Of a stretch of 64,000 bases of DNA, positions 1 through 64,000 are shown one piece after another. The stretch is from NCBI GenBank assembly GCA_965243025.1, contig CBDETY010000003.1:3584001-3648000 (forward strand). The letters run 5' to 3'. The notes beneath the pieces are model-generated. The model was not told the origin of the DNA. It worked only from the letters and a program-made list of their open reading frames with translations, and searched no databases. Source of the DNA: Candidatus Latescibacterota bacterium (lineage in GTDB: Bacteria > Latescibacterota > UBA2968 > UBA8231). Position 1 is the stretch's first letter. Each line of letters begins with the position of its first letter. Position numbers and translations under genes: made by a program.

Positions 1-237
1 TGGAAGATCGTAGGGGAATTCGTAGTCCTGGAGCGCTTCGGAGCTCGTGCGCAGGTCGAATTTACCCAGGCCGGAGGTCGAAGGTTCGTCCGGCTCCTCG
101 AGCGGGAAGTCGACCCGGATCGCCAGGACGCGCCACGTCGCGGCCCCGTCCTCCTGTCCTCCGGCCCCGGTCGCGAGGAGGAGGGCAGCCGCCAGTGCAG
201 GCGCGCGTCTGCCCGGATGTCCGCGGAGCCTCCTCAG
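1..237 (-). CDS. 5' part of a secreted protein downstream of porV (immune-inhibitor-A/M6-like N-terminus); runs off the window
   Basis: Minus frame reads (M)RRLRGHPGRRAPALAAALLLATGAGG-QEDGAATWRVLAIRVDFPLEEPDEPSTSGLGKFDL, i.e. a signal peptide then a 'VLAIRVDF...TSG.GKF' motif. The only plausible start is a CTG overlapping the porV stop (CTGA). Confidence 0.5.
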   Translation of the reverse strand, partial: MRRLRGHPGRRAPALAAALLLATGAGGQEDGAATWRVLAIRVDFPLEEPDEPSTSGLGKFDLRTSSEALQDYEFPYDLP

Positions 238-1286
238 AACGTCAGGTTCAGGGAGAAACGGGTGTTGTCCTCCATCGGCGTGTCGTCACCCGTCACGTAC
301 GCCACGTCGACCTGGAACATGTTGTATTTCAGTCCCATCCCGAACGTGGGGAATTTGAGCTCGCCGTCGTGGTCCCACCTGTATCCGGCCCGCAGCGCGA
401 GAAACGACTGGTCCTGCTGGGCAGACAGGCCGTAGCGGTACTCCCCGCCCACGTGGAAGTCCATTTCCTCGATCTCGTTGCCGAGGCCCTCGTCCGCCCA
501 CGCCTTCACCAGGTTGCCGGCGAACGAGCCGTCGGCGATCAGGGGTTTGTAGAGATCGAATGCGAGCAGGACGTCGTGGTACTCGGCGTCGAGCAGCTCG
601 TAGGCGAAGCCGGCGACGATATGCTGCGGAAGGGGATCGGCCTGGCTCGGGTCGATGTAGGCCATCTTGGGGCCGAGATAGCGGAGCGCCGAGCCGAACG
701 TAAGGGCCGGTGTGATGTCCCAAAGCATACCGAGGTCGGCGGCAAAGCTGCTGCCGACTCCCTTGCCGCGCTCGATTCCCGCACCCTGTTCGGGAGAGAG
801 GCGGCTGTGGATGAACTTCAGGCCGACGCCCGCCTTCATGTTGTCGGAGACGTCCGCGCCGTAGGCGACGCTGACCGCGAACTCGTTGCTCGAGAAGGTC
901 CCGAGCACGTCGTCGGGCCGCTCACCCATTCGCGTCTGCTCCCCGAGATTCATCCAGATTCCGTTGATACCGACGTTCCCCCAGCCCTCGACCGGTTGCG
1001 AGTAGGCGACGAACTCGTACGACATGTCGTCGGCGAGACCGGGAAGCCACTTCGCATGAGTCAGGTGGAGCTTGCGCTCGGTCTGCCCGGCGAGGGCGGC
1101 AGGGTTGAAGTAGCTGGCGTTGTCCTCGACAGCGACGTACGACTCCCCCATCGCTATGGACCGCGCATCCGGCTTTATCAGGAGGAAGATGACAGTGGCG
1201 CGGCTCTCCGAGGTAGCCGAGGCGGGTTCGGCCGCGGCGGCCAGCAGGGAGACGGTCACGCACCAGGCGGCGAGTTTGTCAAGCAC
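234..1286 (-). CDS. porV: PorV/PorQ-family type IX secretion outer-membrane beta-barrel
   Basis: Signal peptide; FLLIKPDARSIAMGE, YFNPAALA, KWLPGLADDM, LRAGY; C-terminal RFSLNLTF barrel end; GGAGG RBS; adjacent to porU. Confidence 0.9.
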   Translation of the reverse strand: MLDKLAAWCVTVSLLAAAAEPASATSESRATVIFLLIKPDARSIAMGESYVAVEDNASYFNPAALAGQTERKLHLTHAKWLPGLADDMSYEFVAYSQPVEGWGNVGINGIWMNLGEQTRMGERPDDVLGTFSSNEFAVSVAYGADVSDNMKAGVGLKFIHSRLSPEQGAGIERGKGVGSSFAADLGMLWDITPALTFGSALRYLGPKMAYIDPSQADPLPQHIVAGFAYELLDAEYHDVLLAFDLYKPLIADGSFAGNLVKAWADEGLGNEIEEMDFHVGGEYRYGLSAQQDQSFLALRAGYRWDHDGELKFPTFGMGLKYNMFQVDVAYVTGDDTPMEDNTRFSLNLTF

Positions 1287-1440
1287 TTGTGGTTTCCTCC
1301 TGAGGTTTCACTTCGAAATCTGCTTCCGCTTCGTTACCGCCCTGAAACGGGTGCCGGGCATTCGTTTGCCCGGGCCGGCGGCAGGAAAGGTCCGCGCCTT
1401 CCTTCGTTTCCGCGATCGGGACTTTCCCCGGGCGCAGCGG

Positions 1441-4400
1441 TCATTTCATCACCTGGATGGCGGCCTTCCTCTCGATGCGCCAGCCATCGGCGAGCTCGAC
1501 CTCTACCTGGTACAGGTAGGTGCCGTTGGCGAGCTCCCCGGGAGGAGTCCAGGCCACCTGGTTGAAGTCGGCATGCCCCGTGCCGGAAAGCTCGTCGACG
1601 AGCGTTCCGGCGAGCGAGAACACCCTGATGCGGACAGATTCCGCTGCATCTTCGAGAGTGTACGTGAAGTCGCCCCTGTCCCGCATCGGGTTCGGGTGGA
1701 ACAGCAGCCGGGAAAGCACCCCGTCCTCCGCCTCCGAGACACGCACTTCCGCCTCGACCTGCGACGAGTTGTTGAACGTGTCCCAGGCCTTGAGACGCAA
1801 GGTATGGGTACCCGGTTCCATGGCGGGCAGCGGGAACTCGAGGAGGCCGCTGCGGTAGTCCCCGGTATTGTGGAAGTGCTCGGTGACGATGAAGCGCGCA
1901 CCGTCCACCCGGAGCTCCATTTCGTGCCCGGTTTCCCCGGTTATGTTGATGCCGTTCCGATCGCTGATCACAGCTTCGAGGACCGCTTCGCCGGGGATGG
2001 TGTCCCCGCTTTTGAAACCATCCTTCCCCTTGAATCCAATCGCAATCTCGGGTCCGGTCTCGTCGGCGGAAACGCCGGTCGCCGTGCCGGCGAGAACCAG
2101 GCTGTCGACCGACCCGAAAGCGGCCCGGGCATGGTCACTCCAAACATAGGCACTGACCCGGCCGTTGTCCTCCTTGTAGCTGATGTCCTTGGGCACGCGG
2201 AAGGCGGTCTCGAAACGGCCCCCTGCAACCGGTACCAGGCCGCGGAAAATCGGATTCCCGATTCGGTCGTAGGAGATATCGTCCAGCTTGCTCCTCGTAG
2301 TGGAGTCGAACGCCTGCACGAGGGCGGTTCCGGTGAAGTCTTCCACCGGCCGTCCGTCGGAGTCGAGAATCCGGCCGGCGACGCGGACCTCCTCGAGCGC
2401 CCGGACCGAATCCGGCACCTCGATGGCGACGACGTACCGGGGTCTGGCGAGGCGCAGCGCCGGGTCGCCGATCAGGCAGTAGCGCTGCATGTTGGTGCGG
2501 TCGTCCTCGTTGCCTGTGATGTTCTGCTTGGCGATCGTCAGCGCCAGTCCGAGAGGCAGGTGACTCTCCCCCGATCTGTACATCAGCCGGTGGAACTCCC
2601 GGGCGAGGTACATGTTGCTGCTGTGGAATCCTACCCGGGCGGCCGATATGAACCCGATCACCCCGCCGTCGGCGCGGTTCATCAGAACCTCCGGGATCGA
2701 CTGCTGGTTCGGATCGTCGAACACCCCGACCTGGCTCGCGGCCGTGTACATGAACGGCAACCGCCTGCCGTTGTCGATCAGGTCGGCGTCCCTTGAAAGC
2801 AGGAACATCTTCTCGTGGGCGAGCACGTCGAGGCTCCCGTGTCCGAGGTAGGTGACAATCAGCGCTCCCTCGTTGAAGCGGCGCACGAAGGCATCCCTTG
2901 CCTGCGGCTTGGTGCTCCCCTCGAGCGGAAACTGGGCGATGTAGAGCTTGACGAGATCGAGGTCGGCAGGGAAGAAGCGCTTCGCCAGCGACTCGGCGTC
3001 GAGGATGAAGTAGGATTCCCTGAGTTCCAGTTTCGACGGATGGCGCAGGTCGTCCGCCACCAGCAGCACCCGGCTCTGCCATGGACCGACCTCCGGGTCC
3101 GAGTCGTACGAGATCAGCTTGTCGACCACCCCCTCCGCCTCCGTTGCCGACTGCACCGGCAATCTGCCGATGGCCAGGTCGGGAATCCGGTCCTCTCCTT
3201 CGACCCGCACGTACCATTCGTCGAACATGCTTATGCCTTCCTGGTACGCCGGCATCCAGTTCGGGTGGCTGGTGCCCGTGCTGTTCTTGTAGTCGTAGGT
3301 CCCGTCACCCATCAGGCAGATGAACCAGGGAGCAGGGTCCCAGTTGTCGACCGCGTAGTTGACGAACGACCGGATCGCCATCGGATCGACCAGCCCCCCG
3401 GAGAACTCGTCGTACACGTCCTCGACGTCGACCGAAATCGCCCGCATCGGTCCGAAACGGTCCCCGGCGGCGCGCCACTCCGCCAGGCGGTCGGCGGCGG
3501 CGCGGAAATCGGCATGGGTGAGAACGATGTAGTCCGCGCCGTTTCCCGGGGTGCGCAACCTGCTGGGGAAATCGAGCCGTATGTTTGCCGGCCGCTTCCA
3601 CCGGGAGGGCGCACTGGCGATGTATCGAGGCGGAATTCCCCCGCCTTCGAACCGGTCCTGGAAGACCGCGGTTCCCGCGGTCCCGTCCCAGTCGAAACCG
3701 ACGATTTCCCTCGGCCACCCCAGCCCGGAGATCGCGAAGATCCGGGGTTTTCCCTCTTCGGCGAACCCCGACAGAACAAACTCCGCCGTTACCGCGTCCT
3801 CATTCTCAAGCATCGCCGACGGCGGCCAGGCGAAGGTCAGCTCGCCCCCCTCAGCCGACAGCCGGCGGTCGAATTCGACCTCGATCCAGTCCAGGCGCGT
3901 CCCCTTGTTGTCGCGCTGGAAGATTCCGAGCTGATTCAGGCCCTCCTTCGGGCCCTGCGGGGCCCGCGCCCGGAGGGTGGCCACGAACATGCTGTCCATC
4001 CTTGCCTGTCCTGCCAACTCGTCGTTCCAGTACAGATCGAACCTGTGGACGGCTCTCTTCGATCCCCAGAAACGGACCCGGATGTCGACGGGGGTCCCCG
4101 GGACCGCTTCGCGCACGATCACGGAAAAGTTGCGGGCGTTCCCCCCGAAGTCCTCCCAGTACCAGTCGTAACCGGTCTTTATGCTCCACGTCAGCAACCG
4201 GATCATGCGGTCGTCCTCGAGATGGATCCGCTCGCGGTAGCTGTCGATCCGGCGCGCCGAACCGTTGTCCAGAGCTCCGCTGCTTCGACTCATCCTGAGA
4301 CCCTCCACCTCGGCGCCGGTATCGAGGAAGTAGACGTTCTCCTCGGTGAAGGGATTCTGCCGCCAGAAATACTGCTTCGCGTCGCGCCCGTACTCCCAGC

Positions 4401-5379
4401 GTTGGGTCGCCTCGCCGTAGAACAGCAGGAAGTCGTCCGCGTCGAAGCGGCCGTCGCCGCCGTCCTCGACCAGGACCGGGATTTCGCGGCGGGAGATACC
4501 TGGGATTACGGCGCGCTGGAGACCCAGAACCCGGCCCCCTCCGTACAGCATGCGCAGGCGTTCCGGGGCAACCGTCTCCAGATCGATGCCCGCTTCGGCC
4601 AGGGCGGCCCCGGTGACTTTGTACATGCCGTTGCTGCGGACCGTGAGCCTGAGCACCTCGCCGCTCAGCGTCTGCTCATCGGTTGCCTTGCCGGCCCCGG
4701 GGCTCCCCGCCGGGAGACGCCAGGACCTCGCCTGCTCGTAGTTGACGAGGGTGTTGCGGTACAGCAGCTCCCCCCACTTGTCGGGCCGGGAACGCCGTTT
4801 CGATCCCGGAGAGCTGGAAAAGCGCAGCTCGACCTCGATGCGGTCGAAAACGGTGAGTTCCTCGCCGTCGAGCCGGGGTCCGAACCCGACGGCAACTACT
4901 TCCTGCCTTCGCAGAAGGCCGCGTTCCCCGAGCGCGACCGGGCCCTGGACCAGACCCGCGAAGTGCTCCACCGCCCCGGGCGCGTGGACTCGTGCGGCGA
5001 CGCGGGCTTCGATGACCTCCATCTCGACTTCGCTGTCCGGGGGAATGCCGACGGTGCAGCTGCGGTGGAGGTCGCGGAGGTGATCGAAGGCGATCGGCTC
5101 GACCGAAGCGGGACCGGATGGAGTCTCGGGCCCGGCCTCGTAGAGAAGGCGCACGCTGCCGGGACCGTGCCCGGTCATTTCGGCAGACGCCGTCCAGGAA
5201 CTGGCCAGGACGGCTCGGGCATGGGAAAGCTGCCCGGCGAGTCCGGCGGGGGTTTCAGGCCCGCGGGGCGGGGGTGAGTCCATTGCCGGCCAGGGGGGCT
5301 GCGCTTCCACCGCCGCGGTCAGGGCCGCGAGCGAGAGGACGAGCGCAATCCCGTCCCGCGGAGTACGGTTGAAGATCAC
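1441..5379 (-). CDS. porU: PorU-like type IX secretion sortase (peptidase C25/gingipain fold), 1312 aa
   Basis: GMYKVTG, DFLLFYGE, NPFTEENVYFL, VYDEFSGG..DPMAIRSFV, LMGDGTYDYKN, IGRLPV, YLGHG, LIGDPALRL, GINITGETGH, LKAWDTFNNSS; C-terminal PNP...LANGTYLY T9SS-type domain. Confidence 0.9.
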   Translation of the reverse strand: MIFNRTPRDGIALVLSLAALTAAVEAQPPWPAMDSPPPRGPETPAGLAGQLSHARAVLASSWTASAEMTGHGPGSVRLLYEAGPETPSGPASVEPIAFDHLRDLHRSCTVGIPPDSEVEMEVIEARVAARVHAPGAVEHFAGLVQGPVALGERGLLRRQEVVAVGFGPRLDGEELTVFDRIEVELRFSSSPGSKRRSRPDKWGELLYRNTLVNYEQARSWRLPAGSPGAGKATDEQTLSGEVLRLTVRSNGMYKVTGAALAEAGIDLETVAPERLRMLYGGGRVLGLQRAVIPGISRREIPVLVEDGGDGRFDADDFLLFYGEATQRWEYGRDAKQYFWRQNPFTEENVYFLDTGAEVEGLRMSRSSGALDNGSARRIDSYRERIHLEDDRMIRLLTWSIKTGYDWYWEDFGGNARNFSVIVREAVPGTPVDIRVRFWGSKRAVHRFDLYWNDELAGQARMDSMFVATLRARAPQGPKEGLNQLGIFQRDNKGTRLDWIEVEFDRRLSAEGGELTFAWPPSAMLENEDAVTAEFVLSGFAEEGKPRIFAISGLGWPREIVGFDWDGTAGTAVFQDRFEGGGIPPRYIASAPSRWKRPANIRLDFPSRLRTPGNGADYIVLTHADFRAAADRLAEWRAAGDRFGPMRAISVDVEDVYDEFSGGLVDPMAIRSFVNYAVDNWDPAPWFICLMGDGTYDYKNSTGTSHPNWMPAYQEGISMFDEWYVRVEGEDRIPDLAIGRLPVQSATEAEGVVDKLISYDSDPEVGPWQSRVLLVADDLRHPSKLELRESYFILDAESLAKRFFPADLDLVKLYIAQFPLEGSTKPQARDAFVRRFNEGALIVTYLGHGSLDVLAHEKMFLLSRDADLIDNGRRLPFMYTAASQVGVFDDPNQQSIPEVLMNRADGGVIGFISAARVGFHSSNMYLAREFHRLMYRSGESHLPLGLALTIAKQNITGNEDDRTNMQRYCLIGDPALRLARPRYVVAIEVPDSVRALEEVRVAGRILDSDGRPVEDFTGTALVQAFDSTTRSKLDDISYDRIGNPIFRGLVPVAGGRFETAFRVPKDISYKEDNGRVSAYVWSDHARAAFGSVDSLVLAGTATGVSADETGPEIAIGFKGKDGFKSGDTIPGEAVLEAVISDRNGINITGETGHEMELRVDGARFIVTEHFHNTGDYRSGLLEFPLPAMEPGTHTLRLKAWDTFNNSSQVEAEVRVSEAEDGVLSRLLFHPNPMRDRGDFTYTLEDAAESVRIRVFSLAGTLVDELSGTGHADFNQVAWTPPGELANGTYLYQVEVELADGWRIERKAAIQVMK

Positions 5380-5632
5380 TTGGGTGGGAACTTCAAGGTC
5401 TGGAGAGAGTTACCGGTTCGTATCTCGAAAGGACGCTCGAGCCTGGCGCGGGATCCACAATTTCGGGAATGCCTCCGGCCGCCGACAGATTCCGCACCGC
5501 CTCCGATCCGTCCGGCCCGGCGATTTTCCGCCTCGAGGCGACTCCCCCCGCAGCCTTGGGCCTGCCGGTTCATCGGCGGCGTTCGCCCTCTGAGTACGTT
5601 GGCCCAGGAGACCCCGCCTGTCAAGGCGTTCC

Positions 5633-5661
5633 TTGACGTATCTTCTTGTCTCCTCTATGTT
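5633..5661 (+). promoter_or_regulatory. sigma70-type promoter of rpmB
   Basis: TTGACG-N17-TATGTT upstream of the AGGAGG RBS and the ATG at 5686. Confidence 0.65.
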
Positions 5662-5685
5662 TCTGTCTCTTCAGGAGGTCGAAAA

Positions 5686-5913
5686 ATGGCTCGTGTGTGC
5701 CAGGTAACGGGCAAGAAGGGAATGGTTGGCAACCATGTCAGCCACTCCCAGCGCAAGACAAAGCGGGTTCAGCTGCCGAATCTCGTCAAGAAGCGGATTT
5801 ACATACCCGAGAAGGACCGCACAATCACCCTCAAGCTTACGGCCCGGACGCTGCGGACGATGAACAAGAAGGGGGCTCTCCGGGTTCTCCAAGAGAACGG
5901 AATCAAAGTGTGA
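5686..5913 (+). CDS. rpmB: 50S ribosomal protein L28
   Basis: MARVCQVTGKKGMVGNHVSHSQRKTKRVQLPNL..., 75 aa, AGGAGG RBS. Confidence 0.97.
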   Translation: MARVCQVTGKKGMVGNHVSHSQRKTKRVQLPNLVKKRIYIPEKDRTITLKLTARTLRTMNKKGALRVLQENGIKV

Positions 5914-5956
5914 CGCCGGCCGGACGGTTCCGGCCCCGCCTCTGATTGTTTCTGCT

Positions 5957-5992
5957 GCCCGGGGATGCCTGGTCCTCGGGCTTTTTCTTTTT
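5957..5992 (+). terminator. Rho-independent terminator after rpmB
   Basis: GCCCGGGGA/TCCTCGGGC stem followed by TTTTTCTTTTT. Confidence 0.8.
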
Positions 5993-6127
5993 CGGGTAGG
6001 CCGCGCCAGGCTGGTGACGCTCCGCGCCCGGTTAACCCGGGTCGGTCTCCGCTCCGTACCGGCGATTCGGGGATTCCCGAGGTTCCGTCAAGCCTCCCGC
6101 GATCCTGCCGGCCGCATTCTTCCCAGC

Positions 6128-6433
6128 TCAGGAAACCAGGTCCCTGATCTCGCGCTCGATCCGCTCCTCGCGGACCTGGTCGATCACCTCCTTGAAGCAC
6201 CGCGCCGCCCCGGAGGCGATCAGGCGTTCGACGGCCTCGATCTCTTCCTCGGAGTACAGCCCCGATTCCCTTGCCAGTCTCATGTATTCGCGCCTCTCGC
6301 CGTCGTCCAGACTGCATATCGATCCGAGCATGTCGAAGAGCTTGTAGGCCGCCTCGCTTTCCAGGCAGCGATCGACGATGAGCGCAAGACGTTCCCTGCG
6401 AACCTCCGCTGAATCCTGGTCGACCGGTTCCAC
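6128..6433 (-). CDS. Hypothetical acidic alpha-helical protein (~101 aa)
   Basis: GTG start with AAAGGGG RBS; GC3-rich coding pattern; MEPVDQDSAEVRRERLALIVDRCLESE... Confidence 0.6.
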   Translation of the reverse strand: MEPVDQDSAEVRRERLALIVDRCLESEAAYKLFDMLGSICSLDDGERREYMRLARESGLYSEEEIEAVERLIASGAARCFKEVIDQVREERIEREIRDLVS

Positions 6434-6794
6434 TGCATGCCCCTTTCCGTGGATGGCTCGTATCCGGCGGAAGCCGCGGCCTGGCCGCCGACTCCCCGGC
6501 CGGCATCCAGCAAGGTCCGGACCCGAGAGGGGCATTCGGTTTCTCCCAGCACAATTCCGATCTTTATTTATTTTGTAACCTTTTGTTTTTATTGAGAAAC
6601 AGGTATTTTGATCCGGTGGCGCTTCCGCCAATTTCGAGGGAAACTGTTTCAGAAGCGCCGTTCTCCACCAGGGAAACAACAACCCCCCTGTGGGAAGATC
6701 TTTCCGCTGCTTGTTCCCCGGGGTGGCCCCTTCTAAATTCAAGCCCCCACTTCCGAGGTTTGGAACCAGTTCCCCGCGGAGAATTCGCAACATC

Positions 6795-7064
6795 ATGATA
6801 GACAAGGAGTTGCTCGACATTCTGGCCTGCCCTGAGACCAAGGAACCGGTGCACCTGGCAGACACCGGACTGATCGAAGAACTGAACGCCCTGATAGAGC
6901 GGGGGCAGGTCTCGAACCGGGGAGGCGGGAAGGTGGAGAAGAAGGTGGACGGCGGGCTTGTGCGGGAGGACGGAGCCTTTCTCTACCCCGTCGAGGACGG
7001 CATACCGATCATGCTGATCGACGAGGCGATACCGATCGGCGAGCTGGGATTGAAGGAAGGGTAG
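6795..7064 (+). CDS. Trm112/YcaR (UPF0434) family protein
   Basis: MIDKELLDILACPETK...YPVEDGIPIMLIDEAI signature. Confidence 0.9.
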   Translation: MIDKELLDILACPETKEPVHLADTGLIEELNALIERGQVSNRGGGKVEKKVDGGLVREDGAFLYPVEDGIPIMLIDEAIPIGELGLKEG

Positions 7065-7085
7065 CGTCCCGGGAGGCAGCCCCCT

Positions 7086-8078
7086 TCAGATCGACCCGCC
7101 CCCCCACTCGAGCAGCACCCCCACCATGGACGGGTCCCGGTTTTTCAGCCCCTCGTAGGCCTCGGCCGCCTGCGTTGCGGGAAAGCGGTGAGAGACCAGG
7201 TGACCGACCTGCAGGCGCCCGTGGCGGAGCAGCTGCAGCACGGTCAGGGCGTCGTCGGCCAGGGTCCACCCGCCGTGCCGGGAGCTTTCCGGCCTGGCGC
7301 TGTTGTGGGCGCCGTGGACGACGTTTCCCTTCATGTGCACGGTGGTGTAGAAATTGACCTCGGTGCTGCCGCGGGTGCTCGCGAGCAGCACCACCCTCCC
7401 ATGGGGACGGACGATCTCGAAGGCGGTGTTGATCGGCTCCGGGTGGCCCGTCGCCTCGATGACGACCGCGGGGCCTCCGTCGAGATCGCGCACCAGCGAC
7501 TGCAGCCGCTCCCGGTCGGCGCCGTCCACGAGAACGTCGGCGCCGCTGCGGCGGCTCACCTCGAGCCGCGAGGCGTCCGTGTCGATGGCGATCGCCGGCA
7601 GCGCCCCGTGCAGCCGCGAAAGCTGCAGGGCCATCAGCCCGACGAGCCCCTGGCCGATCACCGCAACCGGTTCCCCGAGCTCGATCCCCGGGCGCCGCAC
7701 ACCCTGCAGGGCGATGGCCCCCATGAAGAAGAAGACGGCCTCCCCGGTGGCGAGGCCGTCGGGAATGGGAAAGACCTCGGAGGCCGCACGCACCGCGTGC
7801 CGGGCGTGGGGCGCGGTGCTCACGACCCGGTCTCCCACGGCGAAGCCGTCGACCTCCGCGCCGACCGCGGCGACGCGCCCGGCAAAGTTGTACCCCGTCT
7901 GCCTCGGGAAAACCGATGCGGTGTTCGGCATGGCGAGGAACCAGGCGCGCTCGGTGCCCGGGCTGATCAAGGTGCACTCCGCTTCCAGCAGCAGGTCGGC
8001 CGGCCCGGGCTCGGGAAGCTCGTGGCTGCGCACCTCGACTTCCCCTGCGGCCGGCCAGATCACGGCTGTCGTCTTCAC
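7086..8078 (-). CDS. Medium-chain (zinc-binding family) alcohol dehydrogenase/oxidoreductase
   Basis: ISPGTE, GYNFAG, VGDRV, GQGLVG Rossmann motif, VVIEATG; GTG start at 8078. Confidence 0.85.
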   Translation of the reverse strand: MKTTAVIWPAAGEVEVRSHELPEPGPADLLLEAECTLISPGTERAWFLAMPNTASVFPRQTGYNFAGRVAAVGAEVDGFAVGDRVVSTAPHARHAVRAASEVFPIPDGLATGEAVFFFMGAIALQGVRRPGIELGEPVAVIGQGLVGLMALQLSRLHGALPAIAIDTDASRLEVSRRSGADVLVDGADRERLQSLVRDLDGGPAVVIEATGHPEPINTAFEIVRPHGRVVLLASTRGSTEVNFYTTVHMKGNVVHGAHNSARPESSRHGGWTLADDALTVLQLLRHGRLQVGHLVSHRFPATQAAEAYEGLKNRDPSMVGVLLEWGGGSI

Positions 8079-8311
8079 GTCTCCGCCTTTCTCTCGATGG
8101 ACATGGACCCTGCTTCGGTGTCTCCGGCCGGCCCCGGCAGGACCCCCCCTTTTCGGGCAGAACCTCGAACGGTTGGTCCACGGCGATCGGGCTTGCGGCA
8201 ATCGGACCCGCAGTCTCCGGAGTGAACGGGAACGGGGTGCCGCCGGCCATCTTCATCCGCTCTTGAGCTGCCCGGGTTCCCCCTGGAAATTACCCGGAGC
8301 CATGCCCGGCC

Positions 8312-9196
8312 GTGGAAAATACGGACGATGTCGCCCCGACCCAGTTCGGGATGCTGTGCAACCCCCGCAGGGACCGCGGGCCCGCGGACTGGCACCGCGA
8401 CATCCGCCCGGAAGCCCACGGCCCGGTAGAGGCGTTGTTCACCGACTTTCTCGCCAACCCCCCGAACTACACCCAGTGGAACATCCCGCTCTTCGACGAC
8501 GACGTACTCTGGGTCGTCCCGGGGAGCCACCGCCGCTTCAACACCGAGCGGGAAAACCGGCAGCTCGCCGTCAGCGAACACCGGAAAATCGACGGCGGCG
8601 TGCAGATCGAGCTGGCTGCCGGGGACGGCATCGTCTACCTGACGCCGATCCTCCACTGGGGCAGCGACTACAGCGGCAGGCACCGGCGCACCCTGCACTT
8701 CCGCTACCGCGCCTTCAACAACGGCAGCCTGACCCACGCTCATGTGTTCCACTGGCTCCCGCGGCTGGCCGAGGTCCTGCCCCGGCGCCACGCCTCGAGG
8801 TTCCGGGGGTTTCTCGACCTGCGCGACCGGGAATGCGACGCCATGGAGCGGGCCTTCCGCGCCATGATCGGCCGGGACGCCGCGGTTTTTTGCGAGGCCC
8901 TCGAAGAGCTCCACTCCGGGGAGGTGGGCCGCGTCTCCTGTCTGGTCCAGCTGTCCAAGGTTGCCAGGGCCGCCCTGCGGGGAAGAGGCCCGGTGGGCAG
9001 CCGCTTCACCGCCGCCGAAGCGGAACTCCTGTGGCGGCGCTTCGAGACTTTCGACCGCCTCCTCCAGGTCGAGGAGCCGCACCTGGTTCCCGGCTTCCAG
9101 GGGAAGCAGCCGTCGACCTACAGGTTCCAGGAGATGCCCGGCATCGACGTCGCCGGTTTCATCGCCGGCTGGCAGGACGGCGCCCCGGCCCGGTAA
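8312..9196 (+). CDS. PhyH-like Fe(II)/2-oxoglutarate dioxygenase, possibly 5'-truncated
   Basis: WHRD, LWVVPGSHRR, ILHWG; starts unusually close to the HxD motif. Confidence 0.7.
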   Translation: MENTDDVAPTQFGMLCNPRRDRGPADWHRDIRPEAHGPVEALFTDFLANPPNYTQWNIPLFDDDVLWVVPGSHRRFNTERENRQLAVSEHRKIDGGVQIELAAGDGIVYLTPILHWGSDYSGRHRRTLHFRYRAFNNGSLTHAHVFHWLPRLAEVLPRRHASRFRGFLDLRDRECDAMERAFRAMIGRDAAVFCEALEELHSGEVGRVSCLVQLSKVARAALRGRGPVGSRFTAAEAELLWRRFETFDRLLQVEEPHLVPGFQGKQPSTYRFQEMPGIDVAGFIAGWQDGAPAR

Positions 9197-9289
9197 GGGA
9201 ATCCCGACCCCGATGGTTCCCAGGAAGCTTCCCGGGCCGTTCCCCCGCCCTTCAGAGAGTCCCGACTGAGCCTGCCCCCCGGATTCGCG

Positions 9290-11236
9290 CTACGGGGTGT
9301 AGTACCACAGGCGCCGCTTCTTCGGTTCGGTGTTGGGCTCGTACGCCCTGGTCCGCTCCTCGTTGAAGAAGAGCTCGACCAGCGTCAGGGGCGCCTCGTC
9401 GCCGAACTCCCGCTTCCACTCGCGCGCCAGGTACTTACACAGCAGGGGGCGGTAGTCCTTCTTCTCCTTCTTGCGCAGCGACATCATGTACTTGCGCCAG
9501 CGCGGCCCGCGGAAGCTCTCGACAAGGCGATTCGGGCGGTCCCATGAGACCTCGGGCGACTCCTCCCCGAAGACGACGTGGCGGTAGAGATCGACCTGCG
9601 TTCCGTCCTCCAGGGTGCCGACGACCACGTACCAGCCGATGATGCGTGGCGGCTTCGGCGCGAACATCCGCCAGGACTGGCCTACTCCCAGGATACGGCC
9701 GTACCAGCGGCGGTCGACCCGGTTCCCCTCCCCGTCGTCCTTGCTGTAAATCCAGCTCGCCGACGCCGCCGAGAACCTGCCGCCGACCGAGTCGGCGGCG
9801 AAGACCTCCTTGTTGTGCAAGATGCGGGCGTTCCAGAGCAGGATGTAGGCGAGGGTGGCCAGCAGAAAGCCGTTCCGCAGCCAGACGAGGGGCCGGCGCA
9901 CCTGCCTGTCCCGGCGCGGACGGATCCAGCCGGTCAGGCGGCCCATCAGCTCGCGGCGGTTCGCCGTCTGTTCGTACAGCCAGGTGCCCGGTCTCCGGAA
10001 CACCGCCCTCCCGAGGACCTTCCCCGCGGGCCAGGCCCACGGGGACCGGGAGAGCACGTAGCTGAATGCCTCGAACTTGAAGCGGCGCTTCCCCTCGGGG
10101 TCGGTTACCACCCACGAGTTGCGGGCCCGCATGTCGCGCTCGATCTCCGCGTCCTCCCGGGCCTCGGCGATGCGCGTTTCGGGAAGCAGGAAGAAGCTTC
10201 TCAGCAGCAGGACCATGCGGAGGCAGAAGCCGCAGTCGGCGTCGTAGTGGATGGTCATACCGAGCCGCTCCGGATCGCGCCGGAAGCGCGCGAAGAGCCT
10301 GTCCCAGACCCAGGGCGGCAGGAGGGCGAGCCACATGGCGCTGCATATGTACGAGAAGAGCCCGATTTGAAGGGTCGCCGCGAACCCCAGGTGCATGGCG
10401 ATCATGACGACGCAGGCGGCCAGCCGCAGCGGGCCGACGAGGAACGGAATCCAGATCAGCACCGGCACGAGGAACTCGACGTGGAGGGTCGTGCGGGTCA
10501 TTAGCTCGAGCCATGCGGCCGGCAGCTCCCGCATCAGGACCGCGAGCGGCAGGGCAATGTAGTCGAGCTGGAGGGTGTACCAGACCGCGGTCCGTTCCGA
10601 AATCCAGATCGGGTGGTTCTTCAACAGCGCCGTCGCCCAGTATACGATCGTGACCTGCGCCAGGAAGCAGAAAGCGGGGACCGACCAGGTGCGGTCGCTG
10701 CCTTTCTCCGGGCGGTCACGGGCCGGTTCCCGCATCGCCGCGTCGACGGAGCAGCGCGCCCCGAGGGGGAGGAACAGCGACCAGAAGAGGATCACCCGGA
10801 ACAGCATATCGCCGGCGTTGAGGATGGTGGGGTTCCGGTTGTGGAGCGACACCAGAAGCACCCAGCTGAGAAAGGTGAAGAGCCGGGTCCGGTGGCCGAT
10901 CAGCAGGCAGAAGGCGCAGCAGGCGGCGACAGCGAAGAGGAGGAGCTGCACCCCCCAGAGGCCGCTCAGCATGTGCAGGGACACCAGCCACGGAGTCGAG
11001 CCGGTGGCGACCCGGCCCAGCAGATCGACCCGCGGCAGCACCCCGGCGTCGGAGTAGAAGACCCGCAGATCGGTCAGCCGGGCGGCCAGGTCGACGAGCA
11101 GGAGCAGGCCGAGCAGGATGCGGAAGAGGGCCAGCGACCTCAGGTCGAGGCCGAAGCGCTCGCGCCAGCCGCGGAGCAGATTCCTGAGCCGGGCGATAGT
11201 GGAGTTCGAGGGGGAAGCCGCGGCCGGTCCGTCCAT
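9290..11236 (-). CDS. HTTM-domain membrane protein with an inserted DCC1/DUF393 thiol-disulfide domain
   Basis: DLRSLALFRI, FYSDAGVLPR, SLHNRNP, FLPLGARCSVD, Q.WRMFAP; internal YDADCGFC motif. Confidence 0.85.
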   Translation of the reverse strand: MDGPAAASPSNSTIARLRNLLRGWRERFGLDLRSLALFRILLGLLLLVDLAARLTDLRVFYSDAGVLPRVDLLGRVATGSTPWLVSLHMLSGLWGVQLLLFAVAACCAFCLLIGHRTRLFTFLSWVLLVSLHNRNPTILNAGDMLFRVILFWSLFLPLGARCSVDAAMREPARDRPEKGSDRTWSVPAFCFLAQVTIVYWATALLKNHPIWISERTAVWYTLQLDYIALPLAVLMRELPAAWLELMTRTTLHVEFLVPVLIWIPFLVGPLRLAACVVMIAMHLGFAATLQIGLFSYICSAMWLALLPPWVWDRLFARFRRDPERLGMTIHYDADCGFCLRMVLLLRSFFLLPETRIAEAREDAEIERDMRARNSWVVTDPEGKRRFKFEAFSYVLSRSPWAWPAGKVLGRAVFRRPGTWLYEQTANRRELMGRLTGWIRPRRDRQVRRPLVWLRNGFLLATLAYILLWNARILHNKEVFAADSVGGRFSAASASWIYSKDDGEGNRVDRRWYGRILGVGQSWRMFAPKPPRIIGWYVVVGTLEDGTQVDLYRHVVFGEESPEVSWDRPNRLVESFRGPRWRKYMMSLRKKEKKDYRPLLCKYLAREWKREFGDEAPLTLVELFFNEERTRAYEPNTEPKKRRLWYYTP

Positions 11237-11279
11237 CGGGTCGGTTTTCTTCAGAGTTTGGCTGCGCCTCTCACGGCCG

Positions 11280-12254
11280 TCAGGGAGACTGCACCATGCC
11301 GGCGCTCGGGGCCCCGTCCCTCCCGTCCATCGCCTTCTGGACGCGGTCGATGATCCCCATCACCGGCAGCACCTCGGAGCAGCTGGTCAGGGCCTTGCGC
11401 CCCTCGCGGACGGCGGCGAAGAACTCCCCGTCCTGGGCCTCGACTCCGGAGGGCCCCTCCGGCAGGGGCAGTTCGTTCCCCCGGTGATCCCGCAGCCCGG
11501 CGCCGCCGGTCACGTACGTCTCCTCCTCGCCGATGAACCGCCACTCCCCCTGTATCGGACCGTGGTTGTTGAACGACTGGGCGGCGCTGACCAGGCAGCC
11601 GTCGGCGGAGCGCAGGGAGATGCAGATGTCCATGGGCACCCCCAGCCGCTCGTGCACCGGCCCGCAGCGCCCCCATGCCTCCATGCCGGGGTCGCCGAGG
11701 AGCCAGTAGACCATGTCGATCATGTGGCAGGCCTGGTGCCACAGCAGGTCGTCGGTCCAGATGCGAGGCCTGCCGAAGCGGTTCTCGTTGACGCGGCGGA
11801 AGAAGTAGGTCTGCTGCACGATGTGGTGCAGGCGCAGGTCCCCGGTTTCGATCATCTGGTGCACCCTGCGAAATTCGGGGCGGTAGCGCTGGGTGTGGCA
11901 CATCATCGCCACCTTCCCCGACCTCTCCTCGGCCTCGACCACGCGCCGGGACTCCGCCAGCGACAGTCCCATCGGCAGCTCGAGGAGGACGTGCCTGCCC
12001 CGTTCCAGGGCGGTCACCGCCTGTTCGCAGTGGAGCTGGTTGGGGCTGGTGATCAACGCGGCCTCGACCCCGGGTTGGTCGAGGCACTCCTCGAGATCGG
12101 TGGAGACGTGGCCGATGCCTTGCTCGCGGGCGAAGGCCTCGGCGTCGGCGGCGATGCCTCCGGCCAGGCTGACCACCTCGACGCCCTCCATCCCGCGCAG
12201 CGCCTCCATGTGGGTCAGGCCCTGGGCCCCCTCCCCCACCAGACAGACCTTCAT
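11280..12254 (-). CDS. Gfo/Idh/MocA oxidoreductase, LigC-like
   Basis: GRHVLLELPM; YFFRRVNENRFGRPRIWTDDLLWHQACH resembles the LigC segment. Confidence 0.85.
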   Translation of the reverse strand: MKVCLVGEGAQGLTHMEALRGMEGVEVVSLAGGIAADAEAFAREQGIGHVSTDLEECLDQPGVEAALITSPNQLHCEQAVTALERGRHVLLELPMGLSLAESRRVVEAEERSGKVAMMCHTQRYRPEFRRVHQMIETGDLRLHHIVQQTYFFRRVNENRFGRPRIWTDDLLWHQACHMIDMVYWLLGDPGMEAWGRCGPVHERLGVPMDICISLRSADGCLVSAAQSFNNHGPIQGEWRFIGEEETYVTGGAGLRDHRGNELPLPEGPSGVEAQDGEFFAAVREGRKALTSCSEVLPVMGIIDRVQKAMDGRDGAPSAGMVQSP

Positions 12255-12378
12255 CGCCGTCTCCTCTCGTTGTTCGGTTCGTTCCTGTTCGGGCGGACGC
12301 CGCTCAAGCTACGGAAGGGATCCTTCAACTCCTACCCCGCCCCGGGCGGGCGAGCCAGCTTGCCCCCCCGGCCCCCGC

Positions 12379-12404
12379 GGAAACCCCCGCCCCGGTTGCG
12401 CGTC
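12379..12404 (+). promoter_or_regulatory. Putative ECF-sigma promoter of the vWA gene
   Basis: GGAAAC-N16-CGTC matches the AAC...CGT ECF consensus. Confidence 0.45.
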
Positions 12405-12598
12405 TCATCAGAAAGGTCATGGCAGAATCGATGGCCCTCGCTCCCCGGACAACCAGAAGCAGCCCACCGCACCGTCCTGCCGGAACAACTGCGTCTTCGA
12501 CAGCCGACCTGCAGCTCCCGCCCTCCGGGCACCTGTCCTCGTTGCGGCAACCCAGGGTGCCGCTCGCCTCGCAACCCCTTCACTCCACAGGCGATCTC

Positions 12599-14215
12599 AT
12601 GAACTCGAAACCCAACCCCCCCTGCCGGCCCGCCCCTTTCGCCAGATCGGGCTGGCCCCTTCTCGGCCTCCTCGCCTTTGCCTCGTGCACGGGCAATACC
12701 GGCAAGCCCGTGGCAGCGCCCGAGTCGGCTGCCTACGCTCCTTTGGCGGCCGCCGATTACAGGCACATATCTCCCACCTACTACTACAACACCGAGTCGT
12801 ACGCCCACATCGAGGAGAACGGCTTCCAGCTCGTGAGCGAGGCCCCGCTCTCGACCTTCGCCATCGACGTCGACCGCGCGTCGTACGCCAACGTGCGCCG
12901 CTTCATCGAGGACGGGCAGCGGCCGCCGGTAGATGCGGTCCGCATCGAGGAGATGATCAACTACTTCCCGTACGAGTGGGATGAGGTGCATGGAGAGCAC
13001 CCCTTCGCGGTGACCACCGAGGTCTGGGAGGCGCCCTGGAAGCCGGAACACCGGCTGGTACGCATCGGCCTCAGGGCGCGGTCGATCGACACCGGGGACC
13101 TGCCGCCCGGCAACCTCGTCTTCCTGATCGATGTGTCGGGTTCGATGAAGTCGCCCGACAAGCTCCCCCTGCTGAAGAAGGCGTTCGCGCTCCTCGTCGA
13201 GCAGCTCAGGGCCGAGGACCGGGTGGCGATCGCAGTCTACTCCGGCGCCGCCGGGCTGGTTCTGCCCTCGACACCGGGAGACGCCCGGGAGGAGATCCTC
13301 GCCGCCCTGGAAAACCTCCGCGCCGGCGGCAGCACCGCGGGCGGAGCCGGAATCAGGCTCGCCTACGAGGTCGCGAAAGAGAACCACATCGACGGCGGCA
13401 ACAACCGCGTCATCCTGGCGACGGACGGAGACTTCAACGTCGGCGCCTCGAGCGACGGGGAGATGGTCCGCCTCATCGAGAAGGAGCGGGAGAGCGGGAT
13501 ATTCCTGACGGTCCTCGGGTTCGGCACCGGCAACCTGAAGGACTCGAAGATGGAGCAGATGGCCGACCACGGGAACGGCAACTTCCACTACGTCGACAGC
13601 CTCCTGGAGGCCAGGAAGGTCCTGGTGGAGGAGATGGGAGGAACCCTCCTCACCCTTGCCAAGGATGTGAAGGTGCAGGTCGAGTTCAACCCTTCCCAAG
13701 CGGCCGGATACCGCCTGATCGGCTACGAGAACCGGCTGCTGGATCCCGAGGACTTCAACGACGACACCGAGGACGCCGGCGAGCTGGGGGCAGGACACAC
13801 GGTGACGGCCCTGTACGAGGTCGTGCCCGAAGGTGTCCCGGTTCCCGGAGGCTCGGTGGACGACCTTCGCTATCAACCGGAAGCCGAAGGGGAAACGGCC
13901 GTCGAGAGCGGTTTCGACGAGGAGCTGATGTACGTGAAGGTCCGCTACAAGGATCCTGACGGCTCGGTCAGCCGCCTGATGGCGCAGCCGGTCGTGGAGG
14001 CGCCTGCCGGGCCCTCAACCGATCTCCGTTTCGCCGCCGCGGTGGCCGGCTTCGGCATGCTGCTCCGCGACTCGCCCCATGTCGGCGACTACACGCTGGA
14101 CGACGTAATCGGGCTTGCCGAGCGGGGCCAGGGGTATGACCCGAGGGGCTACCGGGGGGAGTTCCTCCGGCTTGTCGAGACAGTGCGGGATCTGCGGCTG
14201 CTGGGGAGGGGCTGA
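12599..14215 (+). CDS. YfbK-like von Willebrand factor A lipoprotein (vWF_A + VWA + DUF3520)
   Basis: Lipobox FASC; PLSTFAIDVDRASY, VRIEEMINYF, FLIDVSGSM (MIDAS), ATDGDFNVG, YRLIGYENR, DAGELGAGH. Confidence 0.92.
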   Translation: MNSKPNPPCRPAPFARSGWPLLGLLAFASCTGNTGKPVAAPESAAYAPLAAADYRHISPTYYYNTESYAHIEENGFQLVSEAPLSTFAIDVDRASYANVRRFIEDGQRPPVDAVRIEEMINYFPYEWDEVHGEHPFAVTTEVWEAPWKPEHRLVRIGLRARSIDTGDLPPGNLVFLIDVSGSMKSPDKLPLLKKAFALLVEQLRAEDRVAIAVYSGAAGLVLPSTPGDAREEILAALENLRAGGSTAGGAGIRLAYEVAKENHIDGGNNRVILATDGDFNVGASSDGEMVRLIEKERESGIFLTVLGFGTGNLKDSKMEQMADHGNGNFHYVDSLLEARKVLVEEMGGTLLTLAKDVKVQVEFNPSQAAGYRLIGYENRLLDPEDFNDDTEDAGELGAGHTVTALYEVVPEGVPVPGGSVDDLRYQPEAEGETAVESGFDEELMYVKVRYKDPDGSVSRLMAQPVVEAPAGPSTDLRFAAAVAGFGMLLRDSPHVGDYTLDDVIGLAERGQGYDPRGYRGEFLRLVETVRDLRLLGRG

Positions 14216-14417
14216 ACACCCATTCATAAGTGGGTATCCATCGAACCCGCCTACGGAAAGACTTCAAACTCCCACCCCTTTCGCCGCAAGTTCCACCTTG
14301 GCGAGCACAGTTCCGTCCCGTATTCCGCAAGGGCCGGCACACCAATCTCCCCGGCGAGGCCGGAAGCCCCAAGGCGGTGATGCTGCTCGAGGAGGAAGGC
14401 GCAGTAATGACAATGCC

Positions 14418-14455
14418 TTGCATCACCGCATCATCGGCATTAGCATCTGATGCAA
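14418..14455. promoter_or_regulatory. Probable VapB operator
   Basis: Perfect inverted repeat TTGCATCA...TGATGCAA enclosing further GCAT half-sites, directly upstream of vapB. Confidence 0.6.
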
Positions 14456-14469
14456 ACAAGGATAATCCT

Positions 14470-14700
14470 ATGAGAACGACACTCGATATCGACGATCCCG
14501 TCCTCCGCGAGCTGAAGCGGCTTCAAGCGAAGGAGGGCAAGTCCCTGGGCAGGCTCGTGTCCGATCTTCTGGCGCGAACGCTGAAGGAGGATGCAACGCC
14601 TGACGCCGCCTCTCCTCCCTTGCAATGGATCGCCAGACCGATGGGGGCTCGCCTCAACCTGTCCGACAAGGATGCGGTATACCGCGCCCTGGACCGCTGA
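14470..14700 (+). CDS. vapB: VapB-type ribbon-helix-helix antitoxin
   Basis: MRTTLDIDDPVLRELKRL...SLGRLVSDLL; directly upstream of a PIN toxin. Confidence 0.88.
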   Translation: MRTTLDIDDPVLRELKRLQAKEGKSLGRLVSDLLARTLKEDATPDAASPPLQWIARPMGARLNLSDKDAVYRALDR

Positions 14701-14724
14701 CCGCGGAGGAGCCTGGGCGTTGCC

Positions 14725-15156
14725 ATGAGCTACTCCCTCGACGTCAACCTCCTTCTCTATTCGTCGGACAGCTCCAGTCCGCTCCACGCCGAAGCCAGGA
14801 GTTTTCTGCAATCCTGCATGACCGGACGCGACATACTCTATCTGAGCTGGCCGACGATCATGAGTTACCTGAGGATCTCCACCCACCCGTCGATTTTCGA
14901 TGAACCGCTGACCCCCGAAGAAGCGATGGCGAACGTCGAGACCCTGCTCAATCTTCCTCACTCCCGCTGCCTCGCCGAAGAGGACGGATTCTGGGAAACC
15001 TGGCGCGCCACGGCCGGCGAGGCAGCGCGTGGAAACCAGGTGCCGGACGCCCATCTCGCCGCGCTTCTCCGCTTCCACGGGGTGCGCAGGATCTACACGC
15101 ATGACCGGGACCTGAGGAGGTTCGACTTCCTCGACGTGCAGGATCCGTTCGCCTGA
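14725..15156 (+). CDS. vapC: VapC PIN-domain ribonuclease toxin
   Basis: LDVNLLLYS, GNQVPDAHLAAL, THDRDLRRF PIN acidic motifs. Confidence 0.92.
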   Translation: MSYSLDVNLLLYSSDSSSPLHAEARSFLQSCMTGRDILYLSWPTIMSYLRISTHPSIFDEPLTPEEAMANVETLLNLPHSRCLAEEDGFWETWRATAGEAARGNQVPDAHLAALLRFHGVRRIYTHDRDLRRFDFLDVQDPFA

Positions 15157-15302
15157 CGCGCGGGTACCGGGCCGGAGGACGGAAAGCGCCGGCGACCTGC
15201 TCCTTGCCGGACCGGGTCATCCTCGCGCGGTCTTTTCCGCGCTGGTGGTCCCCTTGCCGTGGCGAGCCCGTCTGAAGACTCAGGATCCCATTCGTCCCAG
15301 CC

Positions 15303-16493
15303 ATGAAGATCACCGACATCCGCGTCGTCAGCCGCGGCTTCCCCCGGGACTTCCCCCTCGTCGAGGTCGACACCGACGCCGGCATCACCGGTATCGGCGC
15401 CACCTCCTCCTGGACCCGCCCGGTTTCGGCGCTGCTCGACTCCGTCCCGGAGCTGCCCGGCCCGGAGCCGCCGTTCCGCGGCCTCCTTCTCGGCGCCGAC
15501 CCGGCGCGGCCGGCCGAGCTCTGGGGGCGCCTGTGCGACGGGGGCTGGTTCGGCCGCGGCGACGAGGGAGGCATCGCCGTCAACGCCCTCGCCGCGGTCG
15601 ACATCGCCCTCTGGGACATCGCCGGCAAGGCGGCCGGGATGCCGATTCACCGGCTCCTCGGCGACGTCGTCCGGAACCGGATCATGGTCTACGCCAGCAG
15701 CAGCGCCTTCCCGCACGACTGGGACCGGGAGGCCCCCCGGCGGCGGACCGCGCCGGAGATGATCGCCGAGTGCCTCACCTACCGGGAGCGCGGTTTCAAG
15801 GCGGTGAAACTCGGCTGGGGCAATCACTTCTCCGCCGAGGACGAGGAGACCCTCGCCGCCGTTCGCGAAGGGATCGGCCCGGAGATGCTGCTGATGCTCG
15901 ACTTCGGCTGCCCGGCCTACCTCGACCCCGGCCACACCGTCGATGACGCGCTACGCGCCGCCGAGGTCGCGGACAAGTACAGAGTCCACTTCCTCGAGGA
16001 GGCGCTGCGGCCCCGGGACGTCGACGGGTTCGCAGAGCTGACGCGGCGCTCCCCGGTACGCATCGCCACCGGCGAGAGCCTCGCCCTCGCCGCGGACTTC
16101 CAGGACTTCATCGACAGGAAGGCGGCCCACATCCTGCAGCCGGACGCCCAGCAGGTCGGGATCACCCAGTTCGTCGACGTCGCCGGGCGCATCGAGGAGG
16201 CCGGCCTGCTCTGCATCCCCCACTGCCCCTGGAGCCCGATCGCAATCGCCGCCCATCTCCAGGTGCTGTGCACGACCTCCTGCGGGGTCATGATCGAGTA
16301 CCCGGCCCTGGCGTTCGCGCCGCCCGGATCCTTCCGGCACACCTGGCTCGACACCGTTCACCGCCGCATGATCGAGCACCCTCTCGCAGTCGAAGACGGG
16401 TACCTGCAACTGCCGGAAGGCCCGGGACTCGGGCTGGGCGGCTTCGTGCCGGAGGTGATCGCCGAGATGGCGCGCATGAAACCGGGAGGGTGA
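15303..16493 (+). CDS. Mandelate racemase/muconate-lactonizing enzyme family (enolase superfamily)
   Basis: AVDIALWDIAGK, GFKAVKLG, LMLD, FLEE, IATGE, LQPD, PGLG. Confidence 0.92.
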   Translation: MKITDIRVVSRGFPRDFPLVEVDTDAGITGIGATSSWTRPVSALLDSVPELPGPEPPFRGLLLGADPARPAELWGRLCDGGWFGRGDEGGIAVNALAAVDIALWDIAGKAAGMPIHRLLGDVVRNRIMVYASSSAFPHDWDREAPRRRTAPEMIAECLTYRERGFKAVKLGWGNHFSAEDEETLAAVREGIGPEMLLMLDFGCPAYLDPGHTVDDALRAAEVADKYRVHFLEEALRPRDVDGFAELTRRSPVRIATGESLALAADFQDFIDRKAAHILQPDAQQVGITQFVDVAGRIEEAGLLCIPHCPWSPIAIAAHLQVLCTTSCGVMIEYPALAFAPPGSFRHTWLDTVHRRMIEHPLAVEDGYLQLPEGPGLGLGGFVPEVIAEMARMKPGG

Positions 16494-17470
16494 CCGTGCC
16501 GGCCGTAAACAAGGTGGTCGCGACCTGGAGCGGCTGGTCGGACCGGTTCCGCGCCGAAGCGGTTGCCCGGGGTCGCGCCGGCCTGACAATCCACTGCGCC
16601 GACGACCGCGGCGACCTTCTCCGCCACCTCGCCGGCGCCGACGCCGCCATCGTCGGCCCCTGGGACGCCGGCCTTCTCGCCGCGGCCCCGCGGCTGCGGT
16701 GGGTGCAGGCGGCCAGCGGGGGCGTCGAGGGGTACCTCTTCCCGGAATTCGTCGCCAGCCCCGTGCCCTTCACCTGCCTGAAGCCGGTCTTCGGAACCAT
16801 CGCCGCCGAGCACGCCCTCGCCTCCATGCTGATCTTCGCGCGGGGCTACCACCACGCCCTGGCCCGGCCCCTGACTCCGTGGGACGATGCTTACGGGAGC
16901 GGCGGAGACGCCGTCGAGCTGGCAGGCAAAACCGCCGGGATCGTCGGGTTCGGAACCATTGGCAGGGCGCTCGCCATCCGGGTCAGGGCTTTCGACATGA
17001 AGGTGATCGCCGTGGCCCGGAATCCCCGCGAAGCGCCTCCCGAGGTCGAGCGGCTGGTCACCCCCGAACGGCTGTCCGAGGTGCTCGCCGCCTCCGACTA
17101 CGTCGTCAACTGCGTCCCGTCGACCCCGGAAACCCGCAACCTCGTCGGCACGGAGTTCCTCGCGGCGATGAGGCCCGGGGCCTGTCTGATAGACTGCTCG
17201 GGACGCAAGGCGGTTCTGGATTTCGACGCCCTGGTGCGCGCCGTCGAGGAAGGATGGATCGCCGGCGTCAGTCTCCAGCCGGGCGCGGGAGAGGGGGTGC
17301 CCCCTGCGGACAGCCCGTTCTGGAAACGGGACAACGTCCTCGTCTCCCCGTTCCGGACCACCTCGCACGAGGGCAACGAGCGCGCCGTCGGCCTGTTCTT
17401 CGACAACCTCGAGCGCCTCGAGCAGGGGCGGCCCCTGCTGGGGCTGGTCGACAAGCAGGCGGGGTACTGA
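16490..17470 (+). CDS. D-2-hydroxyacid dehydrogenase family protein
   Basis: LRWVQAASGGVE, IAAEHAL, GIVGFGTIG, PSTPETRNL, LVDKQAGY; GTGA overlap with the upstream stop. Confidence 0.88.
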   Translation: MTVPAVNKVVATWSGWSDRFRAEAVARGRAGLTIHCADDRGDLLRHLAGADAAIVGPWDAGLLAAAPRLRWVQAASGGVEGYLFPEFVASPVPFTCLKPVFGTIAAEHALASMLIFARGYHHALARPLTPWDDAYGSGGDAVELAGKTAGIVGFGTIGRALAIRVRAFDMKVIAVARNPREAPPEVERLVTPERLSEVLAASDYVVNCVPSTPETRNLVGTEFLAAMRPGACLIDCSGRKAVLDFDALVRAVEEGWIAGVSLQPGAGEGVPPADSPFWKRDNVLVSPFRTTSHEGNERAVGLFFDNLERLEQGRPLLGLVDKQAGY

Positions 17471-17583
17471 CCGGACTGCCGGCCCCTGGGGGCGGGAGCA
17501 ATCCTCGAAAAAACCGCGCATCTTATGGCCGCACCGCGCGTCATACGGACAAGCGCCTCGCCTCAGGTTGGAAAGGGACCGCA

Positions 17584-18681
17584 ATGAAGCGCACCGCACT
17601 CGTTCTCCCGCTCCTGCTGGCCGGCGGGGCCGCCGCCCTGGAGTGGGTCCAGCTGCATCCCGAAGGGGAAGCCCCCGTTGCCCGCTCCAACGCCGCGGCG
17701 GTCTACGACCCGGCCGGACACCGCGTCCTCCTCTTCGGGGGGCTGAGAGCCGGGGGCGACCTCAACGACGTCTGGGAGCTCGGCCTCTCCCCCCCGGCCT
17801 GGAGGAAGATCACCCCCGGTTCCGGTCCGGCCCCCCACACCCGCTGGTCCCACAACGCCGTGTACGACCCGGCCGGCCGCCAGATGCTCGTCTGGTCCGG
17901 CCGCCATCTCGGCGACTTCTTCAACGACGTCTGGGCCTTCGACCTCAGCGACCACACCTGGCGCCGGTTCTCCCCCGAAACCCGGCCCGCCTCCCGCTAC
18001 GGAACCGCGGCGGTCTTCGACCCCCGCGCCGGCCGCCTCGTCAGCTTCGCCGGGTTCACCGACCTCGGCCGCTTCGACGACACCTGGGCATTCGACCCGG
18101 CCGCGTCGGTCTGGACCGACATCAGCACCGACCCCAGGCCCCTGGCCCGCTGCCTGCACACCGCGGCCTACGATCCGGTCGGCTACCGCATGCTCATGTT
18201 CGGCGGCCAGGGGGGCGGCAACGCCCTGAACGACCTGTGGGCCTTCGACCTCGACACCGGGGCCTGGAGCGACATCACCCCGGAGAGCGGCCCCGGGGGA
18301 CGCACCTTTGCCGCGAGCGTGTACGACCCGGGGAGCCACCGGTTCGTCATCTTCGGAGGCGCCGGGATAGGGGGCCTCGGGGCCAGGAGCGACGATACCT
18401 GGGCTTTCGATCTCGCCGCCGGCGCCTGGAACCTGCTGCAACCGGAAGGCGCCGCGCCGGAACCGCGCAGCGGGGCCGCGGCGGTCTACATCGAGGGAGA
18501 GAACCGCGCCCTGTTCATCGGTGGGGCCAAGGAGGTCGGCCTTTTCAACGAGGTCTGGGCGCTGGAAAGGCTGGACCCCACCGCGGTCGTGCACCGGAGC
18601 TGGGGCCGGGTGAAACGGTTGCTGAGCGGCGATCCGGCAGCGGCCGGGACCGCCGGACCGAAGCGAACCGGGGGTCGATAG
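17584..18681 (+). CDS. Secreted kelch-repeat beta-propeller protein with a C-terminal TAVxxxSWGxVK motif
   Basis: Signal peptide; six repeats of type AVYDP...LFGG...NDVWAFDL; ends PTAVVHRSWGRVKR. Confidence 0.88.
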   Translation: MKRTALVLPLLLAGGAAALEWVQLHPEGEAPVARSNAAAVYDPAGHRVLLFGGLRAGGDLNDVWELGLSPPAWRKITPGSGPAPHTRWSHNAVYDPAGRQMLVWSGRHLGDFFNDVWAFDLSDHTWRRFSPETRPASRYGTAAVFDPRAGRLVSFAGFTDLGRFDDTWAFDPAASVWTDISTDPRPLARCLHTAAYDPVGYRMLMFGGQGGGNALNDLWAFDLDTGAWSDITPESGPGGRTFAASVYDPGSHRFVIFGGAGIGGLGARSDDTWAFDLAAGAWNLLQPEGAAPEPRSGAAAVYIEGENRALFIGGAKEVGLFNEVWALERLDPTAVVHRSWGRVKRLLSGDPAAAGTAGPKRTGGR

Positions 18682-18868
18682 CTCTCGCGGTATCCTCCCT
18701 GGGCGAGTCCTCCTGCGGGGCCAACGGCGGCCACCTCACTTCGGCTTCCGTAAGCGCCATTGCTCTACGGAAGCGGAGTATGCTGCTTTTTGCGCCGGAA
18801 AGAGCAACGGGGTCGCCTGGCCGGCGAGGAGCGATTCACCCCCCTCCAGAATCCATCGAGGTCTGACC

Positions 18869-20506
18869 ATGGGCATGGGCATCGACACCTACACCGTGAA
18901 CCACTGGAACGAGGCGACGCACGCGCACGAGCCGTCGATCCTCACCATAGAGCAGAACTTCGCCTTCGACGCGCTCGGGTTCCTCGTGCTGCCGCAGCTC
19001 CTCAGCCAGGCCGAGTTGTCCGCGTGCCGCGACAGCGGAGATGGGCTGGGCGATCTCTGCAGCGAGGCCGGCGCCGTCGGACGCTACGTGCGCGAGCTGT
19101 GCGGCGATGGCTTTCGCCAGGACGGCCCTGCGAGGCACGTCCCCGCCGCCGCCTCGGGAGGGTACGACGAAGCCTCGCTGCCACTGGCAGGCGGGGCCCA
19201 CACGCTGGACCGGGCATACATCAACCTGACGGGGTGGAATGGCCGCAACGCCGACGGAACTTCGCTTTCGCGGGCCGGCGGCGCCTGGGAAGAGGTCCGC
19301 ATCCGGCAGTGCCAGGGGCTGGTGGTGGCCATCGCCCTCACGGACTCCGCAGAAGGCAGGTGCCCGCTGGTGGTCGTGCCCTCCTCGCACAAGAGCGGGC
19401 TGCCCGCCCCCCCGCTTCCATCCTCCAGCCGCTTCGCCGAGCGCCCGGCGCTGGCGGCGGGCGACGTGCTGCTGTGCGCCGCCAGCGCGCTGCACGGGGT
19501 CTGCCCGCAGGGTGACGGCGGCGAGCTGCTCGTGGTGGATTTCATCTCGCGCACGGCCCGGCCACAGGGGCCGCCCGACCAGCGGGACGAGCAGCCCCTG
19601 CCCGCATGGGCGGAAGGGCTGGGCGAGGCCGAGCAGACCGTGCTGGCGGGCGGCGACTCGCGTCGCCTGCTCCTGTCGGACGGCGCGACCACCTGGCTCA
19701 CCTCCGCCGACGATGCCGACGCGGCGCAGAGGTCCTCCTCGGCCATCGAGTTCGAACGGCGGGATGATCATGCCGAGCGCTGGGCGTTTGACACCCAGGG
19801 CTTCCTGTTGGTCGAGGGCGTCATGGACGATGATTGGGTCGATGCGGCCGTGGCGGGCATCGACGCCAACCTCGACCGGCTGGTGTACCGGGGCGCAGGC
19901 GACAAGCTCGACGGGGACGTGACGCTTGCCGACATCCCCGGGGCACCGACGATCTCGGGCACGGGCCGGCCGGACCTGAAGGACTTGTTTCAGCTGCCGG
20001 CGCCGCACAATGCGCCTTTCCTCAAAATGCTGGCGCATCCGGCCGTCATCCAGCGCCTGAACTGGATGATTGGACCCGGGTACAGGGTGACTCAGAACAC
20101 GGCCCTGTGCCACGTCAAAGGCTCGAGCGGGCAGATGCTGCACGCGGGGAACGCCAACCCTACCAGCATCGGCAAGCACTACGAGATGGTAAACGGGCGC
20201 GTGCACACGAGGTCGGGCATCAACGTCGCCTGGCAGCTCAACGACGTCGGGCCCGGCGATGGCGGCTTTGTCGTAGTGCCGGGCAGTCACAAGTCCTGCT
20301 ACCCCTTGCCGCATTCGGTGCGGGTCTGCAACGAGCGCGCGCCGATCCGCCACATTCCAATGCGCCGCGGGTCTGTTCTCTTCTTCCTGGGGGGAACGGT
20401 CTGCCACGGGGCGTACCGCTGGGAGGCTGAGTCACCGAGGCGGACAGCGCTCTTCACGTACGGGCACGACGGCCGGCGCCCTTTTGCATGGCCCTCGAGG
20501 ATCTGA
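18869..20506 (+). CDS. Tandem two-domain PhyH-family protein
   Basis: Two 'FD..GFL' starts and two VVP(S/G)SHKS motifs; second domain has LHAG and a distal CHG. Confidence 0.82.
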   Translation: MGMGIDTYTVNHWNEATHAHEPSILTIEQNFAFDALGFLVLPQLLSQAELSACRDSGDGLGDLCSEAGAVGRYVRELCGDGFRQDGPARHVPAAASGGYDEASLPLAGGAHTLDRAYINLTGWNGRNADGTSLSRAGGAWEEVRIRQCQGLVVAIALTDSAEGRCPLVVVPSSHKSGLPAPPLPSSSRFAERPALAAGDVLLCAASALHGVCPQGDGGELLVVDFISRTARPQGPPDQRDEQPLPAWAEGLGEAEQTVLAGGDSRRLLLSDGATTWLTSADDADAAQRSSSAIEFERRDDHAERWAFDTQGFLLVEGVMDDDWVDAAVAGIDANLDRLVYRGAGDKLDGDVTLADIPGAPTISGTGRPDLKDLFQLPAPHNAPFLKMLAHPAVIQRLNWMIGPGYRVTQNTALCHVKGSSGQMLHAGNANPTSIGKHYEMVNGRVHTRSGINVAWQLNDVGPGDGGFVVVPGSHKSCYPLPHSVRVCNERAPIRHIPMRRGSVLFFLGGTVCHGAYRWEAESPRRTALFTYGHDGRRPFAWPSRI

Positions 20507-20637
20507 GAATCGCTTCTCTCTGCCGTGGAATGCCGTCGCCGTGTCCCGCAGGGGCGGGGGCGGCCTGGGAGCCGGAGCGCCTGGAGGGCCGATAGTCAAG
20601 CCCAACGGAGGTCGCCCCTCGCGGACACCCTTAGCGG

Positions 20638-20667
20638 TTGTCCGATCCCTGGAGGCAGTGGTATAAT
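20638..20667 (+). promoter_or_regulatory. sigma70 promoter (extended -10) of the NHL-PhyH pair
   Basis: TTGTCC-N18-TATAAT with a TGn extension. Confidence 0.6.
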
Positions 20668-20726
20668 CGCCGTCACATCCTCTTGCTGCTCCGGAACAGC
20701 CTGATCTTTCCCGGAACCCCTGACCG

Positions 20727-21758
20727 ATGGACGTATCCGCGGAAAACCTCTACTTCACCGACGTGGGCAACCACAGCCTGCGCGCCGTCGATCTCGCCAC
20801 CGGGATCATCGCCACGGTCGCCGGCGGCCGCCCGCCCGAGACGGGGGCCAGCCCCGCCGGGGACGGCGGACCGGCCGCCGCGGCTGCCTTCTCCACCCAC
20901 CCGATGCGCGTCGCCCTCGACGGCCTCGGCCATCTCTACGTCACCGACGCCCACCAGAACCGGGTGCGCCGCATCGACGCGGCGAGCGGGGTCATCACCA
21001 CCGTCGCCGGCAACGGCGAGGAGGCCTTCGCGGGGGACGGCGGCCCCGCCACCGAAGCGAGTCTCGCGGTGCCGCACGGTTGCCGCTTCGACAGGGACGG
21101 CAACTTCTACATTGCCGACACGCGCAATCACCGCATTCGCCGGGTGGACGCGGCGACCGGGGTCATCACCACCTGCGCCGGGACCGGGGAGGAGGGGTAC
21201 TCCGGGGAAGGCCAGCCGGCACTGGAGTCGAAGCTGTACGCCCCCCTCGCCGTCGACGTCGCCGCCAACGGCGACCTCTACATCGTCGACACCGACAACC
21301 TGCGCTTCCGTTGCCTCGAGGCGGCAACCGGCATCCTGCGCACCGTCGCCGGCTGCGGCGGGATGGGGCCGACGGAAACCGGCATCCCCGCCCTCTGGGC
21401 GAAGTTCGGACGCCCCCGGGACATCCGCGTGCGCGGCGGCCAGGCCTACCTCGTCGACGGCAACAACTCCAGCCTCTTCCGCCTCGACCTCGGCAGCGGC
21501 CTGCTGCACCGGGTGGCAGGGGACGGAAGCAGCGGCTTCTCCGGAGACGGCGGACCGGCGGCCGATGCGCAGCTCGACCACTGCTACAGCATGGCGATCG
21601 ATCCGGTGGGGAACATCTACGTCAAGGACAGCGGCAACCGGAGAATCCGCCGCGTCGACGCCGGGAGGGGCCTGATCTCCACGGTTGCCGGAAGGGGCGA
21701 GCGCGGCTTCTCCGGCGACGGCGGCCCCGCCCTCGAGGCGGCGCTCGACATCGGCTGA
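20727..21758 (+). CDS. NHL-repeat protein
   Basis: Repeated GDGGPA..A.L..P..A.D..GN.YIAD..NHRIRRVD...GIITTVAG units. Confidence 0.92.
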   Translation: MDVSAENLYFTDVGNHSLRAVDLATGIIATVAGGRPPETGASPAGDGGPAAAAAFSTHPMRVALDGLGHLYVTDAHQNRVRRIDAASGVITTVAGNGEEAFAGDGGPATEASLAVPHGCRFDRDGNFYIADTRNHRIRRVDAATGVITTCAGTGEEGYSGEGQPALESKLYAPLAVDVAANGDLYIVDTDNLRFRCLEAATGILRTVAGCGGMGPTETGIPALWAKFGRPRDIRVRGGQAYLVDGNNSSLFRLDLGSGLLHRVAGDGSSGFSGDGGPAADAQLDHCYSMAIDPVGNIYVKDSGNRRIRRVDAGRGLISTVAGRGERGFSGDGGPALEAALDIG

Positions 21759-21769
21759 GGAGAAATCCT

Positions 21770-22558
21770 TTGGAGCTGAGCGACTCGCAGGCAGCGGCGT
21801 TCGCCGACCGGGGGTACCTGTTCTTCCCCGGGCTGCTGTCCACCGCCGAGGCGGCTCCGCTGCAGTCGGCGGTCCCGGAGATACTGGCGCGCCAGGGGCC
21901 CGAGATCGTGCGCGAGCAGGAGGATCCCACCGCCGCCCGCCTCGCCTTCGGGTCCCACATCTACTCGGAGCCGTTCCGGCGCCTCGCCCTGCTGCCGCGG
22001 CTGCTGAACCCGGTGCGCCGGCTGCTGCAGGACGAGGTGTACCTGCACCAGAGCCGCCTCAACCCCAAGCAGGGGTTCGGCTCCGGGGCTTCCTGGACCT
22101 GGCACCAGGACTTCCCGCCCTGGCACAGCATCGACGGCATGCCGGAACCGCGCTGCATCATGGCCTCGGTCTTCGTCGACGACTGCACCGTAGCGAAATC
22201 CCCGCTGCTGATCCTGCCCGGCTCGCACCGCCGCGGCCTGCTCGACTCGAAGCCGCACGAGGACTCCGTGGGCAAGGAGTACGAGCTCCACCACATCGGC
22301 CGCGAGGAGTTCGGGCGCCTCGCCGACGAACACGGCATCGAGCCGCTGGTCGGCCCGGCCGGCTCCGTCTGCTTCGTCCACTGCAACATCATCCACGGCT
22401 CGGCGGACAACGTCTCCCCCTGGCGGCGGGCGATTCTGTACCTGATCTACAACGCCGTCAGCAATGCCTGCACCGGCAGCGCGCGGGACTGGTACCACAA
22501 CAACCGCGACTTCACTCCGCTGCAAGCCGTCTCCGACGACGCCCTGCTCACCCTGTAG
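21770..22558 (+). CDS. PhyH-family dioxygenase (ectoine/proline hydroxylase-like)
   Basis: TTG start after GAGGAG; QSRLNPK, WHQDF..WH..DGMPEPR, LPGSH, HCNIIHGS, YNAVSN. Confidence 0.88.
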   Translation: MELSDSQAAAFADRGYLFFPGLLSTAEAAPLQSAVPEILARQGPEIVREQEDPTAARLAFGSHIYSEPFRRLALLPRLLNPVRRLLQDEVYLHQSRLNPKQGFGSGASWTWHQDFPPWHSIDGMPEPRCIMASVFVDDCTVAKSPLLILPGSHRRGLLDSKPHEDSVGKEYELHHIGREEFGRLADEHGIEPLVGPAGSVCFVHCNIIHGSADNVSPWRRAILYLIYNAVSNACTGSARDWYHNNRDFTPLQAVSDDALLTL

Positions 22559-22669
22559 GCCCGGGGCGGGCATTCCCCAAGTTCCGCCGCTGCATCCCGG
22601 CTCAGGGCCGGTTTCAAGTTCTCCGGGGGACGTAGTCCGTGGGAAGCGGCCTTGGCCCCCGCCGGCGTC

Positions 22670-22724
22670 GTGACAGTTCCGTAACAATTCCGCACCAGTT
22701 CCGTAACCTCGGCGTCACCGTCCG
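22670..22724 (+). promoter_or_regulatory. Five 11-bp direct repeats, PhoB/PhoP-type box
   Basis: GTGACAGTTCC GTAACAATTCC GCACCAGTTCC GTAACCTCGGC GTCACCGTCCG upstream of the TBDR-phytase operon. Confidence 0.7.
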
Positions 22725-22791
22725 GGGACACTGCGGGGGTTCCTTTGATGCAGGACGGATTTCACCGTCCTCATCGAAAAGGAAAAGAGGA

Positions 22792-25587
22792 ATGTTCTCT
22801 CGAACTGTTCTGCCTGCCCTGCTGATGCTGGCGGCCGCGACGATCGCCGATGCCGGCAGCGGAATCGTCAGCGGCAGGGTCGTCGATGCCGGTTCCGGGT
22901 TCCCGCTGCCGGGAGCCCACGTCATGCTCAACGGCGGGGAACCGGGCGCCGTCAGCGACCAGGACGGCCGCTTCAAGTTCACCGGCGCCGCTCCCGGGGA
23001 TCACGAGATCACCGTCACCTACATCGGCTACACACCCGCGGCCGCCCCGGTAACCGTGTCGGGATCGCGGGTCGCCTCCCTGGAAATCGAGCTCGCCCCC
23101 GGGGTGATAGTCGCCGACGAGGTCGTCGTCGTCAGCGAGCGCCTGCAGGGCCAGGCCCGCGCCCTCAACCAGCAGAAGCAGAGTCCGAACATCACCAACG
23201 TCGTCGCCGCCGATCAGGTGGGCCGGTTCCCCGACGCCAACATCGGCGACGCCATCAAGCGGATTCCCGGCATCGTCGTCGCCAACGACCAGGGGGAAGC
23301 CCGCTTCGGGCTGATCCGCGGCACCGAGGCCCGCCTCAACTCCATCACGCTCAACGGCGAGCGCGTCCCCTCCGCCGAAGGGGAAGTGCGGGCGGTGCAG
23401 CTCGACCTCGTGCCCGCGGACATGATCCAGACCATCGAGGTCAACAAGGCGCTCACTCCCGACATGGACGCCGACGCCATCGGCGGCGCGGTCAACCTAG
23501 TCACCCGCGCGGCCCCCGGCAGCCAACGCCTTTCAGGGACCCTGGGAAGCGGGTTCAACTTCCTCTCCGGTCAGCCGATGGGACTCTCCTCGGTGGTGGC
23601 GGGCAGCCGCTTCCTCGACGGCAGGCTCGGCGCCATCGTCAGCGCCTCCTACCACAACCACAAGCTCGGCTCGGACAACATCGAGGCGGAGTGGGACGAG
23701 GAGGACGGCGCCGTCTACATGTCGGAGTTCCAGCTTCGCAAGTACGACGTCGACCGCGTCCGCAGCAGCCTCAGCGGCGCCCTCGACTACCGGCTCGACG
23801 ACCGCAACGAGCTCTACCTCAGCGCCATGTTCAACCAGCGGGACGACTACGAGAACCGCTACCGCCTGACCGTCCGGGACCTCGAGCTGCCCGAAGACGG
23901 GGTGACCCCCGAGGGGCAGATCCGGCGCCAGACCAAGGGGGGCAGCAGCGACATCGGCGACGCCCGCCTCGAGGACCAGGCCACCGCGAGCATGGCCGTC
24001 GGGGGGGAGCACCTCCTCGGCGCCGCCTTCGAAGTCGACTGGTCGGCGTCCTGGGCAAAGGCTTCCGAGGAGCGGCCGGATGAGCGCTACATCCAGTACC
24101 GGGTCAGGGACGTAGGGGTGCTGCCCGACATCGGCGACCCGGAGAGGCCTGGCTGGTCCGCCGCCGACGAAGCCGAGATCGCCCTGTCGGAGTTCGAGCT
24201 CCACGAGATCACCGAGGAGAACCAGTTCACCGAGGAGGAGGACCTCAACGCCCGGGTCGATTTCTCCTTCCCCTGGCTGCAGGGAGAAAGCGGCAACCGC
24301 GTGCAGTTCGGCTTCCGCTACCGCGGCAAGGAGAAGCTGCGGGACAACGATTTCTTCGAGTACGAGCCGATCGACGAGGACGGCTTCGCCTCGCTCGGGA
24401 CGGTTGCCCGCAGGGACTACTCCGACACCGGTTTCCTCGCCGGCGACTACCTGGCCGGGGAGTTCGTCACCGAGGAGTTCCTCGGCGGCCTCGCTCTCGA
24501 CGACCCGGAACAATTCGAGCGCAGCGACCTGCCCGAGGAGTACGTGGCGGGCAACTACGAGGCCCGGGAGACGGTGACCGGCGGCTACCTGATGGTCGAG
24601 CAGGCGCTCGGTCCCCGGCTCGACCTGCTGCTCGGGCTGCGCGTCGAGGACACCCGCATCGAGTACACCGGCAACGAGCTGTTCGTCGACCCGGACGCCG
24701 ACGAGGAGATCGCCACGCGCCCGGTGACCGGGGACGACGGCTACATGCACCTGCTTCCAGGACTGCACGCCCGCTACCGCCTCGACGACGCCACGGCGCT
24801 CCGCTTCGCCTGGACCAACACCCTGGCGCGGCCCAACTACTACGACCTGGTGCCCTACCGCGAGGTGCTGATCGAGGACGAGGAGCTGTTCGAGGGAAAC
24901 CCCGCTCTCGATCCGACCACGTCGATGAACTTCGACCTCATGGCCGAGCGCTACTTCTCGACGGTCGGACTGGTCTCGGCGGGGCTGTTCTACAAGGACA
25001 TCAGCGACTTCATATTCAAGTACGCGGAGAAGGATTACGCCGACCCGGTCAGCGACCGCCTGTTCGCAGACTACGTGCATCCGCTCAACGGCAGCAGCGC
25101 CTCGGTCTCCGGCTTCGAGTTCGCCTTCCAGCGGCAGCTCGACTTCCTGCCGTCGGTCTGGCGCGGCATCGGCCTATACACCAACTACACCTGGACCCGC
25201 TCCAGCCTGGAGGGGCTTCCCGTGGAGGGCCGGGAAGAGGAGGACCTTCCCCTTCCCGGGTCGGCCCCCCACTCCTTCAACGGCTCCCTGTCGTACGACA
25301 TGTCCGCCCTCTCGCTGCGGCTCTCCGTCAACTACGCCGCCGCCCACCTCGACGCCGGCGAGGGGGAGATCGGCGAGTCGGCTTTCTACGACCGCTACTA
25401 CGACACGGCCACCCACGTCGACCTCAACGGCTCCTACCGGATCACCCCGCAGCTGCGCGCCTTCTTCGAGGCGAGCAACCTGACCGACCAGCCGCTGCGC
25501 TTCTACCAGGGGGTGAAGGAACGCACCATGCAAACGGAGTACTACGACCGCCGTTTCACCGCGGGACTGAAGTTTGACCTGCTGTAA
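22792..25587 (+). CDS. TonB-dependent receptor (phytase-associated type)
   Basis: Signal peptide, CarboxypepD-like domain, plug GRFPDANIGDAIKRIPG, KALTPDMDADAIGG, GNPALDP, C-terminal aromatic strand. Confidence 0.93.
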   Translation: MFSRTVLPALLMLAAATIADAGSGIVSGRVVDAGSGFPLPGAHVMLNGGEPGAVSDQDGRFKFTGAAPGDHEITVTYIGYTPAAAPVTVSGSRVASLEIELAPGVIVADEVVVVSERLQGQARALNQQKQSPNITNVVAADQVGRFPDANIGDAIKRIPGIVVANDQGEARFGLIRGTEARLNSITLNGERVPSAEGEVRAVQLDLVPADMIQTIEVNKALTPDMDADAIGGAVNLVTRAAPGSQRLSGTLGSGFNFLSGQPMGLSSVVAGSRFLDGRLGAIVSASYHNHKLGSDNIEAEWDEEDGAVYMSEFQLRKYDVDRVRSSLSGALDYRLDDRNELYLSAMFNQRDDYENRYRLTVRDLELPEDGVTPEGQIRRQTKGGSSDIGDARLEDQATASMAVGGEHLLGAAFEVDWSASWAKASEERPDERYIQYRVRDVGVLPDIGDPERPGWSAADEAEIALSEFELHEITEENQFTEEEDLNARVDFSFPWLQGESGNRVQFGFRYRGKEKLRDNDFFEYEPIDEDGFASLGTVARRDYSDTGFLAGDYLAGEFVTEEFLGGLALDDPEQFERSDLPEEYVAGNYEARETVTGGYLMVEQALGPRLDLLLGLRVEDTRIEYTGNELFVDPDADEEIATRPVTGDDGYMHLLPGLHARYRLDDATALRFAWTNTLARPNYYDLVPYREVLIEDEELFEGNPALDPTTSMNFDLMAERYFSTVGLVSAGLFYKDISDFIFKYAEKDYADPVSDRLFADYVHPLNGSSASVSGFEFAFQRQLDFLPSVWRGIGLYTNYTWTRSSLEGLPVEGREEEDLPLPGSAPHSFNGSLSYDMSALSLRLSVNYAAAHLDAGEGEIGESAFYDRYYDTATHVDLNGSYRITPQLRAFFEASNLTDQPLRFYQGVKERTMQTEYYDRRFTAGLKFDLL

Positions 25588-26659
25588 TTCCGGACCGCGG
25601 CTGTTCCGGGCGGCTTCCTGGCTGGGGGCGGCCCTGTTTCTCGTCCAGTGCCAGGACGGCCCGCGGTCTTCGCAGGCCCCGCCCAGGGAAGCGGCAATCA
25701 CTGTCGCCGAGAGCTTTCTCACCGAGCGCCGGGAAACCGACAACGTCGACTCCCCGGCGGTCTGGCACGGCCCCGGAGACCGCCACTGGCTGCTGTCGAC
25801 CGCCAAGTCCACCCACCAACTGCTCGTGCACGACGCCGCCGACGGAAAGCTGATCCGCCGGGTCGGCGGACCGGGGACCGGGGCGGGAACCTTTCTGCGC
25901 CCCAACGGCGTCGCCGTGATCGGGGACTTCGCCGTCGTCGTCGAGCGCGACAACCACCGCCTGCAGGCCCTGTCGCTGCCGGATTTCGAGCCGGCCGCCA
26001 CGATCGGAGCCGAGGTGCTGCGCCGGCCGTACGGAGTCGCCGCCGCCCCCGGCGAGGGCGGCTGGGACGTCTGGGTCACCGACAACTACGAGCCGACCTC
26101 GGCCTCGGCCCCGGCCGCGGAGATGGGAGAGCGGCTGCGGCGGTTCCGCCTGCAGGTGACTGAGACCGGGCTGACCGGGGAGTACGCCGGCGCCTTCGGA
26201 GACACCACGGAAGCCGGCTGCCTGCGGAAGGTCGAAACGGTCGCGGTCGACCCCCTTCACGGCAGGGTGCTGGTCGCCGAGGAGGCGGAACGGGTGCTCA
26301 AGGTCTACGACCTCGAGGGGCGCTTCACCGGAGAACTGGCCGGAGCCGGCCTGTTCCGCTACGAACCGGAGGGGGTGGCGCTGCTGGAATGCGGGGAGGG
26401 AGGCGGCTACTGGTTCGCCACCGACCAGGATGATGCGGACAACCGCTTCCTGGTGCTGGACCGGGAGAGTCTCGCCGGCCTGGGGGCCTTCTCCGGAGCC
26501 GTCACCGCCAACACCGACGGCGTCGCCCTGACCGGCCGCGGCTTCGGCCCCTTCAGCCGCGGCGCCTTCTACGCCGTGCACGACGACGGCAACGTCGCCG
26601 CCTTCGACCTGGCTGAGATCGTCAGGGCCCTGGGGCTCGACTGCCCCCCTTCTCGGTAG
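25574..26659 (+). CDS. Beta-propeller phytase (3-phytase), probable lipoprotein
   Basis: DNVDSPAVW, STAK, RPNGV, EPEGVAL, TDGVAL, GPFSRGAFYAVHDD; overlaps the TBDR stop. Confidence 0.85.
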   Translation: MTCCNSGPRLFRAASWLGAALFLVQCQDGPRSSQAPPREAAITVAESFLTERRETDNVDSPAVWHGPGDRHWLLSTAKSTHQLLVHDAADGKLIRRVGGPGTGAGTFLRPNGVAVIGDFAVVVERDNHRLQALSLPDFEPAATIGAEVLRRPYGVAAAPGEGGWDVWVTDNYEPTSASAPAAEMGERLRRFRLQVTETGLTGEYAGAFGDTTEAGCLRKVETVAVDPLHGRVLVAEEAERVLKVYDLEGRFTGELAGAGLFRYEPEGVALLECGEGGGYWFATDQDDADNRFLVLDRESLAGLGAFSGAVTANTDGVALTGRGFGPFSRGAFYAVHDDGNVAAFDLAEIVRALGLDCPPSR

Positions 26660-26782
26660 TTTCCCATCGGTCTCGACCTGCCCCCCGGTAGATGATGGCC
26701 GGGGACAGTGCCGAAACCTTCCTGATTCGGGCCTCTCCCGCTCTGTCTTTTCCGCCGCGGGGCCGGGGCGGCAGGGGCGCCT

Positions 26783-27877
26783 TCACCGCTCTTTCAGGTG
26801 ACTGCAATCCAGCCGCGCCACCTGCAGGGGCCGCTTCCCGGACTTCGTCTTCAGCCTTCGATCCGCCCCCAGGATTATGAGCACCTCGGCCGCTTCGAGT
26901 TTGCCCTCGTACGCCGCCCTGTGGAGCGGGGTGCGCCCCTTCCTGTCCTGAGCGTCGAGACCGGCGCCGTTCTCCGCCAGCAGCCAGACCGCCTCGACGT
27001 TCCCCCTCTCCGCCGCCAGGTGAAGCGGGGTCCGAGCGGAGACGGTTTCGGCATCGACCTCGGCGCCGCGCCGCAGCAGCCATTTCAGGCAGGTGGTTGA
27101 ACCGGAGCGGGCGGCCCAGTGCAGGGGCGTCATGTCCGCCTCCCCCCTCTTCGGGACCACCGCGGCATCCTCTCCGGCCAGCTCGCGCACCCGCTCGAGG
27201 TCGTCCATGCCGCACGCCGAGAAGATGTCGTAGCGCGCCCCGTGCCCGAGAAGGGCGCGGACCGTACCGGCGACGTCGGAGTTCCAGCGGTCGGTGCCGA
27301 AACGGGCCGCGGCCTCCTGCAACGGGGTGTTGCCGCGCTCGCCGTTGCCCGAGAACGGCGCTTCCGGGTCGGCGCCGTGCTCAAGGGCGAACTCCGTGTA
27401 CTCGACCGGCCTGCCGACCGCCCAGAACAGCAGCGAGGTGTTGGCCGGCCACCCGACGTGCGACGTGCTGATGACGGATGCATTGCTGACGCCGGCCTCG
27501 AATACCGTGCGCAGGGTCTCGAAGTTCCCGTGGTAGAAGGACTTGGTCACCGGCTCGTGCTGGTGCTTCCTGTAGAGCCCGGTCTCGCAGTCGTAGAACT
27601 CGCGGACGCCGCGGTCGAGCAGGAAGCGGACCGCGTCCAGGGTGCCGAAGTAGGAGGCCGCCATCGACAGGGCGACGGAACCGACCGATTCGAGCAGGGT
27701 CGGCCGCTCCCGCAGCAGGGCTTCCATTCGCGGGACGTCGCAGCTGGCGTGGCTCAGGTCGGCGGCGCCGTGCGCCGCCGCGGTCAGGAACCGCTTCTCG
27801 AGAGCGCTGAACTTCCTCCCCTCCCTCATCTCGAAGGCCCTGGCCATCTTCTGCATCAGGTAGTCGGTATCGTTCAC
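26783..27877 (-). CDS. Ankyrin-repeat protein
   Basis: TPLQEAA, TPLHWAA, TPLHLAA, TPLHRAA repeats. Confidence 0.9.
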   Translation of the reverse strand: MNDTDYLMQKMARAFEMREGRKFSALEKRFLTAAAHGAADLSHASCDVPRMEALLRERPTLLESVGSVALSMAASYFGTLDAVRFLLDRGVREFYDCETGLYRKHQHEPVTKSFYHGNFETLRTVFEAGVSNASVISTSHVGWPANTSLLFWAVGRPVEYTEFALEHGADPEAPFSGNGERGNTPLQEAAARFGTDRWNSDVAGTVRALLGHGARYDIFSACGMDDLERVRELAGEDAAVVPKRGEADMTPLHWAARSGSTTCLKWLLRRGAEVDAETVSARTPLHLAAERGNVEAVWLLAENGAGLDAQDRKGRTPLHRAAYEGKLEAAEVLIILGADRRLKTKSGKRPLQVARLDCSHLKER

Positions 27878-27886
27878 GGCTGCATC

Positions 27887-28072
27887 TCAGGGAATATTCC
27901 GGGTGCGATGATAACGCTCGACGATATGAGGGACGGCTTCACTCGCCGGGCGCATGCGCGCCGTCTCTTCCGATGTCAATTCCCGCGTGTCCGGATCGGA
28001 GGCGATGCCGGCCCGGATGGCTGAATCTTCTTCCTTTGACGGGTAAGCGATTTCACGCTTGGCTTTGGACAT
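27887..28072 (-). pseudogene. brnA: Truncated BrnA-family antitoxin
   Basis: P..EEDSAIRAGIASDPDTRELT.EE.ARMRPASE N-terminus; stops before the RGRP/RHH C-terminal half. Confidence 0.65.
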
Positions 28073-28130
28073 AATCTCCGACCTCTCTTCTTGTGGCTTT
28101 GCGCAAGCTGATGATGCGGAACACGCAATG
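28053..28130 (-). pseudogene. brnT: C-terminal remnant of BrnT toxin
   Basis: VFRIISLRKATRREVGDYVQSQA* overlapping the brnA start; in-frame stop immediately upstream. Confidence 0.65.
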
Positions 28131-28160
28131 TCAAGAACGTTTCATACCGGAGGATCGCCG

Positions 28161-28568
28161 ATGCGTTTTCCAGCTGTGATTCACAAAGACGAAGAGACCG
28201 GATATGGAGTCACCGTGCCGGATCTGCCCGGCTGCTTTTCGGCCGGAGATACACTCGAAGAGGCTATCGAATCCGCTCACGAGGCGGTAGCCTGCCACAT
28301 CGAGGGATTGCTCATGGACGGCGAGCAGATCCCGGAGCAGGCGCCACTGGAGATACACCAGGCCAACGAGGACGGGGATGGGATCTGGGCGCTGGTTGCA
28401 GTCGACATCTCCAAGCTGTCGAGCAAGGCAAAGCGGATCAACATCACCGTGCCCGCCCGGGTGCTGGCGATCCTGGACGAGGCCGCCGCCCGGGAAGGGG
28501 AGACGCGGTCCGGGCTGCTCGCTCGCGCTGCCCTCAGCTATGTGCAGCGACGATCGACCGACACCTGA
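28161..28568 (+). CDS. hicB: HicB-family antitoxin (no hicA adjacent)
   Basis: YGVTVPDLPGCFSAGDTLEEA, KRINITVP...TRSGLL; GGAGG RBS. Confidence 0.92.
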   Translation: MRFPAVIHKDEETGYGVTVPDLPGCFSAGDTLEEAIESAHEAVACHIEGLLMDGEQIPEQAPLEIHQANEDGDGIWALVAVDISKLSSKAKRINITVPARVLAILDEAAAREGETRSGLLARAALSYVQRRSTDT

Positions 28569-28588
28569 GGCGAGGAGAATTGCAAGCG

Positions 28589-29701
28589 ATGGATGAAAAG
28601 CCGACCCGCTTCGGCATCATCGGCGCGGTGCGCCGCGGCGGCAGCTTCGCCAACGGCCTGCAGGCCAACCCGGACGCCGCCATCGTTGCCCTCTGCGACG
28701 TCGCCGAAGAGGAGCTGGCCCGGTCCGCGGCCGGGCTCGGCGTCGAGCGGACCTTCACCGACGCCGAGGCGATGCTCGACTCCGGCCTCGTCGACGCCGC
28801 GGTGATCGGCACCCCGATGCAGTTCCACGCGCCCCAGGCGATCATGGCCCTCGAGCGCGGCATCCACGTCCTCAGCGAGGTGACCGCCGGGGTCTCCCTC
28901 GAGGAGTGCGAGGAGCTCGTGGGCGCCGCCCGGCGCAGCAGCGCGGTCTACATGATGGGGGAGAACTACACCTACACGAAGCCGAACGTCCTCGTCCGGG
29001 AGATCGCCCGCCGCGGCCTCTTCGGCGAGCTCTACTACGCCGAGGGGGCCTACATCCACGAGCTCAAGCAGCTCAACGAGATCACCCGGTGGCGGCGGCG
29101 CTGGCAGACCGGCGTCAACGCCTGCACCTACCCCACCCACAGCCTCGGTCCGGTGCTGCAGTGGTTCGACCCGCACCGGGTCGTGTCGGTCTGCGCGGTC
29201 GGCAGCGGCCATCACTACCGCGACCCGCGCGGCGACCAGTACGAGATGGAGGACTCGGTCACCATGATGTGCCGCCTGTCAAACGGCGGCCTCGCCCACA
29301 TCCGGGTCGACATGCTCTCGGACCGGCCCCACAACATGACCCACTACGCCCTGCAGGGAACCGACGGCGCCTACGAGTCCTCCGACCGTTTCAGGGGAGT
29401 CGACAGGATCTGGCTGCGCAGCCGCAACGAGGCCCCGGCCTGGGAGGCCCTGGAGAACCTCGAGGAGGAGTTCCTGCCGGAGTTCTGGAAGCATCCCCCG
29501 GAAGAGGCGGTCCGGGCCGGACACGGCGGCGGCGACTACTGGCAGGTGCAGGACTTCGTCACCGCGGTCCGCGAGGGAAACGAGCCCCCTATCGGCATCG
29601 ATCAGGCTATGGACATGACCCTGCCGGGCCTGGTGAGCCGGCAGTCGATCGCCGCCGGCTCTGTCTGGGTCGACGTCCCGGATTCCCGGGACTGGAAATA
29701 A
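28589..29701 (+). CDS. Gfo/Idh/MocA oxidoreductase
   Basis: GTPMQFH, HVLSEV, YMMGENY, YAEGAYIH, YPTHSLGP, GHGGGD. Confidence 0.92.
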   Translation: MDEKPTRFGIIGAVRRGGSFANGLQANPDAAIVALCDVAEEELARSAAGLGVERTFTDAEAMLDSGLVDAAVIGTPMQFHAPQAIMALERGIHVLSEVTAGVSLEECEELVGAARRSSAVYMMGENYTYTKPNVLVREIARRGLFGELYYAEGAYIHELKQLNEITRWRRRWQTGVNACTYPTHSLGPVLQWFDPHRVVSVCAVGSGHHYRDPRGDQYEMEDSVTMMCRLSNGGLAHIRVDMLSDRPHNMTHYALQGTDGAYESSDRFRGVDRIWLRSRNEAPAWEALENLEEEFLPEFWKHPPEEAVRAGHGGGDYWQVQDFVTAVREGNEPPIGIDQAMDMTLPGLVSRQSIAAGSVWVDVPDSRDWK

Positions 29702-29857
29702 CCCCCATTCCTGGCAGGCGCAGCCGGCACCTCGACGCCCAATTCCCGAATCCCCCGGGTACGCCAGTCCGGACTGAAACCCACACCGGCGACGCCTTCC
29801 AGACCAGCGGGACTACGCGCGCAGGCACACTTGCCCGCCCCCGTGTAACCCGGGATT

Positions 29858-32080
29858 TCAGAAATACAGCTTGTGCAGCACCCGCAGGTTGCGGCCCGGC
29901 TCCGGCAGGATCTCCTTGACCCGGTTGAGGTGGCGGCGATAGACCGCGTTCGTGGCGTTTTCGAGGGTCGCCGAAAAAGCGTGCAGGCGTCCCCCCCAAC
30001 TGGCGAGGTACTGCCCGGACAGGTCGAGCACGGCGTAGCCGTCGGTCGGTTGCTCGAACTCGCCGGGACGGTCCTGGGCGGCGGCGAGGCGAAGCCCGAC
30101 CGTGCCGCTCAGGGACTCCCGTCCCCCGGTCAGACTGAAGCGCCCCTGGAGCGGAGGCAGGCGGGGAAGCGGCTCGTCGCCGCGGTCGCTCAACACCCCG
30201 CGAACCTGGCTGGCGGTGATCGTGGTCTTCAAGCTCCGCCACAGGTCCCAGTCGAGGGCGACCTCGGCGCCGCGCATGTCGACGCGTTCACCGACCGTCC
30301 GGTAGAGAAACAGGTCCGCCCGCCGCGGACTGAGCACGCCGGTATTCCTTTGGAAGATGAAACCGTCGATGTCGTTGCGGAATACGGCGAGACGGAGATG
30401 CCCCCGGGTGTGGCGGTAGTCGGCGAACAGCTCGATCCCCTGTCCGCGCTCGCTGTCGAGGGCCCCGTTGCCGACTTCGTAGGAGTAGGCGGCCAGGTGC
30501 GGCCCCTCCGAGAACAGCTCCTCGAGTCCGGGGGGCCGGAAGGTGCGCATCAGGGTGGTGCCGAGGGTCAGAGCTTCCACGGGGCGAAAGTGAGCGGACA
30601 GGCCCCCTGACAATCCGGCGAAGTCCCGCCGCTGTATGCGCCCGACCTGGTTGGAATGACGCTCCTCCCGCGGCTGGACGCGGCGCACGTCGAAGCGGAC
30701 GGCCCCTTTCGCTGCCCAGTCTCCGCGGTTCCACTCCTGGTAGGTGAAGCAGGCGCCGGCGTACTCGGTTGTCGGAGGGGTGAAGTTGAGGCCGGCGGCG
30801 GCGTAGTTCCGGTATTCGTACCAGACCCCGGCGGCGCCGTTCTCGAAAGGACCCACCGGGTTCAGGCGGGCGAGGCTCGCGAGGTGGTGGGTCAGGAGGC
30901 CGAACTCCAGGCCCAGCGATCCGTTGGCCTCGAACTCCCCGTGTTGGTAGCGGGAGAAGGTGTGGTGCAGCTCGAGCTGTCTGATCCGGTCCGAAACGGC
31001 CCGAAAATCGGCTCGCGATTCAAGGTGCTGGCGCTCCAGGAGAATCGATATCCCCAACGGGTGGCCCCCCTCCGGATCGGGAGGGATGCCGTACTCGGAA
31101 TCGTAGAGGCTGCCGGATACCCCGAGGTGGCCCCACGGCCGCACCAGGCTGACCCCCAGCGATCCGTTGCCGGTGCGGATGTCGGTGTTGACCAAGGGGC
31201 CGCGCGGGGTCGCGACATCCCCGGCACTGCGCAGGCTGCTGTCGAAGCGCATGGCCAGCGGCCCCAGCGGCTGTTCGAACGCCAGGCCGGCGGACAGGCC
31301 GCCGGTTACGCTTTCCGCTTGCCAGGTGAAGGAACCGTTGCGCCCCTGCGGCTGCTCGGAAGGGACGTATCCGCGGACGACGTTGACCACGCCTCCCAAT
31401 GCGTTGGAGCCGTACAGCATGGTTCCCGGACCCCGCACCACCTCGATGCGCTCGGTGGTCATCGGTTCGATCGCCACCGCGTGGTCCGCACACGACGCCG
31501 ACAGGTCGCCGGTGCGCTCCCCGTCCTCGAGCACGAGCAGGCGGTCGCCGCTCAGTCCGCGCAGCACGGGACGCGCCGGCGCCGGACCCATGGTGCGCTG
31601 CGCCACCCCGGGCTCGTAGTCCATGGTCTCGGCAATGGTGCGGCTCAGGTTCTGGCGGAGCTTGCTGCCGCTGAAAACGACTTCCGGTTTCTGCAGCGGG
31701 GAAAGCGGCCGCTCGCGATCGTCCTCGACCACGGTCTCGTCCATGTGCAGGGGTTCATGGCCGATCCGGAGATCGACGCGGGTGGTGTCCCCCGGTTCGA
31801 TGCGCACCTCGAAACGGGCGTCGCGGTATCCGAGGTGCAGCGTCTGCAGGGTGTACACCCCCGGGGTCAGGGCGGGGAAGAGGAAATACCCTCCGGTGTC
31901 GCTGACGCGGCCGCGGTTGATCCCCTCCACGACCACGGTTGCCCAGGGCACCGGCTCGCCCGTGTCGGAGTCGACGACGCGGCCGGCCAGCGCCCCTGTT
32001 GCCGCGGCGTACAGGGGCGCTGCCGGCAGGAATGCGGCAAGGGCAGCCGCGCCGAAGACCAGCCCCTTTCTACCCTTCAT
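29858..32080 (-). CDS. TonB-dependent receptor, ZnuD-like metal uptake
   Basis: PARPVLRGLSGDR, DHAVAIEP, IEVVRGP..MLYGS, EELFSEGPHLA..YEVGN, YRRHL..KE..PEPGRN; terminal F. Confidence 0.92.
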   Translation of the reverse strand: MKGRKGLVFGAAALAAFLPAAPLYAAATGALAGRVVDSDTGEPVPWATVVVEGINRGRVSDTGGYFLFPALTPGVYTLQTLHLGYRDARFEVRIEPGDTTRVDLRIGHEPLHMDETVVEDDRERPLSPLQKPEVVFSGSKLRQNLSRTIAETMDYEPGVAQRTMGPAPARPVLRGLSGDRLLVLEDGERTGDLSASCADHAVAIEPMTTERIEVVRGPGTMLYGSNALGGVVNVVRGYVPSEQPQGRNGSFTWQAESVTGGLSAGLAFEQPLGPLAMRFDSSLRSAGDVATPRGPLVNTDIRTGNGSLGVSLVRPWGHLGVSGSLYDSEYGIPPDPEGGHPLGISILLERQHLESRADFRAVSDRIRQLELHHTFSRYQHGEFEANGSLGLEFGLLTHHLASLARLNPVGPFENGAAGVWYEYRNYAAAGLNFTPPTTEYAGACFTYQEWNRGDWAAKGAVRFDVRRVQPREERHSNQVGRIQRRDFAGLSGGLSAHFRPVEALTLGTTLMRTFRPPGLEELFSEGPHLAAYSYEVGNGALDSERGQGIELFADYRHTRGHLRLAVFRNDIDGFIFQRNTGVLSPRRADLFLYRTVGERVDMRGAEVALDWDLWRSLKTTITASQVRGVLSDRGDEPLPRLPPLQGRFSLTGGRESLSGTVGLRLAAAQDRPGEFEQPTDGYAVLDLSGQYLASWGGRLHAFSATLENATNAVYRRHLNRVKEILPEPGRNLRVLHKLYF

Positions 32081-32585
32081 CGTCGTGATCCTCGTCGGCG
32101 TGGGAGTCCTCGGAACCCGGGCCCCCTTCTTCGACGTGGATCTCGATATCCTTCGAGACGAAATCGGCGTGGTCGTTGTGGTTCAGCTTGACCACCAGGG
32201 TGGTCTGCCCTTCTTCCAGGCCTACGATGTGGAAGGACCAGTGGCCGTCTTCCTCGTGGTGGTCGACTTCGGCGATGCTCTCGTCGCCGATTTCCCAGTC
32301 AAGGCCATATCCTTCGTCGGGGTCCGGGACGAACCGGTCGCCGTCCTCGGCGAGGAAGCGCACGGTCAGCAGGGGTGTTTCCAGGCCGTGCCCGACTTCG
32401 ATTTCCCCCTCTACCTTGCCGCTTTCCTGGCGGACGAGCTCCTCGCCGCTGCTGAGTATGACCAGGCCGAACGCCTCGGCGTGGTCATCCCACTCATGGA
32501 CGTCTACGGGGTTGTCGTCGTCGCCGCAGCCTGCCAAAAGCAGTAATGCGAGAAGGGATGATGCGGTTGAGATGATCCTGAGCAT
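32070..32585 (-). CDS. His/Asp/Glu-rich lipoprotein, putative metal-capturing partner of the TBDR
   Basis: Lipobox LLAGC; DHAEAFG, HNDHADF, acidic/His-rich tail; overlaps the TBDR start. Confidence 0.8.
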   Translation of the reverse strand: MLRIISTASSLLALLLLAGCGDDDNPVDVHEWDDHAEAFGLVILSSGEELVRQESGKVEGEIEVGHGLETPLLTVRFLAEDGDRFVPDPDEGYGLDWEIGDESIAEVDHHEEDGHWSFHIVGLEEGQTTLVVKLNHNDHADFVSKDIEIHVEEGGPGSEDSHADEDHDDEG

Positions 32586-32716
32586 GGTACGGTTCTCCGG
32601 GTAGTGCCCCTGTGCGCAAGAGTCGGGCCCAGGGAACGATGTGGTGGATGTGAACCGGGCGGGGAAGGCTGAGGGCAAGGAGCCCTCCAGCCTGCTCCGA
32701 CCGGAGCCGGGAGAAC

Positions 32717-32816
32717 GCATCCGCACGCACCGATCCGGGTTGCCCGCCGAAGCGACGAGCCGAGAGCAAAGGCTCCCGGGACGGCGGGAAGGACTGCGTG
32801 AAGCGGGTGCGGATGC
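32717..32816 (-). promoter_or_regulatory. Large nested hairpin directly after the RAPP leader stop
   Basis: GCATCCGCAC/GTGCGGATGC (10 bp), inner CCCGCCG/CGGCGGG and GAGCC/GGCTC stems. Confidence 0.6.
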
Positions 32817-33161
32817 TCAGGTGCGGGGTGGGGCGCGGTTTGCGAAGGAGTAGCCGCGGAAGAAAAGCGGCAGAGGGACGGACCAGAGAGTCCTCTTGCG
32901 GTCGCGGGAGCCGGGGCTCACAAAAAGGAGCGGAAGGACGACGACCACGAGCAGCACAAGGCTGCTCTCGATCATGCAGACCGGGCAGTTCTCCGGCTCG
33001 GCTTCCCCGTGCTCGTGAAACAGCTCGTGACCGAAGGGAAGCGCCAGGAAGAGTCCGATCAGCAGGGCTCCGAAGCAGAGCACCGCCAGATTCGCGGACC
33101 CCCGGCGGTCTCTTCGGACCTGGTTGGCGGAGAATACGAAAGGGAAAGCTCTGCAATCCAT
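32817..33161 (-). CDS. DUF2946/CruR-like leader peptide with CxxC and C-terminal RAPP arrest motif
   Basis: Hydrophobic segment, HELFHEH...CPVC, second hydrophobic segment, ends NRAPPRT*. Confidence 0.72.
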   Translation of the reverse strand: MDCRAFPFVFSANQVRRDRRGSANLAVLCFGALLIGLFLALPFGHELFHEHGEAEPENCPVCMIESSLVLLVVVVLPLLFVSPGSRDRKRTLWSVPLPLFFRGYSFANRAPPRT

Positions 33162-33178
33162 GCTGTTGCGGTCGTGTT

Positions 33179-34225
33179 TCACCTGTTGCTCACTCGCCAG
33201 ACCGTCGCGCCGCCCCGGGCGTCGAGGGCGGCAAGCAGGCGTCCATCCGGTCGCCAGTACAAGCCGCCGACAACATCTGCCACAAGCGCAGCTCCTGTCG
33301 GATCGCCCTGTCCATCGCGCCTGAGCGACCACACGACTACGCCGCCATCCCGGGCTCCCGAGGCCAGGCGCATCCCGCCGCGTGCGAAGGCGAGCGTTGT
33401 AACAGGTTGATCGTGAAGTTCCAGAACGCCGGGCCGCGTGCCTTCGGGACCCCTTCCCTGGAAGCTCCAGACCGTCACCGCCTCGCCTCCGCCGGTGGCC
33501 AGAAGGGTGCCGGTGTCATCGAAGGCCAGGGCCGACGGCTTGGCGGGATATCCCGACATCATCGAGTCCTGCTCCGTGGAGCGGCGCCAGAAGTGCACGG
33601 AGTTGTCCTGGCTGCCGCAGGCCACGATATCCCCGTCCGGACTCAGAACCATCGATACCAGGGATCCCTGCCACTCCAGCTTCTGGCGAGGCTCGCCAGT
33701 GGACGCGTCGAAGAACGTCACCCGACCGTAACAGGCCGTCGCCAGCTCCCCTGCGCCGGACCAGGCGATCGCGCTGACGGTGCTGGGATGATCGTCAGAT
33801 CGCCAGATTTCCACTCCATCCGCACCATACGCGCGAACCTGCCGGGCGCAGGAGGCTGCCAGCCATCGGCCGTCCGGCGACCACGCCACGTTTTCCACCC
33901 AACCGCTTCCGGCGTCGATAGCCTGGCTGACCTGACCCTCGGCGGCACTCCAGATCAGGACTCGCCCGTCCTGGCCGGCCGTGGCGAACGCGGTTCCGCC
34001 CGGGTGGATCGCCGCCGCGAGCACACCGCCTTCATGAACCTCCCGCCGTTCCCAGGCGGTCGCGCCGGACTTGCCGTCGAACGCGTAGACGCCACCGGCG
34101 GCGTCACCGACCATCAGCGCCTCACCGCGCAGGCTCCAACCGCCGGCGATGGCGTAGTCGCCGACCTCGGCGGACCAGCCCCGGCGAAGAACGCCCCTCG
34201 GGCTGTCGACATTCAAACCAGACAT
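33179..34225 (-). CDS. WD40-repeat protein
   Basis: FATAGQDGRVLIW, VAWSPDGRWLA, ACGSQDNSVHFW, LASGARDGGVVVW; overlaps the CobW stop. Confidence 0.92.
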   Translation of the reverse strand: MSGLNVDSPRGVLRRGWSAEVGDYAIAGGWSLRGEALMVGDAAGGVYAFDGKSGATAWERREVHEGGVLAAAIHPGGTAFATAGQDGRVLIWSAAEGQVSQAIDAGSGWVENVAWSPDGRWLAASCARQVRAYGADGVEIWRSDDHPSTVSAIAWSGAGELATACYGRVTFFDASTGEPRQKLEWQGSLVSMVLSPDGDIVACGSQDNSVHFWRRSTEQDSMMSGYPAKPSALAFDDTGTLLATGGGEAVTVWSFQGRGPEGTRPGVLELHDQPVTTLAFARGGMRLASGARDGGVVVWSLRRDGQGDPTGAALVADVVGGLYWRPDGRLLAALDARGGATVWRVSNR

Positions 34226-35559
34226 GCCTCGAATCTCAGCCGCATGCCCTGCTCATCGAGGTTGCGGCCGATGAAGACGAGCTGATTGCGGCGGGGCGCG
34301 TCCCCCCATGGACGGTCCGGTTGTCCGTCGAAGAGCATGTGAACCCCCTGGAAGACGAAGCGGCGCGACTCGCCCGCGAGGCTGATGAAGCCCTTCATTC
34401 GGAAGATGTCCACCCCGCGTTCACGGAGCAGTTCGCCAAGCCACTCGTTCAGCCTGTCGGGATCGACGTCCCCCTCCCTCTCGATCGCGATCGAGCCCAC
34501 TTCGTCGTCGTGCTCGTGCTGGGCGACCCAGGTGCGCTCGACCTCCTGCCCGATTGCCGCTCCTTCCGCGTTCGTCAGTCGGAGATCGAATTCTTCGGCG
34601 GTGTGCTGGGCGTAAAGGCCGACCCGCACCTGCTCATCGACCTCCAGGAAGAACGACTTGCGCCCCGGGGAATCGAGCGGGAGGTTCACATGCTTTCCGA
34701 CGGGAATCTCTTCCCCCGGGCGAACGAGCTCCGCAGGTTCGGCGTACCGCCGCACGCACCACTCCGCACCCTCGCGGAGGGCAGCGTCATCCGTGCCCTG
34801 GCCGGGGACGACGACCAGCGACATCGCCGGATCAGGTCCATCGGCGAGGCTGAGCTCGCAGCGGCCGCTATCGAGCGAATAGACTCCGGTCCACTCGAAC
34901 GGGTATTCCGGCTCGAGGAAGGTGGGACGACGGTCGAGCGCCTGGTCCAGGTCGAAGGCGCCGAGGTTGAGTACCGTGTCGACGGAGACGTTCGCCCGCT
35001 CGCTGCGCACGACTTGCGCCATCCGGTTCATGTCCCGGAGCCGGGTTTCGAGCCTGTCGAGCGCCTCGCCGTCGACGAGGTCGGTCTTGTTGAGCACCAG
35101 GACGTCGGCGAAGGCGATCTGCTCGGTGCTTTCGTCGCTGCGGCCGAGCTGTTGCTCGATGTGGGCTGCATCGACGAGCGTGACGATCCCGTCGAGCGAG
35201 AACTCCGCGTGAATCTCGTCGTCCATGAAGAAGGTCTGAGCGACCGGACCGGGATCGGCGAGCCCCGTGGTCTCCACCAGCACGTAGTCGAACTTGTCGC
35301 GGCGCTTCATGAGATTGCCGAGCACGCGAATCAGGTCTCCGCGCACCGTGCAGCAGATGCAGCCGTTCGACATCTCGAAGATCTCTTCGTCAGCGTCGAT
35401 GACGAGCGCCTGATCGATGCCGACCTCCCCGTACTCGTTCTCGATCACGGCAATGCGCTTGCCGTGCTCCTCGCTCAGGATCCGGTTGAGCAGGGTCGTC
35501 TTGCCGGAGCCGAGGAAGCCGGTGAGGATGGAAACAGGAACTTTTCGCGGCGTATTCAT
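34213..35559 (-). CDS. COG0523/CobW-family G3E GTPase metallochaperone with an internal insert domain
   Basis: GFLGSGKTT, ENEYGE, NGCICC, ETTGLADP, NKTD, CobW_C FRMKG..FQGVH..LVFIGR. Confidence 0.95.
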   Translation of the reverse strand: MNTPRKVPVSILTGFLGSGKTTLLNRILSEEHGKRIAVIENEYGEVGIDQALVIDADEEIFEMSNGCICCTVRGDLIRVLGNLMKRRDKFDYVLVETTGLADPGPVAQTFFMDDEIHAEFSLDGIVTLVDAAHIEQQLGRSDESTEQIAFADVLVLNKTDLVDGEALDRLETRLRDMNRMAQVVRSERANVSVDTVLNLGAFDLDQALDRRPTFLEPEYPFEWTGVYSLDSGRCELSLADGPDPAMSLVVVPGQGTDDAALREGAEWCVRRYAEPAELVRPGEEIPVGKHVNLPLDSPGRKSFFLEVDEQVRVGLYAQHTAEEFDLRLTNAEGAAIGQEVERTWVAQHEHDDEVGSIAIEREGDVDPDRLNEWLGELLRERGVDIFRMKGFISLAGESRRFVFQGVHMLFDGQPDRPWGDAPRRNQLVFIGRNLDEQGMRLRFEACLV

Positions 35560-35868
35560 CTAGTTCTCCCGGGTGAATGGTGCGAAGGCGGCAGTCCGGA
35601 CGTCGAACCCCCACGCCTTGCATACCTGGACCAGGTCCCTGTGGTCAACGGCGTCCATGGGTTTGTGCAGCTTGTGCTGAAGCTGTGGCGCATCGGGCCG
35701 AAGCAGGCCAATCACGGTCTCGATGGGCGCACAGCCTTCTTCGAGACATGCCAGCTCGGTGACTGTAACCGTCGTGCCGTCGGGAAGGCTCAGCGCGGCC
35801 CGCAATGCCTCCTTGATTTGTCGAACCCGTTCGCGGTTCGGGCGACGCGGTGATGTGTTGATCAACAT
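35560..35868 (-). CDS. Small conserved protein with a CxxxGCxPxET motif
   Basis: VTELACLEEGCAPIETVI; its stop abuts the CobW ATG. Confidence 0.75.
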   Translation of the reverse strand: MLINTSPRRPNRERVRQIKEALRAALSLPDGTTVTVTELACLEEGCAPIETVIGLLRPDAPQLQHKLHKPMDAVDHRDLVQVCKAWGFDVRTAAFAPFTREN

Positions 35869-35884
35869 GTTCCCTCTTGGGCGG

Positions 35885-36043
35885 CGGGGTTCGGTACGAG
35901 CCCAAGGACCGCGAGCATCAACACCCCGTTGGAGAGCGCGGTATACCGTGGCGGGACCGACACCCGTTCCGCTCAGGTGGCTCCACAGTTTCCTGGCGGA
36001 ACAGGGGGCCGTCCGCCTCGCCAAGGGCTCGCAAGACGGTCAT
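35885..36043 (-). pseudogene. Frameshifted Fur-family regulator remnant
   Basis: MTVLRALGEADGPL, then after a frameshift SARKLWSHLSGTGVGPATVYRALQRGVDA; resembles the helix-turn-helix of the 44765 regulator (GIATVYRQL). Confidence 0.6.
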
Positions 36044-36054
36044 CTGTGCATGAA

Positions 36055-36086
36055 TTGCATGATAATTGATTTTCAATTATCGTCAA
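36055..36086. promoter_or_regulatory. Fur/Zur-type operator within overlapping divergent promoters
   Basis: Perfect GATAATTGA-ttt-TCAATTATC (36061-36081); rightward TTGCAT-N17-TATCGT; leftward TTGACG-N16-TATCAT. Confidence 0.8.
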
Positions 36087-36157
36087 GGCTTGCTCTCAGC
36101 ACGGGAGTCTCGTCTCTGGGGCCTCAGGCCGGGACGCCAAATACCAAGCGAGGGTGA

Positions 36158-36559
36158 ATGCTGAAATCCAGGTCGCCAGCCCTGCAGCTCGGCGCCGACG
36201 TTGTGGGCGCCGTCGGATCGTCACTGTGCGCCCTGCACTGCGCCATCCTCCCCCTGAGCCTGGTGCTGGGCACCACCTTGCCTCTCACGCTGATGGGCGA
36301 GGAGATCTTCCATCTCGGCCTGCTGTGCCTGGTTCTCCCGGCCGGAATCGTGGCGTTCAGCCTGGGTTGCCGTGAGCACCGCGATGTCTGGGTGCTGGCC
36401 CTGGGGGCCATCGGCATGCTTGGGATCCTGCTGGCCGCCACGGTGTTGCACGATGTCCTCGGCGAGTCCGGTGAGCGCGCAGCGACGCTCGCGGCGGCCG
36501 TCGTCCTGATCTCCGCCCACGCCCGCAACTACCGCCTGTGCCGCGCAAAGCCGACTTGA
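36158..36559 (+). CDS. MerC-domain membrane protein
   Basis: GAVGSSLCALHCAILP, E.FH, GCREH, ISAHARNYRLCR. Confidence 0.85.
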   Translation: MLKSRSPALQLGADVVGAVGSSLCALHCAILPLSLVLGTTLPLTLMGEEIFHLGLLCLVLPAGIVAFSLGCREHRDVWVLALGAIGMLGILLAATVLHDVLGESGERAATLAAAVVLISAHARNYRLCRAKPT

Positions 36560-36577
36560 CTGCGGCCCGCCCGGGGG

Positions 36578-37309
36578 ATGAGCCGCATGAGCCGTAGATC
36601 TCTGCCGGTCGTGGCCTCCCTGTTGATGCTGACCGGCGTGACGGCAGCTCGACAACCCGCACACGTACACGGGATCGCAACCCTCAACCTGGCAATGGAA
36701 GGGGACGAACTCGAGATCGAGTTCGCGTCACCGGCCGGCAATATCGTCGGCTTCGAGCACGAAGCCGTCACCGCAGCCGAGCGTCGAGCGATCCGGGATG
36801 CGATCGAACAGCTGAGGAAGGGCAACGAGCTGTTCGACCTGCCGCCTGCGGCCAGCTGCAGTCTGCATGTCGTCGCAGTGGAGCACGGCCACGGAGAAGA
36901 AGAGAAGAGCGAAGATGGTCATGGACACGACGCTGAGCACGATCACCGCGACGAGCACGGACACGCTGAAGAGGAAGGGGACGGCACGCACATCCGACAT
37001 GAAGCCACACGGGTCGGCGGCGTCGAGGACGGGCATGCCGGCGAGGGGGGGGAGGGCGCCCACTCCGGAGACGAAGCCGGACACGATGACGGCGACGAGC
37101 ACGGACATGCCGGCGAGGATGGGGACACTCACTCCGAGTTCCATGCACGCTATCGCTGCGAGTGCAATGGATCAGCCATCGAGACGATCGGGGTTCGTCT
37201 CTTCGAGCACTGGCCGCGCATCGAGGAGATCCGTGTGCAGGCACTGACGCCGGCCGGCCAGTTCGGTGGCGTTGCCAAGGCAGATGACCCGGTGATCAGG
37301 CTGAGATAG
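36578..37309 (+). CDS. zrgA: ZrgA/DUF2796 His-rich periplasmic zinc-binding protein
   Basis: AHVHG, SPAGNIVGFEH, long His/acidic linker, HSEFHARYRCEC. Confidence 0.88.
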   Translation: MSRMSRRSLPVVASLLMLTGVTAARQPAHVHGIATLNLAMEGDELEIEFASPAGNIVGFEHEAVTAAERRAIRDAIEQLRKGNELFDLPPAASCSLHVVAVEHGHGEEEKSEDGHGHDAEHDHRDEHGHAEEEGDGTHIRHEATRVGGVEDGHAGEGGEGAHSGDEAGHDDGDEHGHAGEDGDTHSEFHARYRCECNGSAIETIGVRLFEHWPRIEEIRVQALTPAGQFGGVAKADDPVIRLR

Positions 37310-37330
37310 CTGCGCGAGCCGACGCCCGAC

Positions 37331-38032
37331 GTGAACGAAGAGCTCATCGAGATCGAGGACCTGCGCTTCGGTTGGCCCGGCGCCGCGCCTCTGCTCGGTT
37401 GCGACCGCTTCCTCCTGCGACGAGGCGAACACCTGTATGTCCGCGGCCCTTCAGGCAGCGGCAAGTCGACGCTGTTGAACCTGTTGGCGGGAGTACTGAC
37501 GCCGGACTCGGGCCGCCTGTCGCTGATGCGCCAGGATACGGGCTCGCTGGCCGCGGCGGCTCGCGACCGGCTTCGCGCCGACCACATCGGGTTCATCTTC
37601 CAGCAATTCAACCTGGTCCCCTACCTCAACCTGGCCGAGAACGTCGTCCTGCCCTGCCACTTCTCCCGGCGCCGAGCCACGCGAGCGGCCGAGGCGCACG
37701 GTGGCGTGAAGGCTGCCGCGCGGTTGCTGCTGCAGCGCCTGTTCGTCGAGGAGGGACTGGATCCGGCGGCACCGGTATCGAGGCTCTCCGTCGGCCAGCA
37801 GCAGCGCGTGGCCGCGGCGCGGGCCCTGATTGGCGATCCCGAGATCGTGATCGCGGACGAACCGACCTCGGCACTCGACTTCGATGGGCGAGCACGCTTC
37901 ATCGAGCTGCTGTTCGAGCAGGTTCAGGCGTCGCGGGCGACGCTGGTCTTCGTCAGTCACGATCCAACCCTCGCGGCGTGCTTCGACCGTACAGTCGACA
38001 TGGACGACTTCCGAGCGGAGGCTCGCGCGTGA
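37331..38032 (+). CDS. zrgB: ABC transporter ATP-binding protein (ZrgB-like)
   Basis: GPSGSGKST, FQQFNLVPYL, LSVGQQQRVAAARAL, ADEPTSALD. Confidence 0.9.
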   Translation: MNEELIEIEDLRFGWPGAAPLLGCDRFLLRRGEHLYVRGPSGSGKSTLLNLLAGVLTPDSGRLSLMRQDTGSLAAAARDRLRADHIGFIFQQFNLVPYLNLAENVVLPCHFSRRRATRAAEAHGGVKAAARLLLQRLFVEEGLDPAAPVSRLSVGQQQRVAAARALIGDPEIVIADEPTSALDFDGRARFIELLFEQVQASRATLVFVSHDPTLAACFDRTVDMDDFRAEARA

Positions 38033-39270
38033 ACGTGCCGCGTCTGGCCTGGAAGAGTCTGCTGAACCGGCGCGATACCGCGTCGCTGACCATCCTGACG
38101 ATCGCCGTCAGCGTGGCGCTGCTGCTCGGCGTCGAGAAGGTCCGATCCCACGCGCGCGTGAGCTTCGCCAACACCGTGTCCGGTACCGACCTGATCGTCG
38201 GCGCTCGCAGCGGTTCGGTGCAGCTGTTGCTCTACTCGGTGTTTCGCATCGGCAACGCCACCAGCAATGTCGCCTGGTCCAGCTATGCGGACATCTCGAC
38301 CTGGCCAGGGGTCCGCTGGGCCATCCCGATCTCGCTGGGCGATTCGCACCGCGGCTACCGCGTCATGGGCACGTCTACCGGCTACTTCGAGCACTTCCGC
38401 TACGCCGGCAAGCGTCGTCTCGGCTTTTCGGAGGGTGGGCCCTTCGCCGAGACGCTGGACGCCGTCCTCGGCGCGGAAGTGGCGCGCAAGCTCGGATACC
38501 GGCTGGGCGATGAACTGGTCGTGACCCACGGCATCGGGACAGAGGGCTTCGGCGACCACGACAACCACCCGTTCAAGGTCACCGGCATCCTGGCGCCGAC
38601 GGGCACGCCCGTGGACCGCACCGTTCACGTCGGCCTCGCGGGGATCGAAGCCATGCACAGGAACTGGAACCGCGTCGAGACCGATCTCCGGCGCCCTCGG
38701 GGCCAGGACCTGACCCCGCGCCAGATCACCGCCTTCCTGCTCGGCCTCGACAACCGACTCGCCGCCTTCAAGCTGCAGCGGGACATCAATCGGTATGGCG
38801 CCGAACCCTTGCTCGCCATCTTTCCGGGCGTGGCGCTGCAGGAACTCTGGGACCTGATGCGCGTTGGCGAACAGGCGCTGCGGGTCGTCTCGATCCTCGT
38901 CGCGGCCGCGGCGCTGGCGGGTCTGCTTGCGGTCTCCCTGGCCGGACTCAACGAACGCCGGCGCGAAATGGCGGTGCTGCGCTCGGTCGGCGCCGGCTAT
39001 CGCCACGTCATGGAGTTGCTCATCGCGGAGTCGGCGCTGTTGACACTGCTCGGTATCGCAATGGGAGTAGCGATGCAGAACCTGGCGCTGCGGGCCTTGC
39101 AGCCCTGGATCGTCGAGCGCTTCGGCCTGCTCCTGCCGGTCGGCTTGCCCACTGCGGGCGAATGGCGGCTGCTAGGCGGTCTGATGACCGCCGGCCTGCT
39201 CGCCGGCCTGGTGCCTGCCTGGCGCTGTTACCGGAACTCGCTCGCCGACGGACTGTCGACTCGTCTGTGA
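38029..39270 (+). CDS. zrgC: MacB/FtsX-type ABC permease (ZrgC-like)
   Basis: SGTDLIVGARSGSVQLLLYSVFRIG, PISLGDSHRGYRVMGT, ERRREMAVLRSVGA; GTGA overlap. Confidence 0.9.
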   Translation: MNVPRLAWKSLLNRRDTASLTILTIAVSVALLLGVEKVRSHARVSFANTVSGTDLIVGARSGSVQLLLYSVFRIGNATSNVAWSSYADISTWPGVRWAIPISLGDSHRGYRVMGTSTGYFEHFRYAGKRRLGFSEGGPFAETLDAVLGAEVARKLGYRLGDELVVTHGIGTEGFGDHDNHPFKVTGILAPTGTPVDRTVHVGLAGIEAMHRNWNRVETDLRRPRGQDLTPRQITAFLLGLDNRLAAFKLQRDINRYGAEPLLAIFPGVALQELWDLMRVGEQALRVVSILVAAAALAGLLAVSLAGLNERRREMAVLRSVGAGYRHVMELLIAESALLTLLGIAMGVAMQNLALRALQPWIVERFGLLLPVGLPTAGEWRLLGGLMTAGLLAGLVPAWRCYRNSLADGLSTRL

Positions 39271-39311
39271 GGGCGAGAGACTCTCAGTCGCAGATCAGGA
39301 GGACCACGCCC

Positions 39312-39857
39312 ATGTCTCGCCAACCATTGCTCATGTTGCTGCTCGTCACCAGCGCAGCCGCCGCGGACTCGCCGCGCGAGATCCTGTGGGACCAGCTCGT
39401 TCCCGAGGGCTGGAATCCCTACGCCCTGTTCGATGAACTCAGCGACGAGGAGTACGCCGCACTCAGCGACGAAGAGTACTTCGCGTTGCAGGAGAAAGCC
39501 CGGGAAATGCTCGACAAAGCACCCGTGGTAAAGGAGCTCGATGGCCAGACGGTCAGGATTCCGGGTTTCGTATTGCCCCTGGAATATAAGGGAACACGGA
39601 TCCGCGAATTCCTGTTGATGCCCTTTCTCGGTGCCTGTCTCCACACCCCGCCGCCGCCGGCCAACCAGATCATCCGCGGCAGCCTCGCGCAAGCCCATGA
39701 CCTGCGGGAGATGTGGCGCCCGGTCTGGATCTCCGGCCGCCTGAAGACGGGTCACGCTACCGGCAAGCTTGGTGAGGACGGTTACGACTCCATCACCAAT
39801 GTGAGTTTTGGCTACTCGATGGACGTCGAGTCGATCGAGCCCTACAGGCAGCGGTAG
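39312..39857 (+). CDS. zrgD: DUF3299 protein (ZrgD-like)
   Basis: I.WDQL.P, VRIPGFVLPLE, FLLMPFLGACLHTPPPPANQ. Confidence 0.9.
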   Translation: MSRQPLLMLLLVTSAAAADSPREILWDQLVPEGWNPYALFDELSDEEYAALSDEEYFALQEKAREMLDKAPVVKELDGQTVRIPGFVLPLEYKGTRIREFLLMPFLGACLHTPPPPANQIIRGSLAQAHDLREMWRPVWISGRLKTGHATGKLGEDGYDSITNVSFGYSMDVESIEPYRQR

Positions 39858-39887
39858 CTCGGTGAGGGGTACCCCGGGAGCGAATCA

Positions 39888-40985
39888 ATGGCTGAAGATC
39901 AAAACTTGAAAGAACCGATTCCAGTAACAATCATCAGCGGCTTTTTAGGTGCGGGCAAAACTTCCCTGCTCAACCACATTCTCAACGCCGACCACGGATT
40001 GCGCGTGGCAGTGCTGGTCAACGACTTCGGAGAAATCAACATTGACGCCGAGTTGGTCTCCGGGGTCTCCGGGGAATCCACCATCAACCTTTCCAACGGG
40101 TGTATCTGTTGCTCGATTCGCGATGACCTGCTCGAAGCAACGGTTCAGTTGATTCAAGACCCGAACCCGCCGGAGTATATCGTCGTTGAAACGAGCGGCG
40201 TATCTGACCCGGAGGCGGTTTCATTGACCTTCATGGCTATCGAATTGCAGTCTCGGACGCGAGTGGACAGTGTGCTGACCGTGGTCGATGCGGAGCAGAT
40301 TTACCAGGTGAACGAGAAGCATCGCAGACTCGCCGTAGACCAGATCGCCATGGCAGACATTGTGGTGTTGAACAAGCTCGACCTGGTCAATGATGAAAAG
40401 CGGGAGGAATTGGCGGACTTTGTCACCGATCTCGTTCCGAGAGCGCGTATCCTCGAAGCTACATATGGCAAGGTTCCGCTCGATCTGGTACTCGGTTCAG
40501 GGACATACGACCTCCACCGCTTTTCGGGGAAGTCAGGCCTGGACGTTCACGTCCATGCGGACGGCGAGGCGCATGAACACGACCACTCTCACGGGAATCA
40601 TCACGAACCCCATACCGACCATACGCTTGTTTTCAACACGTGGTGCTATACGACCGACAAACCTCTGTCACGTGGGGCCGTTCTTGATGCGATGAGAACC
40701 CTGCCTGCGACTATCTACCGCGCCAAAGGGTTTGTTTACCTCGCCGACAATCCCGGTCGGAAGGGAATCGTCCACGTTGCCGGCCTGCGGGCGCGTCTGA
40801 TCACTGGTGAGCCGTGGGGCGACGATAAACCGGGGACACAGTTGGTTTTTATCGGTGAGGAAGGTGGAATAGACGCTTGCGAGTTGCAATCGCGCTTTGA
40901 TGCGTGCCAAACGGAAAATGATACTCATCAGGATGCCGCGTTGGATGCCGCTTTTGAATTGTTTCGGCAGCTTACAGCGAAATAG
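39888..40985 (+). CDS. Second COG0523/CobW-family GTPase
   Basis: GFLGAGKTS, VNDFGE, NGCICC, ETSGVSDP, His-rich linker, YRAKG. Confidence 0.95.
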   Translation: MAEDQNLKEPIPVTIISGFLGAGKTSLLNHILNADHGLRVAVLVNDFGEINIDAELVSGVSGESTINLSNGCICCSIRDDLLEATVQLIQDPNPPEYIVVETSGVSDPEAVSLTFMAIELQSRTRVDSVLTVVDAEQIYQVNEKHRRLAVDQIAMADIVVLNKLDLVNDEKREELADFVTDLVPRARILEATYGKVPLDLVLGSGTYDLHRFSGKSGLDVHVHADGEAHEHDHSHGNHHEPHTDHTLVFNTWCYTTDKPLSRGAVLDAMRTLPATIYRAKGFVYLADNPGRKGIVHVAGLRARLITGEPWGDDKPGTQLVFIGEEGGIDACELQSRFDACQTENDTHQDAALDAAFELFRQLTAK

Positions 40986-41111
40986 GGGTTTTGCCAGCAG
41001 GCCCAATTCAAGGATTCGTGTCACCACGGGCAAAGCAGCGCTCGAAGTTCCCGCTTGACCCAAACCCCGATGGAAGACGCAGGCCCGCAGGGCCTCTCCG
41101 GTCAAGGCCGC

Positions 41112-41924
41112 CTATTCGACCGAACCGGGCTCGGAGAAACCGTTGCGCAGCGCCCTTGCCAGGAAAACGATCCCGAGGATGAGCAGCGGTATGCTGAGGA
41201 TCTGGCCGACCCCGAGGGCAAGGTCGGCGCCATACGCCGCTTGTCGTTCCTTGACGAATTCGATCAGAAACCGAAACCCGAAGGCGGAGACGAGGAAGAG
41301 GCCGAACAAAAAACCGCGCGGCGTTCGGGCTTCGAGCTGGATGTAGAATCGATACAACCCCACGAAGAGCGTTCCGTAGGCGATCGACTCGTAGAGCTGT
41401 GCGGGATGTCTCGGTGTATCGTCGATCCGGTCGAAGATGACGGCCCAGGGGACATCGGTGGGGACTCCGAGAATCTCCGAGTTAAAGAAATTACCGAGTC
41501 GGATCAGCAGTCCGGCGAGGGCGACGACAATGACCATCCGATCCAGCAGCCACAGATACGGTTGATCGGGGCGGCGCCGGGCGTAGATGAACAGCGCTGT
41601 CAAAATGCCGACCGCGCCGCCGTGGCTGGCGAGCCCGCCTTCCCACACCATCAGCATCTTGTGCGGATTGTCGAGGTAGTATCCCGGGTCGTAGAAGAGG
41701 CAATGCCCCAGGCGCGCGCCGGCGATCGTGCCGGCCATCATGTACGTCAGGAGCGTTGCGAGATCTGATTCCGGCTTCCCCTCTCGCTTGAAGACGGAAC
41801 GGATGATGTTGTATCCGATGAAGAACGAGAGCGCGAAGAGGATGCCGTAGTACCTGATCGTGAACGGACCGATCTGGAAAAGGACCGGGTCGACATTCCA
41901 GATGATCGCGTCAGATTGAGGCAA
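41112..41924 (-). CDS. lgt: Prolipoprotein diacylglyceryl transferase
   Basis: IRYYG, GARLGHCLFY, GGLASHGG, RLGNFFNSEILG, RHPAQLYE, RFLIEFVK. Confidence 0.95.
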   Translation of the reverse strand: MPQSDAIIWNVDPVLFQIGPFTIRYYGILFALSFFIGYNIIRSVFKREGKPESDLATLLTYMMAGTIAGARLGHCLFYDPGYYLDNPHKMLMVWEGGLASHGGAVGILTALFIYARRRPDQPYLWLLDRMVIVVALAGLLIRLGNFFNSEILGVPTDVPWAVIFDRIDDTPRHPAQLYESIAYGTLFVGLYRFYIQLEARTPRGFLFGLFLVSAFGFRFLIEFVKERQAAYGADLALGVGQILSIPLLILGIVFLARALRNGFSEPGSVE

Positions 41925-41983
41925 TGTGGTTGACCTGCATCGAGTGTCTGGATGGAATGCGTCGTCGCCGGACTACCTGTTCC

Positions 41984-42063
41984 ATGCTGAAGGATATACC
42001 CGACGAGCGGGGGATCGAGATGGGTCAGGCAGGGGTATCGAATGTCCGGTATTCGACTTGCTT
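41984..42063 (+). pseudogene. Possible N-terminal remnant of GTP cyclohydrolase IB (FolE2)
   Basis: MLKDIPDERGIEMGQAGVSNVRY resembles the FolE2 start (D..D.RGI.I..VGV..+RYP); short match. Confidence 0.4.
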
Positions 42064-42098
42064 GATTAATGATAATGAACTATCAATTATCCATGCAA
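42058..42098. promoter_or_regulatory. Second Fur/Zur-type operator in the divergent lgt / ABC promoter
   Basis: GATAATGAACTATCAATTATC (42071-42091) is near-identical to the 36061 box; leftward TTGCAT-N18-TATCAT. Confidence 0.75.
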
Positions 42099-42128
42099 AA
42101 TGCATCTGCCCGGGCTGGGCTGACAGCG

Positions 42129-42890
42129 ATGGCGAATCCAATGCTCCTTTCGGCAACTGGACTCTCGCTCGGCTATGGGACCGAGACCGTCGCTGAAGAC
42201 GTCGCCTTCAACCTTGCGCCCGGCGACGTGCTCGCTGTTGTCGGTCACAACGGATCGGGAAAATCGACCCTGATCAAAACAGTGTCGGGCGCCTTGCCGC
42301 CGCTTGCCGGCACGCTCAACTGGCCCGTCGGGCGGCCACCGACAATCGCTTATCTGGGCCAGAGGACCGAGTTCGACAGCCGCTTTCCCATCCGGGTCCG
42401 CGACATGGCTGCAATGGGTGCCTGGCCCAACCTCGGGTTTCTCGGCCGCATCGACTCTGAGTGCCGGGCCCGGATCCGGTGCGCGCTCGAGCGCACAGGC
42501 ACCGCCGGGATCGCCGACATGCCCCTGCACAAACTGTCCTCGGGTCAGCTGCAACGGGCGCTGTTTGCCCGGACCATGGTTCAGGATGCGCCGCTGATCC
42601 TGTTGGATGAGCCGTTTACGGCCGTCGACCAGACAACGGAAGCGGCTCTGCTGACCCTGATCGATCAATGGGCCGCGGAAGGACGCACCATCATCCTCGT
42701 TCTGCACGACCTTTCCGCCGTTCTACAACATTGCACCTCAGCGCTTCTCCTGGGAGATGGCCGCGCGTTTTTCGGTGCCCCGAAAGAAACGCTTACGCCC
42801 GACAACCTGGTCGTTCACCGGTACCTGTCGCAAAGTCAGGCCGCCTGGATCGAAACCATGTACTCGCAATCGAAAGCAGACGATGTTTGA
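42129..42890 (+). CDS. Zn/Mn ABC transporter ATP-binding protein (AztA/ZnuC-like)
   Basis: GHNGSGKST, LSSGQLQRALFAR, LLDEPF, VLHDL; alternative start 42093. Confidence 0.9.
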   Translation: MANPMLLSATGLSLGYGTETVAEDVAFNLAPGDVLAVVGHNGSGKSTLIKTVSGALPPLAGTLNWPVGRPPTIAYLGQRTEFDSRFPIRVRDMAAMGAWPNLGFLGRIDSECRARIRCALERTGTAGIADMPLHKLSSGQLQRALFARTMVQDAPLILLDEPFTAVDQTTEAALLTLIDQWAAEGRTIILVLHDLSAVLQHCTSALLLGDGRAFFGAPKETLTPDNLVVHRYLSQSQAAWIETMYSQSKADDV

Positions 42891-43761
42891 GTGGCTCGAC
42901 TACGCGTTCATGGTCCGGGCACTGACCGCGACGACGGTGCTGAGTTTCTCCGTCGCCCCGGTCGGAGCATTCCTGGTGCTCAGGCGCCTGTCGCTCGCCG
43001 GGGAGGCGATGGCTCACGCCATTGTGCCGGGAATCGTCATCGCTTTCGTGATTTCCGGTCTGTCGGTGGGATCCATGATCGTTGGCGGGTTGACCGCCGG
43101 TATCACCGTCGCCGCCCTGACCAGCCTGCTCGCCCGTATGACAATCCTCCGCGAGGATGCGAGTCTGGCGTCGCTCTACCTGATCGCCCTTGCTCTGGGC
43201 ATCTTCATCCTGTCCGCCGCCGGCTCGGCGGTGCCGCTGAAGAGTTTCCTGTTCGGTTCCATCCTCGGCATCGACGACGAAAGCCTCATTCTGATCGGGA
43301 CGACGGCCACGATCACATTGGTGAGCTTCGCGCTGATCCTCAGGCCGCTGATCATCAATACAATCGATCCCGTCTTCCATGAGAGCCAGTCCAGGCACCC
43401 GGGCATCGTGGCTCACTGGTTCATGTTTCTGGTGGTGCTCAATCTGTTGGGGGCCTTCAAGGCGCTCGGCACGCTGATGGCGGTCGGCTTGATGATCCTG
43501 CCGGCGACGGCGGCACGCTACTGGGTCTCGACAATCACCGGCTACGTGATCGTGACCTTCGTATTCGCGCTGCTGAGCTGCTGGATCGGGTTGATCACTT
43601 CGTTCTATTTGCAGGACGTGCCTTCAGGTCCTGCAATCGTACTGGTTGCGGCGGTCTTTTTCTTCTTGAGCCTGATCTTCGCCCCGCAGGGATTTCATGC
43701 CGGCGCGCGCCTCAACCCGTACCGCCGCCAACCCCTGACCACCGATCAAAACTCAACGTAG
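42883..43761 (+). CDS. Zn/Mn ABC transporter permease (AztB/ZnuB-like)
   Basis: FMVRAL, LRRLSLAGEAMAHAIVPG, FLFGSIL, PSGPAIVL. Confidence 0.92.
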   Translation: MFEWLDYAFMVRALTATTVLSFSVAPVGAFLVLRRLSLAGEAMAHAIVPGIVIAFVISGLSVGSMIVGGLTAGITVAALTSLLARMTILREDASLASLYLIALALGIFILSAAGSAVPLKSFLFGSILGIDDESLILIGTTATITLVSFALILRPLIINTIDPVFHESQSRHPGIVAHWFMFLVVLNLLGAFKALGTLMAVGLMILPATAARYWVSTITGYVIVTFVFALLSCWIGLITSFYLQDVPSGPAIVLVAAVFFFLSLIFAPQGFHAGARLNPYRRQPLTTDQNST

Positions 43762-43774
43762 GAGCAAGAAGCGC

Positions 43775-44683
43775 ATGCAAAGACTATTCAGCCCACTGCT
43801 GGCAGCGGGCCTGGTCCTGGCCGGAATCCCCGCGGCCGCCCAGGACAGGATCAAGGTCGTCGCCAGCTTCTCCATCCTCGGCGATATGGTGCGCCAGGTC
43901 ACCGGCGATCTGGCCGAGGTGACAACCATTGTCGGCCCGGACGCCGATGCGCACGTTTACACCCCCAACGCGGCCGACGCCAAAGCAGTTGCAAACGCCG
44001 AGATTATCTTTGTCAACGGTCTGGGCTTCGAGACCTGGTCGCAAACCCTGATCGAGACGTCCGGTACCAAGGCCGAAGTATCCGTCGCGACGGATGGCAT
44101 AACGCCTTTGAAGGTTGACGGCGAAATCGACCCGCATGCCTGGAATTCGCTCACGAACGGCATGAAGTATGTCGCCAGGATTGCGGACAGCATGGCCGAA
44201 ATCGATCCGGAAAACGCGGCGGCCTACAAGGCCAACGCCCGCGCCTGCACCGCCAGACTGAAGGAACTGCACAACCGCGCGCTCGACCAACTCAAAAGAC
44301 TGCCCGCCGGCCAGCGCACGGTCGTGACCGCCCACGACGCCTTCGGGTACCTGGAGGCAGCCTATGGGCTCACGTTTCTGGCCCCGGTCGGGATCGACAC
44401 CGATGCCGAGCCGTCGGCACGGGACCTCGCCAGGCTGATCGATCACCTCAAGCAGGCCGGCGCCGGCGCGCTGTTCGTCGAGAACATCACCAGTCCGTCC
44501 CTGGTTCAGCAGATCGCGCGCGAAACCGGAATTCAGATCGGTGGCCGGCTGTTCTCCGACGCGCTCTCGGAACGCGGCGGCCCGGCGACCAGCTACGAGA
44601 AGATGTTCGAGCACAACCTGGGAACGCTGATTCAAGCGCTCAGCCAGCAATCGCAACTGGCCACAAGAAAAACGGCGTTCTGA
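43775..44683 (+). CDS. Zn/Mn ABC transporter substrate-binding protein (AztC/TroA cluster A-I)
   Basis: VVASFSILGD, DAHVY, NGLGFE, DPHAW, HDAFGY, SDALS. Confidence 0.93.
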   Translation: MQRLFSPLLAAGLVLAGIPAAAQDRIKVVASFSILGDMVRQVTGDLAEVTTIVGPDADAHVYTPNAADAKAVANAEIIFVNGLGFETWSQTLIETSGTKAEVSVATDGITPLKVDGEIDPHAWNSLTNGMKYVARIADSMAEIDPENAAAYKANARACTARLKELHNRALDQLKRLPAGQRTVVTAHDAFGYLEAAYGLTFLAPVGIDTDAEPSARDLARLIDHLKQAGAGALFVENITSPSLVQQIARETGIQIGGRLFSDALSERGGPATSYEKMFEHNLGTLIQALSQQSQLATRKTAF

Positions 44684-44764
44684 CGGCCACCCGATTGAAG
44701 TCCGTCCAACCGAATCAGGCATGCAGTCACCCATCCCAGGCCGCCGCTGTCAGGAGGTATCCTC

Positions 44765-45145
44765 ATGAACAACAGACGCACCAGCCAACGCAGCGCCATC
44801 GTGAGGGTTGTTCGCGACGCCCCCGGCCCGCTTCGCCCCCTGGAAATCCTCGGCCTGGCGTCCCGCATAGTGCCGACGCTGGGCATTGCAACGGTTTACC
44901 GGCAGCTCAGGCGCCTGCAAGACGCCGGTGAAGTGCGGGCGGTGGACCTGGGCGTCAATGACGTGCGCTACGAGCCGACCGACCGGGGCCACCATCACCA
45001 TTTTCTCTGTCGTGAGTGCGAGGAAGCGTTCGATATCCACGGATGCCCGGGAGGGATGGCGGAGCTGGCGCCGCCGGGTTTCGAGATCGAAAAGCACGAG
45101 ATCACGCTTTATGGACGATGCGGCGAATGCAGCGCCGGGAAGTAA
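44765..45145 (+). CDS. zur: Fur-family regulator, probably Zur
   Basis: TSQR, GIATVYRQL, HHHHFLCREC, LYGRCGEC; follows the Zn ABC operon. Confidence 0.85.
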   Translation: MNNRRTSQRSAIVRVVRDAPGPLRPLEILGLASRIVPTLGIATVYRQLRRLQDAGEVRAVDLGVNDVRYEPTDRGHHHHFLCRECEEAFDIHGCPGGMAELAPPGFEIEKHEITLYGRCGECSAGK

Positions 45146-46414
45146 ATGACGATCACTATGTTCCGAATCAGGGAAAACGAAATCGCCGATGCGCTGACGA
45201 CAGCAGATATCTGGCAAATCATGCTTCGAGAGGTTCCCCCGATTGCCGCTGAATACTTTATCGGCGGCGCTGACGAGCTGACTACGCTGAAGGCGAATGT
45301 CCTGGCGTTTCAACAGACGATGCTCGCGCCTCCCGGAGCCGTCAAACACAAGACATTGAACACGACGACGAGCATATTTGGTCAGGAGCTTTCTCTTCCT
45401 TTTTTTGTCGCGCCGGTGGGGAGCCTTCGCACGCTATGGCCAATGGCTGACGCAGTTGCATCTCAAGTCGCCGGGGAATTTGGAACGGCCATGACGCTGT
45501 CGACGCTTTCACAAACACCCATGGAAGCCGTGGCCGAAGCGTCGAGCGGTCCGAAGTGGTTTCAGCTCTACCTGTGCGGCGGAGTGGAAACCGCGAAAAG
45601 AGGTATCAGGCGGGCAAGAGATGCGGGTTTTTCTGCACTGGTCCTTACTATCGACACCGCGGTGTCGGGGAACAGAATAGAACATGCCAGGATGAAGCCG
45701 ATGGAGGCCGTGGGCTCCATTTACTCCGGCCCGAGAAAGCTGAAGCGCGCGTTACACAAGGTGAAGCTGGCACCACAGATCGTCCCTCGAACGGGGTGGT
45801 TACGGAGGCATTGGCGCGACGGTGGATTCCTTCCCTTTGCCAACATCATCGACGAATGCGGCGAGCCCATGCCATATGCCGGTATTGGAGAGCAGCTTGC
45901 TGCCTCGGCCGTTACCTGGAGCGACCTCCCATGGATAAAGGAGACATGGGGTGAGCAACCGCTCATCGTCAAAGGCGTTCACTGCGCCGAGGACGCTTTG
46001 AAAGCGGAGGAGCTGGGAGCAAACGGAGTTATTTTCTCCAACCACGGCGGCCGCCAGTTAGGTCGGGCTATTCCGTCCCTGCAGATTGTCGCCGAGGCCA
46101 TCCCCAAGTTGGGCGCCGCCAAGTCCAAACTCGAATGCGCGATGGACGGCGGTATCCGAAGCGGACTGGATGTTCTTATCGGGTTGAGCTACGGCCTGAA
46201 GGCCGTGGGCCTGGGCAGAGTGACCGCAGGTGGACTGGGAGCCGGTGGTCACCTGGGTCTGACCCGAGCCTTTGAGTTAATGAAGGAAGACCTGCTTCGC
46301 TCCATGGAACTGCTCGGAGTGCAAAACATCAGCCAGATTCAAGAACAAGGAGAGAAGCTTCGGCGCAAGAGCATGGTGTCAGGCACGGCACATCTTCCCG
46401 GCTTCGTTTTCTAG
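45146..46414 (+). CDS. FMN-dependent alpha-hydroxy-acid oxidase/dehydrogenase (LldD/MftD family)
   Basis: GGADE, WFQLY, LVLTIDT, IVKG, SNHGGRQL, DGGIRSG; ATG directly after the zur TAA. Confidence 0.9.
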   Translation: MTITMFRIRENEIADALTTADIWQIMLREVPPIAAEYFIGGADELTTLKANVLAFQQTMLAPPGAVKHKTLNTTTSIFGQELSLPFFVAPVGSLRTLWPMADAVASQVAGEFGTAMTLSTLSQTPMEAVAEASSGPKWFQLYLCGGVETAKRGIRRARDAGFSALVLTIDTAVSGNRIEHARMKPMEAVGSIYSGPRKLKRALHKVKLAPQIVPRTGWLRRHWRDGGFLPFANIIDECGEPMPYAGIGEQLAASAVTWSDLPWIKETWGEQPLIVKGVHCAEDALKAEELGANGVIFSNHGGRQLGRAIPSLQIVAEAIPKLGAAKSKLECAMDGGIRSGLDVLIGLSYGLKAVGLGRVTAGGLGAGGHLGLTRAFELMKEDLLRSMELLGVQNISQIQEQGEKLRRKSMVSGTAHLPGFVF

Positions 46415-46479
46415 AGTGACCGAAATACCTGTATCAGGCCGATCAGGGCGAAACTCTTTGTAGAAAGCCGCTTACGCCC

Positions 46480-48321
46480 ATGAACTGGCGGGAAGTAATC
46501 CCCGGTGTGTACCGCTATCGGGACAGCTGCAACGTCTACGCCGTGCGGGGAAGTGAGGGCATGCTCCTCATCGACGCCGGCACCGGGCGCTGGCTCGACC
46601 ATGTCTCCGAGCTGCCGGCGGCGCCGGCCGCCCTCGCCCTGACCCACTACTTCCGCGATCACGCCGCCGGGGCGGTGCCGGCCGCGGCGCGAGGGATCCC
46701 GGTGTACGTGCCCGAGCACGAGAGGGCCGTTCTCGCCGATCCGGGGCAGCATTTCAGGGCGCGGGAGACCTACGTCATCTACGACAACCTCTGGAACCTG
46801 TTCGCACCGATCGAGCCGGTCGCGGTCGCCGGTCTGCTGCGGGACTACGACCGCATGCGGCTGGCCGGCCTCGAGGTGGAGGTGATCCCCCTGCCGGGCT
46901 GCACCCTGACCCAGGTCGGGCTCGGCGTCCTCCTGCCGGGGTCCGACCGGCCGGTGGTGTTCTGCGGCGAGGCCATCCACTCCCCCGGGCGGGTGCCGAG
47001 GGTCGCCCCGTTCCAGTACAACTACAACGACATGTCCGGGGCCGGGAACGCCTGGTACTCCGCCCGCTCCCTGGGCCGCCGCGAACCGGCGGCCCTGTTG
47101 CCGAGCCTGGGAGAGCCGATACTCGACGATACCGGCGGGGCCTTGGGCCGCCTCGAGGAGAACCTGAGGGCGCTGCTCGCCCCCTACCGCTACGGCGACC
47201 CCGGCCCTCCGGGGCGTCTGGAGAAGGTGACCGACCACGTCTACCTCGACACCGACTCGGGCAGCAACAACTGGTTCGTCGTCAGCGATTCCGGCAAGGC
47301 GCTGGTCATCGACTACGGGTACTACTCCTCCCCGTTCGGCAGCGCCTTCCCCGGGTACTCCAGCCCCCCCAACCGGCGCCCCCTCCTCCACGGCCTGGAA
47401 GCGCTCGAAAGGCAGTTCGCAATCGACCGCATCGACGTCGCCCTGATCAGCCATTTCCACGACGACCACGTCTGCGGGCTGCCGCTGCTGCAGCGCCTGT
47501 TCGGCACCGAGGTCTGGGCCGCGGAGAACTTCGCCGACCTGATCGCCCACCCGGAAGCGCACTGCTTCCCCTGCAACTGGCACCAGCCGGCCCGGGTCGA
47601 CCGCCGCATCCGCCTCGACGAGGAGGTCGAGTGGGAGGAGTACCGCTTCCACTTCGCCCCCATGAGCGGCCACACCCGCTTCGCCTCGCTGATCGGCTTC
47701 GAGGCGGACGGCATGCGCTTCGCCCACACCGGCGACCAGTACTTCTTCGACGGCGATTTCAGGAACTGGAGCGAGAACCAGCGCATGCAGAACCACGTCT
47801 ACCGCAACGGCGCCCTGCTCGACGGGTACGAGGAGAGCGGCCGCTGGATGCTGGAGTGGCGGCCGCAGGTGGTGATCCAGGGGCATCAGCCCCCGTTCTT
47901 CACCGACGACGACTTCTTCGCCCACATCGAGAAGTGGCGGGAGGACTACGAGACCCTGCACAGGAACCTCATGCCCCTCGGCGAGGATGAGGTCCACTTC
48001 GACCTCGACAGCTGGGGCGGCTGGATCTGGCCCTACCGCGTGCACCTCGCCGAGCCGGGACCGGCGCGGGTCAGGGTGACGGTGCGCAACCCCCTGCCGC
48101 ACCCGGCCGACCTGGAGGTGGCGCTGGTAGGCCCGCAGGGATGGCGTGGTGAGTCGGCGACCCTGCGGGCAGGTCCGCGGCGCGAGGTCAGCTGCGAGCT
48201 GTCGATCGTCCCGGACCGGCCATGCCGGCGGCAGCCGTTCGCGGTGGACCTGGTAGCCGGCGGGCGGCCGTTCGGGCAGGTGGCCGAGGCGTTGATGACG
48301 GTAGGGGGGGAGGAGTTCTGA
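46480..48321 (+). CDS. Protein with two metallo-beta-lactamase-fold domains
   Basis: LIDAGTG...THYFRDH (degenerate) and VIDYG...SHFHDDH...GHT...HTGD...GH. Confidence 0.85.
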   Translation: MNWREVIPGVYRYRDSCNVYAVRGSEGMLLIDAGTGRWLDHVSELPAAPAALALTHYFRDHAAGAVPAAARGIPVYVPEHERAVLADPGQHFRARETYVIYDNLWNLFAPIEPVAVAGLLRDYDRMRLAGLEVEVIPLPGCTLTQVGLGVLLPGSDRPVVFCGEAIHSPGRVPRVAPFQYNYNDMSGAGNAWYSARSLGRREPAALLPSLGEPILDDTGGALGRLEENLRALLAPYRYGDPGPPGRLEKVTDHVYLDTDSGSNNWFVVSDSGKALVIDYGYYSSPFGSAFPGYSSPPNRRPLLHGLEALERQFAIDRIDVALISHFHDDHVCGLPLLQRLFGTEVWAAENFADLIAHPEAHCFPCNWHQPARVDRRIRLDEEVEWEEYRFHFAPMSGHTRFASLIGFEADGMRFAHTGDQYFFDGDFRNWSENQRMQNHVYRNGALLDGYEESGRWMLEWRPQVVIQGHQPPFFTDDDFFAHIEKWREDYETLHRNLMPLGEDEVHFDLDSWGGWIWPYRVHLAEPGPARVRVTVRNPLPHPADLEVALVGPQGWRGESATLRAGPRREVSCELSIVPDRPCRRQPFAVDLVAGGRPFGQVAEALMTVGGEEF

Positions 48322-48360
48322 GGCGGCCGGGGCAGCGATCCGCGCGGACCCCACCGACTG

Positions 48361-49239
48361 TCAGATGTATCCCGCCGAGGTGAGCAATTCGATCTCGTCG
48401 CTCAGCCGTTCGAGCACGTGATCGGGGTAGATGGACATGCGCTGGAACGGCAGGTTGTCGCGCCCGATCGCCGGCATGTAGTTGAAGAAGACCGAGCGCC
48501 TGATCGAGTCGTTGGTGACGGGGTAGGCGTTGTGAGTCATCCCCTCCGAGAAGACGACGACGTCCCCGGGCGCGGCCAGCACCGGCACCGCCATCGGGTT
48601 TTTTCTCGCGTCAGTCATGTCGAAGGGACAGGAGAAGTTCGCCTTGTGGCTGCCCGGGATCGCGGCGAAGGGGCCGTTCTCCACGCGCGTCATGTCCGAC
48701 AGGATCACCACGCTCTTGGTGCTCTTGCAGGCGAAGCGCTCCCGCGTGTGGTCGTAGGCGTAGTAGATGTCGCGGTCGAGGGGAAAGCCGCCGTTGTGGA
48801 GCCCGCCCCCGGCAACGGGCCCCACCTTCTCGATGTAGTAGGTCGCCGAGATGTAGACCGGGCCGCCGGCGAGCTCGCGGTGGATGGACTTCATCGCCGG
48901 GTCGCGCACGATGCGGTCGAACTTCGCGGTTCCGCACAGGGCGTGGTCGACCCGCCCGATGCCGCCGGTTTCCGGGTTGGGGCGGCGGTCGGGGCGGTGC
49001 TCCCCCTTCCAGAACGGGTGCTCAGGGTCCGACATCGCCGGGGCCAGGAAATAGCTGGCGACCCCCAGCCGGGTGTAGGTGTCGTGGTCGACGGGGATCT
49101 CCTGGAGCTCGTCGATGCCGGCATGGAACTCCGCAACCGCCTCCTCGTCGTAGTGCCCCTTCAGAACGATGTACCCCCGCAGGTCGAACTCGTACTTCTG
49201 CTCCGGGGTCAGGGCGAAAGCGGAATCAGTGGAGGTCAT
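48361..49239 (-). CDS. PhyH-family Fe/2OG enzyme with an HxG motif
   Basis: KYEFDLRGYIVL, GLHNGG, AIPGSHKANF, GDVVVFSEGMTH. Confidence 0.85.
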   Translation of the reverse strand: MTSTDSAFALTPEQKYEFDLRGYIVLKGHYDEEAVAEFHAGIDELQEIPVDHDTYTRLGVASYFLAPAMSDPEHPFWKGEHRPDRRPNPETGGIGRVDHALCGTAKFDRIVRDPAMKSIHRELAGGPVYISATYYIEKVGPVAGGGLHNGGFPLDRDIYYAYDHTRERFACKSTKSVVILSDMTRVENGPFAAIPGSHKANFSCPFDMTDARKNPMAVPVLAAPGDVVVFSEGMTHNAYPVTNDSIRRSVFFNYMPAIGRDNLPFQRMSIYPDHVLERLSDEIELLTSAGYI

Positions 49240-49361
49240 TTCCGGGTGCCTCTTTGCCGCCCGGGCCGGCGACGGGGTTCGGCCGGTCGCGGCCCGGGGT
49301 CAGGAGGTGCAGCGGCTGTCCTTCGCGTCAGGATCGCCGGCGCGCGGCGCTGCCCTGCCGG

Positions 49362-50645
49362 CTACAGGTCGTATCCCGCTTCGCCGTGCTCGTTCAGATC
49401 GAGTCCATTGGTCTCGGTATCCTCGTCCACCCGCAGGCCGATGGCCAGGTCGATGACCTTGAGGATCACGAACGAGACGATCAGGGTATAAACCGCTGCG
49501 CCGACAGCACCGAAAGCCTGGATACCCAACTGTTTCCCCATGTTCAGGCCCTCGACGGTGCCGCCCAGGGAGGTCGAGGCGAAGAAGGAGACCAGCAGAA
49601 CCCCGACGAGGCCGCCGAAGCCGTGAACCCCCACTACGTCGAGCGCGTCGTCGTACCCGCAGGTGCGCTTGAGCCAGGTGGCGGCCCAATAGGCCACGAG
49701 ACCGGAGCACAGGCCGATGGCGAATGCCCCGAGCGGCCCCACCGTGCCCGAGGCCGGGGTAATGGCCGCCAGTCCCGCGATGGCGCCGGTGGCGAAACCG
49801 AGGGCACTGGGTTTCCCGTTCCGGATCCAATCGAGGAAGATCCAGGTCAGCGCCGCGACGCTGGGGGAGATCTGGGTGACCACGACTGCCATGGCGGCCT
49901 GCCCGTTAGCCGCCAGGGCGCTGCCGCCGTTGAAACCGAACCACCCGACCCAGAGCATGGCCGTGCCGACGAGGTTCATGGTCATGTTGTGCGGGGGCAT
50001 CGGCTGTTTGGGATAGCCGGAGCGCTTGCCGACGAGGATCGCCGCCACCAGGGCGGCGGCCCCCGCGGTGATGTGGACGACGATGCCGCCGGCAAAGTCG
50101 AAGACCCCCATGGCGCCGAGGTACCCGCCCTCTCCCCAGACCATGTGGGTGATGGGCAGGTAAACCAGAGCGCACCACAGGCCGCTGAACCACAACACCG
50201 CCGAAAACTTCATGCGCTCGGCAAAGGCACCGACGATTAGTCCGGGAGTGATGATGGCGAACGTCATCTGGAAAACGAAGAAGAGCAGTTCGGGGATGGT
50301 GCCGGACAGGCTGTCCGGGGAGACCCCGCTGAGAAAGAGCTTGGACAGGCCGCCGATGAAGGGATTGCCGGCGGTAAAGGCCAGGCTGTATCCGAAAAGG
50401 GTCCACAGGACCGTGATCAGGGCGGCAATCCCGAAACAGTGCATGTAGACGGAGAGCACGTTGCGCGTGCGCACCAGGCCGGCGTAGAACATGGCCAGGC
50501 CCGGTATCATCATGAAGAGCACGAGGCCGGTGGAGATCAGGATCCAGGCCGTATCTCCGGTGTCGAGCTTGTCCTGGGCCGAAGCGGAAGCCGGCGCCCA
50601 GACCAGCAACAGGGGGAGGATTCCCCACACTTTGCGAAACTTCAT
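49362..50645 (-). CDS. amtB: Ammonium transporter
   Basis: PGLAMFYAGLVR, FQMTFAIITPGL, DFAGGIVVHI, WVGWFGFNGGS, DDALDVVGVHG; AGGAGG RBS. Confidence 0.96.
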   Translation of the reverse strand: MKFRKVWGILPLLLVWAPASASAQDKLDTGDTAWILISTGLVLFMMIPGLAMFYAGLVRTRNVLSVYMHCFGIAALITVLWTLFGYSLAFTAGNPFIGGLSKLFLSGVSPDSLSGTIPELLFFVFQMTFAIITPGLIVGAFAERMKFSAVLWFSGLWCALVYLPITHMVWGEGGYLGAMGVFDFAGGIVVHITAGAAALVAAILVGKRSGYPKQPMPPHNMTMNLVGTAMLWVGWFGFNGGSALAANGQAAMAVVVTQISPSVAALTWIFLDWIRNGKPSALGFATGAIAGLAAITPASGTVGPLGAFAIGLCSGLVAYWAATWLKRTCGYDDALDVVGVHGFGGLVGVLLVSFFASTSLGGTVEGLNMGKQLGIQAFGAVGAAVYTLIVSFVILKVIDLAIGLRVDEDTETNGLDLNEHGEAGYDL

Positions 50646-50948
50646 TATGAACCTCCTATGGGGGCGGACTACGTGGAATGCGTCAGGGGCCCTCGCGGTT
50701 CTGCACCGGGAACGGGGGCCGGTCCCATGCTCTGGCCGGCGCTCCGATCGCGAACCGGGCTCCGCACGGATGACGAGGACCTCCATCCCCTGCGCAACGG
50801 GGCAAATTCCCTTTACCCTCTGTCCGAGTCAAGGCGGTCGGCGATCACCGGCTGTCGCTTGCACGACAGGGAGGGACTGCGCTTGTTAATCCTGTCACCT
50901 GAAACCGCTTCTCCGCCGGCTCCGGCGCCAACCGCGAGGAATAACCGC

Positions 50949-51788
50949 ATGCTGACCCGCGAACAGATAGACGCCTACCACCGCGACGGCTTCGTGAAGG
51001 TCGAAGGCCTGTTCACACCCGAAGAGGTCGCCGACCTGGCCGGCGACATGGTGCGCATCATCGAGGAGTGGGGGGAGGAGACCATCGGCTGGAGGGGGCC
51101 GTGGAGGAAGGGCTACCTGCCCGACGACGAGCAGGAGAGCACCAAGGCGGTGTTCATGCACAACCCGCAGCACTACTCGGCGGTCTGGGGGCGGGTCATC
51201 TTCCACGAGCGCCTGCTCGCCTGCATCACCGCCCTGATCGGCGACAGCGTCCAGTGGCATCACACCGTCCTCCACGCCAAACCGCCGGAAAAGGGCACCC
51301 CCTTCCCCATGCACCAGGACTTCCCGTTCTACCCGCACGACGGCGCCGATTTCGTCGACTGCCTGCTGCATCTCGACGACGCCCCGTTCGAGTCGGGCGC
51401 CCTGCACGTCGTTCCCGGAAGCCACAGGAAGGGGCCGATCGAGCACGTCCTCGGCCCGGACACGGCGCCGCACCTGCCCCTCGACCAGTACCACCCCGAC
51501 AAGGTCGACAGCGTGGCGATCCCGGCGCGGGCCGGGGACGTCGTCTTCTTCAGCTACATGGCCGTGCACTGGTCCGACTGCAACCGCACCGGTCAGTGGC
51601 GCAAGGCGGTCCGCTTCGGCTACCACCACACCGGCATGCGCCCGGTCGGACGCGCCGGGGACGACCCCCACCGCATCGACCTCGACAACCTGCTCGAGCG
51701 CAGCAACAACACCGTCGTCTCCGGCTTCCGCGCCAACCTGGAAGAGCCGAGGCCGGGGCCCACCAGCTCCATCCAGGCGCGCGCATGA
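50949..51788 (+). CDS. PhyH-family dioxygenase
   Basis: YHRDGF, HAKPP, MHQDFPF, VVPGSH, AVHWS. Confidence 0.92.
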   Translation: MLTREQIDAYHRDGFVKVEGLFTPEEVADLAGDMVRIIEEWGEETIGWRGPWRKGYLPDDEQESTKAVFMHNPQHYSAVWGRVIFHERLLACITALIGDSVQWHHTVLHAKPPEKGTPFPMHQDFPFYPHDGADFVDCLLHLDDAPFESGALHVVPGSHRKGPIEHVLGPDTAPHLPLDQYHPDKVDSVAIPARAGDVVFFSYMAVHWSDCNRTGQWRKAVRFGYHHTGMRPVGRAGDDPHRIDLDNLLERSNNTVVSGFRANLEEPRPGPTSSIQARA

Positions 51789-51806
51789 CCCGCGGCGAGA
51801 CCGGCG

Positions 51807-52328
51807 ATGGCCGGGGTTGAGACCGGGCGGGGTACAGGCGCGGCGGGCCGCCTCTGCACCGTCGGGATAGCCAAGGACTACCTCTCCTTCTCGGCCGCCC
51901 ACTTCACCATCTTCTCCGGGGACCGGCGGGAGAACCTGCACGGCCACAACTTCGCGGTGCAGGGCCGCGCCACCGGCCGGGTCGGGGAGAACGGCCTCAC
52001 CTTCGATTACGAGCTGCTGAAGTCGAAAATCGGGGAGCTGTGCGAACGCCTCGACGAGAAGCTGCTGCTCCCTTCCGGGTCTCCGCACCTCGACATCCGC
52101 GGCGGCCCAGGGGAGGTGGAGGTCGGCTTCGCAGGGGAGCGCATGCATTTCCTCGAGCGGGACGTCCTGCTGATTCCGGTCGCCAACGTCACTGTCGAGG
52201 AGCTCTCCGGGTGGTTCCTCGACCTCCTGCTCGCCGACGGCGACATCGAGGCCCTCGACCTCGAGGAGCTGGAGGTCCGCGTCTCCAGCGGACCCGGGCA
52301 GTGGGGGATCAGCCGCTGGCGGCGCTGA
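51807..52328 (+). CDS. 6-pyruvoyl-tetrahydropterin synthase/QueD family, PTPS-III type
   Basis: FSAAHF...RENLHGHNF (ExxHGH, no Cys), LDEKLL, NVTVEELS. Confidence 0.85.
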   Translation: MAGVETGRGTGAAGRLCTVGIAKDYLSFSAAHFTIFSGDRRENLHGHNFAVQGRATGRVGENGLTFDYELLKSKIGELCERLDEKLLLPSGSPHLDIRGGPGEVEVGFAGERMHFLERDVLLIPVANVTVEELSGWFLDLLLADGDIEALDLEELEVRVSSGPGQWGISRWRR

Positions 52329-52579
52329 CCGACGGCAGCGTGCAGGGCGCCGCGGTTCCAGTTGATTCCCCGGCTGCGGTGCTCACGGGCCCGCCGGAAA
52401 CCGCGATTTCTCCTTAAAAAACTGATTGCCGCAGGAGCGGGACGGTATCGGTGGGACAGAACGTCTCGTCGGGATCGCCAGAGGAATTGCGCCGGAAAGC
52501 GGCAGCGCTTATCGTGCACCGCAACACAGCTCACCCGAACATCGACAAGCAGAAACACCGGCAGACAGGAGAGGGACTC

Positions 52580-53233
52580 ATGGCAGACGAAAAACCGACC
52601 ATCGACGTATTGGAGAGCGCCCCGTTCCTCGTGAAGGGGCTGGAGAAACTGACCGATTCCGAGGGGCGCCCGGTGGAGTTCCCCGAGGTGGCGAAGGAGA
52701 AGGGGGTGCTGGCGCTGTGCCGCTGCGGTCAGTCGGAGGACAAGCCGTTCTGCGACGGCACCCACAAGGATGTCGGCTTTTCCGGCAATAGGGAGCGCAG
52801 CGGAGAAGGAGAGGCGCGCGAGTTCGCCGGCGCTGAGATCACCATCGTCGACGACGCGGCCAGTTGCTGCCACGCCGGGGAATGCGTCGCCGGCGCCGAG
52901 GCCGTCTTCTTCAGCTGGCAGGGGGACGAGCGGATCCCGGAGCCCGACAAGGACACCCGCGAGGCGATCATCGCCGCGATCCGCAACTGCCCCTCCGGGG
53001 CGCTGGCCTACAAGCTCGAAGGGAAGCTTCACGACATCTACTTCTCCGAGCCCGAGATCCGCGTTTCCAAGGACGGCCCCCTCGAGGTGCGCGGCGGGAT
53101 CGGCCTCAACAACCCGGACGGCCCCGGACCGAGGAGCGGCGACCACTACGCCCTGTGCCGCTGCGGCGCCTCGAAAAACAAGCCGTTCTGCGACGGCTCC
53201 CACTCCGCCGTCGGCTTCAGCGACGAGCAATAG
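52580..53233 (+). CDS. CDGSH iron-sulfur protein (CDGSH - ferredoxin-like - CDGSH)
   Basis: CRCGQSEDKPFCDGTH, CCHAGEC...CPSGAL, CRCGASKNKPFCDGSH. Confidence 0.93.
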   Translation: MADEKPTIDVLESAPFLVKGLEKLTDSEGRPVEFPEVAKEKGVLALCRCGQSEDKPFCDGTHKDVGFSGNRERSGEGEAREFAGAEITIVDDAASCCHAGECVAGAEAVFFSWQGDERIPEPDKDTREAIIAAIRNCPSGALAYKLEGKLHDIYFSEPEIRVSKDGPLEVRGGIGLNNPDGPGPRSGDHYALCRCGASKNKPFCDGSHSAVGFSDEQ

Positions 53234-53241
53234 GAGGAGCA

Positions 53242-54138
53242 ATGTCCGTCGACATCTACGAACGCGGCCCGGTCGGCAGCTTCACCAGGGAGCACCTGAT
53301 CGAGTACACCGCCGACTGGGAGGGGGAGCGCTTCCCCGACGGCCGCCCGCGCGTGCCGGACGAAATCATCGAGCGCATGAGGAACGTCACCCTGACCCAG
53401 GCCTGGGGCACCTGCAACGGCGCCGGCTACGAGTTCCAGTTCGAAGGGGGGTTCACCAACACCCACCCGGGGCAGGTGCTGTGCGGGCGCGCGGTTACGG
53501 CCACCTTCATGCCGCGGCGCCCCGACTGCCGCCGCGCCCTCGACGAGCAGGGTGAGAAGGGGGGCCACGAGGGGGACCACATCCACTGGACGATCAACAT
53601 GCTGGTGACAGGGGACGTGTACGTTGCAGACGTCTTCGGCAAGATCGACAAGGGGGCGATCATCGGCGACAACCTCGCCGCCTCCATCAAGGCGAAGTCG
53701 GGGAACGGCGTCGTCCACGACAACTCGGTGCGCGACATCGAGGGGATCCGCGGCCTCGAGGACTTCGCCTGTTTCGTGCGCGGCTGGCACCCGTCGATCG
53801 CGGCGCCGACGATCATGCTGACCGGCATGAACTGCCCGACCCGCATCGGCGGCTGCACGGTGATGCCCGGGGACGTCGTCCTCGGCAAGGGGGACGCGGT
53901 GGCCTTCATCCCCCCGCACCTGGCGGAGCAGACCGTCACCACCGCCGAGATCGTGCATCTGCGCGACATCTTCGGCAAGACCCGCCTCGGCGAGGGGAAA
54001 TACCTCCCGGGGGAGATCGACGGACGCTGGGGGGACCACATCGAGAAGGACTTCTCCGAGTGGCTCGAGGGCCACATCGACGAGCTGCCGGTCCCCAAGA
54101 GCGCGATCCAGGATTACCTGAAGACGCGGACCTGGTAG
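53242..54138 (+). CDS. RraA/HMG-aldolase family protein
   Basis: GERFPDGRPRVPD, GRAVTA, IGDNL, VRD, VMPGDVVLG; AGGAGG RBS. Confidence 0.88.
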   Translation: MSVDIYERGPVGSFTREHLIEYTADWEGERFPDGRPRVPDEIIERMRNVTLTQAWGTCNGAGYEFQFEGGFTNTHPGQVLCGRAVTATFMPRRPDCRRALDEQGEKGGHEGDHIHWTINMLVTGDVYVADVFGKIDKGAIIGDNLAASIKAKSGNGVVHDNSVRDIEGIRGLEDFACFVRGWHPSIAAPTIMLTGMNCPTRIGGCTVMPGDVVLGKGDAVAFIPPHLAEQTVTTAEIVHLRDIFGKTRLGEGKYLPGEIDGRWGDHIEKDFSEWLEGHIDELPVPKSAIQDYLKTRTW

Positions 54139-54375
54139 CTCGCCCGGCTGTTGCCGGGGCCGGGGAGATGTTTTCGGGAGGACTTCTAAGGAGCGGCGCT
54201 TCCGGCGCCGTTGCGGAAATCCGGGCCGCGTTCGCCGTCGAAAAGGGGCCGCAGCCTGCGGTCCGAAGAGCTTCCCGCCCGGCGGACGACATCCGGACCG
54301 ACACGGGCGGCCACCTCGCGGCGGGCTCCGCGGCTCGCCAGCCACTCCTCCCATTTCCAGGAAACCTTGATCCCC

Positions 54376-56136
54376 TCACCCGAGCTCACGTTCCACCTCC
54401 TCGCAGGCGACCAGCTCCCAGCCGTGAAACACCATCGCCAGGCCGACGTGGCGCACTGACGGGTAGCGGCGCTGCAGGCCCGGGTCTTCGAGGTAGCCGC
54501 GCACCTGGCGCGCTGCTTCCTGCTTCGTCGCCGCCAGCAGGGACTCGTGCAACGGCTCGCCCCGCTTCAGGTACTTGAGCTCCAGCACGTAGCCGTACCC
54601 CATGTCGGGGTACTGGGCCACGAACGGCTCCAGGTAAAGGTCGGCGGACCCCTTGTTCAGCTCGTACTCCGAGTGCAGCAGGAACTGGTTCACCATGCTG
54701 AAGTGGGCGGCCACGAACCCGTGGATCACCTTCTCGCCGTCGAGGTAGTCGCGGATCCCGGTCTGCTCGGCGAGGGCCTCGCGCAGGAACTCCAGGGCCG
54801 GTTGCCAGGCGCCGTCGTAGGCCATCTTCCGCACGAGGCGGGAGAAGGTGTACACGTCGACGGAAAACAGGCCTACGTCGTCGTAGGCATCGCGCAGGTA
54901 CCCGTACATCAGGCGCTTGACCGTCTGGTTGGGAATGCCCAGCCGGGGCACCCCGCTCACCACCCCGCGAATGCTGAGCAGGCCGAAGTAATGCAGCAGC
55001 GACAGGAAGTTCTCGCGCCGGTCGAGCCGGTCCAGGGGGAAGCTGACCCGGATGTCGCTGTCCGTCTCCCCCTCGCCGATGATCCGGCGCAGCAGGTCGA
55101 AATTGCCGTTGAGCTGCCGGCCGACCACCAGCAGATGCCGCAGCTTGCCGTAGTCGATGCGCACGTTGGTGTCGATCAGATCGTCCGGCATCGGTCTGTT
55201 GGGCATGGATTCATCGAGGAAATAGAGGACCATGTCGGTGTTGTAGAGGTCGCCCTCGACGTTCTTTGCGAACCGGTAGCCGTTGTACCACTCCCGCATC
55301 ACCTCCAGGGCCGCGTCGACCTCTTGATCGAACACGCCATGCTCGCGGTACATCTCCAGCAGCTCCCGCACCTCGTCTTCGGTGAAGCCGAGAATGTCGT
55401 TGAACTCCGGACGCAGGCTGATGTTCTTGCCGATGTTGAAGCCGCTGGTGACGTCGTCCAGGGTGATCGGGGACACCCCGGTGATGAACAGCCGCTCCAG
55501 CCCGCCGCCGCTTCGCCCTGCCCCGGTCTTCAGGGTGGCGAAGAAATTGCGGTAGAAGCCGCCGCCGTGGGTGAAGGTCCGGTAAGCCTGCTCGCCGTGA
55601 AGGGCAAGCACGGTGTTGGCGAAGTTGTCGTACTCGTCGATGAGAACGTACAGCGGGATGCCGCGGTCGCCGGCGTACAGGAACAACTCGTTGAGCTTGG
55701 CATCGATGGAGGGCTGAGAGAGGATGCGCTGTTTTTCCTCCTGGGGAAACAGGTCCCGGTTTCGCCCCAGTGCGTGGTCGAGTTCCAGGTGACAGTAGAT
55801 CTCAAAGCGTTCCCGCAGGGTTTCCAGGGTGTCGTCAAACGCGGAAAAATCAAAGCGCAGCACGACGTAGCGGTGGCGGTTTTCCGTGGGCTGCCGCCCC
55901 AGGTCGGTGCCGCCGAAGACGGCCTCGAATTCGCCGGCGCGGTTGCGGTCGTAGTAATTCTCCAGCAGGGAGACCCAGCAGGACTTGCCGAAGCGGCGGG
56001 GCCGGATCAGAAAGGCGTAGCGCTCCTCTTCCAATTCGTGGACGAACCGAGTCTTGTCGACGTAGAGGCGCTGCTCCAGGCGGATGGCGCGGAAATCGGC
56101 CCAACCGTAGGGAATGCGGGGGTAGGTTGCAGGCAT
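54376..56136 (-). CDS. AAA-ATPase-like domain + PD-(D/E)XK nuclease protein
   Basis: PYG..DF..IR....YVDKT, RPRRFGKS, LIDEYD, FITGVSP, WYNGY, PNQTV, ADL...ELKY. Confidence 0.93.
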   Translation of the reverse strand: MPATYPRIPYGWADFRAIRLEQRLYVDKTRFVHELEEERYAFLIRPRRFGKSCWVSLLENYYDRNRAGEFEAVFGGTDLGRQPTENRHRYVVLRFDFSAFDDTLETLRERFEIYCHLELDHALGRNRDLFPQEEKQRILSQPSIDAKLNELFLYAGDRGIPLYVLIDEYDNFANTVLALHGEQAYRTFTHGGGFYRNFFATLKTGAGRSGGGLERLFITGVSPITLDDVTSGFNIGKNISLRPEFNDILGFTEDEVRELLEMYREHGVFDQEVDAALEVMREWYNGYRFAKNVEGDLYNTDMVLYFLDESMPNRPMPDDLIDTNVRIDYGKLRHLLVVGRQLNGNFDLLRRIIGEGETDSDIRVSFPLDRLDRRENFLSLLHYFGLLSIRGVVSGVPRLGIPNQTVKRLMYGYLRDAYDDVGLFSVDVYTFSRLVRKMAYDGAWQPALEFLREALAEQTGIRDYLDGEKVIHGFVAAHFSMVNQFLLHSEYELNKGSADLYLEPFVAQYPDMGYGYVLELKYLKRGEPLHESLLAATKQEAARQVRGYLEDPGLQRRYPSVRHVGLAMVFHGWELVACEEVERELG

Positions 56137-56493
56137 GGCGACTCCTCCAGGACAACTCTTCAGCCCCGATAAATCCAGGCCCGCATGTTTTCATTCAAAG
56201 CTTCAGCAGAATCAGGGCCTGAAATATAGACCGCGCCTGAAGGCGGGGAAATTTCCGGGCCTGCCCGGTAGCCTGGCGGTCCCCCATGGGGCCGAAAGGC
56301 CCTTGAAGATGCCGGTTCCGGAAGGCAAAGGAGAAAACCTGGCCGTTTTCTCCCGGACGACCGACAGCCGGCGCCGGCCCCGCTTCATCCATCACTTCCC
56401 GTCGGGTTTTAATGGCGCGGCGTATGGAATAGATTGGGGCCCTGATGAAAACAGGGGAGCCCTCTCTCCTCTCTCGAGACCGGAGGACCTGAC

Positions 56494-58401
56494 TTGGAAA
56501 CGATCCGCGCCACCGTGCCGGTGACCCGCCCCCCCTCCTGGGCGGTGCAGCAGCGCCACCTGATGGCGGCGATGGAGGAGAGCGTCCACCCCTTCGTCGA
56601 CCGCTACGTGCGCGACAACGGCGAGTTCATCTGGGACGACGCCTGGGGCGGCGGCAGCCCCGACGACTACTACGAGCCGTACTTCAACTGGCCCCTGCTC
56701 TACCTGATGGGGGGCGGTTCCCACCTGGTCGAGCTCGCCCACCTCGGCTGGGAGGGAGTGACGCGGCAGCTGACCCGCTGCGGCACGGTCGAGAACGAGT
56801 ACCACAAGGCCGAGGACGTCTTCCACATCTCCGAGAGCGACGCCTTCTTCTACCACCTCTGCCTCGCCGACCCGGCCAACGGCAGCCTGCACCTCAGGGC
56901 GCGCAAGTTCGCCGGCTTCTACACCGGCGACGACCCCGCGGTCAGGAACTACGATCCGGAGAAGCGGATCATCCTGTCGCCGGTCAACGGCTCCGGCGGT
57001 CCCAGCTACCGCGACGACTCGCAGCGCGACTCCCTGTACAGGGGCAGCGAGCGCTACGGCATCCCGTTCTACGACCTGCCCGGCATCTCCTCCTGGAGGG
57101 ACACCGAGGATGACGCCAAGGCGCTGGAGATGGGCCGCGCCGTCCACGACCGCTGGAAAAGGGGGGACGTCATCCACAACATCGCCCAGACCACCCTGGC
57201 GGCGAACGCCTTTCTCCTCACCGGCGAGGAGAGGTACCGCGACTGGGCGGTCGAGTACGCCGGGGCCTGGATGGAGCGCGCCAGGGCCAACGACTGGATG
57301 ATCCCCGACAACGTCGGCCACTCCGGCGCCGTCGGGGAGTACTTCGACGGCAAGTGGTACGGCGGCCTCTACGGATGGACCAGTCCGCACGGCTGGTACA
57401 ACATCCAGATGGCCCTGCTCGCCGCGGCCGGCAACGCCCTCCTGCTCACCGGCGACGACGCCTGGCTCGAGCTGCCGCGCCGGCAGCAGGACCGCATCTT
57501 CGAGCTCGGGGAGCAGCGCGACGCCGGCGGCGAGCACATGAGCCTCAGGGAGCACTGGTTCGGCCAGTTCACCGCCATGGGGAAGCAGGGCGAAACCTTC
57601 CTCGTCCCCTACCGCTACGGCGACGCCGGCTGGTTCGACTGGCAGCCGCTGTCGCCGGCCTTCCCGGCGGCCCTGTGGAACCTGTCGATGGAGGAGGGAG
57701 ACTGGGAGCGGATCGAGCAGGTGCGCACCAGGGAGGCGTACGACTGGAGAGAGGTGGTCTGCTTCCACAACAAGGAGGACTGCGGCCACGAGCAGCCCTG
57801 GCTGCGCTTCCTCGCAGGGGACAACCCCTGCTACCCGGAGCGCATCCTGCAGGCGACCCACCAGGAAGTCACCCGCCGGCTCGCCCTGGTTCGCGCCGAG
57901 ACCGAGGTCGGCACCCACCACAACATCCACCTGTGGCAGGAGGTGAACCCGGTCAGCTCCGAGGCCCTCATCCAGCAGACCCTCGGGGCGCCGCAGCCGA
58001 TCTACAACGGCGGCCTGCTGCACGCCCGCCTCAGGTACTACGACGCCCGCGCCAGGCGCCCCGGCCTGCCCCCCGATGTCGCCGCCCTGGTGACGAAGCT
58101 CGAGGCCGGACAAACCGGGGTGCGGCTGGTCAACCTGAACTCGAACGACGGCCGCGAGCTGGTGATCCAGGCCGGGGCCTACGGAGAGCACCGCTTCTCC
58201 GGGGTGCAGTACACCACCCTGAGCAGCCCCTACCCCGGGCCTCCGGCCCACTACGCCGGGCCGCCGGTGACCGAGGAGACGCGGAGCGCGGACTTCACCG
58301 GGAAATACCTGGGAGTCGAGCTGCCTCCCGGCACCGGGATCGCCCTCGACCTCGCCACCGACCGCTACGCCGGCCAGCCTTCCTGCGCGGGCCTCTATTG
58401 A
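56494..58401 (+). CDS. Uncharacterised ~635-aa protein (paralogue A)
   Basis: TTG start with GGAGG RBS; strong GC3 bias; blocks shared with the next gene. Confidence 0.85.
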   Translation: METIRATVPVTRPPSWAVQQRHLMAAMEESVHPFVDRYVRDNGEFIWDDAWGGGSPDDYYEPYFNWPLLYLMGGGSHLVELAHLGWEGVTRQLTRCGTVENEYHKAEDVFHISESDAFFYHLCLADPANGSLHLRARKFAGFYTGDDPAVRNYDPEKRIILSPVNGSGGPSYRDDSQRDSLYRGSERYGIPFYDLPGISSWRDTEDDAKALEMGRAVHDRWKRGDVIHNIAQTTLAANAFLLTGEERYRDWAVEYAGAWMERARANDWMIPDNVGHSGAVGEYFDGKWYGGLYGWTSPHGWYNIQMALLAAAGNALLLTGDDAWLELPRRQQDRIFELGEQRDAGGEHMSLREHWFGQFTAMGKQGETFLVPYRYGDAGWFDWQPLSPAFPAALWNLSMEEGDWERIEQVRTREAYDWREVVCFHNKEDCGHEQPWLRFLAGDNPCYPERILQATHQEVTRRLALVRAETEVGTHHNIHLWQEVNPVSSEALIQQTLGAPQPIYNGGLLHARLRYYDARARRPGLPPDVAALVTKLEAGQTGVRLVNLNSNDGRELVIQAGAYGEHRFSGVQYTTLSSPYPGPPAHYAGPPVTEETRSADFTGKYLGVELPPGTGIALDLATDRYAGQPSCAGLY

Positions 58402-58569
58402 GAAGCTGTCAAGGAGGTCCCACGCTGCCCCGGCCTTCATCAACCGGGGTCGGTCGAGACCGACGGGAAACTGCTTACTGCCTGCCGGGGCCGCGCCGGG
58501 CCCCCCCCGGGGCGGGAGCCGCCCACAGGCGCCAGCCCTTCACCACCTTGAGGAATCATTGAGGAATCC

Positions 58570-60516
58570 ATGCCAGACGACACCCTGATCACCGCCGACC
58601 TGCCGTCGGTCTCGCAGCCGAACTGGGCGCTCTGGGAACGCGCCCTGTTCGAGGCCATGAACGAGTCCGTATTCCCCTACCTCGACCACTTCACCCGCGA
58701 CGACGGCGAGTTCATCTGGAAGGACGAGTGGGGCGGCGGCAGCCACGACGACTTCTACGAACCCTTCTTCAACTGGCCCACGGTGTACCTGATGGGAGGG
58801 GGCGACCACCTGCTCGACCTCGCCCACCACCAGTGGAACGCCGTCACCCGGCAGCTGACCCGGCTCGGCACGGTCCACAAGGAGTACGGCCTCGACGCCG
58901 ACAACATGCACCAGTCGGAGTGCGACATCGCCTTCTACAACCTCTGCACCGCCGACCCGCTGAACCCGATCAACGAGGTGCGCGCCCGCCGCTTCGCCGG
59001 CTTCTACCTGAACGAGGACCCCGAGGCGATCAACTGGGACCCGGAGCTCAGGATCGTCTTCAACGGCCACCACGGCAGCCGCGGGCCCCACTACCGCCCC
59101 CTGTCCGAGCGCGAGAACGCCAGCTACAGCCCGCTCGGCGGCAGCATGGAGCGCTACAGCCTGCCGTTCTTCGACCTGCCCGGAATCGAGAGCGTTGAGG
59201 ACCTCGCCGATCCGGCCAAGGCCAAGGCCATGGGCCAGGCCCTTTTCGACCGCTGGTACAAGGGGGACACGCCGACCAACCTGTCGCTGACCTCGCTGAT
59301 GACCAACGCCTTCCTGCTGACCGGCGAGGAGAAGTACCGCGACTGGGTGGTCGAGTACACCGGGGCCTGGCACCAGCGCGCCCGCGACAACGGCGGCCTG
59401 CTGCCCGACCAGGTCGGCCACAGCGGCAAGGTCGGGGAATACCTCGACGGCAAGTGGTACGGCGGCCCCATGGGCTGGACCTTCCCGCACGGCTTCCTGA
59501 CCATGCAGTTCGCCGTCCTCGACGCGGTCGCCAACGCCCTGCTGATCACCGGCGACAACGGCTGGCTCGACCTCGCCCGCGTGCAGCAGGAGCGCATCCT
59601 CGACATGGGGGAGATGCGCGAGATCCGGCGCGGGGAGATGAGCGTCAGCGAGCGCTGGGTCGAGCAGTTCGACGCCCTCGAGCCGGGGCAGAAGACCCTG
59701 CTGGTCCCCTACCGCTACGGCGACGCCGGCTGGTTCGACTGGCAGCCGATGCTGTCCGTCTACCCGGCGAGCTTGTGGTACCTGTCGATGGAGGAGCGGG
59801 ACTGGGGAAGCGTCGAGCGGGTGCGCGAGGGGGACGTCCACGACTGGAACTCGGTGTTCGCCTTCCACAACAAGGAGGACTCCGGCCACGAGCAGCCCTG
59901 GCTGCGCTACCTGGCAGGCGAGAACCCCGATTTCCCGGAGCGCATGCTGCACGCCACCCACCAGATCGTCACCCGCCGCAACGCCCTGGTGCGCGAGGAC
60001 CAGGACGTCGGCACCCGGTTCCACATCCACCAGTGGCAGTGGGGAAACCCGCTGTCGTCGGAGGCGCTGATCCAGCTGACCCTGGGCGGGCCGCAGCCGA
60101 TCTACAACGGCGGCTTGCTGCACGCCCGGGTGCGCTACTACGACTGCGAGGGCAAGCGGCCGGGGCTGCCCGAAGACGTCGGCGCCCTCGTGGAGAAGCT
60201 CGAAGCCGGGCGCACCGTCGTGCGGCTGGTCAACCTGAGCACCGTCGAGTCGCGCCGCCTCGTCATCCAGGCCGGGGCCTTCGGCGAGCACCGTTTCGGA
60301 AGGGGAACCTACAGCGGCCGCAGCAGCGACTGGCCGGGGGAGCTGGGCGGGTACGCCGGCACCTATGCCCCGCCGCCGCTCGAGGCCGAGGAGCGCAGCG
60401 TCGAGGTCGGTGGTTCGCACCTGACGGTCGAGCTTCCCCCCGGCATGGAGATCCGCCTCGACCTCGAGACGGAGCGCTACGTCAACCAGCCCTCATACCA
60501 CAACGGGCCGTTCTAG
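58570..60516 (+). CDS. Uncharacterised ~648-aa protein (paralogue B)
   Basis: Shares DD.YEP.FNWP..YLMGGG, LVPYRYGDAGWFDWQP, FHNKED.GHEQPWLR and QPIYNGGLLHAR with paralogue A. Confidence 0.88.
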   Translation: MPDDTLITADLPSVSQPNWALWERALFEAMNESVFPYLDHFTRDDGEFIWKDEWGGGSHDDFYEPFFNWPTVYLMGGGDHLLDLAHHQWNAVTRQLTRLGTVHKEYGLDADNMHQSECDIAFYNLCTADPLNPINEVRARRFAGFYLNEDPEAINWDPELRIVFNGHHGSRGPHYRPLSERENASYSPLGGSMERYSLPFFDLPGIESVEDLADPAKAKAMGQALFDRWYKGDTPTNLSLTSLMTNAFLLTGEEKYRDWVVEYTGAWHQRARDNGGLLPDQVGHSGKVGEYLDGKWYGGPMGWTFPHGFLTMQFAVLDAVANALLITGDNGWLDLARVQQERILDMGEMREIRRGEMSVSERWVEQFDALEPGQKTLLVPYRYGDAGWFDWQPMLSVYPASLWYLSMEERDWGSVERVREGDVHDWNSVFAFHNKEDSGHEQPWLRYLAGENPDFPERMLHATHQIVTRRNALVREDQDVGTRFHIHQWQWGNPLSSEALIQLTLGGPQPIYNGGLLHARVRYYDCEGKRPGLPEDVGALVEKLEAGRTVVRLVNLSTVESRRLVIQAGAFGEHRFGRGTYSGRSSDWPGELGGYAGTYAPPPLEAEERSVEVGGSHLTVELPPGMEIRLDLETERYVNQPSYHNGPF

Positions 60517-60968
60517 TTACTGGCCGTATCCGGGTATTTCATCAGAGGAAGGTATGCTCACGAGATGCTCGATCTGGTCTGGATAAAAGAAGGGGGTTCA
60601 TGATGAAGACCGGATGTTCATTTTGTGGTCACAAGGAACTTCGGCCTCGCGAGACCCAGTACATTTACCGGCATGATGGCCAGTTTCTCATTGTCGATGC
60701 CGTTCCCTGCCTCCAGTGCTCGTACTGTGGCGAACAGTATTTCGAAGCTCGGGTATTGAAGGGTATTGAAAAGAAATTCAACGAACTCCATGTCCATGGA
60801 AGCAAGGCGAGGAAGGCGGTTCAGGTTCCCGTTGAACACTTCCTGGACCTGCATCAAGCCTGATTCACCCCACCTGCCCGTCGAGCTTCCCCCCGACATG
60901 GAGCTCCGCCTCGACCTCGAGACGGAGCTCTAAGTCAACCAGCCCCATACCACAGCGGACCGTTCTAG
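60418..60968 (+). repeat. ~99-bp degenerate direct repeat (60418-60516 and 60871-60968) flanking a small cassette
   Basis: Copy 2 reproduces the last 33 codons of paralogue B with about 9 differences, including TAC>TAA and a 1-nt deletion. Confidence 0.9.
60600..60863 (+). CDS. YgiT/MqsA-type zinc-finger protein (orphan TA-associated)
   Basis: CSFCG...IVDAVPCLQCSYCGEQYF; visibly AT-richer than its flanks. Confidence 0.85.
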   Translation: MMKTGCSFCGHKELRPRETQYIYRHDGQFLIVDAVPCLQCSYCGEQYFEARVLKGIEKKFNELHVHGSKARKAVQVPVEHFLDLHQA

Positions 60969-60982
60969 CCGGAAGACTCCGG

Positions 60983-61969
60983 TCAGGAGCGCTGGATCAT
61001 CTCGATGATCGGGCCCTCTAGCCTGCTCATCGGGTGCTCGAGCGCCTCGGCCCGCATCTGCTCGAGCCGCCTGGATGCCTCGACGTGTCCGTCGGTGAAC
61101 TCCTTGACGAAGGCGCCCCCCATGATGTCGTCGACGAGGAACGAGCGCGCCTTTTCGCGGATCTCGTCGTTGAGCAGCTCCTTCGCCCGGGTCATGGTCC
61201 CGTACTGGCTCGTCGTCGAGTGGTAGCGCATCTGTTTGTAGATGCCGTAGCGCGCCATCAGCGAGAAGACCTCGGCGTTCTCGGTCGAGGCGTAGAGCAC
61301 CATGATGATCTCCTCCGGGGGGAGACCCCGGTCGACGGCGAGCTCGAAGCAGAACTCGAGCCAGGCGTGGAGTCCGGCCCACACGACCTGCTCGGTGTAG
61401 AGGTTGACGTACGCCTCTCCGAGGAAGGAGGACTCGTAGATCCCCGCCCGCGTCAGCCCCATCCCCTTGCACAGCGCCATCGCCGTCTCCCGCGCCGTGC
61501 CGGTGGCGTCCCGCTCCACCGCGAACTGCCCGACGACGCCACCGCCCGCCTCGAAACGCTCGCGCACAATGTTGCCCATCATGATGGGTGCGATCATGAT
61601 GGCGTCCGCCTCCTCTGGCGGCTCGATCACCTTGTAGCCGACGTTGTAGCCGCTGCCCCAGCAGAGGGTGTTCCCCGCCTCGATTCCAGGGGCTATGTGC
61701 TCGTCCCAGATGAAGGGCATCGACTCGTCGGTGGTCAGCACCAGCAGGATGTCTCCCGCCCGCGCGGCCTCGAGCAGGGGCACCGGCTCCCACCCTTCTT
61801 TCCTTGCCAGCTCGCCGTACTCGTCGTCGCGGTTGCCGACGATCACCTCCATGCCGCTGTCGCGCAGGTTGAGGGCCTGCGCCCGCCCCTGGTTGCCGTA
61901 GCCGAGAACGGCAACGGTGCGCCCCTGCAGGGTTTCGAGGGTGACGTCGTCGTCGTGGTAGATCTTCAT
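60983..61969 (-). CDS. ilvC: Ketol-acid reductoisomerase-like protein (divergent class I)
   Basis: VAVLGYGNQGRAQALNLRDSG, L..EQ, HSTTSQYG; several canonical motifs altered. Confidence 0.8.
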   Translation of the reverse strand: MKIYHDDDVTLETLQGRTVAVLGYGNQGRAQALNLRDSGMEVIVGNRDDEYGELARKEGWEPVPLLEAARAGDILLVLTTDESMPFIWDEHIAPGIEAGNTLCWGSGYNVGYKVIEPPEEADAIMIAPIMMGNIVRERFEAGGGVVGQFAVERDATGTARETAMALCKGMGLTRAGIYESSFLGEAYVNLYTEQVVWAGLHAWLEFCFELAVDRGLPPEEIIMVLYASTENAEVFSLMARYGIYKQMRYHSTTSQYGTMTRAKELLNDEIREKARSFLVDDIMGGAFVKEFTDGHVEASRRLEQMRAEALEHPMSRLEGPIIEMIQRS

Positions 61970-62067
61970 GATCGCTCTTCTCCCGGGTTTTCAGTCGCGT
62001 TAGATTCGCAGCGTTCCGCTTACGCAAGCGATACCGCGCGGCGCGGGCAAGCCACTCAGAGGACGAG

Positions 62068-62877
62068 ATGATCACTACTCTCACGCAACCGCAGATCGAC
62101 GCATACGACAGGGACGGACACCTCCTGCTCCCCGGTTTCCTCGACGGCGGGGAGCTCGAGCGCTGGCGCCGGGCGGTCGACGACGGGGTCTCCCGCCTCG
62201 TCGGCAACGCCGACCCGGACATCAAGCTGTTCGACAACCAGGACCGCGACGACTTCTACAGGGACGTCTTCGTCCAGTGCGTCAACATGTGGAAGGGGAG
62301 CCGGCCGGTGCGCGAGCTCGTCCTCGACGAACGGCTGGGCCGGCTGGCGGCCGAGCTGGTCGGCGCTTCGGGGATGCGCCTGTACCACGACCACGCGCTG
62401 GTGAAGAACCCGTGGGCCAACCCGACCAACTGGCACCTCGACAACCCGTCCGACCCCTACTTCTCGCACCAGTCGACGATGCTGTGGATCGCCCTCGACG
62501 ACGCCACCCTGCAGAACGGCTGCCTCTACTTCCTCCCGGGATCCCACAAATCAAGCCGTTTCGAAAGGGTGACGGCCCTGAGCGAGACGCGGATCGACTC
62601 CCTCTTCGAGCATTACCCCGAATGGCGCGGCATCGACCCGGTCGCCGTCGAGGTCAGGGCCGGGGACGCCGTCTTCATCAGCGGCATGATCGCCCACGCC
62701 GCCGGCCCCAACATGAGCCGCCGGCCACGGCGGGCCTTCGCCATCCTCTTCATGCCGGAGGGGGCGACCTTCAGCGGGCGGCAGAGCGCCCTTCCCGACG
62801 CCGTCTTCTCACGCCTCGAGATCGGCGACGTCATCGCCGACGACGAGCACCTGCCGCTGCTCTGGTCCGGGAGCTGA
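62068..62877 (+). CDS. PhyH-family dioxygenase
   Basis: HDHALVK.PWANPTNWHLD, WIALDDATLQNGCL, PGSH, IAHAAGPN. Confidence 0.92.
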   Translation: MITTLTQPQIDAYDRDGHLLLPGFLDGGELERWRRAVDDGVSRLVGNADPDIKLFDNQDRDDFYRDVFVQCVNMWKGSRPVRELVLDERLGRLAAELVGASGMRLYHDHALVKNPWANPTNWHLDNPSDPYFSHQSTMLWIALDDATLQNGCLYFLPGSHKSSRFERVTALSETRIDSLFEHYPEWRGIDPVAVEVRAGDAVFISGMIAHAAGPNMSRRPRRAFAILFMPEGATFSGRQSALPDAVFSRLEIGDVIADDEHLPLLWSGS

Positions 62878-62885
62878 AGCGAGCG

Positions 62886-63653
62886 ATGCGGAAAAACGAG
62901 GTTCGCGAGAAGCTGCTGGCAGGCCGTCCCGTACTGGGGGCGATGCTCGGGCTGGGGTCCCCCAACGCCGCCGAGCTGATGGCCATGGCCGGGTACGATT
63001 TCCTCATCATCGAGACCGAGCACAACGGCCTCGACAGCGCCGAGGTCGAGCACATGCTGATGGCCATCGGGCAGGAGGCGGTCCCGGTCGTGCGCGTCCC
63101 GAGCGCCGACCCGGTGTTCATCCAGCGGGCCCTCGACATCGGCGGCATGGGCATCCTCGTGCCGATGGTGCACACCGCCGGGGAGGCGGCCGCCATCGTC
63201 GCCGCCACCCGCTACCCGCCGCAGGGCTCGCGCGGGTTCGGCCCCCTGCGCGCCTCGCGCTACACCTTCGACTACGAGGAGTACTACGCCGGCGCCAACG
63301 ACCACATCCTCGTCGCCCTGATCGTCGAAACCAGGGAAGCTCTGGAGAACCTCGACGAGATAGCCGCGGTCCCCGGGGTCGACGCCCTCTTCTTCGGGCT
63401 CTTCGATCTCTGCCTGTCGCTGGGGCTCAACCCGATGCAGCAGCCGTTCCCCGAACTCGAGGAGGCGATGGAGGCCGCGGCGGAGATCGGCAGAAAGCGG
63501 GGCGTGGCGATGGGCGTCGGGGTCCCCTCTCCCGGGGAGCTGCGGCGCCGCAACGAGATGGGCTTCCGGTTCCATGTGTACGGCACCGACTACATGCTGC
63601 TCGGGGCCGCGGCCAAGGCAGGGGTGGAGGCGTTCCGCAGCCTGGAGGAGTGA
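62886..63653 (+). CDS. HpcH/HpaI class II pyruvate aldolase family
   Basis: GYDFLIIETEH, VRVP, RALDIG, RYPPQGSRG, IVET, GVDALFFG..DL. Confidence 0.92.
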   Translation: MRKNEVREKLLAGRPVLGAMLGLGSPNAAELMAMAGYDFLIIETEHNGLDSAEVEHMLMAIGQEAVPVVRVPSADPVFIQRALDIGGMGILVPMVHTAGEAAAIVAATRYPPQGSRGFGPLRASRYTFDYEEYYAGANDHILVALIVETREALENLDEIAAVPGVDALFFGLFDLCLSLGLNPMQQPFPELEEAMEAAAEIGRKRGVAMGVGVPSPGELRRRNEMGFRFHVYGTDYMLLGAAAKAGVEAFRSLEE

Positions 63654-63671
63654 GCTTTCAGGCTGGCGGCG

Positions 63672-64000
63672 GTGCAAATGGGCGACGGAAAGCCTTGGCG
63701 GTATGGCCGCGGCATCCCAGTCATCATGGGGGCGTTCCTTCAGCTCTTCCTCCCTGTATCGACGTTCTCTCAAGACACAGAAGGCTACGATCTGCTTGCC
63801 AGTCGCGTAGAAGTCCGCTCCGCCATCGACTGGCAAGCCTGGGAGGCGCCTGTAACTACCTGACACGGGGCTGGCTGATCTACGACTGGAAGCAGGTCAA
63901 CCCGCAGCCTTTCGGCAGCTCGGTGGTAAAGTCCAGCCTGTTCACGAGCTGGTTCAACAGACTGGTGGTGGCGTCGGACCACAAAGGCCAGTACCACTAC
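63672..64000 (+). other. Fragmented coding remnants at the window end
   Basis: A signal-peptide-like ORF ending ...DWQAWEAPVTT* is followed by another open frame (NYLTRGWLIYDWKQ...) running off the window. Confidence 0.3.

Follow-up and report, generated by a model that had tools for sequence, protein, structure and literature searches.

The short open reading frame preceding a lipoprotein gene and a ZnuD-like receptor in the 64,000-nucleotide stretch of DNA analysed here (the window) is most probably a relative, linked to zinc, of CruR and CutF, two known stalling leaders that sense copper. All the features of this cassette (leader ORF, hairpin, lipoprotein gene and receptor) are located on the minus strand. 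On balance, we favour a cis-acting leader of the CruR/CutF class that would arrest the ribosome at its C-terminal R-A-P-P and would be released by zinc, following the full working proposed below. That it is also the first translation-arrest sensor for zinc, i.e., a zinc-sensing nascent peptide that acts as a second checkpoint beneath Zur, is a suggestion that we put forward only tentatively.

The leader (32817..33182, minus strand) can start at GTG 33182 (121 aa) or at ATG 33161 (114 aa) and ends in RAPPRT-TGA; apart from the ATG, the only in-frame starts are GTG 33182 and GTG 33332. Frame and translation agree with the 114-aa ORF containing HELFHEH, CPVC and a terminal RAPPRT reported in the preliminary description. 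Within this version (33161..32817), HELFH occupies residues 45-49, followed by H51, CPVC at 59-62 and RAPP at 109-112, after which come RT and the TGA. The candidate metal-binding loop (H45-x3-H49-x-H51 ... C59-P-V-C62) is encoded at 32976..33029 and the RAPP codons (CGC GCC CCA CCC) are found at 32826..32837, both on the minus strand. Two hydrophobic segments flank the metal motif, with hydropathy (Kyte-Doolittle, 19-residue window) above 1.6 in two places, around residues 29-39, behind an N terminus rich in Arg, and around 66-78. GTG 33182 shares bases with the TGA that ends the upstream WD40 gene, forming GTGA, and the leader is probably translationally coupled to this gene. The closest two orthologues (L038 and L039) have the GTG start only, without the ATG. 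DNA contigs from two runs jump from 33114 to 33169, which places the ATG inside a strain-variable insertion of 54 nt. Runs labelled as sponge metagenome have part of the words of the stretch in common.

Throughout the genome from which the window derives, R[AG]PP appears within the last 12 residues of 83 of the 30,140 stop-to-stop frames of 80-250 aa. RAPP-type ends thus arise by chance, a lone RAPP proves little, and the evidence is to be found in its conservation. We identified 61 leader homologues at E <= 0.01; a match at E <= 0.1 was present in 22 of 61 related genomes (counting its own, which contains a second copy, 83% identical), and a profile search retrieved only 56 clusters among 1.84 billion representatives. 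Judged by these searches, the leader is a real, small family of Gemmatimonadota/Latescibacterota. The lipoprotein-receptor cassette is present in genomes of both phyla. P42, H45, H49, C59, R109, P111 and P112 are invariant in the 27 leaders compared, and H45 and C59 do not vary in any of the 53 representatives of a wider set. The motif core is RAPP in 19 leaders and RGPP in 8, so that R-[AG]-P-P is found in 27/27, while the wider set comprises 37 RAPP, 4 RGPP, 7 KAPP, 2 RPPP and 3 without any of them. The tail after RAPP/RGPP is of two residues in 23/27 leaders, and the Cys-to-Arg spacing (C59-R109) is 50 in 23/27 and in 35 of 50 representatives (range 48-52).

The position of the second Cys (C62), in contrast with the invariant H45, H49 and C59, is occupied by C in 9 leaders, by R and by H in 7 each, by Y in 2, and by D and by S in a single leader each; among the 53 representatives the fourth position of the CxxC is a C in 9 of the 50 that are readable. 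The conservation anticipated for RAPP and CxxC was therefore found for the former (as R-[AG]-P-P) but for the latter in 9/27 only, and the role of sensor assigned to CxxC has to be withdrawn; from the alignments, the conserved motif of the putative sensor is H-x3-H-x9-C. Non-synonymous codon differences outnumber synonymous ones in leader comparisons (e.g., 20 vs 11 between the window and L039), indicating that the peptide is weakly constrained outside its motifs.

The relationship to DUF2946 (PF11162), proposed as a target for an HMM search, was recovered as a sub-threshold kinship. The window ORF reaches 15.0 bits (E 0.044, aligned at profile positions 55-117 of 117) against a Pfam gathering cut-off of 23.7 bits, and none of 151 genomes of the phylum contains a DUF2946 above this cut-off; PF11162 is matched at E <= 1 by 26 of 33 leader homologues (best 2.1e-5), and among named Atlas clusters the closest belong to DUF2946 (score 0.90-0.91). 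This kinship, together with the motif and its spacing, supports the original description of a conserved CruR-like RAPP leader ahead of a TonB receptor.

In the present genome the leader is the fourth gene of an operon that contains, from 5' to 3', ORF103, a COG0523 GTPase, a WD40 protein, the leader, the lipoprotein and the ZnuD-like receptor. The first ORF (35560..35871, minus strand, 103 aa from its ATG) belongs to no family. It is followed by the CobW/ZigA-like GTPase (34213..35559, minus strand; cobW 1.6e-61, CobW_C 9.7e-27) and by the WD40 beta-propeller protein (33179..34225, minus strand), whose gene has 13 nt in common with that of the GTPase and whose stop overlaps the leader GTG. A predicted Fur-family (Zur-type) operator (operator 1, 36061..36081, strandless, GATAATTGAAAATCAATTATC) forms a perfect 9-3-9 palindrome, GATAATTGA-AAA-TCAATTATC, and is overlapped by a promoter-like site, TTGACG-16-TATCAT (36059..36086, minus strand), the sole sigma-70-like match within 32400-36300 (mean of 0.3 in shuffles). 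The whole 6.8-Mb genome contains two operator-like sites with at most 2 mismatches over the 18 half-site positions, operator 1 included. The predicted operator 2 (42071..42091, strandless, 2 mismatches vs operator 1) precedes a znuC-znuB-znuA-Fur-family gene cluster (about 42069-45112, plus strand; znuB is an ABC-3 protein) that includes the only Fur-family gene in the genome. By sequence the operator is thus assigned to the Zur type and would be common to the leader operon and the canonical zinc-uptake genes, in agreement with the mid-operon position under a Fur/Zur operator described previously. In the window, and likewise in L038 and L039, the leader is preceded by other genes; upstream of the paralogue and of most relatives no same-strand gene abuts the leader, and no Zur-type box was visible at stand-alone paralogues.

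The lipoprotein (32070..32585, minus strand, 171 aa, lipobox LLAGC), found in 23 of 26 loci, has an invariant His set and an acidic His-rich tail, and is predicted to fold as an Ig-like beta-sandwich (pLDDT 81). Its gene overlaps by 11 nt that of the TonB-dependent receptor (29858..32080, minus strand; CarboxypepD_reg, Plug and barrel domains), whose best solved relative is ZnuD (E 2.5e-31), with OprC far weaker (1e-10). The pair thus corresponds to the His-rich lipoprotein and ZnuD-like receptor recognised earlier. The high-affinity zinc ligands of the Neisseria meningitidis ZnuD (PDB 4RDR) are Asp-99, His-100, Glu-340 plus His-499 (PMC4557270), and all four are matched in our receptor, in which D199, H200, E382 and H528 align to 4RDR chain positions 113, 114, 354 and 513 (the published numbering plus 14 each, an offset deduced in the present analysis). 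Of 12 cassette receptors, 11 retain this set. The receptor of the window differs from ZnuD in its extra N-terminal CarboxypepD_reg domain, its lipoprotein partner and its score against NCBIfam NF038289 (137.9 bits, cut-off 950); ZnuD itself has Zur as its sole regulator, to judge from PMC4557270.

The leader and lipoprotein genes are separated by 231 nt in the window and by 112-272 nt in relatives. For the entire 261-nt stretch the folding energy is -116.4 kcal/mol (z = -3.63; 0/200 shuffles as good). The nested hairpin of some 100 nt noticed from the first base after the stop was recovered as P1 (32717..32816, minus strand, 100 nt), with a variable interior and a 10-bp basal stem in which GCAUCCGCAC (32816-32807) pairs with GUGCGGAUGC (32726-32717); the 110-nt P1 element folds at -51.2 kcal/mol (z = -2.75; 1/200 shuffles as good). 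P1 recurs in relatives with loop spans from 25 to 171 nt. In the model-fitted alignment 97.8% of cells pair, three pairs present compensatory changes, and the covariation score (0.230, vs 0.133 for shuffles) is reached by 0/500 shuffles; RNAalifold also recovers the stem on the unfitted MAFFT alignment. The P1 covariation comes largely from a single split between two clades.

Directly 3' of P1 is an anti-Shine-Dalgarno element, GUUCUCC (32710..32716, minus strand), of which UCUCC is conserved after P1, and the Shine-Dalgarno (SD) of the lipoprotein gene is GGAGAAC (32592..32598, minus strand). This SD is paired (P unpaired <= 0.21) in all 22 folded intergenic regions, and in 19 of them its partner is the UCUCC right behind P1. 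An intergenic stem-loop masking the SD of the next gene, as in CutF-type leaders, is thus predicted by the folding models. The third helix, P0, joins CC-UGA-GCAU (32813..32821, minus strand; taking in the stop together with the tail of the last codon and the next 4 nt) to AUGCUCAGG (32577..32585, minus strand; the lipoprotein start codon and two codons) in the unconstrained MFE fold, and across loci P0 also covers the start codon or the spacer. Mean P0 duplex energies are -12.9 kcal/mol for cognate, -8.1 for non-cognate and -6.4 for shuffled partners. The partner segments differ between the two clades, with -12.1 and -15.3 kcal/mol within clades and -4.2 and -7.1 across them. In addition, a C>G bubble extends from about -105 to +45 around the leader stop in the 7 loci profiled (from 26), and the genome has a rho gene.

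The leading edge of a stalled ribosome is usually at +15 to +17. With Pro111 in the P site it would extend no further than 1-3 nt into the hairpin arm, and the earlier idea that it covers the 5' arm has to be abandoned. In the CruR toeprint the P and A sites are occupied by the two Pro codons, and both RAPP and RGPP are arrest cores (PMC12992588, PMC10951233). By its coordinates, what a RAPP-stalled ribosome would cover is the stop-codon region, the P0 partner of the lipoprotein start. In the window, folding with and without the footprint, as had been suggested, did not free the lipoprotein SD (P(unpaired) 0.00, 0.00 and 0.00), nor did the opening cost of the start region fall when the footprint was blocked (12.0 vs 12.8 kcal/mol; change -0.8). 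Blocking cuts this cost by at least 3 kcal/mol in only 9 of 22 loci, the window not among them.

From these features we infer a working that involves arrest, metal binding, a metal identity, a polarity and Rho. Zinc shortage would trigger transcription of the operon, and the leader, a short membrane-targeted peptide, would be arrested by its own translation at the C-terminal R-A-P-P, Pro111 then occupying the P site and Pro112 the A site. The arrested ribosome would occupy the last codons and the stop, a region (CCUGAGCAU) that would otherwise pair with the lipoprotein start and in which a C-rich, G-poor stretch, of the type loaded by Rho, peaks. With the ribosome parked there, the start region would be only half locked and Rho excluded, and the lipoprotein and the overlapping receptor gene would be expressed. 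Zinc bound to the nascent H45/H49/C59 (plus C62) loop, which at release would be about 50 residues from the peptidyl-transferase centre and between the two hydrophobic segments, would release the arrest. The freed ribosome would then melt P1, terminate and depart, after which P0 and the anti-SD:SD helix would lock the start region and the naked RNA would be exposed to Rho, switching expression off.

The metal could be another one within the same class of stalling leader (copper as in CruR, or cobalt/nickel), which we consider unlikely even though His/Cys sites take several metals and the characterised relatives described in PMC9426467 and PMC9973294 are all copper sensors. The Zur-type operator common with znuCBA, the ZnuD ligand set and the weaker match to OprC argue against it, as do the unconserved copper-type CxxC and the absence of copper families among 50 neighbour proteins. 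In relatives, FolE2, ABC-3, or DUF3299 and MerC-like genes adjoin the cassette. Genomic context therefore points to zinc, and the possible preference for Zn/Ni/Co over Cu in the preliminary description is sustained as regards zinc, with cobalt suggested in one relative: a receptor-CobW-CbiM-CbiN-CbiQ operon has a distant member as its first gene, and zinc may therefore not be the only metal of the family. His-only CutF-like clusters have also been tied to Ni/Co genes (PMC9973294).

A reversed polarity, in which metal prolongs the stall as in CutF, would agree with the SD-masking stem-loop seen in both systems, but an uptake system induced by its own metal makes little physiological sense. Alternatively, the leader might monitor membrane insertion of its second hydrophobic segment, like MifM or ApdP. 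This segment (centred at 66-78) is located 30-48 residues before the arrest point, a distance at which membrane insertion pulls on force-sensing arrest peptides; however, the downstream genes are not Sec/YidC components, and H45, H49 and C59 are invariant amid varying surroundings. Taken together we regard these two variants as distinctly unlikely. Even less probable is a stable two-helix inner-membrane metal-binding protein working with the receptor, with an incidental RAPP and RNA helices that only stabilise or process the mRNA. The two hydrophobic segments with a conserved His/Cys loop, the chance frequency of RAPP-terminal frames in this GC-rich genome and the lack of a clear switch in the footprint folds are in its favour, but it leaves aside the invariant R-[AG]-P-P with its fixed two-residue tail and fixed 50-residue spacing to the Cys, the weak constraint on the rest of the peptide, the stop placed exactly at the hairpin base and the clade-specific pairing of the stop region with the next start.

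The zinc-releasable leader that we favour does not represent an undescribed kind of system, as first claimed, since CruR (PMC9426467), CutF (PMC9973294) and RAPP/RGPP uORFs ahead of TonB receptors (PMC12992588) are in print. CruR (Bp2923) of Bordetella pertussis, a DUF2946/PF11162 protein, is the leader of cruR-bfrG(crtA)-bp2921 (PMC9426467). Its hydrophobic export segment at the N terminus has a putative counterpart in our leader. Both are small ORFs that have a Cys motif some 50 residues ahead of RAPP (49 between C90 and R139 in CruR; PMC9426467), a stop 2-3 residues past the C-terminal RAPP, and a C>G bubble across the ORF end and the long C-rich intergenic region that precedes a TonB-dependent transporter. 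The present leader, unlike CruR, is below the Pfam cut-off, has H-x3-H-x9-C ligands instead of CxxC and a second hydrophobic segment, and has a lipoprotein inserted ahead of the receptor; it is the fourth gene of its operon in a zinc context, whereas CruR is the first, in a copper one. It also differs in the conserved three-helix RNA (P0, P1 and anti-SD:SD); the words hairpin and Shine-Dalgarno do not appear in the main text of the CruR paper (PMC9426467).

CutF of Rhodobacter capsulatus, also DUF2946, is likewise a leader that binds metal and has a proline-rich C terminus, and its translation controls the next gene through an SD-masking intergenic stem-loop. However, it lies ahead of a detoxifying multicopper oxidase, and the gene is turned on by copper, which lengthens the stall (PMC9973294). 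The target here is an importer, and the opposite polarity is to be expected. ApdA, ApdP and the uORFs surveyed also combine a small membrane-targeted protein, carrying RAPP/RGPP close to its C terminus, with a downstream gene on the same strand, although the ApdA/ApdP-type peptides described in these sources are monitors of Sec/YidC (PMC10951233, PMC12992588). TonB-dependent receptors are an enriched downstream class in the RAPP/RGPP uORF survey, whose main text does not contain the word zinc (PMC12992588). Throughout the CruR, CutF and RAPP literature (PMC9426467, PMC9973294, PMC12992588), the metal-sensing arrest peptides described as experimentally shown are for copper only.

If true, the proposed working would place a fast post-transcriptional checkpoint on outer-membrane zinc import beneath Zur, through a three-helix RNA junction in which the stop-codon region of the leader masks the start of the next gene. 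The control of zinc uptake is attributed to Zur, acting on transcription. A zinc-linked His2Cys branch, with its fixed 50-residue spacing to RAPP and conserved RNA junction, would widen the principle to a second essential metal, and a likely cargo would be named for an uncharacterised lipoprotein-receptor cassette. Variation of the fourth ligand among C, H, R and Y may tune the affinity or selectivity of each module, and the natural variants CxxC, CxxH, CxxR and CxxY might serve as compact tools to study how metal binding by a nascent chain frees a stalled ribosome. The Zur-embedded copy of this genome and its stand-alone paralogue differ at this fourth ligand, as do tandem modules in relatives.

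The candidate stalling leader lies within a transcription unit on the minus strand that starts at a Fur-family (Zur-type) operator, a perfect 9-3-9 palindrome (GATAATTGAAAATCAATTATC, 36061-36081, operator 1). This operator overlaps a sigma-70-like site, the sole one found across 32400-36300. Directly behind it comes an ORF of 103 codons without family (35871..35560), followed by a COG0523 CobW/ZigA-like GTPase (35559..34213), a WD40 propeller (34225..33179), the leader ORF, which ends at 32817, and, after an intergenic region of 231 nt, a lipoprotein of 171 aa (32585..32070) and a TonB-dependent receptor of 740 aa with CarboxypepD_reg, Plug and barrel domains (32080..29858). The GTPase and WD40 genes overlap by 13 nt and the lipoprotein and receptor genes by 11 nt, and these overlaps, together with the lack of a second promoter-like site in that interval, fit a single operon. 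On this reading the WD40 gene and the family-less 103-aa ORF share the operon, and its Zur-type operator, with the COG0523 gene. For the lipoprotein, the fold matches were limited to generic Ig-like domains, and the search for a solved relative by sequence was negative.

All the motifs that had been described within the leader ORF are present: HELFH (residues 45-49), H51, CPVC (59-62) and RAPP (109-112), followed by RT and the stop codon. As its start, the GTG at 33182, which shares a GTGA with the WD40 stop, is more likely than the ATG at 33161. The closest two orthologues (loci L038 and L039) have the GTG only, without the ATG, and they also miss a 54-nt segment (33115-33168) that is skipped by the contigs of two public sequencing runs (X1 and X5), which jump from 33114 to 33169. 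The ATG is therefore located inside a strain-variable insertion at the N terminus of the leader.

We found 61 homologous proteins at E <= 0.01, and 22 of 61 related genomes (own genome counted) have a leader match at E <= 0.1. The family is small: out of 1.84 billion representatives, a profile of 27 members retrieved no more than 56 clusters. The members that carry a name belong to Gemmatimonadota or Latescibacterota. P42, H45, H49, C59, R109, P111 and P112 are invariant in the 27 members, and H45, C59 and P112 across 53 representatives. The arrest core is RAPP in 19/27 and RGPP in 8/27, with exactly two residues after it in 23/27 and a spacing of 50 from the Cys to the core, also in 23/27. 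RAPP alone is weak evidence (83 of 30,140 frames end in a RAPP-type motif by chance in a 65% G+C genome), and it is the invariance and the fixed spacings that count. By these measures the leader is a real and conserved feature. In each of 12 pairwise comparisons, non-synonymous codon differences exceeded synonymous ones; the peptide is weakly constrained outside the motifs, which fits a leader with few important positions. The CxxC put forward as part of the sensor is not conserved, the second Cys position being C in 9, R in 7, H in 7, Y in 2, D in 1 and S in 1 of the 27 members. Several loci carry tandem leader-hairpin-lipoprotein modules (L040, 6001-7620; L042, 4854-6331; L044, 4651-6411; L047, 431-2036), and the two leaders of L040 differ in the fourth ligand (CPAY vs CPAC) and in an extra Cys/His. 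A second leader copy, 83% identical, is found in the genome of the window (contig C3:1266531-1266827), within a stand-alone paralogous cassette (C3:1258500-1274800) in which a CPVR leader and a hairpin are followed by lipoprotein and receptor genes; no Zur-type box is seen upstream of it.

The preliminary description had presented this as its best candidate for an undescribed regulatory system, but systems of the kind are already known. CruR has a CxxC (90-93), a RAPP (139-142) three residues from its end and an export signal; its locus also has a 162-nt intergenic region, a Rho-dependent terminator and a C>G bubble, and copper relieves the arrest (PMC9426467). For CutF, a DUF2946 protein, a stem-loop masking the Shine-Dalgarno (SD) of the next gene is given as the mode of action, and its authors mention clusters whose motifs contain His and which may be specific for Ni/Co (PMC9973294). 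In a 2025 survey, TonB receptors are one of the classes enriched downstream of RAPP/RGPP uORFs (PMC12992588). The kinship with DUF2946 does not extend to the Pfam score, as the window ORF reaches 15 bits, below the 23.7-bit cut-off, with its Cys-to-RAPP part aligned with the end of the profile. Matches range from sub-threshold to borderline in 26/33 leader homologues, and none of 151 genomes of the phylum gave one above the cut-off. The leader of locus L049, with (DHG)n-HDTHCFVCH and RAPP, scores slightly below it at 22.5 bits. In the ESM Atlas the nearest named clusters are DUF2946. Compared with DUF2946 and CruR, this branch thus falls short in score and in the CxxC but keeps the architecture; by analogy, the leader would work like CruR and CutF while being a non-member by Pfam's own criteria.

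The hairpin reported next to the leader stop (P1) proved to be conserved, with a 10-bp stem (GCAUCCGCAC:GUGCGGAUGC) in the window. Across loci it starts 0-2 nt past the stop and its interior spans 25 to 171 nt. From 12 sequences we built a covariance model, which recovered 24 strong copies in 28 sources, including second copies in four loci. In its alignment 97.8% of the cells pair, compensatory changes occur at three pairs, and the pairing collapses in slid controls. RNAalifold on an unfitted alignment gave the same stem. The covariation should be regarded as modest evidence for the predicted stem, since it reflects mostly one split between two clades. Directly 3' of P1 is a conserved UCUCC (GUUCUCC in the window, 32716-32710), which pairs with the lipoprotein SD (GGAGAAC, 32598-32592) in 19 of the 22 folded intergenic regions, the SD itself being paired in all 22. 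A third helix, P0, joins the last leader codon, the stop and the next bases (CCUGAGCAU, 32821-32813) with the lipoprotein start (AUGCUCAGG, 32585-32577). In the other clade the partner of the stop region (GGUGCUAGU) is the spacer between SD and AUG (ACUAGCACC), and L046 shows a compensated change there. The mean energy of cognate P0 duplexes is -12.9 kcal/mol, compared with -4.2 and -7.1 across clades and -6.4 +/- 2.5 after shuffling. A known riboswitch was ruled out by the absence of any Rfam match to 29800-36300 at E <= 1. P1 was rejected as an intrinsic terminator because no U-run follows it; a terminator-like match at 32790-32773 corresponds to an inner hairpin whose tail is weak.

The leading edge of a ribosome usually lies at +15 to +17 from the P site. 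With Pro111 in the P site it would reach the first 1-3 nt of P1, so that a ribosome parked there is predicted to abut the hairpin instead of covering its arm, as had been proposed, and to cover the 5' strand of P0. In the CruR toeprint the P and A sites hold the two Pro codons (PMC12992588). Folding with the footprint blocked (to stop+2 or stop+12), a check that had been suggested, left the SD paired: in the window the accessibility of the AUG rose from 0.19 to 0.74 and that of the SD stayed at 0.00. The mean cost of opening -16..+13 over 22 loci went from 13.1 to 10.9 (stop+2) or 11.2 kcal/mol (stop+12), with a drop of at least 3 kcal/mol in 9 loci and none in the window. Since the SD remains paired and the opening cost is not lowered, equilibrium folding indicates no clean switch in the window. 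A Rho mechanism similar to that of CruR may equally well act, given the C>G bubble at about -105 to +45 around the leader stop in 7/7 loci profiled and the rho gene in the genome; start-site masking and Rho action, both of which we infer, may be parts of one model. Contigs from four public runs, two of them metatranscriptomes, were compared with 29858-36100. They are uninformative on attenuation because they carry no RNA level, ends or strand, and the GTPase and WD40 genes gather relatives at 88% likeness.

As to the metal, the genetic context supports the suggestion that it is not copper. A second operator (operator 2, 42071-42091) has 2 mismatches to operator 1 and precedes znuC, znuB, znuA and the only Fur-family gene of the genome (42069-45112, plus strand); an operator search allowing <= 6 mismatches gave mostly noise. 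The best solved relative of the receptor is ZnuD, with an E value of 2.5e-31, while the copper porin OprC reaches 1e-10. ZnuD has four zinc ligands (PMC4557270); they align to D199, H200, E382 and H528 of the receptor, and the ligand set is kept in 11/12 cassette receptors. In relatives the cassette follows either FolE2 or DUF3299, MerC-like and His-rich genes, or it precedes an ABC-3 permease, and none of 50 cassette neighbours gave a match to a copper family. Taken together, we infer zinc as the best reading for the cassette. A zinc-responsive arrest peptide was not found in literature searches on DUF2946, CruR, RAPP arrest peptides and Zur, and the word zinc is absent from the main texts of PMC9426467, PMC9973294 and PMC12992588.

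Along with the operator 2 genes, a zinc island in the window includes the genes divergent from operator 1 (36158-40985, plus strand), encoding MerC-like, ZrgA, ABC ATPase, FtsX-type permease and DUF3299 proteins and a second COG0523 GTPase. At L049 (1-3155, minus strand), of lower G+C, the order is DUF3299-like, MerC-like, a His-rich 150-aa protein, leader, lipoprotein and receptor. At L031 (1405-8122) a distant member (HELFH...CPVD...RAPP) is the first gene of an operon that continues with receptor, 223-aa protein, CobW GTPase, CbiM, CbiN and CbiQ, which suggests a cobalt or nickel version of the system. Two identical 21-mers 1251 nt apart appear at C3:668652/669903 and C3:1273461/1274712, the latter or the former being some 5 kb away from the paralogous cassette, and are probably a repeated mobile element. 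On contig C1 of that genome (14,617 nt), a separate set of 21-mers returns every 4988 nt, at 2184, 7172 and 12160. The contig thus resembles roughly three copies, in tandem, of a unit of 5 kb, and may represent a small circular element that was assembled into a concatemer.
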